DNA of 62,613 nucleotides, the filler included, from Choristocarpus tenellus KU-1152 (lineage: Eukaryota; Protista; Phaeophyceae), in assembly GCA_964200185.2 (NCBI GenBank). It is 11 parts of 11 records of this genome, joined end to end, with 100 filler letters (N's around TTAATTAATTAA, not from the genome) between each part and the next. Parts side by side here need not be neighbours in the genome. Positions count along the whole stretch, not along the records: positions 27,477 to 30,141 come from CAXNAD020025829.1; 10 more parts are not named here. The stretch is one strand, 5' to 3'. A model generated the notes under the pieces. It ran no database searches. It had not been told where the DNA came from and was given only the letters and a program-made list of their open reading frames with translations. This document shows positions 1-62,613 of this stretch, in pieces; positions within the stretch are counted from its first letter, which is position 1, and each line of letters starts with the position of its first letter. The position numbers and the translations under genes are program-made.

Positions 1-284
1 AATTGATTGTTCCATTACTCCATACATATTTTACCGTAACTGTCCGATAGAGTTGGAAGAGTCTAATCGAACAAATGGTTCGCCTCTTCTCTAGTTTGAT
101 CACACGTTGCACACTTTATTTTCTGTTTTGTACGACATTCGTTCAATGTGTTTTCTCCTCTTCTGCCAAGATCCTCTTCTTCCTTCCTCGCTCTTAATGC
201 ATGGCCTCCATGCGTGTTATTTTTCTCAAGTTGTGAGCTCAGTCGTTTCACACCCTGTCCACCCCCTTCGAATCTCCAACGTAC

Positions 285-449
285 TCGCGCGTAGTCGTCG
301 CTTTGCGAGGAAGATACATTTGCCACGTTTCCTTTGTTTGAGTTTGGTGTCCGATGGGCATAGAATGTCCGCAGCGCTTTCCTCCACCCCCTCCTCGCCC
401 AAGTCCAACAGGCCAAATGGTAGGAAAGGCGTAACAGTTGTGGATACAT
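285..449 (-). CDS. Possible first coding exon of an unknown gene (MYPQLLRLSY...SDDYAR)
   Basis: ATG at 449 opens a 128-aa ORF, with a candidate donor GTACGT after ...GCG CGA. It lies head-to-head with the gene at 1222. No recognisable domain. Confidence 0.25.
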
Positions 450-1221
450 GAAAAGGATGTGCCTCTAATACAAGAAAGTAGTATTAAATTACGTTTTTGG
501 TAGAGTCGCGCGTCTAGAAAGTGCGCGCTAAAGTACAAGTTGTAAATATGAAATCAAAAAAAGAGTCGAAGACCTAACTCAACTACCTACCCTATACCCA
601 CTCTCCTGAACAACGTGCAAGTCGATTTTCCCAATTTGCCAGTACGTGCAGCCAACAAGTCACTACGCGCCGTGGGAAAACATGCAATAACAACGACCAA
701 AAATTCTGGCTTTCCTCATCAAAGGCGAGAATCTAGTCCTAGGAATCACGTTGTACCAAGCAAACGTGTCCCATCATCTGCTATGTGATCCTGTTCAACT
801 TTCGAAGAGACCTACCAGCAGCAACAGGGCAACAATTACCTGTCTACAGAAGTGGAGAAGTGACTTATCCACCTATCACGGCGTCTTTGCACTCGCTATT
901 GCTATATTTTGTTGGTTCCACCACGTTGCAGAAGCATCAATTGTCACGAGTTGGTATTGCTTGCCATACGGAAGGCCCCGCATTAGCTACGGATCTGAAG
1001 GGAAATTGTCTATTGTGCAGCCGCAGGAAATGATCAATAGCCAGAGTCGTCCTGTGTAAGCACTATTTTAGGTGAAAACTCTGCGCAGTCGAACAGTGCC
1101 TGGAACGGGCATAGCTTACATTTGGGTAAGTCTTCCCACCCCTCCTCATCCTCCTCCCGTGTCTTTGGTGGTAACACCTACACGGTGTGTGAGCATCGTC
1201 GAGGTCTTTTTTTTTTTCGTC

Positions 1222-2531
1222 ATGCGCCACAGAAAGAGGACTAGTGGCTTAGCAATAACCGCTGCGCTGATCGTGACCGGTTCCAGTCGGAGTGCGGCCT
1301 TCGTATGGTCCGCGTTACCACAGGGTCACCTTCATAGGTTGGTGAGCACCTCAGCTCCTCACCTTTCTCTCCTTAGCGCAGACGAACAGCGTCTAGAAAG
1401 GAAAATCAATCATCAAGACCAACGAGATCGCAAGAGGTGAGTACTGGTGCGGAGTAGTCACCAGTCACGGTGCCTTTGATAGAAGGTGTAGTCCATGTGG
1501 TAGTAGTACTATCTACGGATTCTTTGGCACTTTTGTGTTGTTACTCAAGGTACAGGATGTGAAGGTCTAGGTGGTTGCATATTACCTATCCTTGCAAAGT
1601 CATTCAGTTTCGTATCATACCTTCCATGTACACCTCCAGTACACAGAGATCAGGGGTATTTAGTCCACCAAAGTTTTGGTTGGATGGCATTGAGTCTCTG
1701 CTTTGGCGATTGGATGAACCTATGATGAGATACGTTGGGGTTAGAAAGGGGAGGGGGGAGAGAAGGAGAGTTGAAAGAAAACACCCACTGCAGTGCTTGT
1801 GTGCTTGAGAGTGGTCAATCTGTTGTAGGAGGATGTTGGCACATTGTCATTACAATTATTTCTCTCGACAAGTAAAGTTTCAAAAGTCTGTGAAAGGGTT
1901 TTTTTACTGCTGGTGAAGATTTCGAGGACGTTTGTTGCGCTATTTATACCTTCCAGCAGACTAGACCTACATGTTCAACTTTGTGTTTAGTCTCGCCCAG
2001 CCTTGTTCAAGAACCAATTCTGCACTACACAGTTTGAGTTATAGGGTGGAGACTACACCACCCCCTGTACCATGCTGGAGCACAACAAGAGCATGAGGTT
2101 GACAAGCTGCTTAAACCATGCTGTTTTTATCTGAATCCAGAGTACTTAGACAACCAGCCAGCCAGCAAGCAGTACACGCACGTGGATACCCTCCTCCGTT
2201 ACACTATCCCCTCCCCACCTATTCCCAATGCCTCTTTGTCTCTCTTACCACAGTAGGCCAACAACCCGGTCTTCTCGCTGTTCTCGCTCCTCCCCGAGGT
2301 TATGTATGGCCTCTGTTGATGTGTCCCACTCAGGGGCAGGGGCAACTGGGGAAGGTGGGTTTGAGGAACACAACAGTGGCATGTCTGCTGTTGAGAAGGT
2401 GGGGAAGTTGCAACCAGCAGCGGTATCGCAGTCAAGTAGTTTTCGTTCATCTCTTTTTCAATCCCTTGGGATGGCGGTATCTAACAACAATGGAGGTCAC
2501 TCAGCTGGGCACAATGAGGTCCAGACAGAAG
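1222..2531 (+). CDS. Unknown plastid-targeted protein, 5' part (exons 1222-1436, 2254-2531)
   Basis: Signal peptide MRHRKRTSGLAITAALIVTGSSRSAA|FVW resembles the ASAFAP cleavage motif. Donor GTGAGT at 1437 and pyrimidine-rich acceptor CTTACCACAG at 2253 give a phase-2 join that stays open. Donor GTGTGT at 2532. Confidence 0.55.
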
Positions 2532-3199
2532 GTGTGTCAGTAGGGAATGGGAATCTTCTGGTAGTATGGTCTTTGAAAGCTATTGGGTTAAGGGGGTTCT
2601 CGTAATTTTTGGGCGTCTGAAGCTGTGGGAGGGAGCCTGTGACCTTATCCCACATGTTTTTGTTGTTGTGTTTTTGGTGTCGATTGGTCTAACCCCTTTT
2701 GCTCTAATATCCACAAAATGGAGATCCTAATATGTCCCAATAAGGTGTGTACCTGACCGTTTCTACTCCTTGGTTGCGTTTCTCTGGGGCCTTTCTTTTA
2801 GTGTAGATTATTATTTTTTGTATTAAGATTTTGGTAAAACTCTTCGATACATGGCAGGCTTTTCTGTTTGATGTGGGATTTGAACAACAGGGTGAAGGAG
2901 GTTAATCTGTTGGGAAAGATGGGTAATATCTCCATAGTGACTGTAGGTCTGTTCTTTGGCGATAGTTTGAGAATGGCGTTGACGAGGAGTTGATTCTTGG
3001 GGAGTGGTGGAAAAAGATTGGATGAGCTATGCCTTACTTTTGTCCCTTGAAATATGGCGACTAAAATCACAGATCAGAAATTTGTCTTCAAAACCAAGTA
3101 ATATATTTTGAGTGCATTTTCTTATTTTTAATATTGTGATGCGGTGACCACAACAGATATGTCTTAGAAGGTGATGAGTTAATGTCTGGGGGGGGGGGG

Positions 3200-3299
3200 N
3201 NNNNNNNNNNNNNNNNNNNNNNNNNNNNNNNNNNNNNNNNNNNTTAATTAATTAANNNNNNNNNNNNNNNNNNNNNNNNNNNNNNNNNNNNNNNNNNNN
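3200..3299. other. Artificial contig spacer N44-TTAATTAATTAA-N44. Identical spacers at 8852-8951, 11759-11858, 16119-16218, 27377-27476, 30142-30241, 34376-34475, 50336-50435, 54117-54216, 59990-60089
   Basis: Ten identical 100-nt blocks. The 12-mer puts stops in all six frames. Genes cut at a spacer do not resume on the other side. Confidence 0.98.
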
Positions 3300-3331
3300 A
3301 CGCCGACACCCCCCCCCAGATACTTTGACCC
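3300..3331. mobile_element. Truncated TIR of MITE family B (G-run subfamily) at a contig end. Further partial copies at 3176-3199 (degenerate), 8796-8851, 11859-11881, 12300-12321, 16031-16118, 16219-16271, 27317-27376, 59970-59989
   Basis: Recurring CCCCCCCAGATACTTTG(A/G)(C/G)(C/T)C, or its reverse complement G(A/G)CTCAAAGTATCTGGGGG. Matches the TIRs of the complete copy at 36051-36218. Confidence 0.85.
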
Positions 3332-4064
3332 ACCAACATCCAATATGTCATGTGTAGGCTAGGCGGGTGAGGCAGGTAAGACTGGAAAGGACAAGGTCAG
3401 TTTGTCAGACAGAAGCAAGTATATGTTCAGGTTTTGTCTTTCTGGAGCGTCTTCTACTACTTAAGGAAATCCCAACATATATCATATGTAACCAAATATC
3501 AGTATTCCAGTACACTCCAATGTCAATATTTGATACATCGATATTGCTGACACAGAGGAATGAGAAGGCAACACCTAGTCTGGGGGGAGACATGGTTCAA
3601 AGCAGCTGACACCTGGTATCTTCGCCCAAATCACATTGTCATATCTGACTTCCAATCATGCAGTACTTTCCAATTGGTAGTTTGGGTGTTAGAAATCTGA
3701 ATACAGCGGAGATCCAAATATCAGAACATTTGGACTGCTTGGCAGTTGTGATTGGCGGCAAGGGTGCTATATAATAACTGGTATATTGCAGTGGGAGTAT
3801 CCTATTAAGCATGACAGTCAACAAGGGATGCCCACTTGGACTTGGCACAAAGACTGCAGATAGAAGGTAGGGTTAGGGTAAGAAGGGAAGAAAAGAGTGA
3901 CATTAGTCCAAATATATACCACTTTGTATCTACGAATACCTACAAGTATTTTCTTTCATTTCAGGGTCCATTTTGTATGTTTTGCTTATATCGTAATTAG
4001 GGCAGCAAATCAGTTGATTGAAGGAAGAAATTACTTTCCTCTCCCCCTTTTCAACTACACACAC

Positions 4065-6859
4065 CTCGCCTTTGACTTCAAATACATCTCCATAGAGGCA
4101 GCTATGGGAGACTGGACCTATTCTCTTCGCAAGAGTTGTCACATGTCCTTTTATTGTTCCAGCATTATCCAGGATACACACTCCGCTCTTGTTCACCTTC
4201 ATCAAGGCACTGTAGAGCCCGTCATCCTCATTCATGTATTTTCCTGCATCCACCTTGCAGTGTGGGCCAAAACAGGTAGGCAAGGGAAGGAAGGCAGGCA
4301 GGGCCGGGGGAAGGGCATATTCAGAGAAAATGGACTAGTGTGGAATTATAGTGTGTCGGATTTTGGCATGCTTGTGATCACAACTCTCTTCCTAGCCTGG
4401 CCATCCCTCTGACATGTGCACAATTTGTAAAAAGCAATTTCATTCGCAAGCCATTACACTGTATGGATAACATGAACAGTACATCACTATTTCTTCCACC
4501 GCAGTACAGAATAATCCAGTTAAGAGGGATTACTCTAATTCAAATAAAGTCACTTTGACTTGTGATAAATAGAAAACAAATTTCTCCCATGGAATTTTGA
4601 AAAATATTACTCACAATGAAAGACATGGATATTTCTTCTTCTCAAATCTAAATCCTTTTGAAATGTCAGCTTGTAAGATCCTTTTCCACATTCTATACAA
4701 TCAACTATCGCCATCTATCATGATGACGTGAACCTCAAATTTTGGTCAATTACTTGAAAATTTGCATCGGGTATTTTCTTGTTGCTAGGATACAAAAGAA
4801 TAACCGCTGGAGACGTTTGGGCCTGTAAGTCAAGGTGCACACAATCTTCTCAACAGCATTTTCACCCAGACAATTTTAGTTCGCACTCTCTATTTTGACA
4901 CCAAACTTTATATACACTTTATACTGATTGATTCAATTGAGAGTACAATTGTTCTGCTGAGCTGACGTTCGATTAATCTGGGAATTGGACTTGACTTGTA
5001 CGTCCTGGAAAGGTGAGCATCAAGAGGCGCCTGTAACAGTAGGAGGCTACAACGTAGAGACAGGCAACTCCACTCATTTCCAAGTCAGATGAAAATAGAT
5101 ACTTTTCATATGTAGGCACAGATTTGAGGGTAATCTTCCGGCTCTCTGTCCAAATTCCTGATCGACCAGAAAACTTAGGAGACGCTAAACTTTCAATTAC
5201 GAGCCAAAGTATCTTAGAGGGTAGAGCTGCGCTCATTTGGGAGTCAAAATCCAACGTTGCGATTTTGATATAATTTTGCCCATTGTATTTGTTAGGAAGT
5301 GTCAATATCCATGTTCTGGACACACCTTTTCATAACATATACACTTGGCCTACTCCGAAACATTTTGTAGTAGGAAAATGTCATTAAAAAACCTATGGGA
5401 AGCCAAGTCCCAAATGGACAAACAGGGCAAAACTAGTACCCTCTAAGATACTTTCACTCTTACTTTTCCCAGGCTGAGTGGAACCTCAAGTGTCAAGGGG
5501 ACATTTCGTACACCTAATAAAGTCAACACTTGATGTCGTGACCAATTTGTTGTTGTTCATGAGCGATTAAAGACTCAAGACCTTCAAAGCACTTTGGGAG
5601 ACTTAGACTGAATCAGCTTGTATACTACACCAGTACAGCAAAAATAGAGAAGACATTTACTGCATTTAGAATGTGTACACAGAAATTGAAGAAACACTTG
5701 ATGCATCACTACCCATTCAGATACATCACTTACTCCCCCTTCCTCACCTTAGGGAAGGAGTCCCAGGAACAAAGGGGGACCGGCCAACTTCCATGACTAC
5801 GGTCATGCAAGGCATCAGGGGAGTTGTCATGGGCCCGCAGCCAGCTAGCTTGAAAACGACTCACGTGATCATCTGACCAGATAATGTCAACGTCCCCTGA
5901 GCCTTCTGATGTCACGATCTGCAGCAATGGGAATCAACAGCAGCATACATCATGAAGAGATCTCCAACCAGCATAATGAGCAACAATTGTGTGGAGAGAG
6001 AGAAGTGCTGGGTCATTCGAAGAACAGAGAAAATATAGCGCGATCATGAGCAGAGGGAGCAGGTGCTTGAGGGGGATACTGTCAGGATCTATCTGCACCT
6101 ACCCTTGATACCATCGAGTAGATAAAATATACCTTATACTTCCTCGATGTAGAACATAGGTTTTAGACAGATGAGAAAGCTTCAACAAGCTTTGACTGCA
6201 TGACAAGAGCCGTCTCTGGAAGTTTCGCCATTCTTCAGCATCAAGACTACTTCAACAAATGCAACCTACTTATGTGAGGCCCTTGACCAATCACTGTGAT
6301 CAACACTCTCACATCCTAGTTGGGACAGGCATATCACTCACCATTGGCGGTTCTTTCAACATTCAACAAACATTAAACTTACATCAGGTTGATAGGTCGC
6401 CCAATCATGACAAAGTCAAGCCGCAACATGCACCCGACAGAGAACAGATGAATAAGAAGGGATAGCACCTCTTGTGACTACTACACGATTAGCATATTAA
6501 ACATCACATAGAGTCTGAAAGCGATTCACACAAACCTCCTTGGGGATGACAGCTCCGTCGATGTCCCCTGGAGACTTGATCCTTTGTCCAGAACTGTGAC
6601 AATTTGAAGGGCAGTTGACGCGCAGCCAAATGAAGTTGTACATCGACGTGTGCCCATCATGCCATTGCACTTGTACAGCACGCCAGCTTTTTATCACCGC
6701 GGTAGCATCTATGAGTACAGTGCTCCTCCGCATGTAACTATGGTAGTCAGCTGAAACGATGGACATGGGAGACATGTCACTGAAAGAGATCGATACTCGT
6801 CGTCTAGCACGAAAGGAGTTCACCGCTATACCTCTCAAAGCTCGGGAAACGAGTGTCAT
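4065..6859 (-). CDS. Gamma-butyrobetaine / trimethyllysine dioxygenase-like (GBBH-like N-terminal domain plus start of TauD domain), 3'-partial; exons 6859-6536, 5918-5748, 4253-4065
   Basis: Motifs VQWHDGHTSMYNFIWLRVNCPSNCHSSGQR, IIWSDDHVSRFQASWL and IGPVSHSCLYGDVFEVK are typical of BBOX/TMLH. All exons are phase 0 with GT/AG. The Arg-rich N-terminus resembles a mitochondrial transit peptide. Confidence 0.85.
5201..5459. mobile_element. MITE family A, 259 bp, in intron 2 of the dioxygenase gene
   Basis: TIR GAGCCAAAGTATCTTAGAGGGTA ... TACCCTCTAAGATACTTTCACTC with 4-bp TSD TTAC/TTAC. Homologous to 52357-52615. Confidence 0.92.
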
Positions 6860-7436
6860 ACTTTCTATGTGTGTACTGCAGATGGAACGATATGGAGGAG
6901 ATTCAAGATGTCTGATATCAGGAACGGGACAACGTGGACTACCTTTATGTGAGTATCTACCTCGAAATACCTACTGTTTTCTTCAAAAAAGTACTGCCTC
7001 TGTTTTGGATAGAGGTTTTGAGGTATGTTGATATGTCTTACACATAAATACAAGATAGGTGAAGGTTGAAGCCAGTACAAACCAATATTTATACAAGTTG
7101 AATAAATCGAGAAGTTCAGCCACAAAAATTTCTACCGATCAAAAGGAGGATCTCTTGTCAAATCTGATCATACAGTAGTATATCAGAGATCAAGGGTTAC
7201 ACGACTGCATTGTACAGATACAACGATGCCCTATGCAGCGGGATCCAGCTGCAACATGCAGGGTAATACCCTGGTCGACCACACTATACATACCATAAGT
7301 GTAGCATTGTAGTGGCTATCTTCATGGCATTTGCGGCGTTGCAGATCATTTTTGGTACCAGTGAAATGAAACGTGTGTGCAAATTTGCGTGGGCCCCACC
7401 AAGCGCAAGGCTTCGAGTCCTCCAGCCAGTGCCAAC

Positions 7437-8036
7437 ATGGCGTTGAAGCACCATGATAACAAGAACAAGGGCAAGGGGAAGGTTCTACGAAATATATCTA
7501 CGGAGAAAGCCGTGTCCTACAAGCTTTTGAAACCCGATTTCGTGTGAGTTATGTGTTGTTGTGATGTGTCTGGTTTGTGACGAAGGAGATCATAGTGCAA
7601 CAAAGCACTGATGAATTTGTTCTGGTAAGTCTGATGATATGTTATATTCAGTCAGACAGTGTTCGATATGAAGGTATGTTTGGTTGTGCTGTGATTAACA
7701 CGGTTAGAGGCAAGTGTGTGTCATAGTGCAACAAGACACCTGTGGTTTGGTTTGATGTGTCTGAAGGGATGTCGCACTCAATCAGACTTTGGTTGAAGTG
7801 AGATGGGTACTGTTATGTTTGCGGCATATATTGCTCAAGGAGACAGTGATTGGTAGGAACTGTGTGGTCATTATTGAGGCGCTCAAATGAAGAAATTTAT
7901 CCTCTGTGAAGAGGGTTGTCACCTTGGCAGAGAAAGGTTTCGAAGGATGGTTTTAACTCTCTATATATTGCCTCCCGGTGTGCCTTATACATTTTGCAGA
8001 GTGATGGATGGCTTTCGACGGGGCAATGCCAGTCAA
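7437..8036 (+). CDS. Unknown protein, first two exons (7437-7543, 8000-8036): MALKHHDNKNKGKGKVLRNISTEKAVSYKLLKPDFVVMDGFRRGNASQ
   Basis: CCAACATGG start context, donor GTGAGT at 7544, acceptor TTTTGCAG at 7999 and an open phase-2 join. Divergent from the dioxygenase gene. Confidence 0.4.
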
Positions 8037-9376
8037 GTAAAAATAATAAGCGCATCCTATGCAACTGATAACTTGCGCCATGGGGATGAAGAACTAAAAA
8101 CAAAGAAGAAACAAGAAGACAAGCTTGAATCCATATCAAACATAACAATTGTCCCTCATAATAGTGTGTGTGTATGATGGGCAGCGACTATTCCTATGGT
8201 TCCTATCCACTGTGATGTACTTACAGTGGTAGAGTAAAGTGTGATGATGAACTAATGATGGGAATGAGAATAGCTACCAATTGCAATGGACGAATCAGCA
8301 TTCAGTGCGACACATTTGTTGGAAGAATGTAATAATATTTAGTGTTGTTGTGTGAACCCAAGAAGAACGTATTGCCATGATTAAATTGTACAAAGTTTTC
8401 TATTAATCGGAATGAACTGTGCGCACACGAAATAAAAACCCTAAACCCTCCACAGGTCTCAGTAGATCCTAAGCATGGACAGTGAAATGTGTAGTGAGCT
8501 GTGGGTAGTGAAAATTGGTGAGGAATATTATGTCGTGCAGTGACCCCTAACAAGTTTGTAGTCACACTTCTGGTTGTATCCTGATCTTTTTTCAAATGGC
8601 CGTATAACCGAACTCTTCAGTTCAGTTGTTCGGTTATTCCGATTAGGCAAACTTAACAACCATGTCGGACGAGAGACAAATCCGACTTGTAGTGTACAAA
8701 TAGATTCCTCACAAATCAATCACTGTTTTTCCTGTCATAAATCTGACTTGTACGCATTGGGGCATATCCCTTCAAATCAAATATTTAGTAATTAAGACTC
8801 AAAGTATCTGGGAGGGGGTAGCGGCTGTCTATTTGGGGTCAATTTTTTCATNNNNNNNNNNNNNNNNNNNNNNNNNNNNNNNNNNNNNNNNNNNNTTAAT
8901 TAATTAANNNNNNNNNNNNNNNNNNNNNNNNNNNNNNNNNNNNNNNNNNNNTGTATATAGTTTTCATTGGTTTTCCCCTGACACATCTGCAAAATGTCAG
9001 AGGGCATAATAATATATATATATAATAGTGACGTTATAGTTTTCCCATCTGGGCTCAACTTTTCCAATTCCAAAGTTCGGGTTCGATGCTTGTTTAGATG
9101 TTGGTTTTAGTCATGGACTATTGGTAAACTTTATATAAAAAAAAGGATTGCAGAGAAACCCCTACATACATACATACCGCTGTCTGTTTCTATGTATAGG
9201 GAACGTATTAGACAGTCCACCTCTTCCAGTGTTTCTTTATCAAAAATACAGCAAAACAACCTTATTATTAATTAGTCTTCCAAGTAGCGATTAAAAACAC
9301 ATCGGGCTTTGGTACGTAAGAGTGGATGATACTACAAGAGTCAGGAGTCGTCCAACCTTTCTCACAGTGGCTGACT

Positions 9377-10278
9377 ATGGGACCGAAACGCAAGCAAAGG
9401 AATGAGGCTTGGGAACAACCAGAAACGCCGTCCCCAACAGGAGAGAAGAGGAATGGCAGTGCCAAACCGTTGCAGAGGAAGAGAAGGGCATCGAGCGGAA
9501 AAGGCAAGGCATTTGTGGAGGAAGGAAGCCAAAATGAAATCGAATTGGCAGACAGCTCAATTTCAAGCAGTCCGTTATCGAGCACCACCGGAGGAAGCGA
9601 GGGGTCACTTGACTGGAAGGCGGAAATACTGTCGGAAGGAGAGGTGGGTATTTGTCCCCACCCTATGCATCATTTATTTTTTTGGCGGAAATACAGTCGA
9701 GCTGTATGAAAGGTTTAACAGTTTGCAGATCACACTTGATTCGTAGTCGTCAGACTGGTAGGGACCGTTTCTGCTCTTGTGTGTATCACGAGAAATAGGT
9801 CAAGTCCAGTTTGCGACTCAACCCAACTGCGCCCTTAGCCCCTACTGTCTTTCCTCCAACATCCTCCTCCAAAATATTGGTCTCCATGAACAAAATGCAA
9901 CACTTCCCCATCTGTTACATCCAATTGTTGGCACTCATCAAGATCTCCCAACATCCGCCTGTTGGACTTCCAAACTCACCCCCCATTCTCTACCAGTTTG
10001 GTCCGCCTTTCAGCCTGCCTCATCTCAGGTCATCCATCCTTGCCGCCGACCCCTATCTCTATGGTAACAACAATATGCTTGTAACATAGGAACAGGACCG
10101 GAGTCTCCAGACACCCCTGGCAAAATCGCTGTTGTCGTACCTCCCTGGTAGCTACAGGCCAGATCTTTCATCCCTAAAGGAAGGTGACCCAGGCACCCTG
10201 ACTGGTCGTCCATTTCGGTTGTACGCCGACGGAATATTTGACCTTTTCCATTATGGTCACGCCAAGGCTCTGGAACAG
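9377..10278 (+). CDS. CCT: Choline-phosphate cytidylyltransferase, 5' part (exons 9377-9643, 10090-10278)
   Basis: [24 protein letters not shown] is the CCT/PCYT1 signature with the HxGH motif. Basic NLS-like N-terminus. Both exons are phase 0 with GT/AG. Confidence 0.88.
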
Positions 10279-13200
10279 GTGTGGAGGCGTTTATCGTTCT
10301 GGATATGTACGTTCTATGGTTGTCATGAAGTGCAGTGCAGAGGATGCAAGCAAATCGGGGTTACACTGGAGTGATGTTGGTTGTAGATAGAGCGCTCTGG
10401 TCAGAGAAGGGGAATCTGTCGCTCCTTAGTGAGAAACGATAGGACGTCACCGTTTCATTTATGACATTTATCGCTTTCTTCTGCACTCCTTGCGTGCGTC
10501 GTTGTACCCACATCTGTGAGAACCTTGCCGCCGTGATACGGCAAGTATGTCTTGAAATTTTTTTCACTGTTTCTAGTCCGCTGCTACACAGAGTTACTGC
10601 CGTCGATATAACCTTCTGTAGACCTAAACAATTCAAGTTTCGACTTTTTTGTGTAATATCCATGGCGTGAGGTTTATCAGGTTAGGTGACCAGGTTGATA
10701 GGGGGGGGCGACCCCACCCATATTTTCCATTGTCCAATTTACTTTATATTTATAGTTTTAGTTTTAGGGCTAGGATTAGAATAGATAACATTAGATGGTG
10801 GTGCCCCTATTAGCATAGGGACCCGTGTGCCCAGTAAACCATCCTCCATAGATGGGTGGTGTTGCTATGTTTGATGCAACAGTATGGTTTGGAGAGCAAG
10901 CTCCAGCCCCAATGAGCTTTTTTTTGCAAATCTGTTCCTGACTTTCCCGTGGATAAGAGTACATGCTGGTGTCCTTGTGAGAGAAATTGTAGTCACTTAC
11001 TAAGAAGGGACTGGATTTTTTTTTTTTGGCACACTTTTTTGAAATTGGATTTTTTTTTTCCTTCTTGAACCCCGCGCATTATACATTATACATTATACAT
11101 TATGCCTGAAATGCAATTGACTCCCCTTAGGAAGGTGTGACTGTAAGGGAAAAAAGACCGGCTGTGAAGGCATTGTTAGATTTTTTTATTGCACTTCATG
11201 GTGCTTAAAATCTCATGTGCCACAAGGCAATTGTAAGGGCCTCTTTGAATGCACCGACCGTCTCTGCTGTTGGCCGTTTCACTCTTGTGAAACGGCCGTT
11301 CGTGTGGGTCGCTTGCAACGATTTTGATTTTTTTTTTCTAAAGTGAGTTGTTTTTTTCAACGGTATGAAAAATCTTATCCGTCCTTTTGTTTAATAATAA
11401 ATATATATATATATACATATATATGTATGTTTATGGTATTTTCTCCTTTTTTTTCTGAAGGAACAGGGAATTTGCTTTATTCGCTGGCATTAAGAAATAC
11501 TACTGGAACAAGAAAAGTCGATATATTTGGAGGCGTCTGGTTGGGGAAAAAAAAAAAATGATCTCCAGGGGAGGAACTTATTGCTGTTGTTTGATGGCTG
11601 TCGGTGCTTTTTTTTGCAAACACATTCAATACATGCATGAGAGGCGAATATTGGGATTGTGAGGTGGAAGATTGATGGATGGTGTGTATATGTTGTAGGA
11701 GGGTAGGGGATGGGGGGGGGGAGGTTCTGCATGTTTCAATGGTATGAAGACTTCGGGGNNNNNNNNNNNNNNNNNNNNNNNNNNNNNNNNNNNNNNNNNN
11801 NNTTAATTAATTAANNNNNNNNNNNNNNNNNNNNNNNNNNNNNNNNNNNNNNNNNNNNCCCCCCCACAGATACTTTGGGTCACAGGGAACAAGTCATGCA
11901 TAGCAGTTTCATAAGCGCCTATACGAACTCTCAATGTAAAGGTATTTCTGTTGAAGTGTCTATCTATCTATTTTTATCTTTTTGTATTGTTTATTTTTAG
12001 ATCAAAAGCAAGTAACCCACCTCTGAATTAATTCGGTAGAATTTTTCTGAATCAAAACTCGAGAAAAATCAAAGTTTAAGGGTCCAGAAGTTTATGAGAC
12101 TAATCAAGTCATGTTTTTCTTGTGGCTCTTCACCTATCAACATCGTACCAAAGTGCAAAGGACTCGTTAGACCGTTGTTTCCAACACAACACCTCTTTCA
12201 ATACATGCACACTTCTCAAAGACGTTGATAGTGAACGCACAACACATGATGCTCACATCCTCGTTAAGAGTAGGACGGGTCAAAAACAGACGTCGGAAGC
12301 CCCCCCCAGATACTTTGACCCACGGGTGGTGATCACTGCGATGATATGGGCGAAGCCCCCATTTAATTAGAGTTCCACACCACTTACAGTGGCGTACTTC
12401 GCTCCCTCCAAAAATCTCTGTAACTTCTGTGTCCTTCCACGGCTTGAGGATCAGAAGCATACTCTCTAGGATCTTACCAGCAGATGGATCAGAGAACGTG
12501 GTGAGGTGATTTTAGTCATTCCACCAGCACGTGGTAAGGTCTGATATTTCCCCGCAAAGGAGAAAATGATTGGAGTTTGATGAAGAGTCGAAAAGTATTA
12601 TATTTGCCCAACGTTCTTAGAATATCATATCCTATCGAATCGATATCATTTTTTTTGTCAACATCATATCAGTATCAAATCACTCCAAAAGATATTGAGT
12701 CTCATCAGCATGGTAGGGGGGGTAGAGTATTAGTAGGAAGGGAGCAGTGAAGGCACGGCTGTGACAGATTGTGTCACTAGTCACTCCATGCAATAATAGT
12801 ATCTCCAGGCATATTATGCAGTTTAAGCTGGAGACACCAGGTTAATGGACTGGACGGGGCTTGACTGACTTGTAGAACTCTTCCCCTGTTTCTAGACTGC
12901 TTTCATCATACCAGTTTGGGAGCAGCTTTAGCAATAACGATCTTAATAGGTTTCTTGTTTTCTTACGTTCAAATGAAACAGCTCTTGTTGGTGTATCCAA
13001 AGGACTTTCTCGTAGGAAATACAGATTACATTGTTTCCATGTTTTCTTTATCCCTTACGTTCTTATGTTTCTTTTTACTGCATTGCCTCCACGACAACAA
13101 TCAGCAAGAAGGTGTCTGTGGGCATAAGAAAGATATTTGCATCAATTGTTATACACATGGAGCATAGGATATCTGTAGCTATCGTCAGGCACACCAGGCC

Positions 13201-13859
13201 ACACAGTATACATGCCCCTGTCCCTGTGTACGGGTATGAGTTAGTGTTGGAATGCGTGGGGAAGATGGCATGAAAGGATGTGAAATGTCGTTCTTGCTTT
13301 TTGTTACTTGTGAACATTGGTTCACATCACGTGCACTCTTTACTTACATCAGAAAGGGTCATGAACGCACCCACCCACCCCATATCCCTCATGGTGCCGC
13401 AAAGTGAGCATATCCATCTGTTGGCAGAGCCTGGCCTCCTCTTTTCTGATAGTGGTGGTACAATGATCGTATTCAAACCAGCCAGGTTTAGGCAGAGAAA
13501 TACTGTGGACGCACATAGGTGAAATTGCTGAGGTATTAGAATGATATTATCATGATACAGTACTATTATGGAGCACCAAATTCTCGTATACTATAAGTGT
13601 AATTCTACTCACCGTTCATTATATATTAGTCTGCCCTCTCACAGTTTGCAGATAGATGTGTCAGGGAAAGACAGAGCAAGAAATAATTTTAGTACCAAAT
13701 GCAATAATTATTGGTATTACTTAGGGAGCTACTCTTTTAAGAAATGCCTATATGAGGGATACCAGTCAACTATGTTTGCCATTTGGGGGTTGGCTTTGGG
13801 GTTGACGGTGATAACAAGGTTGGGGGCAGTTTCTTGTTCGGCATGGCAAAGCGCAAGGA

Positions 13860-14342
13860 AGGGAAGCACAAGGACACAAAAGGTGTTGAGTAGGGCTGAT
13901 GAGGAAGGGCATCAATTGTCGGAATACGAGATCTAGACACAGAATGGTGGTGGCGATGGCGGTGGAGGAGTGAGTCTTCATTTGCCTCCCTTTGGTGAAG
14001 TGCTACAGCATTTCATTGATTTGGAGGCGAAGGCTAAAGAGAATGGACTATTAATAGAAAGTGCCTGCACATTCGATTACTGCACAAAATGCGAACATGG
14101 AGAGTTATTGAGTATTTTTGCTCCAAGACCTGCAACGTAGACGGGAATTAGACAGCTCCTGGACTGTTACACAGGCATTTCTTGCTCAAAGTCTACCGTA
14201 AGGCATGTCAGGCCCTAAATGGCGACGATGCAATTTCCCAATCATGCACATCACTTATTTATTTTTTTCTTGGCACAAACACGTGGCTTGAAGAGTAATC
14301 ACGTTATATCAAGTCTTGAGATTATCCCGACCTGTTATTGTA
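13860..14342 (+). mobile_element. Possible 3' remnant of a pogo/Tigger-like DNA transposon
   Basis: Decayed frame LPPFGEVLQHFIDLEAKAKENGL resembles a pogo-type C-terminal tail. It is followed by a TIR-like end ...TTATCCCGACCTGTTATTG|TA. No catalytic motif seen. Confidence 0.25.
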
Positions 14343-15070
14343 GTGGGAGGCACACAAAACGATCCCCTTCCTACTGCAGATAAATTGTCAAACTGTGCTT
14401 AACAGAGAGCTGTTTAACAGCTGGGGTTCCCACAGAATGACCTGCAGTGTCCCCAAGAACCTTCCCGCTCATTTTCCCTCCAGTCCTTCACGGTGCAGCA
14501 CTGTTTTGGATCTGCACCGTAATCCGATTGTTGGACTCTGCACGGTTAGGGTAGCAATGAACCTTTTGCCCTCACCCCACAAAAGAAGCAAGTACCCATC
14601 TGCGTAACAAGATACAGGACGAGACGATGCGGTAGAGGGACAAGATCAATGAAAGTACGGTCCACCACACGAACATAATAATGTAATCAAAAGGAAAGGA
14701 GAAAACCCAATCTAGCTAATGAAAAGGGGCAGCAAAAACCCAGTTATTGTGGCTGCCAATCAACCGGAGGACGAGCGAGACACACTGTGTAAAGAAGACA
14801 CGTTACATACAACAAAACCAACCAGTAGTCACGAATATGTCAAATGTTAGTGGCTATGTATGGGTTAACATGTCTCTATGGGGGTGTGCTGAGGAAAAAG
14901 AGGAGGAGAAATATGTCACAAAGCAGCCACAAATAGTGCTGGAACAAGAGGAGGAAATGCACAGGGAAGATGATGATAATAGAGAAGTACACTGTACGAT
15001 GGTGTTGGTCTTATTGTTTGTTATGTTGTTTGTATCGTTAAATTAGAAGAGAGGCAGATGTAGTGACAGT

Positions 15071-15327
15071 GACCCAAACTAAATGAGAGGTAACCAGAGT
15101 TGCATTTCACGATGTCTGCAAATATGTCCAAAATTTCGCCTTTCTTATAATTACGTATTGGAACGTTCTGAATTCTGTCAAAAACCATTTTAGAGTGAAT
15201 CAACGCTCTCAACTCAAACTTGGCACTACTTTATACATAGGAATGTGGGTGAATTGCAAAAAAATAAAAAAATAGCTTGAAATGCAAAACGGACAAAACC
15301 TGGGTACCTCTCGTTTACCTTTCTCTC
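15071..15327. mobile_element. MITE family C, about 256 bp
   Basis: TIR GACCCAAACTAAATGAGAGGTAACC ... GGTACCTCTCGTTTACCTTTCTCTC with flanks (C)AGT on both sides. Internal sequence is homologous to 33786-34048 (shared GGGTGAATTGCAAAA...AAATGCAAAA...CAAAACCTGGG). Confidence 0.8.
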
Positions 15328-16737
15328 AGTTCATCTTAGTAGGGCACTGAGAGGGTCTTTGTGGTTCAGAGGATAAGGAGGCCATTCACAGAAAACAGTT
15401 ATTGATTATCTGATTCATGTGGGCACCAAAAAATAATTTTGTACGCCTATCTATACTTATCCTAGTGCTATACCACAAAAAAGCTGGAGGAAGACGGAGG
15501 TGTCAACATCAAGGCGTGTTCAGCACAAGATTCGATGGAGGAGGCGGAATGAAAAGCAGTAGGAGTCCTGAACTCAATGCACGAAAAGCAACGCATAGGT
15601 GAGGGCAGAACAATCTTTTTTATGTAGTGGAACAATTAGTCATAGTGGAGTAAGTAGTGAACATTACTATAATGCGAGGAGAATAGTGCAGTGTGTCTTT
15701 TGTAATGCCTCTCTGTATGATGCTGAGTTTTTCGCTGTTTCCTTGGTATCACCTACTCCATCCAGATGATCGAGGACGCGGTTTCAGTGAAGTCTCTTAT
15801 ATCGATCATACTGCTAACGTCAAGGAAGGTCGCGGCAGGCATCAAATGAATGGATGGGTACCTTTTCTTTTTCACTCCTCCACCCCCTCACGATTCACAA
15901 CAGCATCTCTGTTTAAATAGGGGTTCCAACGTGTCCATATCATATGGTGATGGCGTAATAAATCACAATGTCTGGAGTATTATTCTATGCCATCTGATGT
16001 GTTCCAGATGTTATGGGGGTGAAGAATTAAGGCTCAAAGTATCTGAGGGGGGGTGGCGGCTGTCCATTTCGGGTCAATTTTTCCATGTAACAGCCAATTC
16101 TCAAAATTGAGGATGGAGNNNNNNNNNNNNNNNNNNNNNNNNNNNNNNNNNNNNNNNNNNNNTTAATTAATTAANNNNNNNNNNNNNNNNNNNNNNNNNN
16201 NNNNNNNNNNNNNNNNNNGACCAAAACGGACGCCCTCTCACAAACCAGCCCCCCCCCAGATACTTTGACCCTTGGGTATGGAAATGGGGGTATCAGGCAG
16301 AAGTTTCTATAAGCACTTTATACTCAAAAGCGCCCATTAATACCCCCCTATGATATTATGACCCAGAAATATTCAGACACTGTATCCCTGCTCAAGCAAG
16401 GTTGTCAAAGATGAAGTATTCTGGGGTTCAGTCCGGATTGTTTGATACCAGTTCGGTATTGGAAAATTCTTCCATCAGGCCAAGGTCTTGTTGAAATGCT
16501 GCATTGCTTAGGGTATCAGGTTAATCCTTTTCTATGAATGAGATTTCGAGCTGCGAATGCCACCTGGCCTGGATGATAGTGTGCACAGTTTAGTGATGCT
16601 ATGATGATTTCTTGTCCTTTACATCAGTGACACCAAACTCAATTGATGCTGGGTGGAGACCTCTCACTGGTACCATGCACAATTCTCATTCCGAGAAGAC
16701 AGAAGGGAGGGGGCTTCTCTCTGTAACTGCCACTTAC

Positions 16738-19700
16738 CGTGCCGCCTCCTCTTCTTCTCGTTGGCGGCACTTGCGCGCTTCCTCCTCTTCAATAAGGCGT
16801 TTCATGTCTTCCGCTGACATGCGGCGCTTAGCTGCCTGTGCATTTTCACACATAGTGGGAGATATTGTAAACAGGTGTTTGGGGAGCTTAGTATCGAATG
16901 GTAATAGTATAAAGTATTGCGAGATGCAATCTAATAAGTGGAAGGAGTGAGTATTAGACGGCATCATTTGTCAAGACAAGGATTTCTTGCTCATAATGGT
17001 TATCTCCCTTAGCATACTTATGTGTGAGATTATGTCTACATGATAAGAGTTTTTAACTGAAGAAATGAGCACCAATCGTTTTCATGCCAGTCAAAGATCT
17101 TGCTAGTACACCCCAGTTCTTGTTCATGATCACCTCCACCTGTTGAGAATGAAATTCGATGGTCAATGTCCTTTTGATTTGCATTGTCAAAGGATTTTGG
17201 GAGGAGTGACATGACCCGGAGGGTCAAAATTATGTGTAGGCAACTCTTCTACTGTAATGGGAAGTGCTTCGTGCTCTGTGTGTGATAATAATGAGACCTT
17301 GGCTATGGAACAACACAGCATCATATACAGATGTAATATTGGGTACTCCTGGCTGCTAATCTGAGTGAGTTGAGACCTTGGATAGAATGACTTGACTAAA
17401 GTTTTTCTTTTCTTTTCCTCCGTTGAGTCACGTACCTCTTGATGAGCACAACGTAGATATAGCAAAGTGTTCAGTTTTCTAGTTTTCAAACACTATACCT
17501 ACGGCTCCAGCGAAGAATAGTCTTTGCTCTTGTAGTCGTTCTGCTTTCCTCCCCTTTCCACCTCTACCTCACTTCTATTACCTGCTCGGTCATCATGCCT
17601 TGTATCATCTTCTCCTGCTGAGCTTTCTTCGCTGCCATGACTTTTGCGCCTTCATCCTCGCTGTCGCTGTCCTCAATGACCTCAGGGCCTTTCCGCACCC
17701 TGTTGGCATCACGTGAGGGAGGGTGTTTGCACAAAGCACACCGACAAACTATTAAGTGGGTAATGCCACACAAACCGAAGAAAGCACAGTCAAACGCGAT
17801 ATGAACATTCAAATGATGAGGCACAAGAAAGCAGCAAGGCTTCAGATAAACGCCTTTGTACTCTCCCCCTTTCCCCTCTCCATTTATTGCTTTGCTATTG
17901 CTAGCCATTGCTTCTGCCCTACATCCCTCTCTGCACCATTAAAATAAATCAAAGGTCTGTGTTTGAGTGAAAATATCTTAGAGGGCACGAGGTTTGCCCT
18001 GCTTATATCCGTTTGGGTCTTGGCTTCCCACTATTTTTTAACGACATTTCACATACTCCAAAACGTTTCATGGTAGGTAAAATCAATACATTATGAAAAA
18101 AATTTGTCCAGAACAAGGGTATTGACAGTTCCTAACAAACACGATAACCAAAATTACATCAAAATCGGAACTTTGGATATTAATCCCCAAACGGACGCGG
18201 CTCTACCCTCTAAGATACTTTTACTCTTTTGAAAATATATAGCTTACAATATATGTGAACCCAGTTATGCTTCACTTTCAACATCGCATCTGTGCTCATA
18301 GTTTGCTACAGTCACTCAAATTGAACCACCAGACAACCATACTTATTTATTTCCCCTTTTCTTCCATGTATTTCCTACCCCTACCGTAGGGAAGGAAATG
18401 TAGAAGTGATAGAGTCAGTGGAACCGGCTGAAAAAAAATCGATGATGTTATGGATTATTGAGCATGTTTGGTCAACGCCATGTATTCAATAGTGGCAGTA
18501 TACCTTACAAAGTCATACTGATCTGCTGATTCCCCAATATCTGGAAGGCGTAGATCTTCATCCATCCCTAAAAACTTTGTGCTGCCAATTCTTTAGCTAT
18601 CTATACTTCCCCGTCTTGCCATCACATGCCTTGCGCCTGATGCCACCTACGACCATAACCCAAGCCCTGGCTGAAAATACTAACCTGCGTTGTTTGGCGT
18701 TCTTTGCATTTTTTCTCCTTAAGGAAGAGTCCCTGCCATTCATGTTCCTCTTTGAAGTACCTTTCTCACCACTGTGTTGGTTTGTTCCTCCTCCTTTGGA
18801 TGATTATAGTGATGAGTTGACTTTGATTGAGAAATACTACTCAAATTTGCAAGTGAGCAATGTGAAAATATATGTCAACCTGTCTTATCTCTGAATGAAA
18901 TTTGTTGAGTTGTAAAATAACTGGGATTGGGACGCAGTGCTTGCATAGAAATTGTTTGAGATCGGTGGTTATCTCTGTCAAGAACATGCCTTTTATTCTT
19001 GTGTAAAAGTAAACTATGTAAGCATATGTTGATGAACTAGAACATTGAAGAATTCAGGGACAGGAAATATTATAGCAGCAAGCAATATGTGCATCAAGCA
19101 ATCTGGGACTAGTGATTAGTGATCCACAGAATAGGATAGATTTGGTGAAAGAGAACCCCCCTTTGGGATTGAAGCCTCACTCCTCCTTTGTCCTTCCTTA
19201 TTTCATCTACAACCTGTCCAACTCATTAAGGAATTTATCAAGTAACTTGTGCACACAAGTCCTAGGAATATCAACTTCTTTACTAGTCTCCGATTCTGTA
19301 TGATCAGACACCCACTTATAGAAAAAGGGTGTGTGAACTGCCTACATGATACTGGATGGATTCAATCACTAGAAAGAATGGGGGCAGAGCAAACAGATAT
19401 TGTAATTCATACTCTCCATATCAAAATTTATTGAGCTTCCTACCCATGCTTTATCTCATGATGGCTCGTTGATCCTTCCATTTCCTCTCCCGTTCTGAAG
19501 CCTTTCCCTATAACTTACTTACCTTCAATGTCTTCAAATCCATCTTCAGCCTCCCTTGACTTCTTGAAAAGTGGTGTTGTCACCTTTTCAGCCTATGTAC
19601 CAGTGCAACGCCAAATAGCACATTGGAAAGGGAGTGGTGGAGTCATGTCAAGGGGGTTCAAAGGTGTAACATTGATGTACAGGATGTAGATGTTCTTCAA

Positions 19701-22700
19701 GGTTGATAAGAGTAAAATATGCAGGATGTAGATGCTCTTCAAGGTTGATAAGAGTACGATACGAACTCTTGGTAGGACTGTGATTGCCTTAATTTTGTTC
19801 ATTTACGAATATGATGAAAGAAAAATACTTGTAACAACAGAGTTCAACTTTCCTTATCAAAAAGATAAAAAATAGTCGAAGATATGGCAATGGACTCGTG
19901 AATCTTTGAAGGCTTGAATGAATATCTCAGAAGTCATTAAATGTCAACGTTTCTGCTTATTTAAACACATAACTTCATCAACTTCCTCTCGGTGGTCATG
20001 TCATCGATACCATGAGGCAAAATATTTTTTCTTGTGATGCAGAGTTCCCACACATGAGGAATCACAAACAACAAGCATCCTCTTGACACATTTTCATGTT
20101 GTGAGCAGATAGCACTTGCAGATAGTAGGGTAACCGAGCTGTGCAGTGTTTAGATAATCATCAAAATACCCTAATAGCAGTGCAGTGGAAGAAGCCTTGA
20201 GTATAGGTGCCGACCTTTCACCGTTACATCACTGCAATGCAATTGTTTCGTATGCAAATCAATATACTGTAGTATAGTAGAGATTAGTGCACTCCATAAG
20301 GTGGCAACCATATGTGCAAATTGAGCAACTCATGCTTAAAATGAGCTGGCTGTTCGGATTCAATGAGTGAGGAGGAGGGAAAGGGGGATGTGTGGGAATG
20401 GCTCATGGCTAGATAGGGTTTTGAGTCAAAGCAATTAATAGGGTAGGGTCGCGTCTGTTTGGGGTCCAAAATCCAATGTTATGATATTCATGAATTTTGG
20501 CTATTGTGCTTGTCAACAAGTGTCAATATCCTTGCTCTGGACACACATTTCATAGTCGTACACATTTTAGGTAACTGTGTTCACACAGAAAACCGAAAAA
20601 GTACATAAAAAACCCTGTGGGAAGCCAAGTCCCGAACGGAAAAACAGGGCAAAACTCCTACCCTCTTGAAAACTTCAGGACTTTTCCTATTCAAGGGGAT
20701 TGCCCTGGAAACTATTTTTCTCCTTGCTGTCGCTACTAGGACAATGGGAGTGCAGAAGGAACAAGGAACACCAGTGTGCATGAATAATAGCTTTGGGTAT
20801 CCTGAAACAACCTTGTGTCCTCGAGGAGGTTCTAAAAGGGGCTTGATCTCGCCCCTCAAGTCTGTCAGTCCTTCAGTATCTGCATCACAATTGAGCTCTG
20901 CTTTCATGGCACCGTTCCCTCCAAATTTCCCTAACATTCTCCCTTGCTGATCGTTTAGAAGATCGTCAGTAAAGAGCATTGAAATCTTGGCACTTCTCTC
21001 TGTCACATGTTCGAGATGGTCTGCAAGGGATGTGGAGTTTGAGGCTGCGAGAGTGAAGATGGGAGGGGGTGGAACTCCTGCCCCCCTCGGGACCCGGTAG
21101 ATCTGCTTGGTTCTTACAGGGTCCAGAAATGGACACCTGGGAAAATGATGTGGACAATATTTCCCAGAGAGAAAAATCGATCAAGGGGGTATATTATGGT
21201 AAGGTAGGTTTTGAGAGATCCCTTGTCGAATTTGTATTGCACTCAGGGTATAATGTAGTGATTGTCTAGGTGTGTAGAATACTGTTCCTCCTTCTTCGAG
21301 GGGGATTTGAGAATCAAAGCAAATGAGAAATATCTAGGTTTTGGTCGTTTTTTAATTTTAGTCACCTTTTTCGTCTTTTGCAAGTTGTCACCATTCTTAC
21401 GATCAAAACCTGAGTGCCCCTCATTTACTTTGTGGCTCTCAGCAGTGTATGAATGGATCTCGCTGTATACAGGATGATGTACTGTGTGATTGCTCTGTCT
21501 GTATAAATTTGGTTATGAGAAAAAGTCACCTGACGTAGAGCGAGGTCATTGTACGTTTGACACGCTTGGTCCGCCTCCTCTTCTCAGTGCCTTCACCACT
21601 CTGGGCACAAAGGAGCAGCAGGATTGGCAGATATGTTCGGGTTCATTTCCTTGGGTGTTGCCATGTGACTTGTGTGTGACATGGGAACAGAAGAAATGCA
21701 TGAAAATTCGATTTGATTCCCAGTTTTTAGGAGAGTCTGGTCTTGTAGGACAGAAGTAAGGGCTAAGTGGATGAACAATGATAATGGGTCTTGCTTTCCA
21801 GCTAGTGATAAGATGCTTCCACTATATTTCCAATCTCGTTTTGCATCTCAATAACAGATAAGCATGGGCAATGTTGGCCAAAATGCATACATGCACGTAA
21901 ATTTATCTGGAAAGCGTCCACTTCCGATTCACACTTCAATAGTGTGTTCTTTGACTATGCAAGAAAAAGCCATGCCCAGAAACCCCTACCTCATAGGCAA
22001 GCGAGCTCAGTGATGACCTTCCGGATTCTGGGGAATTAGCAGTCTCAGGTGTCCCGTCATCTAGGTTGAAGGTCAGACCAGAACATTTCCTTGGGGTTCC
22101 TTCATAGACCACACTAGATCCTACTGTTCCTTGTTTGTTGTCACCCTGTTGTATATGCCCTCTCCGTGATGAACACCCTGTAGCAGCCGAAAGGCTGATA
22201 GAGAGTGTGTCGATATATTTTAATTGGATGGGTTTGAAGACTCCAGATCAGGCTAATCTTCCAGACGTAAGGGGTGGTGGTTCACAGAATGATTTAAGAG
22301 CAGACTTGATAAGTTACAATAGGAAAAAGCAGGCTCTGGTAAACAGGTATTACTTTTGAACACATGTGACCCACAGTAGGTGTACAGGTAATACACCAGT
22401 TTGGTACCCTTTGAATGTTCTTGCTATCTTTCAGTTTCGCGATCAAGAGGGTATCTTTTCCAATAATGAGATTGTTGCTTTAATTGTGGACCAGTAGTGG
22501 TGCCCCCCCTCCCCCCCCCTTTGATATATGTTATTGTTGATGCTTTCCACTCCTGATTTAATGTCAAACACGAAGGAGCACGTTTTTGCTAGAGAGACAT
22601 CAAGTTCAGTTTCCCCTCATGAAACCCACAGAGTTAATCCCATGATATATATTTGCCGTTCTTTAATTCCCCCATCAAGACTATTCAATTTAATTTTACA

Positions 22701-25700
22701 GGCTTCGATGTAGTTCTGACCAACAAACATTCTTAAGGGACTCTCGAAAAATTAAAACGTTTTTATACATAGATTAGTTATCATCCTGAGAACATGGTTC
22801 CATCTGTTACATAAATCAATTGAATCAGCTTTCATCCATCTCAACTCTTAGGATCTGAACAAAGAAAAACTCAAACAAAAGGTGAATTGTGGCCATTTCA
22901 TGCTCTTTGTAAGCTGTCAACTACTACGATCAGAATATTGAAGCTTTCAAACTTGTGTGACAAATTGACATGCTAAGAAATGGTATCAGTATCAATATAT
23001 CATCATACTCAGTAAATTGGACTTAATTCACCTCACTGTGAGGCAATAGCGGAAAAGCCATTCCTACTATAGCCAATCAGTATGAGGCTGCCCCTGAACC
23101 TTGATTTTTTAGTCCCTCACATTCCAGCTAGAATCAGACTGACCTCCTTAATTCTGGTGTATATACACAACTTTGAGGAACATGGCGTTAAACCAAACAA
23201 CATCAACAATTGATCAATAAGCAGAGTGCGAGTGGGAATGTTCTAAGAGGTGGGTATCAACAAAAGAATGTCATAAGTAAAATATGAGGTGGTGAAAGCA
23301 TTATCCTGGACAATAGCCTTGGTGTTGTAGTTGGTACAATATCTTACAAGCAGTATTGAAGGAATAGTTTATGAGAGAAACGGCTTGAATTTGACCCTAT
23401 CTACTTTTGGGTCCTTGCACAATAATCAGAGACTGACTTGAGGACGAGTTTCTTTGTACACTGCTCTTAGTCAGCTTATGCAGAGCTACAGAAGCTCCAA
23501 GGGAAGGAACGATGTGATTTTTAACATTTCATTATCCTCACATTGGTACTTGAGCTTCATCAAGATCAAACATCTTACCATAAACGCTCAAGTGGTGAAA
23601 GTGGATCTTAAGGGATTATTTATGTAAATTCTCCTGTGTTTCTTTGCTAGCTAGACTCATTAGAAACAAGTTATGGAAGCCGAGTGACTAAAAGTAGTAG
23701 TAGAATTCAAGGATATCAGCCACCTATTATCAAGAGAAATTCGAAATGATTATCTCACTCCTGCAACTAGTTACACAAAGAGATAAAGCAAATCTTGGTG
23801 AGAAATGAGTATCTCTCTCCAGTCACACTGATCATGTGCTTGTACCATTGTGCAACAAGCTCTTCAGAGGGAAATTGTAGATGCGATGAAGTACCACTGG
23901 ATGACGGTTTCCCTGATTTTAACCTCGATATGAACTACTACTCGAGAATGCTTTGAATGCGTTGACTATCACTCATACAGCTGGCTCAAATTCTGAAGTT
24001 GATGTAAAGGTATGGACTAAGTCGATATCTTGGGTCAAGATTGTCATCAGTGAGTGGGATTCAAGTCTCTCAGCTAGCACTAAGAGACCTAGTAATACAA
24101 CTGTATATCGTGAGTTGGAGCCGCCAGTGCATGTTGGAAGTCACAAGTTATTCAACCCATTCATATTGACAAAATCACACTTTTAGTTATACCACATGGC
24201 AACGAAGATGCCAATGCATACCTTGACCAACCCTTGACCAACCCTTGACTCTTTCTCTTCCCTTTGCTCGATTGCTCACCGCCTGTTGCTGAGACTCCCA
24301 CCCTCCAAGAACGTTTGTTCACCCCCAGCACCAATGCTGTACTCTCTCTTCATCTCATCCGTTGTCTGTGTGACTATTCCTTTACCCCTGTTTTCTGTGA
24401 GCAGGGTTTCGAAGGGCCACACCACTTCTGGCTTAGTGGGAAACATAGTTTCCTGGGATCTTCCTCCTGGTAGGGCACCTTCAGACTTCGTACAAGAACG
24501 GAAAGCCGCTGAGAACCTCCCATTCTCTTCTGCAGTGCTAGGAGGTTGAGTCACGGTGAGGGTCCCTGGTCCCCAGCCCGTTTGAGGCCAATCTTGGGTC
24601 CCACCCTCATGCCAACACCCAGGGCCGAAGTTCAGAGGCCAATCGAAATGTGTGGATAATGGAGTGCAATTGGTGTGGTAGGAGGAAGAAGCACCTCCTA
24701 TTTAATTAGGTGGAGGGGAAGGGGTTGAATTGGAGGCTAGACTGACTCTTCAGCCATGTTCTGCATCGGGTGAAAGGTGATATGAGGCATTTGGGCAGCA
24801 TTTGTGATCAGCCCTAATAAACTACACTTAAAACAGTAGATCACTTGGAACAATCAGTCTATACTCTCGGAGTTCCATTACCCAATCTCCATCTCCCACC
24901 GATCAGCACTGCCATCAGAATACCCCTCCAAGCATTCTATAGCTCACCAGCTGTGGTTGTCCGAAGTAACCCATGTGTGTATCCTGAGCTGTCTACCTGC
25001 TGACAATGCTCTTGCCCCTGTATCTCCCCTCTCCACATGGAAGGTTCAACTTCGACCCCCACAGGACCCCCCTCTCCCTCGCCTAGCCTTGTGATTCCTG
25101 AGGTAGTTTTCGGAGATGGTTGCTGCAACTCAACCATAGATGCAACGGGTGGTAACTTGGCCATGCAAGTACCTTGTTCCTTGCCCTGCACCCTGGCTGT
25201 CCGAAGGTATGCTAAGAGGGCTTTCCAGTGCCCAGAATCGGCTCCACGAAGTTGTTTTGCACAAACATGGGGAAGCTCAGTGAAGGCCGTCACCTGTTGA
25301 TGTATTCATTTTTTATACGGGCGTCACAAGATATTCTTCATATTGTGTTCTCAACCCCAAGAAAAGTGTGAAGTGAATTTAATGTTTGTCATGTATAGCA
25401 GTAGGTAGATGTGCAGTATTCCCTGTCAATACAGTACTTCAAAGACTGGACTACCCTAAGCACACCGTACTTTGGGATTTTAAGAATAAGATAGGAACAC
25501 AATGGTCTTGGGTTCACAATGTCCCACTCTTGACTCTCTGATATTTCCCATCAGGAGTGAAGGAATGACCCAAGGCAGAACCTCATGGAAATTGAATCCA
25601 GTAATAAATCAACAAAACTGCAGGTGCTTAGGCTACTTCCCCCCACACCTCTGTTGGAATTCTAGGTGTATTCGTTATCCTTTTTGAGCAATGAAATCTA

Positions 25701-27007
25701 ATTCCTCAATGTCCTTGTGGATAGGGCTCATGATGTCCCACCCCTACCGAAGGTATTTAGAAATATGCTCATATGGAAGGATGGTCACATTGCATGTGTT
25801 CATGAACATTGGTTATATGATGACAAATTATTGCACCTAAGTTTGTACATGCAACGATTGCAAACCTTGCCAGTGATGAATGCCTCATGATATATTGTGA
25901 GCCATACATCAAGGTAGCACACTTGTCCATCAAAGGCATCCACAAACCGTAGAACAAGAGCCCTAGAAGTGTCATTCTCTGATTTTGTAAGTCTGGGATC
26001 AGTGGCGTCAAGTTCAGAGTAGCCTGAGGCGATTGTTGCAGTTATTCCAGGGTGGTGTTGGGGCATGGGTGAGGAAAGAGATGAAACTTGCGGCTGATGT
26101 GAGGGTCATATTGCATGAGGGTGTAGTATACGTTTTTCTATATGCAGGGATCGAGATATTCCAGAGAAGGGTAGGCAAGAGGCCACAGTGTTTGTTGATA
26201 AATAAATATGGCAAGAATGGAAACATTTAGTATGCAGGGGGGGAGGCCAATTCTGTCAATGAGTAATTGTGGCATTGCTTAGATGACACAAAGCCAGATG
26301 AAACATCTTGAAGTGGAATATCCTTCAATGATATTGCGCCTGGTGGCATGACAACTTCCTGCTGTGGAGAGTCCAATACCAAGTTCATGCCTAGGTTGTG
26401 ACCAACATGCAATTCAGCGCTTTGGTTACACCTATCTCATTCCACGAAACAGTGCAGAATACAACTCACAAGTCCAGGGCCTTTTGCAGGAGGTGTCCAC
26501 TTCAGCTTCATTTTGTCCCTTTCCAAACCTTAAACGTGGCCTGGGCCACAGTCCATTGTATCCTTCTGCCAATACCCTCCTGAATGTATTCGCTGGGAGT
26601 GAACCCGTTCTATGTGGATCCTCCCTGATAAAAGAATTTAGCAGAGGACACAAGCTGCCAAGCACATCTCTTAAATTCTCTATCCGCTTATTCTTTATCC
26701 CTAGCTCTTCATGTGTCATTGGTGCTTCTCCCCCATTCAAATTTGAATAACCAGTTGTACCTTCTTCCAGATGGTCTGGGACTATGGAACTGTTAAGGTT
26801 TGAACCATGGCTATCATTGGTACCAAGGTGGTGGTCAGTAGAATTGGCAGTGGATGAGGAATTGGAAACATGGAGGGGGTCATGGTGATTATCTGGTGGA
26901 GCCTTTTGCATTGAAGCATTTATATCCCTAGCGGTAGCGATAAGGACCTGTTGATCAGTGATAGCAAGGTCTCCGAAGAGGGCAGAGTAGGCTTGATCAG
27001 CCAGGAG
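16738..27007 (-). CDS. Large unknown protein with a degenerate EF-hand-like pair and a charged coiled-coil; about 840 aa visible, partial. Exons 27007-26470, 26023-25866, 25293-24948, 24697-24280, 22194-21990, 21736-21597, 21136-20812, 19592-19523, 18793-18685, 17699-17582, 16835-16738
   Basis: Eleven exons with GT/AG boundaries whose phases chain without a stop. EF-hand-like FIREDPHRTGSLPANTFRRVL and FVDAFDGQVCYLDVW. E/K/R-rich tail EDMKRLIEEEEARKCRQREEEEAAR. Individual boundaries may shift. Confidence 0.7.
17965..18226. mobile_element. MITE family A, 262 bp, opposite orientation, intronic
   Basis: GAGTGAAAATATCTTAGAGGG ... CCCTCTAAGATACTTTTACTC with flanks GTTT/TTTT. It is a reverse-complement homologue of 5201-5459. 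Confidence 0.88.
19680..19763. repeat. 42-bp tandem duplication, intronic
   Basis: CAGGATGTAGATG(T/C)TCTTCAAGGTTGATAAGAGTA(AA/CG)ATA(T/C)G, twice. Confidence 0.9.
20423..20683. mobile_element. MITE family A, diverged copy, intronic
   Basis: Starts GAGTCAAAG. Shares internal blocks CAAAATCCAA, GTGTCAATATCC and GGGAAGCCAAGTCCC...AACAGGGCAAAACT with 5201-5459. Right TIR is eroded. Confidence 0.8.
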
Positions 27008-28064
27008 CTGGCACCAGTCCCCGAGTCGACATTGTGGATACAAGTGGTCATGAAATCGATGCAGAGTTAAACATGCATGAGAGGGAGAGTTGGTTTATAA
27101 GAGGAGTAATTAAGATTCAAGTGGAGGATAAGTATTTATATATGAGGATTGAGCCGATGGTCTTATATATGTGGGAAAGATAATATTCACTGAGAGCATC
27201 ACACAAACCCCACTGTTCACCGTTTCTATGAAACAGTGTTACAAGGTTTCCTTATTTCTCCAAGATACCCTAAACATAGTACATGTACAAACGGGCTCAT
27301 GAAAAAGACCTGCAGTGACTCAAAGTATCGGGGGGGGGGGGGGGGGGGTGGTCTATTGTGGGTGAAAATTTTTTTGNNNNNNNNNNNNNNNNNNNNNNNN
27401 NNNNNNNNNNNNNNNNNNNNTTAATTAATTAANNNNNNNNNNNNNNNNNNNNNNNNNNNNNNNNNNNNNNNNNNNNAAGGAGAGGGGTGGAAAAGAGAGT
27501 TAAGTGAGGGTTAGGGGGGGGGGGGGGGGGGGGGGGGGGATCGATGTCAGTTACAACTATCCATATGCTTTGTGTCTAGTGGTACCTAGTAATATCTGTC
27601 TCTCTCATTCTTTGCCGTGAGTATGGTGTGTGTTGAAACTTCTTACAAATATTGATCAATAGGGTGGTAGTAAGGATGACGTTTGACCGATATACCTGCA
27701 GGGTTGGCTTGGTGTGTAAAGTGAGTCTGACTGAACTTTGCCGGATTGACTGCCGGATTGGTGCAAAGCCCACCCAATCAAGTGAATAGAGCTAGCCCAT
27801 GCTGTTTTTCCTCACCCAAAGATTGCAAGCAGGCAAGTCGTCACCTCTATTCTTTTTTTTTCTTAGTCTCCTTTTTTTTATCATTTCATTTCATTTTATC
27901 TCATTTCATTTTATCTCATTCCAACTGCCTACCTCTCCCACTGTAGCGACAGCTGTGCAGCTTCTAGATATTTCAATGATAAACAAAAAAGGAACAACCC
28001 ACACCTCTTCATCTCCCTTCCCGTCCCTTCTTGCCACTCGATGTCAAACGCCTTCCACGTTCAG

Positions 28065-28424
28065 TCAAGCTCCGACTCCAACTATCGTTGCGTTGGCCCT
28101 CTCCCTGTCCTCCTTGCTGATCTTCTTGTGCTCAGCCGGATTGACCAAGCTAAGCATCCTCAACTTCCAGGTTCGATGCAGCAGAGACTGAAGTGAAGGG
28201 CAATCAATGCTTGCGATGTTTAAATATATAGTTTAAAAGAAAAAAAACAATCTTTTGCTGTCATGTACACTCCGTGTATTGTAGAAAGATGGATGGCGTG
28301 CTTGCATACTCTTGTACATGAACCTTGAAGTCTAGTGTTCATCAAGTAATTAGCCGGTCGACTGTTGCCTCAATGGGCGGTAAACCTAGCCTCCTCCCCT
28401 GCTCTATTTCCCCTTGCCCTGCTG

Positions 28425-28478
<54 letters not shown>

Positions 28479-28677
28479 TGTGTTGCTTGCTCAGGAGTTA
28501 TCCTCTAGTGTGGAGGGTACCCCAATCTGGGACATCTGCAGCTGCTGCACCCCTCACGAGGATGGAGACAATATTGAAAAGATTTTTGAGATTCTTGAGG
28601 CAAGTTTAGGGTTAGGGATTATGGTTAGGGATACTTGCGCTATCTCATGCAATCTGTGTTGGTGTACAATTTCTTTT

Positions 28678-28721
<44 letters not shown>

Positions 28722-30105
28722 GCGTTTTATCTCTTCTCCCAGTTGTGTGCTTCTGCTTGAACCTTCCTCCCTTCCTCTCTCCCCCCCCAATACACAGGAC
28801 CAGCTCGGTTACTCATGTCGTGAGTCGTTGACAGGGCTTATTGCCTGGCTGGCATACTGGATCTGTCCTGTTATGTTTATCCTCTACTCATGCCGTATAC
28901 TGTGCTTCAAGTGAGTAAATAGCTCTTCACCTGTGGAAGTAAGTATCAAATGGTATCAAATGGTATGAAATGGTATCCATACCTGTTCCCACTGTACTTT
29001 AGATGTGTCTATAGCCTGTGACAAAACTAGGATGGCGTTGTCACCTTTGCCGGTATCAGTGTACCGTTGCCCCTTGGCTTGACTTCCCTTTCCTCTTTGC
29101 GACCTCCAAGGCAAAGACAACATGGATGGTGATTTCAGTTGTCGGTTGCAATGTGATGATCCCTATCCACCCCTGCAATGTGATGATGCCCTTGCCGTGA
29201 ATCCAGAGAAACGCCTTTTTTTTGTAGGAGGACGAATGTGTCCCCTCCTCCCTCCCCCCTCCCCCCTCCCCCCTCTACCTTTGGAGTCCAAGAACATGTG
29301 TTTGAAGCCCAACTTGTACCACACGGTGATAACCCTAACCCTAACCCTAGCCCTAATCCTCTGCTGATCCCTAAATCCTAACCCTGAACTATCACAGGAA
29401 CATTGCTGTCAGAGGTGCCCCCCAAGAAACTGCAGGCCCCAGCAGACGTGGTCGTATGCCCAGACAGCACCAATTCTGTGAGAGCCAAAGGTACTTGAAG
29501 AGCAATGCACCAGATCCTTCAAGGTGCGGTGGTAACTGGAGACAAACCGGGAGAGAGGTTTTGTTTGTATGCTGGATGGCCTGTTGTTTTTTTGTTCTGT
29601 AGTGTGTTGAGAGGTAAAGCCTCCCCCTCCCCCCTTTCCTATGTCATCCTTTTTTAAAATTTTGTTTTTGTCCCACTGTTGTTTTGATTGGCTGTGTATT
29701 GGACGAGGTTGTTTTTGTCTGATGATGTATTCCTACTTCGTCGACGAGGGTCAGGTCAGCGTGGAGAGAGCAACTGGTAACAGTTTCGCTTTGTTTTGAT
29801 TGGTCGTCTTCAATGCGGTTGAAAAAAAAACAAAAACAATTTGTCTCTGATTGCTGAGTGATCATTCTGCATCTTGCCTGGTTTGTTCCGGCGGAGCTAT
29901 TTGTCTTATCCTCTTCACCTTGTACACTTCCCTTCATGCCCCTGATCACATGCGTGTGTCGCTTGGACTCTGGTCTACAATGCAACAGGATTGGGAGGCA
30001 CCCAACCCATGTCTGGATCAAGCTCAGCGCCATCCTCAATTTTGTGTCAGGAATATTATACATTCGGTGGCGTGCAGTTGATTCCATGCCTGATGACCCT
30101 CTGGT
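28065..30105 (+). CDS. Membrane protein, internal part: FTR1 iron-permease-like C-terminal segment followed in frame by a cellulose-synthase (GT2)-like first TM segment. Exons 28065-28170, 28495-28599, 28798-28910, 29398-29523, 29989-30105
   Basis: LLIFLCSAGLTKLSILNFQE...PIWDICSCCTPH...IFEILEDQLGYS...LTGLIAWLAYW follows the FTR1 C-terminal pattern (AAGL...W...CC.P...F.il..l.G/Y...Y..YW). IKLSAILNFVSGILYIRWRAVDSM fits the YxxWR TM motif of BcsA-type synthases. Phases 0,0,2,2 chain without stops. Confidence 0.65.
28433..28474. repeat. (TG)n microsatellite. Others at about 28684-28719, 30559-30581, 31244-31265 and 37097-37111
   Basis: Direct reading. Most lie in introns near splice acceptors. 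Confidence 0.95.
29330..29386 (+). repeat. Interstitial telomere-like (CCCTAA)n tract just upstream of a splice acceptor
   Basis: TAACCCTAACCCTAACCCTAGCCCTAATCCT...CCCTAAATCCTAACCCT, ending about 11 nt before the AG at 29397. Confidence 0.85.
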
Positions 30106-31146
30106 GTGAGTGATGGGGACTGGGTAGTATAGGATGGGGGGNNNNNNNNNNNNNNNNNNNNNNNNNNNNNNNNNNNNNNNNNNNNTTAATTAATTAANNN
30201 NNNNNNNNNNNNNNNNNNNNNNNNNNNNNNNNNNNNNNNNNAAGATGAACAATAAAAGGGCATCAAATCAGAGCTTCACACCCAGGGACTTTTGCGGGGG
30301 TGGGTGGGTGGGGGGAGCCACAGACCAAATAGGAAAAATACCCCCCAACTTCTGTTGACCGTTGGAATTGGAGTTTAGTAGAGGTGTGTTGTGTTACGAT
30401 ATATATACTGTACCACCTAAAGTGAGACCCTACAATAAGAGCACGGCTTGACTGGGTCATTTCGCGTTCAACTTTACAAAAGGGCACGACGAGTCTCATT
30501 TTTTTTTTTCTTCAAGTCACAGATTTTAAAAACAAGAAAATAGAACCGTGTGTATGTATGTGTGTGTGTGTGTGTGTGTGTCCTATGCTAAAGGGCACTA
30601 AAGAGACAATAAACAGCAGGACGACACATCGCACCGGTGGACTCTAAGCGATCACTCTAGTCCAGAAGAAAAGTACAACAACTCAATCAAACGAGCGGCG
30701 AGATCTCAGCAGCAGGAAGAGGGAAGGGAAGAGGGAAGGGACCCTTCAGTTCAAATGAACTCTCGACCAAAACTCCACAGACAGAGCTCAAACAATCAGG
30801 AATCACCACACAGAGTCCGGTTGTACCTGTGTACCAGGGGGGGGGAGGAAGCTGCAGTCTCCCCACCCTGGTAATGGGTAAAATCAAAAAAAAAAAGAGA
30901 GCACGTACACACAGAGGCGTGTTTTTCGGTGTGCATCGCACGTGGGAAACGCACATCAATCAAACACAGCATGCAGGGGGCCGGCCAGAGGCATAACTTT
31001 GTACCTTGCCCCTTCCTGCACGATACAGGTACACCAGGGCATGCATATAAATAAAATTTCAATGCGCTGCAGCAGCGATGCGCGGTATTGTCTTCGCAGT
31101 CTCCGACAAGGATTGGGGCAATATACACAAGATCAAGAAGACCAAC

Positions 31147-32914
31147 CTGTCCACGACTGGCTTTGCCGTCTCTAGCTTTTCCCCAAGTACCTTCACACTG
31201 TGGTCCGTCAGTGCTGCAACCTTGACACCAACCTGTTTGATAACACACACACACACACACACACAAAAGAGGGAGGAATGTATGTATACACCGAGTTTAC
31301 CATGAAAATAAGAAAAAAAATGTTTGGGGAAGTTGGGGCTTAGTTAGGTGAGTAAAAAGCATCCATACACAAAAAATTCAGGGAGACAACAAGAGCAAGA
31401 ACAATGGTTGCTGCAACAGTTACCCCAGCTATGTACCATTCCAAACTGTTGTTGAGACTATTTTCCAAAGTATGTCTATGATGGGGATTGGTGGGGAGTT
31501 ATCACATGATCGTTGTCACTAGTAGAAACACCTACTATAAAAAGATAATAATAATGGTGTAAATGTTACACACAGTCAGTGGGATAAATTCGCCTTGCAA
31601 GTGTATTTCAGCTCCTGAGTATTACGATTAAGTCTAAGGAAGAGCTCAGGGGAAGAACGAGGGTGAGGTAGGGTACGGAATCAGTAGAGAAGAGACCATC
31701 GACAATGTTCCAAAATGCGCTGTTGCGGGGATGGTATTTACAGCATAATGCTACAATATCAAAAGGAGCTGCAAATAGAAAATAAGTCATGGTATAATTA
31801 GCAACAAATAAACTACGACAATCAAGTGTGACCTCGAGTAAGGCGAACAACTCACAGAGTGTCGTTCATCTTCCTAAAGCACGGCAGTGGGGAAAAATAT
31901 GACTCTTAAAGGTCCCAAAAATGACACTTTTCAGGTGACTGTGCCCCCCTTTTTCGTCGTTACCTCTCAAAACCTTAATATCCCTGGTGCACTCAGAAAA
32001 TAACGTTGAGAGAACTCCCTGTTCGAGCCGCTCGTGACGATTTTCTCATTGTTGTGGCCGTCTCTCAGTCCCTGGTCAAGCACTCCTCAAATTTAATCCA
32101 ACAGACAAAACAAAACAGCTATCAGGTAAGAGAACTCCTACTAGAGCTTTTAATCTCTCACCCACAAGCACAGCCCTCATCTACCTTCAGTCGCACACAC
32201 ACAAAAAGGGGGATCACATGCACCTTGCTCAAGCCATCCATGCTTGCGTCGAGTGCAGTGACCGAACCCTGCTTGATCTTGCCCATGGTCTCACTTCTTT
32301 CCATATCCCTAACGGTGGAGGCAAAGCTTGTCCAGCCTGATGAAAGCAGCATCCTTGCCTGGTAGCAAGTGGCAGATACGCACGAAGGATACAGCAGGAC
32401 AGGAGTTCCGATGGGAGGAGAATGGAAGAAAGGTGTGACACGGGAAAAGAAAAAATACGGGTGGCGCACAAGGAAATGTACCAAGCGACGTGTTCGGCGT
32501 ACTCGGAGTGATTCCCTAGCACAAATTCAGGGATATCTCTTGACGAAGAGGGGCCAAGATGAGATTGAAAAAATATATCGCCATAAGGCAGAGGGCCATC
32601 GGTTCAAACATTACTGTTGGCAGGTGAAATATCATACGCACATGTCGAAAACCGTTCTCAAGTTTGTCCTTTGGGAGAAGGTTCTCCGCAGAAGAGGTAG
32701 GTCCATCATCTTCATCACCCTCATCTTTATCAGTAACTCCGTCCCCGATAGGTTGTTTGGACACAACAATCTCCTCCTCTACGGAAACACCTATACTATT
32801 GGTGTCAACCGCATAGGGATCGGTGTATGCCCCTAATTCGGTACTTGCCATAACCCCACCCTCTGACTCCTTTGAAGTAGGTAGGGTTAGGTCAGAATCG
32901 TGGAAGTCAGCCAT
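31147..32914 (-). CDS. Unknown protein with acidic N-terminus and amphipathic helical region; exons 32914-32642, 32358-32224, 31232-31147 (3' end unresolved)
   Basis: AAAAATGG start, donors GTGCGT, GTGCAT and GTTGGT, CAG acceptors and phase-0 joins. Confidence 0.6.
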
Positions 32915-33785
32915 TTTTTGGTCTGCGCAGTCGAATGACAAGATCAAACTCTGTTCCGCACTTCAGATCTCCAAAAAGGTGGAATGGGTAAAACACTGAA
33001 CAGCCGAAGAGTGTCTAGGATGCCAGCCACTCTAGTGGGTTGGTCAAGTCCTATCTATGATCATAGATTGAGTTTCGTTGTTAGAACCAACAATTGGAAG
33101 GTGCTTTCAGGAACATGTTTCTACATTTTAACAAAATAAAAAAAAGCTTCTTTTTGGGGATTACATCTTTGATTCACAGAGAGAACTTCCATAAATACAC
33201 AAGTTGATTTATGATTGATTTATACATCAGTTGAAGCCATCAATAATGACCTTCAAAAAACATTTTTGAGATGTCAGTGTTATTAAAGTAATATCCTATT
33301 ACACCGACCTTCTCAAGTAACAGCAACATCCTGTTACACTAACCTTCTCTTGGACAAAAAGACCACACAAAAACCCGAAGCGAATACAAAAAGGGGAGGA
33401 TATAAATTGTGTACATACCCTACCTGTATAACATACAAATTTGAATTATCTGTGTCATGTGTCATTTTCTGAACAAGGAGGTGCCTGATTCGGTCCAACC
33501 TAAATAAGTATATAGTATGAACAGACCTACAAACATCCCAGAGTGAATGCAACCAGCATGGGGCAGTTTCATGAAGTGCAGGTAAAGGCTCATATGGTCG
33601 AGCAGTTGGAGTATCACTTGAGCTGGAGATCTGGGTGCTCAAGGACGAAATGTACTCGAGGTTCTGCTATTATATGCGTGCATGATGTGGATACTGTGGA
33701 AAAAACTACTCCACCCAGGTATGTATCCACCAGTCAGTGCAGGTTCCTTCAGGACTTCAACGGATTGAACGGATCACATTAGAGT

Positions 33786-34048
33786 GAGTCAAAGTAAGCG
33801 AGAGGTACCAAGAGTTAAATTTTAGCGATGCTGACAAATTTGTGGAAACTTCACCTTTTCCTACAAATGCGTGTAGGAAATTTCCTGAATTGCGTCGAAA
33901 AGTAAAAAAAAGAAAAGAAATAAACTCTCTCAAATCGATATTAGCAATTCATCCATACAATTATGGGTGAATTGCAAAAGATTGAAAAACTATCTTAAAA
34001 TGCAAAAAGATCAAAACCTGGGCCCCTCTCGTTTACATTGATTAGCTC
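33786..34048. mobile_element. MITE family C, second copy
   Basis: GAGTCAAAGTAAGCGAGAGGTACC ... GGCCCCTCTCGTTTACATTGA. Homologous to 15071-15327; right boundary uncertain by about 5 nt. Confidence 0.78.
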
Positions 34049-35045
34049 AGTGACTGATACAGGGCAGCACTAGCAGTATGAACTGGGAGAGAGAGAATTG
34101 AGGCTACTGAACATAAACAGAGACTGCTGCTTGTGGGCTTCATGGTGCGCATGACCAACGCTCACCTAACAACTTGATTCCTTGGCCTTTTCTCTTTACC
34201 ATTCTGATCTCTTTTACTTCTCTCTTTGATACACTTTTTACTCTTTTTTATCATTTTGACATTACTGCTTCTCTGCTTTTTGTCATGCTTCCAAGTATAT
34301 ATATATATATATGTGAATCGTGTGATTCTGTGGCGGCGTGGTTCACTCAGGCAAGGGTGGTGAAGAGAATCACCGNNNNNNNNNNNNNNNNNNNNNNNNN
34401 NNNNNNNNNNNNNNNNNNNTTAATTAATTAANNNNNNNNNNNNNNNNNNNNNNNNNNNNNNNNNNNNNNNNNNNNGGGCATCATGGGGGGGGGGGGATAG
34501 ATTGGCATGGAATGAGGTGACGGAATGGGGTGGGGTGAATTGTGTGCAATAAGCAATTGCATTGTGTGCAAAAAGGTACAGATGCTGTGATAAGTTATTA
34601 CATAACACTGTCAAGAAAAAAACCCAACACTTGGGGTTTGAAACACAACACCGGCATTTTGGCACTTTTGAGGCATTTTTTTATTACTACTGTAATAGTA
34701 GATAGTATTAGAACAAACAAATCTGTCAGAACACGTCCCAAAAGATACTTATTCCACCTCTCCTGTACTCACCACACCAAGTCCATCCGGGTCAGTTTCA
34801 TTTCCTTCTTGTTAAGGTTCTCAAATAAAATAAAATTTCCCATCTTCAACGTACAGCATTAATAAGAACACTAACCAATCGCCATCGTTATCACCATCAA
34901 TAAAGTCCATGTCCCGTTCATCAGAGCACAAAACAAAACAATGCTAGAATTACTCACAAGAACCACCCCCAACACCCCCCCAATCCCATAACCTCAACAA
35001 AACATACTACAGATGAGACAGCCCCTCCCCCCCCCACACACACAC

Positions 35046-38000
35046 CTCGACCACCTCCAGGTTCCCCCTGGCAGCCGCGGCATGAAGGGGTGTCCAACCA
35101 TCCATGGGAAAGGCTGACCGGTTGATGTGCCTACATGTGGCTAACCCTGAGTCTTCCCTGATAGCCACCTGTTGGAATGGTGTCAATCGTAGTGCTAGGG
35201 TTAGTGCTGATGTCAGTGTTGATGGTGAAAGGGGGGGCAGTGGGGCAGCAGAGCACAGAGTAAGAGGTATTTACATTTCCAAATTAAAGGTGGGAGGTGA
35301 ATCTGTTATAAAACATTGGAGGCACAAACAACAAGTATGTACTAAAAAAAAAACTTGACTGTACAAAAAGAAAAAGGGAAAAAAAAGGCTGTGTTGATGT
35401 GGTGGAGGTGTGCGCTGGGAGAGAGTCCTTCCTAAGACCTCCTTCAAGGACAATCCTGCCACATCAGAACAAGCACGATACCATGGTCTTGAGAGTGGCC
35501 TCACTATGACATCACTGCACACAGCAGTGGCATAGAAAATGATCTTCAAACAGCAAGGGATGAATAGGTATGACAACACCAGTCCCAAATGACAACAAAG
35601 TACCATGATATATATTGACATTGACATGGCCTAACATCAACACTGCGCATAAACTGTGGTAGTATGTCCAATCGGATACAACCTTTAGTGTGGAAAGTCA
35701 TGGAACAACACACTTCAAGCAAAGGAGTAAAAGGGTTGAGGTCATGTGTACCACAATAATAGAAACGTTTGCGCAAACGAAAGCTGCAGGCTTGATTGAA
35801 ATACACACAAAATACACACAAAAACACCTGCCCACTCAAGGTCTTGTCAACCTCACCTGTATTGCCTCAATCTTAGAGGCTCGCCACTCTTCTGCTGTGA
35901 GATTCCTCCGCTTGAGTATGGTGGGGTTGGGCTTGCTGAGATCAGTCAGGCAGTCATCCATGAACTTCTTGGCCTAAATGTACATATACACAGGCAAGAC
36001 AGGCATTAGTGCAGGGTCTGGGAAAGGGAGAGAGGGATGTATGCGTGTGTGACCCAAATTATCTGGGGGGGGGTCTACACCAGGGTGTCCATTTGGGCCA
36101 AAACCAGGAAAAGTGTGCATTATCCATCTGATGTATGCAACCACATCACACAAAAATCACAACAAGAAAAAATTGTCCCCAAATGGACAGTCACCACCCC
36201 CCCCAGACACTTTGAGCCTGTGTGTGTGTATGTGTGTATGTGTGGAGGGGGGGAGGGAATCAAACAGTCTATATGAAGACAGGGTACAACAAACTCTGTA
36301 TCCCCCCAAAGTTGGATCCTGAAAGCACTCAACCTATCCAAGTTGTCCTGACCACCCCCTGGTCCTACCTTTTCTTGGTCCCAACACCCTCAAACACAAA
36401 CACACAAATACACAACTCAAACCTAATCTTAAAGCTAGTGCTCAGAATAAAAGTAATATTAATATTAATATTAATAACAATAACACATCAATCTAACGAT
36501 TGATGGCATGACCAGGGAAAAAAAAATAAAATGCACAGTAATCCCCCCCCCCCCCAATAAAAAAAATATTTTTATTGGAATAAGTATGGTTGGTAAGTTA
36601 TAGTTGATTCGAAACTTGATCTTGAGGACAGGCAACAGATACACTTGAGTTTTGAATGAATTTTGAATGGATATGAAAAATGTCCGTTATTGTGGTTTTT
36701 AAATTACACGGGTCTGGGTGGAGTTAGACATCACAAATCACTGGGATAAGGTTTCCAGAAAAAAAACACACGTATCTGATGTGCACCTATACTAACCCAC
36801 GAAGAGCCTTTGTTAATGAAATGTATCCCTAACCCTCAACCCTAACCATAGTGACAAAACTAAAAACTACACTGTTTCAAGATGATCTAGAATGTGCTCA
36901 ATAACGAGCATAGCCCATTCTAGATCAGCAATCACACAATGCTATATTGTTTGAAACTCTGCAAAAAAACAAAGTGAAGAAAGCAACAGACACAGGATAT
37001 AAGCCATTAGCATACATATGCATGGAAGGCACTTGGAGCTGCTGTCGCCTTTGTCCTAAGGGTGATGACCACTGAGTGCACAAACGCACTGACATGCACA
37101 CACACACACACATGTATTTACATGTACTACATTTTTCTTGTTTTACTATGTACCAATAATATAGTATGCACTACTGGGTGAAACCATTTAAGAGGAGTTA
37201 GGGTCAGGGTCGATTTCAACCCTTCAGAGTTTGAAGCCATTCTTTGACCTTTTACAGCACACACCATGCCCTTGCCTTGAATGCACTTAAAACCCTCTCT
37301 AAGGAGGGTGCAGCTGTAAAAGAGATAACCCACAAACGAGTTGTTAGCCGAAAACACCCTCTGCAGTGTCCAAAAAAACAAGAACAAGAACCACAAGGCA
37401 GACGTAGGGACCCTAAAGACTTAGTAACACCCACCTCTTAGATGGTATCACCAACTTTTAATACATGGGACATATCTTACTGACAAAAGGGACACCAAAT
37501 TCCTCAGGTTTTGGTAAAATAATGATGCGTACTATCACAGTGTGGGCTGGATACCTTCCACCATTTTTCAGCATTGTTTTTTTTATCCTGTCATGTACCC
37601 TCTTGATTATGCTTGTTGTTGCTGTGGTCATTTTATCAAGATTCAGTGCAGTACTCCCCAGAAATGCTCACGCAAAGATATTTATTTACGCCACTCCATG
37701 ATGACTAAGTATGCACAGTTATGTGGGGGAGTACACTACATCTGTAGGTGTTCAAACTAGCAATGTGCCTGTCAAACTGTGCTCATCCCTAACACTCCAA
37801 CTTATGCTATGCTCTGTAGCACCATTAACCTGCTCTGCAGCAGAACTCTGTGACATAACCAATCTCTCTGTGTGATGAGGTGTGGCTGAGTGATCATACC
37901 CGGGGCGCCTCAGGCCCCGAACTCAAGGGTATTAGCAGGAATCAAACAGGGGAAAGGCAGAGTGCACTGCAAAGTATTACCATATTGAATAGGAGAATAT

Positions 38001-41000
38001 CAAGTCCATGCTGCTCAAGCCAATGCCCTAACCCCCCTGATCTGTTCGACTCTAACCCTCACCTGGTGCCATGTCCTGGCATCCACAGCTAGCCACTTAG
38101 CAGCCTCCCGGGCTGCCCCAACAACCATTGCATCTGACAGTTGCCGAGGCAGATGAGGGGGTGTACCCAAGGCCCCAGACAAGGCTATTCCCCTGCTCCG
38201 AGCCCCTGGTGTCCCTCGGCCTTCACATCATTTTTTTTTTTTAAATGTTTGTTGGGAGGGTGGTATAGGTGGGAAATACATGTTTTGGAGACACAGGAAT
38301 CAGACTGCACATGAAAAGCTGGGTATGTCGCTGAATGGTACACCAAATAATGTGTAAGGGAATGATTGGGTTGGTATGAGGGAGTTCTGTTGGTTTTGAT
38401 CATGCTTTCAGCGGGGTGGGTCTCCCCCCCCCCAAGAAGGTGCTATTTTCTGAACATAGGATCAAGGTAGGCTCTTTGTCTCTTTGACAATGATCTAGTG
38501 GGATTCTCCCACAGAAGTAGATGAAGGAGAACGGAAGCCCGACACAACAGCACCACCTCAGTTGTCAAGAGCCAGATCAAAATAATAATAATAATATTCA
38601 AAATAAAATAAAAAGGACCTGAAGTTGCTTTCTTGTCTGATAAATTTCCATTCAGAAGTAGTAGAAACCTTGATATGTTCGTTCTCCACAAAAGGACTAT
38701 AGAAGGCAAGGATAACAGAGGGCTGAGTTCTTGGTCGGACAATTGCAAACACGCAACAGAAGGCTATAGATTGGCATAGCAGTGTCACAAACTGGAGGCA
38801 GCAGGGGCAGGCGGGGGGGGGGAAGCATTGGATGGAAAGGATGAAGACAGAACAACCCTAAAGGCTGGCCATGACCCCCCCAACCCCCCAACCAGCTGCC
38901 AACAACAAAACACAACTCAACACAACCTAGTAGACAGTTGAAAAGTTCATCTTAAGTAGTGCAATACCAACTCACAAGGATAGGGTTAGGATCAAACTCT
39001 TCCACTTGTTTCACAAAACCTTCACCTGCAACTACACCAGGCCCTTCCGAAGCACTCCGACGATGCGGGGGAGGCGTTCCTTGTGGCATGCCCCGCCCCA
39101 AGCCCTCCCCTGCCACAGATCCAGTGGCAGAAGGCCTGGTGGCCCCAGCACTACCAACTGCCTTGATTCCAGCTGTTCCTCCACTGGCCCCTGCCCCAGC
39201 CTTCAAGGTCCCAGTCCTACTTTTGGCCTCTACCTTTGCTTCCGTGCTGACCCCAGCGTTGCCTCCCTTACCATCACTGGCATGCCATGCCAAATATTGC
39301 TCACGAGGAGGCCTCAGTTGTTGTTCTCTACTTGATGAAGTTTTTAAAGTCTCTGAGGATCCCTCAGCATTATTATTGCCAGTACTCTCTAATTGGCTGG
39401 GTGTTACAGGACACCACGACAGGGACGAGGGTTGCGCAGGGGGTGTTGGAGGGGCACCAGAAGCTGTGGTCGCCTGCCAGGAAGGGGGAGGCTGGGAGGT
39501 GGGAAGAGTAGTGCTGGTAATGGGGGAAGTGTTGGGGTCTTGGAGATAGTCCCTACCAGCTGAAGAAGTGTCACAGGTTGGGGAAACTAGGGCTGTAGCG
39601 TGAGTTGGGGATGGTGCCCAATGTGGGCCGGGTTCTGGAGTTTGTTGGGAGAAGGAGGCTGCTGGGATTGGAGAACCCTACATGGGGGGGGGATTGATGA
39701 TAGTCCAAGCAACATGGAATGGGTCAGGTCCAGCAGCAGGTAGCAAACACACAGCGCAGTCCGAACATAATTTGGTGGGGGGAGGAGAGGGGGGTAGAAG
39801 AGGGAAAAGGTGAGATCAGGCATGGAGTGAGAGAGAAGGCAAGCAGGCATGGGAAATACATGAGAAAAAATAGAGTTAGTGTGAACACAAAGTTATGCTT
39901 GTCACTAATGGAAAAAGTCTGCACCATACACACCTAGCTGAACTGATAAAAACCCCCAACAGGTTCTTGATCGTGATTGCCCCTAGAACTGCGATGAATC
40001 AGACAATACAATTAAGTGTACGAAATATACTCCCTAACATGTAGGGATTTGTTCAGCTTGAGGATATTGCTTTGAACGGTAAACTGTAAGTATACCTTGA
40101 TTGGGAGCTTGCACGAACAGTCAATAAATACACATGAGCTTTTACTCATGTGAGAACAGTTTTTTTTCTCCCGAATTGGATTTGTGTGGAGTTGAAAAAT
40201 GTCCTCACAGGGTTGAAGTCTACAGCTGAAAAGATTATGTCCACCTCAAGTAACAGCTCCTACTACACTCAAAGCCTTGGTTATGTTGGGGTGTACATGT
40301 ATTGCACCGTACCATAGGACAGAAAACCAAAGTCTACAGCAAACATTCAAGTTGATCGAATTATAATAGTTGTTTCATACTAATAGGAAGGGTATCATGG
40401 TTATACACTTAAAAATACATATATTTCAAACTGTCAATGCGCAAGAATTCTTAAAATGACAATTCAAACACAAGATACAACTATTTATGAACATCAAGGC
40501 GACGCAACTGTCAATATTTTGTTTTTCAACACAAAACATTGCACTGTGGTAACGATTTGACTGGGAGTGCTCCTCATCAATTGAATCATTATGGAAAATG
40601 CATTGGGAAGGGTGTCTGTGTGGATGGTTTAATTGCATGGGAGGAATAGGCAAGGTCACCTAACCTGACCCCAAACCATGGCAAAACTCCACACCATATT
40701 CAACAAACCGTGCAGCAGGCTCATCCTTGCCCTCAGCTGCAGGAGTGGCACAAAGCAGTGGAGGGCATAAAACCCATTTCATATCATCACCATTTTCACC
40801 ACGAAAGACTTCACGTCGCACCTTACGTACATCCTGAGATCGTATCGAGAGTGTAAGATGTTCCAGCCTACTCGTGCTCTTGTCAAGCAGATCCATCAGG
40901 TCCAATTCATTTGATCGAATGTGACCCTCTATCGCCTGGTATGGATGCAGCCCCACAGTGTTAACTTTTGAAATCGCAGTATTTCCTGGTCTTGCCTGGT

Positions 41001-41492
41001 TCATTCGGTGGATAAGGTATCACAAGTAAGATCAACGTTTGGAGTATTCGCGAAGGGACGGAGTCAGTCCTGGGGTACGTGCTTCCCGCTTTCTGCAACG
41101 ATTCTACTGTGCTTTGACAGTGGTGGGTGCTGGTAAAGCGAAACATGTTCCTGCATCCTGAACCTTCAGATGCTCGCACGATCTGTCAATTTGATGTAAC
41201 TCTCGGATATTAACGTAGGAACCCTACCCGAGCGCACCTGACCGTGGGTGAGATGGGACTGCGATTGACTGCCTGGAGTCAGTGGAGGGTGCCAATCGAT
41301 TTCCGCAGGGTAATCATTTCCTGCATCCACCGACCGACCAGTTGAAGAACTTAGAGTCATGGAATCTTCAGGTACTATCAAAGAGGGGTCACCCTCAACC
41401 CAGCCCTGCTCGATCTGGTCATTGCCCTGGCCAAGGGAGGATCCATGCCTCCGGAGCAGGCGGTCCGCCGCCCTTCCAGGTGATTCTTCCAT
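35046..41492 (-). CDS. Ankyrin-repeat-containing protein, partial. Candidate exons 41492-41238, 40935-40677, ~39592-38976, ~38763-38618, 38220-38063, 35973-35857, 35168-35046
   Basis: The last exon encodes DGWTPLHAAAARGNLEVVE, a canonical ankyrin consensus. Upstream exons have GT/AG ends and compatible phases, but the middle exons are ambiguous. Confidence 0.6.
36051..36218. mobile_element. MITE family B, complete 168-bp copy, intronic
   Basis: GACCCAAATTATCTGGGGGGGGG...TGTCCATTTGGG mirrored by CCCAAATGGACA...CCCCCCCCAGACACTTTGAGCC. It sits in a TG run, so the TSD is ambiguous. Confidence 0.88.
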
Positions 41493-42714
41493 CTGCTGGG
41501 AGCGATCACGGTTGAAAGAGATTAGGATATATATATATACTTTTGTGGTTGGAATATCGCAAGATGGAGTCTCAAAATCTAAGTGAGACAGACAGAGATG
41601 TTGATCTTGATTAGCAACTATATAAAAGTGTAATACACAGAGTAAATTTGCGGCACTCGGATATTTTACTGATGAATATCACCTAGGGGTTATGTACTTC
41701 TCCCAAGCACCGTGCCCAATCTGATCTACAACCAGTGCGACACCTCTACCTCGCATGATAGCATTTTGTGGATTCGTGAATCTAATAATACATGGTATTT
41801 ACAGCACCTATCAGTCAACACCTGAAAAACTACAGTAGTGCAGAGAAAAAGGATGGAAAAGTGGAGCTGCAAGTGCTAGATAGTCAGCTCCAGATTGTTC
41901 GGGGGATCAAGGTGTGTGAAGGGGGATGAATAGTGGATTATAGGTAAGGTTTTCATGGGCTAAGTAAGAAAAGGCGTGTATGGAGAGTATTTAAAAAGAT
42001 TCTTAGTATATTTGTTCTTTCTATTACTACGTACATATTTATCATAGAATATTTCATATACTACATAGTAGGTATTTATCTGTTACCTTCAATAAGGTGT
42101 TTTTGAATACTAGAATAGTTATGTTATTATTTTAGAATCTTGTTTGGAATACAGGTCATAATTATATAGTACATAGAATTGAAATACTTAGATTTATAGG
42201 ATGTATATGAATTGATTTCGCACGTTGTAGTTCAAAATGTATCACGACTTTGTGTACATATCTAAACATGAGTTGGTGGGTATTTGTCCTGCAACACTAA
42301 TGCTTCACCTCCTATACTGTTCGAACTATCCCCTCCACTTCCCTCACTTTCATCCAACAATTTTGTGGTAAACATCATAATGTGCTTTGTTGAGGGGATG
42401 GTTCACTCAAAATGTCATTTTAAATAGTTCCAGAGGTTGCTACCGAATATCACCCGCCAACAATACCAAGTGCAATCCACATGTATGATTGGCTGCACCA
42501 AGTTAGAATCTAACGTAATCTCCAGATTCGGTAGTTGACTCCACTGATCATGTCCAGGTCACCTCAAGGTGGTCGTCGTACGTCCGACATTTGACCCCCA
42601 CTTGAAAAGGTTGAAAGACTCCAGCACCTCTATACATACGCTTCTAGCAAAGGGAATAAGACAAAACATGTTCCTCCTTACGTTAGATTCCACCTCTACC
42701 TGCACACATCCAAT

Positions 42715-42981
42715 GACATAATATCTTAGAGGGGTGTGTGTTTAGCCCAGGTTGCTCATTCGGGGTTTAATGGGGAGTTGTAAGATACCCCAGTTTGATG
42801 CCGCTTTGCGAGTGATTTTCCTTGGGATTTGGTTCAGGCAGGTGGATGGAAAAGGAAGTTGCTATCAGATCAAGAAAGTTGCCTTTACATCTGACACGTC
42901 CTCTCATATGACATGAAAACACTACAGGTTCACATTGGCCCCGAATGGATGCCTGACCCCCCCTCTAGGATACTATGGGTC
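42715..42981. mobile_element. MITE with family-A-like TIRs and a different interior, 267 bp
   Basis: GACATAATATCTTAGAGGGG...CATTCGGGG mirrored by CCCCGAATG...CCCCTCTAGGATACTATGGGTC. Flanks CAAT/AAAT. Confidence 0.75.
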
Positions 42982-44088
42982 AAATCCCTACTACTTCCAC
43001 CTATTTTCTGGAAGGAGCCAATGAATATATCCTCATCATCATCCCTCCTTGTTCAGTGGACTGTTGGAAGATGACCAGGTTTTACTTGCCTTGTTACATA
43101 GCATACGCTAAATAATATTGAACTAAAAAACCAGAAGGCAAAACTACCCTATTTGATTGTGTGATATGTAGTGGACCTTGGGATGAGGTCATCAAGGAAA
43201 AGGTAATGAGTGGCATGCTACAATAATGACTGTACTGAAAAAACAAACAACTTGATAGATGATGTAAGTTTTCCCATCCTGCTCCTCATATTAATGTGCT
43301 GTATGTAGTAATCATATCCTCAATAATCTTGTTCACTTCAGGGATCAATCCTCTGCCGCCTTCCCTCCTACTGAGGGATCTACACTCTACACTACTTAAA
43401 GCCACTGCTACCCCTATGCCCTATTCATCTTGATCGGGATTACTACTGCCATAAATATATTTGGGGTAGACAAACACCAGTCACACATTTCCTGTCATTA
43501 TTGCTCCATCGTGTGGAGCTCATCATCCTCTCCCCTCTTACCCCTCCACATGTTCCCATCATCGTCTCACAAAAAATGCCATGCGAAACAAACCAGATGT
43601 AGCAGTGAGAAAGGCATGCAACATCCCAACACACCCTGATGTTTGAAGACAGGTACCCCAAGGTAGTCATTACTTTGAGCATATTCTAAGTGCATAACGA
43701 AATATGCATGCAACCATTCTTCACAACAACCAAACAAGCACTAAAGGGATACAATCTAGGCACCAGTTGTTTGACCTCCCCACCAACAGCAGAGGGGGAG
43801 AAAAACCCCCTATTTCGTACTCTGCTCTAGTGCGGCAAAAACTATTAAAAAACTCTCCACTTAACCCCCCCGCCCACTACTCATACCTCCCTAACCCCCA
43901 CCTGCCAAAGGATCCAGAAAGACAAAAGAAAGGAATATTTGTGGCACAACAACCGACCACCAAAATCGCCCAACAGCCTTGGCTACCAACTTCCTTCAAA
44001 CAGACATTCATCAAGCAAGGAGATTTCTCACACCACAGCCCGCACAGAAATCCTCTAATGCTGTAAATCTCAGACTGTTAACTTCAAT

Positions 44089-47000
44089 CTAAGCTTCCTC
44101 ATTGGCTGTCCAGTATGGGCTCGACCCCTTTGCAGTCACTTCCTCCAACATGCTGTCCTCCTTATCTGTATTATCTGCCCAACACGACACAATGTTCGGG
44201 AGGTCATTCATGTTGCTGATCACCACCCTTGCCCCCCTCTCCATCAGGGCTTTGGCGTGTGGGGACTTCTTCTCCTGCTCAATGGGAAAGGAAGGACAAA
44301 CAACAGCAAGGAAATAGATAAAAATATCAAGATCAAAAGTGTTGGGTTGGTTTGGTTTGTGTGCAACATTTCATAGAAAAGAAGAATGAGCTACCAAATG
44401 GGGGGTTAGCCCGGGTTAGAGCTGTTGATGTGTGAGTGGTGAACGTTCAGAGACTTGGGAGGGGGTAGCCACCCCTTCTCAGGTGGTGTACAGATGTTCA
44501 GGGGTGGCATTGAAATAGCCAGACAGTCTCAACAACTGAACAAAAAAAGTGTACCACATTTTATAACTCAACACCATTAAACACTATGAAGTATAGGGTG
44601 TGCCGCCATAGTATACATTACAGCTCTGCTGTCTGTTGTAGACCCTCTACAACCCGTGTGCACAGTACGACAGCATTTGCAGCAACAATTCCAATCCAGT
44701 GATCGTCGTGTTTTGTCTTCTTGATCACAGACTCCTTCAACTTAGTGAGGACTGAGTGAGAACCCGTGCACATTAGTTTGTTGGCACTTTCATGATACCA
44801 ACACCGGTAGACAGTAGATAACAAGGCAAACAAGGGAGGGCGCTGCAATATCTAGTACAAAGTAAACCTTACAAAAAAAATCTCCAAAGCACTATAACTC
44901 ACACAAAAAAGCAAGTATGTCTTCCCAAAAGAAGACCTAACGCCATTTAGTGTCCTCCAAGCGAACTGCACCAACCCCCTCCCAATCTATCTATTACCTC
45001 TTTGATGTGACTGGCTCCAACATAGCCGACAATAAGCCCGACCTCTGCATTGGCCGCTGAGCCCACCCCAGACAGACTGTCTTCCACTGCAACACACATC
45101 TTTGGGTCTGCACCTTCATGGCTTGCCGCCTTTCATTTCAGCCCCCCCCCGCCACACATCGAAAACAAAATTCAACAGTGCAGTCCAAGATCACAGGTCA
45201 TACAATACCGCAGATATGAAGCAGTTAGAATGCTGAGAGTGAGGTGTTTACGGGTAACGCCATTTTGTTTGCCTTGATGTGTGTGTGTGTGTTGATCAAG
45301 TGTTAGGGAATTGTGCTAAATAAAGATAGAGGCTGGTAGAAGACCAGTGCACGGCAAGAAGAGGTTTGAAAGAGTCTGGATTTAGGAGGGCAAAGCAAGG
45401 TACGCTTTCATTTTGGTACATCCTGATCGAAAAATTGGTCGATTTACTATTGGTAGACAGGCAGATATGATGTACGATAGCATCTTGACTCAGCAACTGC
45501 GATGTGAAATGCCATGTTGAAGCTTGTCTTTTCCCTTCAAACTTCATCCACTTGGGAAAGCTTCTGGTATCTGAGCGTCTAGGTTGCAACTTCTAGACAT
45601 TTAATTGTTGAAAACAGTGTGTGTAACACATTAACCAATGGTTCAGGGAAATAATGAAGATGAGGAGCAAGTACAATTTGATCTTGGTAAGATTCTATAC
45701 AGACGCAGGCTCCTCTAGGAAGACCCTGTAAGTTTGCAACAATCAGTGTTGAAATAGAATAGGAAGGACCTGTCCAATGTCATCCCCGATCCAACCCTTT
45801 CCCTTGTCACAAGGGAAGATATCACAGCAAAACAGCATGAAATCTGGTTCAGAAAGGGCAGTCGACAAATGAACTGTGATGCATCTACCACTAGTGTACT
45901 GAGGGTGCAAGAAATGATATCTCTTTTCAAAGACCACATTCAAGATTGGGTGTAATATTCTCAGAAAGGTTTGTGGAGGTACCCTTTTCACCTGCCCTTA
46001 TAAACAAAATCCACCACAACTATGTACAAATACTCTCAACTCTTCCCCCCCCCACCAAGAAAAAAAAATTACTCTAAAATGCTATCAAAAACTCAGAAGT
46101 TAATAAGCATCATCTTCTCCCACAATCTGAGGACCTTAATCTTAACACCATGTAGTCTCTCTCTCTCTATATATATCATTTATCGTTGCTTGTTCTCCCC
46201 CTCCACATCAAAAATACCTTGAGGTATACAGAAGGATCTGGCTTGAACCGGGGAGGATCGAAATCGCTCTCGCCGGAGTGGATCTTTTCAAGGGGGAAGT
46301 ACTCATCCAACCCTGCAGCAGTCACAGAGGCAGGGACTCGAGGTTTGGGGCTGGTAGTTGCGATGGCAAAAGGAATGCCCTGAGAGCGGAGACTATCCAG
46401 GGTATTGACCATTCCCTGGTCAATAATTCCAGTCAGGCAGAGATGGGGAATGGGGAATAGGGATCAGAATCACATCATGGTTTTCTATTATATATCCAAT
46501 ATACCAACTTTGCTCAGAAGATTGAGTATGACAATGGGTCAAAGAAAGTCAAATTCTGCGCATGACACAAAACACCACAGAGGAAAAAAGAGATTCCTAG
46601 GTGGGGTTGAGTCCAAGGTCGCCTTGGTTATGGCTCTTGCCATCAGGGGATGAGGAGGTAGTGCATCACCATTTTTCGGCACTAGTGAAAACCTCACCAA
46701 CTAAAAGAGGTACAAAAGGTGAAGGGCACTTAACTTTCTACAAAAACTGTTGAAAAAAAGAGATTAGCTGAGAATTTGACTGTTTCCTTCCCTCTGACAG
46801 TCACCAGTGGGTCCTGCAATGGCTGGGTTGATAACTAGAATACTCATCAATTTCATTGAGATGGCCAGCTAAGTCCAGTCTACCACAGCCAAACCACAAC
46901 CCCTTAAACCCAACTCCCGAACATCCCCCCAGAAACCATTTCCCAGCCCTTGATCAAGGGATGTCAAACGCAGCACCCATTACACACAGCCCTTGCCTAC

Positions 47001-48588
47001 TGTACCTCCACAGGCCTGGCCACCACACTAAGGGCCTCCACTGTCTCCTCCTTCTGCTGAGTGAGGATGTCCTTAAGATCGTTTGATGCTCTCAGGGCTG
47101 ACAGCGACTTGAGTCCGTAAGCTGCGCGGCTCGCATCTACTACCTTCATCACCTATTGGCACATGTTCATATTCCGGGGAGGGTTAAGGAGAAGTGGGCG
47201 GAGTTGAGATGTTTGCATGCATGGTTTGATAGGGTCTTGTGTATGTTATGGGTAGGGGACCATAAAGCAGTTAGATTGGCCGCAGGTCTCTTTCTCACCC
47301 AACAAACAAAAGCTCAATGTCTCGGAACGCTCCATTTTTGGCCTTGGGGGGGAAAAGTATGGGTAGGTGAGGCGCATATCAACAGTGATGGCACCATTCG
47401 CCGAGAGATGGGTGTCCATGGGGGGAATAAACGGAACAGATCAAATCCGACACATAGGTATTCAGTACCCACAATACTACACTCCTTTGTCATCATTCTT
47501 ATCCTCACTCACAACACACCAACTACCTCATTCCCGGCCTACATATTATTTACAAAACTTGGCGAAAATTCCTCACCTCTGGGTTTTCACTGGCAGCTGC
47601 CCTAGCAGCAGCGATATCAGGCAGACCTGCCTTGGCCCGATCACCTTCGACCACCTCCAGCATGAATTCGAAGGCCTTGCCTGCGTTGTCACGTACGAAC
47701 TCCGACATGCTGGGAAGCTCTCCCCCGTCTGAGTATTTCCGTATGCCGGGGGGGTAATGATGAGGGTTAAGGGATAAGGATTGGAGGGATTGTCATAATC
47801 CGAAGCCTTTCACACAAACGACTTCAGCATGTCTATTATCCATCCTTTAAGAGAGGGGAGAACAGCTCAAGGCTAGGACTGTTCTTCCAAGCAGGGAAAT
47901 GCGAGCAACAAGTACCTTCACCCTATCAAAGAAGAGCACCGTGGAGCGCTAGACATCAATTTGTGTGATACACACATTATACTGCCAACTTCCCACAAAA
48001 GAGACTCGGAGCAACAACAAAGCAGAGAATAAATTGTGAGACCGAAGCATTGCAAGAGGTTAAAAAATGCGCACTACTCCTACCTATGCAGCCGAGTAAC
48101 TGAAGGAAATGCTATCGTGGCAAGGAGATTCATCTTCGCTCGGGGAAGATGCGAGGTAGTCAAGAGTAAGCACACATGCATGTATCGTATCCTTTCGGCA
48201 TTGCTGTGGATGGAACTATTTCTTACTCACCAGCAGCGGAGGGGAAATAAGGTCCAAGCTCCCAGTAGGCTACCTCCATCGCAGGAGTTTCAGTGTCACC
48301 AACAGTCCCGTCAAAATCGAAGAGCACCGCCACGAGGTTAGGGTCAACTGGTGAAGTACTCAAATCCCCTGCAACCATGGTGGGTGTCACCCCTCTACGC
48401 ATGGTGTTGCTGCGAGTAAGCCATCCCTCAGCAGAACCACGAGGCAATTCACCAAATTGTTGAGTCCGTGCCCGCACCCCTGCTGCAGATAGAGTCGAGC
48501 TAGTGTGCAGGAACGCGAAGGACTTTTGAGTGAGGCAGCAATAGATGGCGGCATGGACAGCCCCTGCCGCTGTCGCCTTTTGCAACAT
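44089..48588 (-). CDS. Plastid-targeted HAD-superfamily hydrolase (subfamily IA, CbbY/beta-PGM-like), complete, 390 aa. Exons 48588-48231, 47728-47577, 47152-47006, 46415-46218, 45129-44998, 44274-44089
   Basis: Motif I VLFDFDGTVGDTE, motif II AIATTS, motif III KPDPSVY and motif IV VAVEDSLSGV. Signal peptide ends SFA|FL (ASAFAP-like). Six exons sum to 1173 nt from ATG to TAG. Confidence 0.92.
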
Positions 48589-48924
48589 GATTATAGTTGC
48601 AAGCTGAGATCAATATCTAGACTACCTCACACGTTCAGGGACCTAGTAGATCACTGGCAACCTTCTGTCAGCGCCTACAGGTGACAATCTAACCTAATGG
48701 AAACTTTGACAACTCTTGGTGACGTGTTTGGTTGAAGTATTTTACTTCGTCAATTTTATTTTTTTTGATTCAAATCAAAAACGACCCTCGTCAGCCCCAA
48801 CTCATCTTGGATAGAATCTTCATCTATCGTGAGGGCTTCCAATCAGTTCGACGGGTCTTCTCAGCCCTCCCTCCGCCATCGCGGATAGGCGACTGTTACG
48901 TGCCCGGCTTGCCTGGGACGGCGC

Positions 48925-49856
48925 ATGCGTTGTGTCATGCATCACTCCTGTGGCCTCCTGCTATGTGTGGTGGCGTCGTGCCTGAGGCAGCTGCAGGCAT
49001 TTTCGCAAGGAGCATTCGTTCAACCCCACGTAGACTTGAGGGGTGAAAATCACCTCTTTGCCGCGACGGTCGATTGTGATCGACCTACGTTCGAGAGTAG
49101 ACACGCGTTTCGTACGGTGCGCCATAAAGATGCGTTCTTTGACCTGAATGCACTGGTCGAACGTCCTGCTTCGGGGAAGCGTCCTGGCGCATCCTGGCCT
49201 CATTCAGTGAAGGAACAGGAGGTAAGAGAGGAGACCGTGGTCAAAGATGAGCTTCTGAACCCTTGATTTGTACGTAGAAGATGGAATGGGCTCAGAGATA
49301 CTTCTGAATCCCTGTGTTGCATGTCACTGGAAAGTCTGTTTTGGTCACAACAAAGGCTTCCTATAAAACAGCAATTGGAGAGTGCGTTGTGTCATGTCCC
49401 TCGTTGACCATTGTTATTGTTGAGATGCTCGCTATTCCTCATCTATACAACTGTATTTTCTAGTGCACTCTCAGTTGTGAGATTCTCTACTATCCATCCA
49501 CGGTCGTGCCTTTTTAATTCTTGGTCAAGGAGCATTGCGTATGCGCGAGGTATCCAGATGTAGCTAGAATTTTGACGAGACTTCAGGTGTGGGAATGATG
49601 ATGTGTAATTCGTTCTTATATGGAGCACAATGAAAAAGAGACGAATATGTGTTGTTTCTAGCATTTGACCGTTTGACCTAGAGCGCTCCCTACCTAGACC
49701 ATACAAATCACGTGCGTACCTTCTACCTTCTGGACACCCAACTCTGACGAGCTCACCTTCCCATTCATGCCACCTGCCTGGGGGGTTCATTTTCTTTGAC
49801 TAGAACAACAATGGCGGGAACCTCCTCTTCGACAAGGCTGATTGGAATGCTTGCAT
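48925..49856 (+). CDS. Unknown protein with signal/plastid presequence; first exon 48925-49221 and probable second exon 49804-49856
   Basis: Hydrophobic leader GLLLCVVASCLRQLQA|FS, donor GTAAGA at 49222, acceptor TTGACTAG then NNNGGNLLFDKADWNAC, donor GTGAGA. Confidence 0.5.
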
Positions 49857-50256
49857 GTGAGAGACATTCTTCCTTGCCCCCTGGGCAAACCTTCCCCTTA
49901 ACGTGTGGCTTCCCCACTGATACTGCGCATTATACACTTTCTGTCTCTCAAGAGAGCTTTTACTACAACTACGTTTCCGCCGCATTCGTCAGTGTTGGGT
50001 TTGCCGGGTTTGCTTTTCTTAAGGAGATTTGCTGTGGTCAGCTGTGTGAGGGTTCTATGCATAGTTACATACGCACAACACACGTTCCCTCCCTCCGATA
50101 CAATATGCATGTGTCACGCCTACTCCTAATAAGTTCTCCCTGCGTTTGCAGAATGCTTCCTCTCAATTCACATTATCGAAGGGGTGCATCCAACCAACAG
50201 TGATATTCCCTTCCAGCAACTCCTTCTTCCTTCCGCTGGGTCGTTCACCTTCACTC

Positions 50257-50303
<47 letters not shown>

Positions 50304-52356
50304 TCCCCCCACCGCCACCCCGCCCACCCACCACCNNNNNNNNNNNNNNNNNNNNNNNNNNNNNNNNNNNNNNNNNNNNTTAATTAATTAANNNNNNNNN
50401 NNNNNNNNNNNNNNNNNNNNNNNNNNNNNNNNNNNTCACTGGCTCTCTACCATATATCATAATCCACTAGTGGTGTCTATAGTGTATCAGCAGCACTATC
50501 TACGAACAGGAGTTGCTGTGGAATGTGTGTCGGGTCTCCACTAGCTATTTTATCTGGGACCATCCAACTAGAGGGAGGGGGTATACACACTGACTGGCAT
50601 ACTTTGATCCTGGGAACTACTGAGTGGTAACCAACCTCGAACGCTTAAGTCTCGATTATCGGGTCCCGTATAGCAATCTTGCAGAGCTGACAGTATTCCT
50701 GAGAGTGTGGTATCAACTGTACCCTGAAGTAACATTTGTGCTACACCTAGACTCGGTTCATCATGTGAGGGGGGAGTATAATCTAGTTCTGAATTTACCA
50801 ACGGATAGAGAGAGCAAGGGGACAGTGTGGGGTGACCTGGGCTTAGGTCTGATGCACCTAAGTCCTGCAAACATACACCATCTAAGACAGGTCCTCGTGG
50901 TCCAGTGTAGTTCTTGCTACAAGCTACTGACGGATCATCAGGAAAAGAATCGTCGATATCCAAACCTGATCCTGTTGGTGAGGAGAGTCGTGACAGTCCA
51001 TCCGGTAGCTGGTGCTTCGAGCCTGCTCGCCACTTCAGTTCCATATCGTGATCCATAAGACGGAGAGTCCACCTGTGGAGCTTGGGACTAAGTTCACGAC
51101 TCTTGAAGAGCCAGGTCAGTGCAGAGCAGTCAGTGACTAGGGTGAATTTCCTACCCCAAATGTAGGAGTGGAAGTGTTCTACAGCCCACAAGATTGCCAT
51201 GCATTCCCTTTCAGTGGGTGCTCTCCTACCGTCTGTTTTAGACCATCTATGGCTAGCATATGCTATGGCATGTTCTTGGTCATCATCCTGTACCTGGGTC
51301 AGGGTTGCTCCAGCCCCTTCCTCACTAGCATCTGTATGGAGGAGGAACGGTTTGTCCCAGTCAGGAAAGACTAGGATTGGTGGAGAGACCAGACGCACCT
51401 TACGTTCTTCAAAGGCTTGCTGCTCCTCTGGTCCCTAAGGGATACTCTTCTTCCTGTCTCTTTTGGAAGCATGCCCTTTATTCCGGAGGATGTCAGTCAA
51501 AGGTGCAGCTACTTGGCCATAGTTCGGAAAAAACTGTCGCATGTGTCCTGTCAGGCCTAGGAAACTCCTTAACTGCTCAACTGTAGATGGGGGATCAAGT
51601 TTTGCTACTGCTATCATTTTTGATGGAGCAGGACTCAAGCCATCTCTACCTGCCTTCATTCCTACAAATTCTTGGGAGGGCACGCACCACAAGGATATGG
51701 GAAAGTTCACAGACAGACTGTATTGCTTGAGTCTGGTAAGAAGGAGGCGAAGTTTGGTCATGTGCTCATCAAATGATGAGCTATAGCAAAAAAGATCGTC
51801 TAGCCAGTTTTCTACACAGTTTCCTTTGAGATCTCCTCATGCCTCTCTCATTTAACTAGAGAATACTGCAGGTAAGATTTTCAACCCAAAGCCACACCTG
51901 TTATATTCCCAAAGTTGTCCATGAGCGTCACAGAAGGCTGTCTTATGTTTGTCTACCTCTGCGATTTCCAGTTGAAAGAATCCTGATGCTAGATCTATGG
52001 CAGTAACATAGCTAGAACCCTTAAGCTTATCAAAGCTGCTGGTGATGTTCCCCAGACCTCCACTATCACTACGTGAGAGATCATTAAGCATCCTACAGTC
52101 TGTGCATAACCTCAGGGTCCCATCATTCTTATGTACTGCTACTACCGCTGCTGCCCATGCTGAGGTGGAGGGTCTGATAATACCTCGTTCCTGCAACTGC
52201 TTAACCTCGGCCTGAATCATCTGTGTTTCCTCAGGATAAAAGAGCCTTTGTTTCGCTGCATAAGGTGAGCAGTTCTCGTCTAATAGTGGTATGTGTAGTA
52301 CTCCTCTAGAGCATGGGGGAACTCGTTTGGGGTCTTCAGGGAATACTCCTAAATTT

Positions 52357-52615
52357 GAGTCAAAGTATCTTAGAGGGTAGAGCCGCGTCCATTTGGGGGC
52401 CAAAATCCAATGTTGCATTTTTGATGTAATTTTGGCTATCATGTTTGTTAGGAGATGTCAATATCCTTGTTCCGCACACACCTTTCCATAATGTAAACAA
52501 TTTATCTACTCCGGAACATCTTGGAGTAGGTAAAATGTCATTAAAAACCCGTGGGAAGCCAAGCCCCAAATGGACTAACAGGGCAGAAATCGCACCCTCT
52601 AAGGTACTTTCACTC
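52357..52615. mobile_element. MITE family A, 259 bp, nested in Gypsy pol
   Basis: TIR GAGTCAAAGTATCTTAGAGGGT ... ACCCTCTAAGGTACTTTCACTC with TSD ATTT/ATTT. Removing it plus one TSD restores LLEEFRN-LGVFPEDPK. Confidence 0.95.
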
Positions 52616-52925
52616 ATTTCTAAATTCCTCCAACAACTCCACCAACTGTTTCTTCTGCCCTGGTGTCAGCTGTCCCATATTGGCATCGCTGAGGCTCACC
52701 GATTGATGACGGACCCCCTTGGTTTCACCTGAAGTCACAGAAGCCCTCAGACCCATGAAGACGACGAGCCCAAGGAGGGAATCCTGTAGACGACGAATGA
52801 AAACCACAAACCCTGGTGGAACAAGAAAATAATCCAGGTGGGTGTGGGAAGCTACAAAGAGTCCTAAGTGTTGAGGTGAACAAGGAGTAATCCCTCCAGT
52901 TTGAAGAGAGGCGGTAGGACCTCCA

Positions 52926-53369
52926 TGTTACAGGCGCCCCTCGGAACTCACCTCCACAGGATGTACAACTCAAATCCAATTAACAGATTAACGCACGTCA
53001 GCTCAGCAGAACAGTAGTACTCTCAGGTGAATCAAGTAGCACAAGGAAAGTGTGTATATCGATATCAGTAAGAGAGAACTGAATAGGTGGGTCCTGTAGG
53101 TCAGAAGGACTGAGCCGGTTGGAACCGTTTTTAGGATCTCTTACCATCATTTACCGTTGGGGCTTCTTCTGGTTTACAGACATTGGAAAATATCTGAGAA
53201 CCTTTGCGAACTTTCCTTCTGGGACCCTTTGCAACTTTCCCTAGTTACAGATTTTATTCTGCATCTTTTTGGAAAATCGGAATTCCTCCTTTTGGGGTTC
53301 ACCACGCGCATACACTGCTCGCGCCGGTTAAAGCACAGGAAGAAATACTCATGCTATTAGCCTGTAACA
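52926..53369 (-). repeat. LTR, 444 bp
   Basis: Termini TGTTACAGG...CCTGTAACA (9-bp inverted repeat) directly abut the PBS. Both ends are homologous to the LTRs at 60403-60950 and 61053-61514. Confidence 0.85.
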
Positions 53370-53956
53370 TACTGGTCACCCTCACACCGAAGCTTCAACC
53401 TATTTTAACCCAGAACTCCTCGCCCGCTGTCTGTGCTGCCGTAAACAAACAACTTGCTTCAGTTTCTGTGAGATACGGACCTCGATCATTCCAAAAAGCA
53501 ATGCATCAAAACCCGTTCGACCAGTCACATCTGTTCCCCAGTCTGTGGTTCGATCCCCACTTGATTTAGCCATAGACAGGGCGAGCAATAGAAGTCAACA
53601 CCATTCGGACAAAGACCTACCCCCATCGCTCAGCCCCCTGAGGAATGTCAAGGGTCGAAATAGACGGAAGCTAACACAGGCTACAGCAGAATGCTCTTTC
53701 GTCACGGGGCACCCACTAACTGTGCTGAAGATGGTTTGAATTTGCCCATCACCTTCGGGTGGTGTTTCCTGTTTTTTCCATTTTTTCTCTTTGGTAGTGA
53801 ATTTGTTTTGCTCACGAATTCTGGATTATTATTATTAGCTTATTCCTTGTTTGCCATTCCCCTATTCTCCATTCCTTTTCTTTCCCATGTATTCCTTCTT
53901 CTGACCAGCCCCTTGCAACCCCTTCGCCGCTGGTTTCCTATTTACCCCCCCATGAG

Positions 53957-54116
53957 GTGACCAACCAGTGCGACCCATTCGCCCATGATTCCAGTCACCC
54001 CCCACCTCTGATGACCAACCAGTGCGAATGCCCTTTGTCACTGATTTCCAGTCACCCCCCACCTCTGATGACCAACCAGTGCGAATGCCCTTTGTCACTG
54101 ATTTCCAGCCATCCCC
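53957..54116. repeat. 57-bp minisatellite, about 2.9 copies, running into the contig end
   Basis: Unit GATGACCAACCAGTGCGAATGCCCTTTGTCACTGATTTCCAG...CCACCTCT starts at 54010 and 54067, with a diverged unit from 53957. Confidence 0.9.
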
Positions 54117-54501
54117 NNNNNNNNNNNNNNNNNNNNNNNNNNNNNNNNNNNNNNNNNNNNTTAATTAATTAANNNNNNNNNNNNNNNNNNNNNNNNNNNN
54201 NNNNNNNNNNNNNNNNCAAGCCCATCCTCAATGAAAAGCTGAATCCTCAATTTTTGAAATCGGCTGTTTATAGTTGGAAAATCTTCTCCAGTACTGTAGT
54301 TGAACCAAAGTCCCAAGAATAGAACCTCAAACAGTATGTCGGTACATGTTACAGTAACACACAAAATGACAACCTGCTCTCCACATGCACTGTATATTAT
54401 AATAGCACGTATTATGAAGGTAGAGAATAAAATAAATACAGAACAATTTGCACTACTTACAGAAAAGGACTTCTAGTATAGTACACCAACATTTAGTTGT
54501 A

Positions 54502-56191
54502 CTACCTCTGTGGTATAAGTTTGTGCCGCGAAACATCTGGGGTCGCCAAGCGAGAACGACGCCGAATCGGACGATAACCCCACAGAATGAAATCGGGTTG
54601 ACAATCTCAGCTTTCAGAAAAGGTGGGGGTCGAGGATCATCAGGTCCAAGCTCGAGGTGCTTCGAGTCGTCAAAGTAGGGATCTTTTGGGTTGATTTTGA
54701 GGCCAGAACTGAGCACATCGAGGGTCAGAATGTTGGCATGGCAACCCCTGCCGACCCCCCTGTGTAGGAAGGATGCCCAAGTGTCCCTGAATACCAGGGT
54801 TACGCTTGCAGTGTGGCGTGCCCTCGCGATGGTCCCTGGTGAGCATAAACTGCGGCGACACATTGGGCTGGCCCTCGCAGTGGAGTTGGGAGTGTCCGAG
54901 CGTTACATGCGCAGGCTCTGGGAGGACGTCGGCGATCAGCTCGTCTGTGGCCACACGCTTGACCTAGGGGTGGCGGTATGTAGTGGGTGGCCTTTGGAGC
55001 TCACACCGACTAAGATGGCCGCAATACATAGTATCAGCTCCGATAATCGGTCATTCACAGAGCGTCAGGTGACAATGAAGATGGCCACAAAGGGGCTGAA
55101 TTATAGCACGAGCACCATAAACAGGTGGTTGGATGATATGGGGGCCATGCCGAATCGCTGCTGGATCAAACCCAAGCTTAAATCGTGGCAAAAGGTATGG
55201 AGAATTGGACTTTGTTTGCAATCACGTGGACCGTAAACGTGATGTGTACGCCTCCATGTTGAACACAATCTATGTGGATGAAACCGGGTTTTACGTGATG
55301 GCTGATGGGGTAAGGGTTAGGGTATTTCTGCATGAGGATGATAGTGACTTTCCAGGGTTCCCCACTGTGTAGCACAAGAGTTATATCCCCAAAATCATGA
55401 TCATTGCAGCCAATGCTCACCCAGATTCGGCTCACAGCTTTGATGGAAAGCTTGGTGTTTGGCGTGTGTGTCCGCCAAAAACAGCAGGCAGGATAAGCAT
55501 GAACCATAAAAAGGGTGTGTGTATGAGCAGGACTGTACTTTAGACCATTTGTGGTACAGGAAGTGGTACACAGAGGAGTTACTGCCTGCAATCAAGACTG
55601 AGATGCCTTGGTTGCAGGGGAAGCACGTTATCGTTCAGCAAGATGGTGCCACCCCCCACACAGACAAGGGCAACTCAGAAATCTTGTCAGGGGGAGGGAA
55701 GACTGAGGGGTGGTCGATTAGACTTGTGACACAGCCATCTAACTCACCCAACCTCAATATCATGGACCTGTGCTTCTTCAGGTCTTTGAAATACTGGATG
55801 ATGGGGTAGTGGTTTGGATCCATCGAGGAGATGGTAAAGGTCATTAAGAGACAGTATGAGGAGTATGATGAAACCACAGTTGAGAGGGTTTGGCAGCTCC
55901 TTTTTGTGGTGTACAATCAAGTACTTAGATACAAAGGGGGGAATGACTTCAGTGTGGAGCACACAGGGGTAAGGATGAGGCAGTTAACTGGTGAACTTGA
56001 AAACATGCCGAAGGTAGACATGAAGGCTTTTTCTGTGGGTGCTAAAATTTTGATGGATGGGGAGTAATAATAAAAAAAGAGCAGACCCTAACCAGAAATT
56101 CGTGAAGGATTCTAAATCTTCTTTCAGAAATTAATTTCAACATCTTGAAAATTTATGGACAACGCAGAACAGACTTATGGCACGGAGGTAG
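54502..56191 (+). mobile_element. Full-length Tc1/mariner DNA transposon (plant-mariner DD39D-like, here DD40D), 1690 bp
   Basis: TA|CTACCTCTGTGGTATAAGTTTGTGCCGCG ... CGCAGAACAGACTTATGGCACGGAGGTAG|TA gives a ~29-bp imperfect TIR, a TA TSD and a Stowaway-like terminus. Confidence 0.93.
54730..56067 (+). pseudogene. Mariner-like transposase pseudogene
   Basis: IKPKL, IYVDETGFY, HKSYIPKIMIIAA, FDGKLGVW, IVQQDGATPH, QPSNSPNLNIMDLCFFRSL and GGNDF are spread over several frames, with two frameshifts and two in-frame TAG stops. Confidence 0.92.
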
Positions 56192-59100
56192 TAAATACTT
56201 TACTGGACTGGATAACAAAAAAATATCGTAACACTGTACACACCATATATATTCTTATGCCCTCTAGAGATTTTACACATGTGTTAGAGAAAAAAAGTCA
56301 AAACATGATGACAAATATTGGTAGTACAACAATTTATACCCTCTCTGGCATATTTTAGATATGTATATTTGGGTGAAGGGGGAAAAAACAATATAAAAAA
56401 ACACCGTGACCAAAGCAGTGTTAGAACATTAGTACAACAATGTCAGAGGGTATAATAGTATGTACAGTAGTAGTAGTAGTAATAGTAGTAATTATCATCA
56501 ATCCTAAGAGACCTCTAAAAAATACTCCTGAAAACTAAGAAAAAAATGATGTCCTGTTCGACCTTGTTCTGTACTAGTGATGTTTACATACTAGTGCTTC
56601 TAACCTACATACGAGAACTTGGGTGAGAACCTAGGAAAGTATCTCAAGAATCTGTTAGGTTTCTTCTAACCCACCTGCCTGGTGGCTATAGCTTGAACGA
56701 CATGATGCGTGTCAAGAGAGCGACTTGTGCAATGATAGACACTATGTACGGCTTAAATGAAACTTGATTTGACAGCCCCTTTATGACAATACCCCCAGGC
56801 CCTGTCCCCCCTACTGCTTGGGTGGCCATCGTCATCTTCATAAAAGCAAAAAATGTTCTAGTAAGACTGTTCTGTTCCCCCCAAAAATAATTGATTCCTA
56901 AGTTAATTATGTGAGTTCACCCTTGCGTACACTAATCTTACTTACAACTCAAATACGTCCAGATGCGTGATGATGAGGAGTTTTCCCCACGCTTTTTGTT
57001 AAGCGCCTATTTTGCTTGGATACATCAGAGAAGAAGGAAATATATTCAAAACGTCGGGAAAAAAAAATACGAGGGGTTTTCAGGCTTTGAAAGGCGTTTA
57101 AACATATGGTACGTAGAAAGTTGTCTTACCTTACACGAGATCCCCCACGTCTTACACACATACCCACCTATTTAACACCTCAAGTTGAAGTCCCTTCCAC
57201 ATCACACTTCTCTTGATGGAAATCTGATTTTTGATAATCTAACGTCCATTCATCCACTGATGGGAAGCAAACAAGAATATGAAGCGTGCATCTTGTTGTG
57301 TATACATTATTATTACCAATCATTTTCATGTACAACTACTACTGCTGTTGTACCAGTTCTGTATGAGCTGGAAGCATTTGTTTGTAACAGTAGTAGTAAA
57401 CCGTACTATCAGTGGTATCTGAAGTTGAAAAATGTGACTAGAAATGGGAAGCTCCAAATGTAAGTAATGACTACTGTTGTTTTTCCAAGTAGAGTAAAAC
57501 ACACGCGCCAAAACAGACTCCTCTACTTTCAAAGCGCTGCTTCAATCATATTGAAGGTTCACCGCAACAAATGGGTGGGTTGGCAATCCCTTGTTGAGTA
57601 TATATGCAAATGTATGGAGTAACCGGGGGAGGTAGTTTAGAATTTCGTGATCGCTGCAGCAAGATATATCAACTGTAAATACAAGTTGGTTTGAACAGAC
57701 TAATTAATAGAGTATCTGTTCTTGTGTCTGTCGTCCTTTGATAGTTGTAGTATAATTGTATGTGAAAGACTTGCTATGTTGTGAATCGTAATAATTGAAT
57801 CGGTGCGATTCGATTAATTCTCGGTTTAATCAAAACCAAGAATCTTGGCAACAATTACATTCGATGGGGGGTGTTTCCCTGGAATGAGTAAAAAACAACT
57901 GAGAGGTAGGCAGGATTGCATTTGAAGTATCCGAGAAAGGGGAAAAAAATGTCATTGTGTGCAGCTGCAGAAAGAACCGTTGCTGAGTTGTGGTTTCACT
58001 TTGTGTGAGGAAAGGGGGAACGTCAATTTTGCGTACACTATTATTGTGCACATAAGCAATGAAATAGAGCATATTGCACAGGGTAAGGAAATGACTTAGA
58101 ATGCAAATAGGGTCCAAAACTGCCTATCCCTCAATTGGTTTGGCACAATATTCGTAGGAGAGTAGGACAAGCACAGGCACACAACCAACCACATAAGCAA
58201 CATATGAACATATCTAGGTCTGCATACTATGCCATGATGTGACAGGTACTCAGTGCGAGTAGGTACCTATACGAGTATGACGTCAACCTTCCTGCAGGAT
58301 ATGCCCTTCTGTGTGTGGATGATGATGACAAGGAAGGTAAAGCGTCAGGTGAAGACGCGGAATCTGCCTTGAAGGCACAGAGAGTAAGTCACCAACGGTG
58401 AAGTTGGGTCATCCCTGGAAGAGGAAGGACACCCTATCACAACCCGCCACTGCATAGATCGATGTTTGGAGTGTATGGCTGGTATTGCATTCAACGGGGA
58501 AGGGGGGAAAGATGTCATATGCTATATGCCATCCAGTGTGCAAGTGCGATCTTATCTGTTTCCGTTTTGGTACAGGGAGGGATACTGCCCGGTACTCTGA
58601 GGATGAGAAAAGATAGCCTAGGGGGTCAAGTGAAACCAGGTCCTGGCTACTTGTCTGGACCCCACAACCAATAAATCGTTACAGGCTTCCAGAGGTCAAG
58701 GACAATGAAGACATTTGTAGGCAGATGGAGTTGGAAGTTCTAGGTATTGTGACACGAGTCGTGGACATGGGATAATCAAAAGAAACATGAAAGAAGTCCG
58801 GGGACGATGGGGTTCGACCTCGAGAAATTAATTCAGGAAAAAAATGTCTAAACAATGAACTGGCAAAACATCTATGAAACCTAATATTGAAATAATCAAA
58901 AATTGTCACTGAACCAGAGATTGGTGGAAGTCAGTCATTGGCATTACTTCCAGCCTCCAACTTCTCACAGAAAATACTTGCAACCGATTTTTCCCCTTAC
59001 TTTTCGTCAGAAATCGGCGGCACTGGAATGTGGATCATAGTTTGTGGGATGTACAACAAGGTCCCCAGTAATCATCACCAACTCCACACAACTAACTGTC

Positions 59101-60369
59101 ACAACCACAATAATAGTTGTACCATAATATTATTATTTAATATTATCTCACTTTTTGTCTACAACTTCTCCACTACTCCACCCTAACTACCCCCCTTGAC
59201 CCATCCATGGTCAGACACCAGTGCACAATACATTATTTCTTCTACCCTACGAACTAACTATTCCACTAAAACAAATTGCACTGTCCAGTGCATTACTTCA
59301 TTTTTTCTCACACATTGGGTTCAGCAGTCCCACCACACGTCCCTCCGTCTCTTCCCTCGAAATCCCGTGCGTACTCGTCCCATCCGCAATTGATCTTCTC
59401 CATTGTTAAGGGTGAAAAAGTGAGTGGCGAGCCAATAGATGGGCAATAAACGATAGGAAACGGGCCATACTCTGTGGTTGGTAGGTGCTACTACCTACAT
59501 TGTATTGAAGGGCAGGTTGAATTTCTGTAATGTATGTGGGAAGATGCTGCAGAATCCTCGTCTATGCGCGCAAGCACTCAACGCTGTTGTTGCGGAGGAT
59601 TAACCTCTCTACTCTAAAGGGAACTATACAGAGGTTAGAAAGTGGGCTCTGGTGTAGAGTTCAGGTCACGGCCAGCCTCCAAGCCCCAACACTAAGGTGT
59701 TGGGTGTTAAAACATAGGCCACTCTCTTCTCGCGAATAGATACAGTTTGCTACTACCAACTAGTGTTGACTGTTGATTCGTCCACTAGTACTGGTCGAAT
59801 AGTGTGTAGGCAGATAGATCACGCATGTATTGCTCTGTGTGATATAAGAGAATGAGTTAGTGTTGCAATATGTGTAACTTTAGTACGCCTGATCCTTGGA
59901 ATTCGTATATATCGTTCAACATACAAACTCAGTATGTGTACACATGAGTTGACTCAGAATTAGATTAAGGGCTCAAATTATCTGGGGGGNNNNNNNNNNN
60001 NNNNNNNNNNNNNNNNNNNNNNNNNNNNNNNNNTTAATTAATTAANNNNNNNNNNNNNNNNNNNNNNNNNNNNNNNNNNNNNNNNNNNNCCTGGCACGTA
60101 CACCCCCCCCCCCCAGCACAACCCACCCCTTCTACCCAGAAACAGCCCCCAGCTGTACCACTCTTCCTGGCACAACTGGAACACTATGACTACTGACCAG
60201 TATCTTTGCCTCTTTTCCCTGGGCGCAGACCACCCAACCCCCCCCCTGTCCCCTTCCTCTTGTTGCTGCTCATGTACTTGGGCAATTAAGTCGCAGATGT
60301 TCTCTTTTTGAATGGCATAACCCCTACGTGTTTATGCTGTAGCAATGTGGCTACATACTAGTGGGGATA

Positions 60370-60950
60370 TGTTACAGGGTGGAAGTCTCGGTAGGACCTC
60401 CATGTTACAGCGTGCCCCTGAACTCACCTCCACAGGATGTGTAACTCAAATCCAACGACCTTAAGACGACGCTATGGGGACGTTGCCCTTGGTAACATTT
60501 TGTAGGGTGTCAGATCTCTCTTGATATTCCACTCAGTGCTTAGCTCAAAGCTTGACTCAAAGTTTCATTGAAGATAAAAAAAAAACTGATAAAGAGAGGT
60601 AAAAGTGTTTTCACTAAAAGCCCTCTTTATTATTTTCATCATCCACCCAATTTCTTTGGTCTTCTATGCAACTGCTCTATATGTGCTCCAATCATAAACT
60701 CTGCAACTTCTTAGGAACTTTGACATTTTCTTCTGTAATGTGTGATTCTGTAGGCTACCTATGTGTTACTAATATCGTATTTTATTCGCACTTGTTAGTA
60801 CGTGAGAAACAATCCTCCCACTATACGTCTGTCACAAACGTTCATGTTTGCTCTTAGCATGACAAGAAATGCTCGCGCTATTCGCGTGTAACAAATGCTC
60901 GCACTTTGCTAGAACACAAGAAGAAATGCTCGCGCTATTCGCCTGTAACA
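60370..60950 (-). mobile_element. Collapsed LTR element: LTR 60950-60403, PBS 60402-60385 and a short LTR-end remnant, flanked by TSD GATA
   Basis: GATA|TGTTACA ... TGTAACA|GATA, with a second TGTTACA at 60403 next to the PBS. The LTR aligns over its length with 61053-61514. Confidence 0.85.
60385..60402 (-). promoter_or_regulatory. Primer binding site complementary to the 3' end of tRNA-Gln
   Basis: The plus strand reads GTCTCGGTAGGACCTCCA, matching the conserved eukaryotic tRNA-Gln end (CTCGGTRGRACCT-CCA). A 14-nt match recurs at 52912-52925. Confidence 0.8.
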
Positions 60951-61052
60951 GATACTCTACTCTTTCCCCCACAGTTCAGCCCCCAATTGTTACCCACTCA
61001 TCTCATTGCACCCTTTTTAGTACCCCATTCGGCCAAAGAAAGATAGCAGTAG

Positions 61053-61514
61053 TGTTACAACACGCTCCAGAACTCACCTCCACAGGATGTGAAACTCAAA
61101 CCCAACGACCTTAAAACGAGGCTATAGGGGTGTTGCCCCTTGGTAACAGTTCGTTGGGTGTCAGACGTTCTTCTCTCGATGTTTCACTCAGTGCTTAGCT
61201 TAAAGCTGGACTTAATGTTTCACTCAAGATTAAAGAACTGAACGAGGGGTAACGGATCGTGTCCAAAAGCCTTTTATTTATTTTCATCCACCCAATTTAT
61301 GTAGACTGTAAGCTAAAGACATCTACAAACTGCTGTATACATACTCCAATCATAAAGCTTTGTTCTGCAACTTCTGGGAATTTTGGCGTTTCTTCTGTAA
61401 GGGTACGTATGCATCACGAAACTTACTCTACATCATATAAGAAATAAGCATTTATTCTGTAAGGCTACTTATGTGCTACTAATCTCGTACTGCTTGCCCT
61501 ATTCGCCTGTAACA
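61053..61514 (-). mobile_element. Solo LTR, 462 bp, TSD GTAG
   Basis: GTAG|TGTTACA ... TGTAACA|GTAG with no PBS. Homologous to 60403-60950. Confidence 0.9.
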
Positions 61515-61959
61515 GTAGTCCATTCTGGTTTTTGCAAGTGAGACACAGGATAGGATCATCGCTCAGTAGCATTTTTGCATTATGTTCCTCTGAGTGTATG
61601 TGACTCTCTTGATGGGTGAAATTGTGTTGACAAACCGTGAAGAAATTATTTGCAGCTTAAGTTGCTGAGACGGAGTACACAAGAGGAAATTCTTGCAAGG
61701 GACGCCCCGGAGAAATAGAAACATCTTCACCACACGGTAGTAATCTGAGACACAGGTGCAGACACAGCAACAGAGATGGAGCGCAGCCTACACTCCCACC
61801 TATGTCACCTGGATTCTGGAGCTCTAACTGTTGGAACACTAGTAAACCCCTGAGCTACCGAGCATATAGTCAGCTGAGTTCCAACAAAAGCTACTCCCGG
61901 GGATCGCAAGTTGCTAGACTTGTTGAGGTTTCGCCCAAGGGTAGCTATCCCTCTAATCA

Positions 61960-62613
61960 GTGACCGGAGTCGACTATAAAGGAGGTGAGTTCGGTTGGTT
62001 GCGGATCTTGGACTGGGGTGGTGTGATGTGTTGTGATGGTGGAAAAGCAGTAGGAGTAGTGGCCAGTTGCATCTTGGCCCCAGCCATCTGATGGTGCTGA
62101 GGTAGTGATGGAAGTGGTAGCAGTCTGGTTGGGAATGGTGGGTGGTTGGTGGTGAAAGGTAGCGTTTTGGGCGCGGCATTCTTGGTCAGTGTGTGTGGAT
62201 GACATGTGAAAGGAGCACCACATGCCAATGGATGAGTGGGGGGTGTAGTTTGGTGGGGTGTGAGCAGGTGGGAGTGGTCCTGAAGCAGGGGAATGGTTGG
62301 GGCAGCGGTGAGATGGTGGTGACCAGGTTGCTTGCAGCGGCGGCAGAGGCGTGTCTTGGCGGACAGAGCAAGGTTAGGAGCACTGTCAGTGGAGGAGTCA
62401 GCCAGATTCAGGTCGTTGTTGTACGATTCAGGAATGGCTGTAGTGAGGTCCTCAGTGGAGTACTCTGACTGGAAACATACTTGGCTGCGAAGCGCATCGT
62501 AGTCAGGCAAAAGTCCAGAGATTATTGCAGCCCGCAGGCGAAAATCACTGATGGTTTCACCGAAGCCTTCCAATTCCGCCTTGGCCTTGTAGGGTCGTAG
62601 GAGCCATTGATCG
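61960..62613 (-). mobile_element. Ty1/Copia-like gag-protease fragment, decayed
   Basis: LEGFGETISDFRLRAAIISGLLPDYDALR (Copia gag-like), zinc-knuckle start CRRCKQPGH, WCSFHMSSTHTDQEC and protease-like FIVDSG in a second frame. Confidence 0.75.

Follow-up and report, generated by a model that had tools for sequence, protein, structure and literature searches.

Permeases of the FTR1/EfeU family (yeast Ftr1p, E. coli EfeU; PF03239, TIGR00145) end after their seventh helix. The C-terminus of Ftr1 is cytosolic, and neither an experimental structure nor a purification of the protein is reported (PMC11817551); no FTR1-family experimental structure was found in the PDB copy searched. FTR1 modules tolerate fusion, as seen in the bacterial plasmid-borne "cytochrome c/FTR1 family iron permease" proteins (Acidovorax pJG1, L097), whose partner is N-terminal, periplasmic, redox-active and devoted to iron uptake. 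In cellulose synthases of the BcsA/CESA type (family 2 glycosyltransferases, GT2), a transmembrane (TM) helix ending in Y-I-x-W-R...DDP precedes the catalytic domain, and the same catalytic core can carry different, lineage-specific accessory modules, which are soluble and cytosolic. The oomycete CESA has a PH domain and the plant CESA a zinc finger. According to a passage of PMC8307928 that cites the finding, the red-algal CESA carries a CBM48.

Here we analyze a locus in the window (the whole stretch of DNA under study, 62,613 nucleotides from Choristocarpus tenellus KU-1152, assembly GCA_964200185.2), on the 2.7-kb piece at 27477-30141 (CAXNAD020025829.1). In our best explanation, to which we give a probability of about 0.7, the piece comes from the interior of a nuclear gene that is expressed, exists in several copies and fuses an FTR1/EfeU-like module to a BcsA/CesA-type GT2 as one large polytopic membrane protein. 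Unlike the known permeases, such a module would run on into a glycosyltransferase; unlike the cytochrome c/FTR1 fusions, its partner would be a C-terminal polysaccharide synthase. The synthase would differ from BcsA and CESA by its N-terminal seven-helix permease-like module, integral to the membrane and transporter-like, with no PilZ domain or zinc finger seen; dinoflagellate CesA1 (∼90 kDa) is without such a module. No description of this architecture was found in the literature searched.

Five spliced and expressed exons

The piece carries five exons (E1 to E5) on the plus strand. It opens with the 3′ end of an upstream intron (27477-28064), whose preceding exon lies off the piece. E1 (28065-28170), an internal exon, follows an AG acceptor ending at 28064 (the aligner starts at 28059), encodes a TM helix (IVALALSLSSLLIFLCSAGLTKLSILNFQ; best 19-residue hydropathy 2.27) placed as FTR1-like TM6, and ends in the donor CAG/GT. 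Intron 1 (28171-28494; 324 nt, GT-AG) contains (TG)20, with the tandem repeat at 28434-28474. E2 (28495-28599) encodes a hydrophilic, Cys-rich loop (PIWDICSCCTPHEDGDNIEKIFEILE) that we read as FTR1-like extracellular loop 6. Intron 2 (28600-28797; 198 nt, GC-AG) is in frame and stop-free, carries TTAGGG-like units and (TG)21, and is read through by an ORF at 28435-28914. E3 (28798-28910), whose TM helix (DQLGYSCRESLTGLIAWLAYWICPVMFILYSCRILCF) we take for FTR1-like TM7, is followed by intron 3 (28911-29397; 487 nt, GT-AG), which holds a CCCTAA-like array besides short tandem repeats. E4 (29398-29523; 126 nt) encodes a basic, hydrophilic and presumably cytosolic linker (NIAVRGAPQETAGPSRRGRMPRQHQFCESQRYLKSNAPDPS; mean hydropathy -1.30), which is weakly conserved (29-33% identity to relatives). 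Intron 4 (29524-29988; 465 nt, GT-AG) separates it from E5 (29989-30103; 115 nt), which supplies the cellulose-synthase-like part with its first TM helix (IGRHPTHVWIKLSAILNFVSGILYIRWRAVDSMPDDPL). Rfam gave no match on the 2.7-kb piece.

The five exons chain in one stop-free frame with the peptide given in the preliminary description. Chance often yields stop-free runs of 35-42 codons, and an open frame by itself is little proof; the decisive evidence for the exon chain is the presence of contigs spliced at the predicted borders in X3, a public run of assembled contigs that behaves like RNA-seq and carries no RNA record. Contig 17 (635 nt, depth 58) shows 0-1 mismatches to the window locus and joins 28059-28167, 28492-28597 and 28796 onwards, i.e., E1, E2 and E3, thereby skipping intron 1, joining 28597 to 28796 across intron 2 and fixing both borders of E2 and the acceptor of E3. 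Contig 19 (358 nt, depth 1012) derives from a paralogue ∼95% identical to the window locus and joins E3, E4 and E5, which gives the donor of E3, skips intron 3 and joins 29523 to 29990 across intron 4. The E3-E4 junction is seen in this paralogue only, and there the first 38 nt of E4 are unalignable. Past E5, contig 19 continues for 31 nt into the next exon, read by eye as PL/APVWNWFFFG, which matches VWNWLFFAGE of exon 6 in a related contig, L005. In X3, exons are covered at a depth of 58-1012 and introns at 0-3, a contrast that is the pattern expected for RNA. Contig 17 extends 360 nt further 5′ of E1, and a 21-nt word from the last 30 nt of this extension is absent from the window even with up to 3 mismatches; hence E1 is not the first exon.

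We conclude that the five exons are genuine and belong to a eukaryotic gene that is expressed and spliced. Both joints singled out earlier for a check on RNA (28910/29398 and 29523/29989) are spanned by contig 19, from the paralogue. The good splice sites of the preliminary description were borne out at the borders found in the X3 contigs, but the donor of intron 2 is GC (GCAAGT) and not GT; similarly, its last two exons of 126 and 117 nt hold for E4, but E5 has 115 nt and ends at 30103 rather than 30105, with a GT donor at 30104.

Relatives in raw assemblies

The relatives of the locus are contigs of raw assemblies, L005, L099, L010 and L011, and the colinear counterparts described below stem from two to three other organisms. 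Counterparts of E5, 59-74% identical, were found as ORFs in 11 clusters, among raw-assembly proteins only. Invariant in this family are H, P, WIKLSA, N, G, YI, WRA, S and P, with W and R present in 12 of 12 sequences. Counterparts of E1 to E6 are colinear in L005 and L099 (E1 at 4473-4544 and 2030-2137, respectively), and L010 has E2 to E6. A point against the fusion is L011, where E5 and E6 precede a first GT2 exon but counterparts of E1 to E3 are absent from the 10 kb upstream. The E2 counterparts of L005, L010 and L099 keep [WF]-[DN]-I-C-x-C-C and a following FF/IF..I[FL], the E3 counterparts of the same contigs are 41-56% identical to E3, and four Cys are invariant across loop 6 and helix 7. 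A dinoflagellate origin, which the GC donor and the AG/G acceptors had brought to mind, was rejected: the introns of the relatives are plain GT-AG, and dinoflagellate CesA1 lacks a module of this kind. The family is multi-copy, and between copies 5 codons changed synonymously and 14 non-synonymously. Since it was found here only in raw-assembly fragments, it has probably escaped annotation pipelines.

Other searches added no members. A JGI metagenome scan with an alignment of exons 4-5 gave no relatives, a word-index protein search with L005:3-329 gave nothing, two runs of an ESM Atlas feature search gave no usable match, and a PDB sequence search (E5, the E2-intron-E3 read-through, L005 exons and EfeU) gave nothing useful. 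The two top matches of a large protein search (P0002 and P0003) were repeat proteins matched over several short stretches and were discarded, as was the single word-index match of the read-through, which was caused by translation of a CVCV microsatellite.

Probable kinship with FTR1/EfeU permeases and cellulose synthases

When each window exon and the in-frame E2-intron-E3 read-through were run against Pfam and NCBIfam, no FTR1 or GT2 model, and indeed no match, was obtained; the profile matches, all sub-threshold, came from L005 exons. An upstream exon of L005 on the same strand (L005:447-566), reading LREGLES...PLP..LG, has EfeU/Ftr1 TIGR00145 as its sole NCBIfam match (E 0.033, 13.8 bits, profile positions 128-159 of 282; whole-protein cut-off 303.8). 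None of the profile matches in the relatives comes near the curated cut-offs, which is no surprise for single exons; the TIGR00145 cut-off, given for a whole protein, is beyond their reach. Pfam gave nothing new on further L099 and L005 exons.

In shuffle tests, whose p-values were picked from about 70 pairs, three separate exons of relatives aligned colinearly with EfeU (p 0.0005-0.01): the REGLE exon of L005 with E. coli EfeU 126-157 (p = 173/20000), the TM5 exon of a relative, with the helix G-A-x-x-G-L...WGG that comes next in L005, with EfeU 153-173 (p = 211/20000), and the L099 counterpart of E3, which starts FGY...W..Y, ungapped with the last helix, EfeU 237-267 (p = 9/20000; the same columns of Paroceanicella EfeU, p = 246/20000). 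A local FTR1 profile built from five bacterial sequences also placed the REGLE segment first of 335 translated segments; E2 and E3 were not significantly placed by this weak profile and hhalign. A genome-contig scan with EfeU returned Enterobacteriaceae matches only and so added no diversity to the profile. Set in the register of EfeU 237-267, window E3 keeps GY, S, W, Y, I and R, and by itself it best matches another, W-rich helix. The best EfeU place of E1 is 184-203, a helix with AAGL, in the same columns in Calothrix and Acidovorax, and is non-significant. At the DxxE site at the start of E2, the window reads SSVE, L099 DSDE, L005 DSGD and L010 DSTFE, so that the strict motif occurs in L099 only, while an acidic patch is kept. 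The module departs from known FTR1/EfeU proteins in this site, in the invariant C-x-C-C of loop 6, and in a conserved insert, hydrophilic and acidic, that the relatives carry between helices 5 and 6. This insert, three exons over several kb between the REGLE/TM5 exons and E1, is common to L005 and L099 in the same order and on the same strand, which binds the two halves together as a single gene.

Among the relatives, only L005 showed the REGLE exon, the equivalent exon of the window's gene being off the contig, and the 5′ end of the gene (helix 1, first REXLE) lies outside both the window and L005, which begins at a contig end. As had been stated earlier, this contig holds neither the REXLE motifs nor the D,D,D,QxxRW core. 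The last two FTR1 helices are colinear with family members, for the window exons via homology to L099/L005. The link of the window exons to FTR1 is transitive, leading from the window to L099/L005 and from there to EfeU, and draws on the shuffle p-values given above; the FTR1-like first half is supported via the relatives, but not by profile matches of the window exons alone.

The GT2 half agrees with the preliminary description. Window E5 aligns over all 38 residues with E. coli BcsA 190-228, a helix ending RYIWWR...DDPV just before the glycosyltransferase domain (z 1.7; L005 counterpart z 7.0, L099 z 4.1), and window E5 itself has the YxxWR-ending TM helix of this position. Downstream exons of L005 are colinear with BcsA 275-318, 340-392, 448-477 and 493-508, and those of L005/L099 align in BcsA order with the PTYNE/DDG region, KAGN, QTPxxF, ED-HTS and QxxRW. 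The profile matches of L005 exons are TIGR03030 CelA (E 0.022 and 0.098), PRK11498 (E 0.045), Cellulose_synt (PF03552; E 0.08) and Glyco_trans_2_3 (PF13632; E 0.016), each the top or only one of its exon, colinear, and below its curated cut-off. Unlike BcsA/CESA, the family is so diverged that single exons miss all profile cut-offs; L005 has PTAGEK for PTYNE and DEKG for DDG, where VLDEKG carries the first D, and NDARH at DxD, together with QTPQRF, IEDTHTS and QVFRW. With Arg in place of this motif's second Asp, catalysis may be altered or lost in that copy.

Could the N-terminal helices be unrelated to FTR1? In that case a cellulose-synthase-like gene would carry extra N-terminal TM helices, the W..CC.P and GY...W..Y likeness would be due to chance, and the L005 REGLE exon would belong to a neighboring permease gene. 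The lack of any FTR1 profile match on the window exons, the failure of hhalign and the local profile to place E2 or E3, and the preference of window E3 for another W-rich helix all fit this idea. We nevertheless consider it improbable, since the three exons of relatives match EfeU colinearly, a neighboring FTR1 gene would need to miss helices 6-7 just where E1-E3 give two helices and a loop, and conserved coding exons span the gap on the same strand in L005 and L099. A decaying or silent paralogue in the window, with protein made from other copies only, would suit a multi-copy family whose deep contig 19 comes from another copy and whose copies differ mostly by non-synonymous changes; it is very unlikely given that contig 17, at depth 58 and with 0-1 mismatches, is correctly spliced across E1-E2, and that none of the five exons is interrupted by a stop, their splice sites are intact and they retain the invariant residues of the family.

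The fusion might also be real and its GT2 part make another polymer (chitin, a hyaluronan-like chain, mannan or mixed-linkage glucan) or serve as a dead scaffold. The diverged PTAGEK, DEKG and DAR motifs of L005 and the weak profile scores point that way, but for both informative exons the top matches are models of cellulose synthase and not of chitin or hyaluronan synthase, and KAGN, QTPQRF, ED-HTS and Q-x-x-R-W fit the BcsA pattern, so that we hold this alternative to be unlikely. Both halves of an FTR1-like/cellulose synthase fusion are independently supported, mostly via the relatives and not by the window's own letters.

Predicted architecture and its meaning

The N-terminal part of the protein would be an FTR1/EfeU-like, seven-helix permease-type module, of which the piece covers only the end, with E1 for helix 6, E2 for the Cys-rich outer loop 6 and E3 for helix 7. 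From there the basic linker of ∼42 residues encoded by E4 would lead into a pair of helices, one from E5 and one from the following exon beyond the contig, and then into the cytosolic catalytic domain of a processive GT2 of the BcsA/CesA type. With the C-terminus of Ftr1 in the cytosol (PMC11817551), which suits fusion to a CesA N-terminus, the linker would be cytosolic, and the two further helices would bring the chain back to the cytosol, where the GT2 domain must sit. The transcript evidence, two contigs of which one is from the paralogue, covers 360 nt upstream of E1, E1-E5 and 31 nt beyond, with none seen running from REGLE to GT2; we infer that, in the window's organism, a full FTR1-like module and a GT2 domain share one polypeptide.

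The enzyme presumably makes a β-glucan such as cellulose. The FTR1-like module probably still binds metal, as suggested by the REGLE motif and the acidic helix 3 residue kept in a relative and by the four invariant Cys of loop 6 and helix 7, and its role would be that of an inbuilt domain for regulating or assembling the synthase, not that of a free-standing importer of iron. A speculative and rather doubtful extension is that, in this conserved and strongly expressed family of little-sampled, partly marine eukaryotes, a metal-binding FTR1-type channel is built into the synthase, so that its occupancy or flux gates glucan synthesis or orders synthase arrays; if so, the exchange of the second DxD Asp for Arg, seen in one relative, would reflect altered use of the active-site metal.

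We favor reading the fusion as a new variety of eukaryotic cellulose synthase, set apart by its N-terminal module and with a function predicted from sequence; the metal coupling and oligomerisation proposed in the preliminary description are putative roles. Eukaryotic cellulose synthases differ mainly by accessory modules that control the site and mode of assembly. A seven-helix module of the transporter type would be a new class of accessory module, could bear on the building of linear terminal complexes outside plants, and would represent an unusual fate for an FTR1 permease.

Exon chain of the window gene and its transcripts

The usable stretch of the contig studied (27477-30141) has ~46% G+C and is eukaryotic-looking; an Rfam search of this piece gave no match. 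A G26 homopolymer (27514-27539) lies close to the contig end and may be an assembly artefact. The repeats comprise two (TG)n microsatellites (28434-28474 and 28678-28719), two short telomere-like TTAGGG/CCCTAA arrays within introns (28606-28632 and 29330-29360) and one 10-nt tandem repeat (28943-28977).

The preliminary description proposed that an FTR1-like iron-permease module is fused here to a cellulose synthase (GT2). The five exons, their single frame and the quoted peptide were all present at the places claimed: E1 (ending at 28170), E2 (28495-28599), E3 (28798-28910), E4 (29398-29523) and E5 (29989-30103). Per-exon hydropathy revealed membrane helices in E1, E3 and E5 (best 19-residue means of 2.27, 1.99 and 1.45, respectively), and E2 and E4 are hydrophilic. 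The frame of the chain alone proves little, because AG/GT-flanked open stretches of 35-42 codons are easily found.

The deciding evidence came from three public sequencing runs of one study (X1, X2 and X3) in which the piece is present. In X1 and X2, exons and introns are covered alike, and diverged paralogous copies are also present. In X3 the depth is 58-1012 over exons and 0-3 over introns, and the assembled contigs are spliced; this run, which is not on record as RNA, is RNA-like as judged by its depth pattern. X3 contig 17 joins E1, E2 and E3 with 0-1 mismatches to the piece, and therefore comes from the window locus or an identical copy. It reaches 360 nt upstream of E1, and its last letters are absent from the piece; hence, E1 is an internal exon. 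X3 contig 19 (depth 1012) joins E3, E4 and E5 and represents a paralogue ~95% identical to the piece. Past E5 it carries 31 nt more, a sixth exon (E6) read by eye as ..PL|APVWNWFFFG. The junctions 28910/29398 and 29523/29989, which were to be looked for in reads, are both seen in this paralogue; its contig is also what connects the FTR1-like helix 7 of E3 with the CesA-like helices of E5 and E6 in the window's organism.

The X3 junctions fall where the exon borders had been drawn, but the intron 2 donor and the E5 end needed correcting. The donor is GC (GCAAGT), and E5, described as 117 nt long, has 115 nt and ends at 30103: beyond 30104 the transcript no longer follows the genome. Intron 2 (28600-28797; GC-AG, 198 nt) keeps the frame and contains no stop codon, so that E2, intron 2 and E3 form one 159-codon ORF (28435-28914); if retained, it would add 66 residues, including a CVCV run, with the frame unbroken. 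The first 38 nt of E4 (29399-29436) could not be aligned with the highly expressed contig 19 paralogue, yet have the same length there, and the rest of E3-E5 is 93-97% identical to it. In the linker, divergence is sharply concentrated in this short stretch.

Relatives and the GT2-like downstream half

The spliced model was searched exon by exon. Single window exons matched no family in Pfam or NCBIfam and no chain in PDB, and the ESM Atlas gave nothing usable. An exhaustive protein search with E5 yielded ten usable matches, all short ORFs from Logan or ENA assemblies with 59-66% identity over the entire exon (two repeat proteins in the output were discarded), and a profile search added one further relative. 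Members of the E5 family are thus few in that collection, all of them unannotated genomic fragments. Two raw-assembly contigs, L005 (16.6 kb) and L099 (5.5 kb; its E5 74% identical), carry counterparts of E1-E5 with order and strand kept, followed by an exon (VWNWLFFAGE) that matches the contig 19 run-on. A third, L010, carries counterparts of E2-E6. In an ENA metagenome contig (L011:1-11609), E5, E6 and the first exon of the GT2 part have counterparts, but neither the loop exons nor E1-E3 do in the 10 kb upstream; an ankyrin-repeat ORF lies at 4513-5148. The locus could be a paralogue that is unfused or that has another N-terminus.

After exon 6, the L005 exons read VCIMVPTAGEK...VLDEKG, KAGNMNAAI...NDARH...VQTPQRF, IEDTHTS and KQ|VFRWHIGAVQ. 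Their best or sole family matches were the cellulose synthase models TIGR03030 (E 0.022 and 0.098; profile positions 216-268, then 324-353) and PRK11498 (E 0.045), together with Pfam Cellulose_synt (E 0.08) and Glyco_trans_2_3 (E 0.016). All lie far under curated cut-offs, which single exons cannot reach. Exons were also compared singly with E. coli BcsA (annotated K-12 record) by Smith-Waterman alignment and shuffles. Window E5 aligned over all 38 residues with BcsA 190-228 (..CRYIWWRYTSTLNWDDPV) with a z of 1.7, and its L005 and L099 counterparts gave z values of 7.0 and 4.1 there. Later L005 exons matched BcsA 275-318 (z 4.7), 340-392 (z 3.6), 448-477 (z 6.0) and 493-508 (the QxxRW site), in strict order. 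The earlier reading of a YxxWR helix ahead of a GT2 domain is borne out: E5 is thus the helix preceding a BcsA/CesA-type GT2 domain.

At L005:10312-10587, NDARH stands where E. coli BcsA has FDCDH (DxD motif), with Arg for the second Asp at this one locus. Catalysis without metal, loss of activity or a peculiarity of a single paralogue could explain the change.

The FTR1/EfeU-like upstream half

Upstream of the E1 counterpart, on the same strand, L005 has three exons reading ..VEDYFTGVFRILGALVF.., ..GASLREGLESYLYMIPLGGAYESKNIPLPAVLG and ..GPGAIAGLLAARYLAPALVWGG... The L005 exon with LREGLES, a REXLE-type motif of the FTR1 family (REGLE exon), has EfeU/Ftr1 TIGR00145 as its sole NCBIfam match (profile positions 128-159 of 282, the helix 4 site); its E value of 0.033, corrected for 18,950 models, is conservative because FTR1 had been named in advance. 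Against E. coli EfeU, p-values, which are modest and chosen from ~70 comparisons, were 173/20000 for the REGLE exon (residues 126-157), 211/20000 for the exon after it (153-173) and 9/20000 for the L099 counterpart of E3 (237-267, ungapped; FGYTCAETLAGLVSWVCYWVYP.. vs FGYQEAPSVSEVAVWFIYLIPA..). The columns of the last alignment recur with a second EfeU, and window E3 retains G-Y, S, W, Y, I and R in its register. Window E1 placed best at EfeU 184-203 (..AAGL.. helix) and at the corresponding columns of two further family members, without significance.

Support for an FTR1-like first half comes mostly through the relatives, whose exons align with EfeU. The window exons have no profile match, and their assignment is transitive, via the relatives; E2 was not placed in the bacterial FTR1 family proteins compared. 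The W..CC.P motif invoked earlier refers to the W-H-V-N-C-C-N-P stretch in loop 6 of yeast Ftr1p. Of the relatives, only L005 showed the REGLE exon; FTR1 helix 1 was seen in neither the window piece nor the relatives' contigs, and no relative showed a transcript spanning both halves.

Three hydrophilic acidic exons follow the three upstream exons of L005 and recur in the same order in L099 (41-57% identity); their conservation indicates that the gap from the REGLE exon to E1 is coding and part of one gene. They lie between the helix-5 and helix-6 exons (L005:1249-3872, L099:106-1731; e.g. FKDSNVDPE.., SI.EDEDGYIDRGGYS.., GGNMALGS..RS..RS) and matched no family. Such a long acidic insert is absent there from E. 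coli EfeU and the four other FTR1 family members compared.

Novelty, topology and proposed working

Eukaryotic CESAs with N-terminal accessory modules are known, a red-algal CBM48 being cited in PMC8307928, and FTR1 modules are also fused to other domains in bacterial cytochrome c/FTR1 proteins. The joining of FTR1 to a cellulose synthase was found undescribed in the literature searched: full texts on FTR1 or iron permeases and cellulose synthase do not describe the fusion, and no such module is mentioned for dinoflagellate CesA1 in a paper on that enzyme. Novelty was judged from literature, and the fusion may already be present, without having been noticed, in an annotated proteome.

Ftr1 crosses the membrane seven times, from an outer N-terminus to an inner C-terminus; glutamates essential to it are found in the REXLE motif of helix 1 and that of helix 4, in helix 3 and in the DxxE of outer loop 6 (PMC11817551). 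From a cytosolic C-terminus, the chain would pass through the basic E4 linker and two more helices and so place the GT2 domain in the cytosol, which makes the fusion topologically coherent. The relative L005 retains REGLE and, in its helix-3 exon, an acidic residue. Loop 6 retains an acidic patch (DSDE in L099, SSVE in the window). Four cysteines, those of the C-x-C-C in loop 6 (28537-28548, exon 2) and the Cys after GY (28810-28818, exon 3), are kept in all four lineages (window, L005, L010 and L099), a pattern that points to disulfide bonds or metal binding in the outer loop. These retained residues favour a reading in which the FTR1-like module would still bind metal and act as a regulatory or assembly domain of the synthase.
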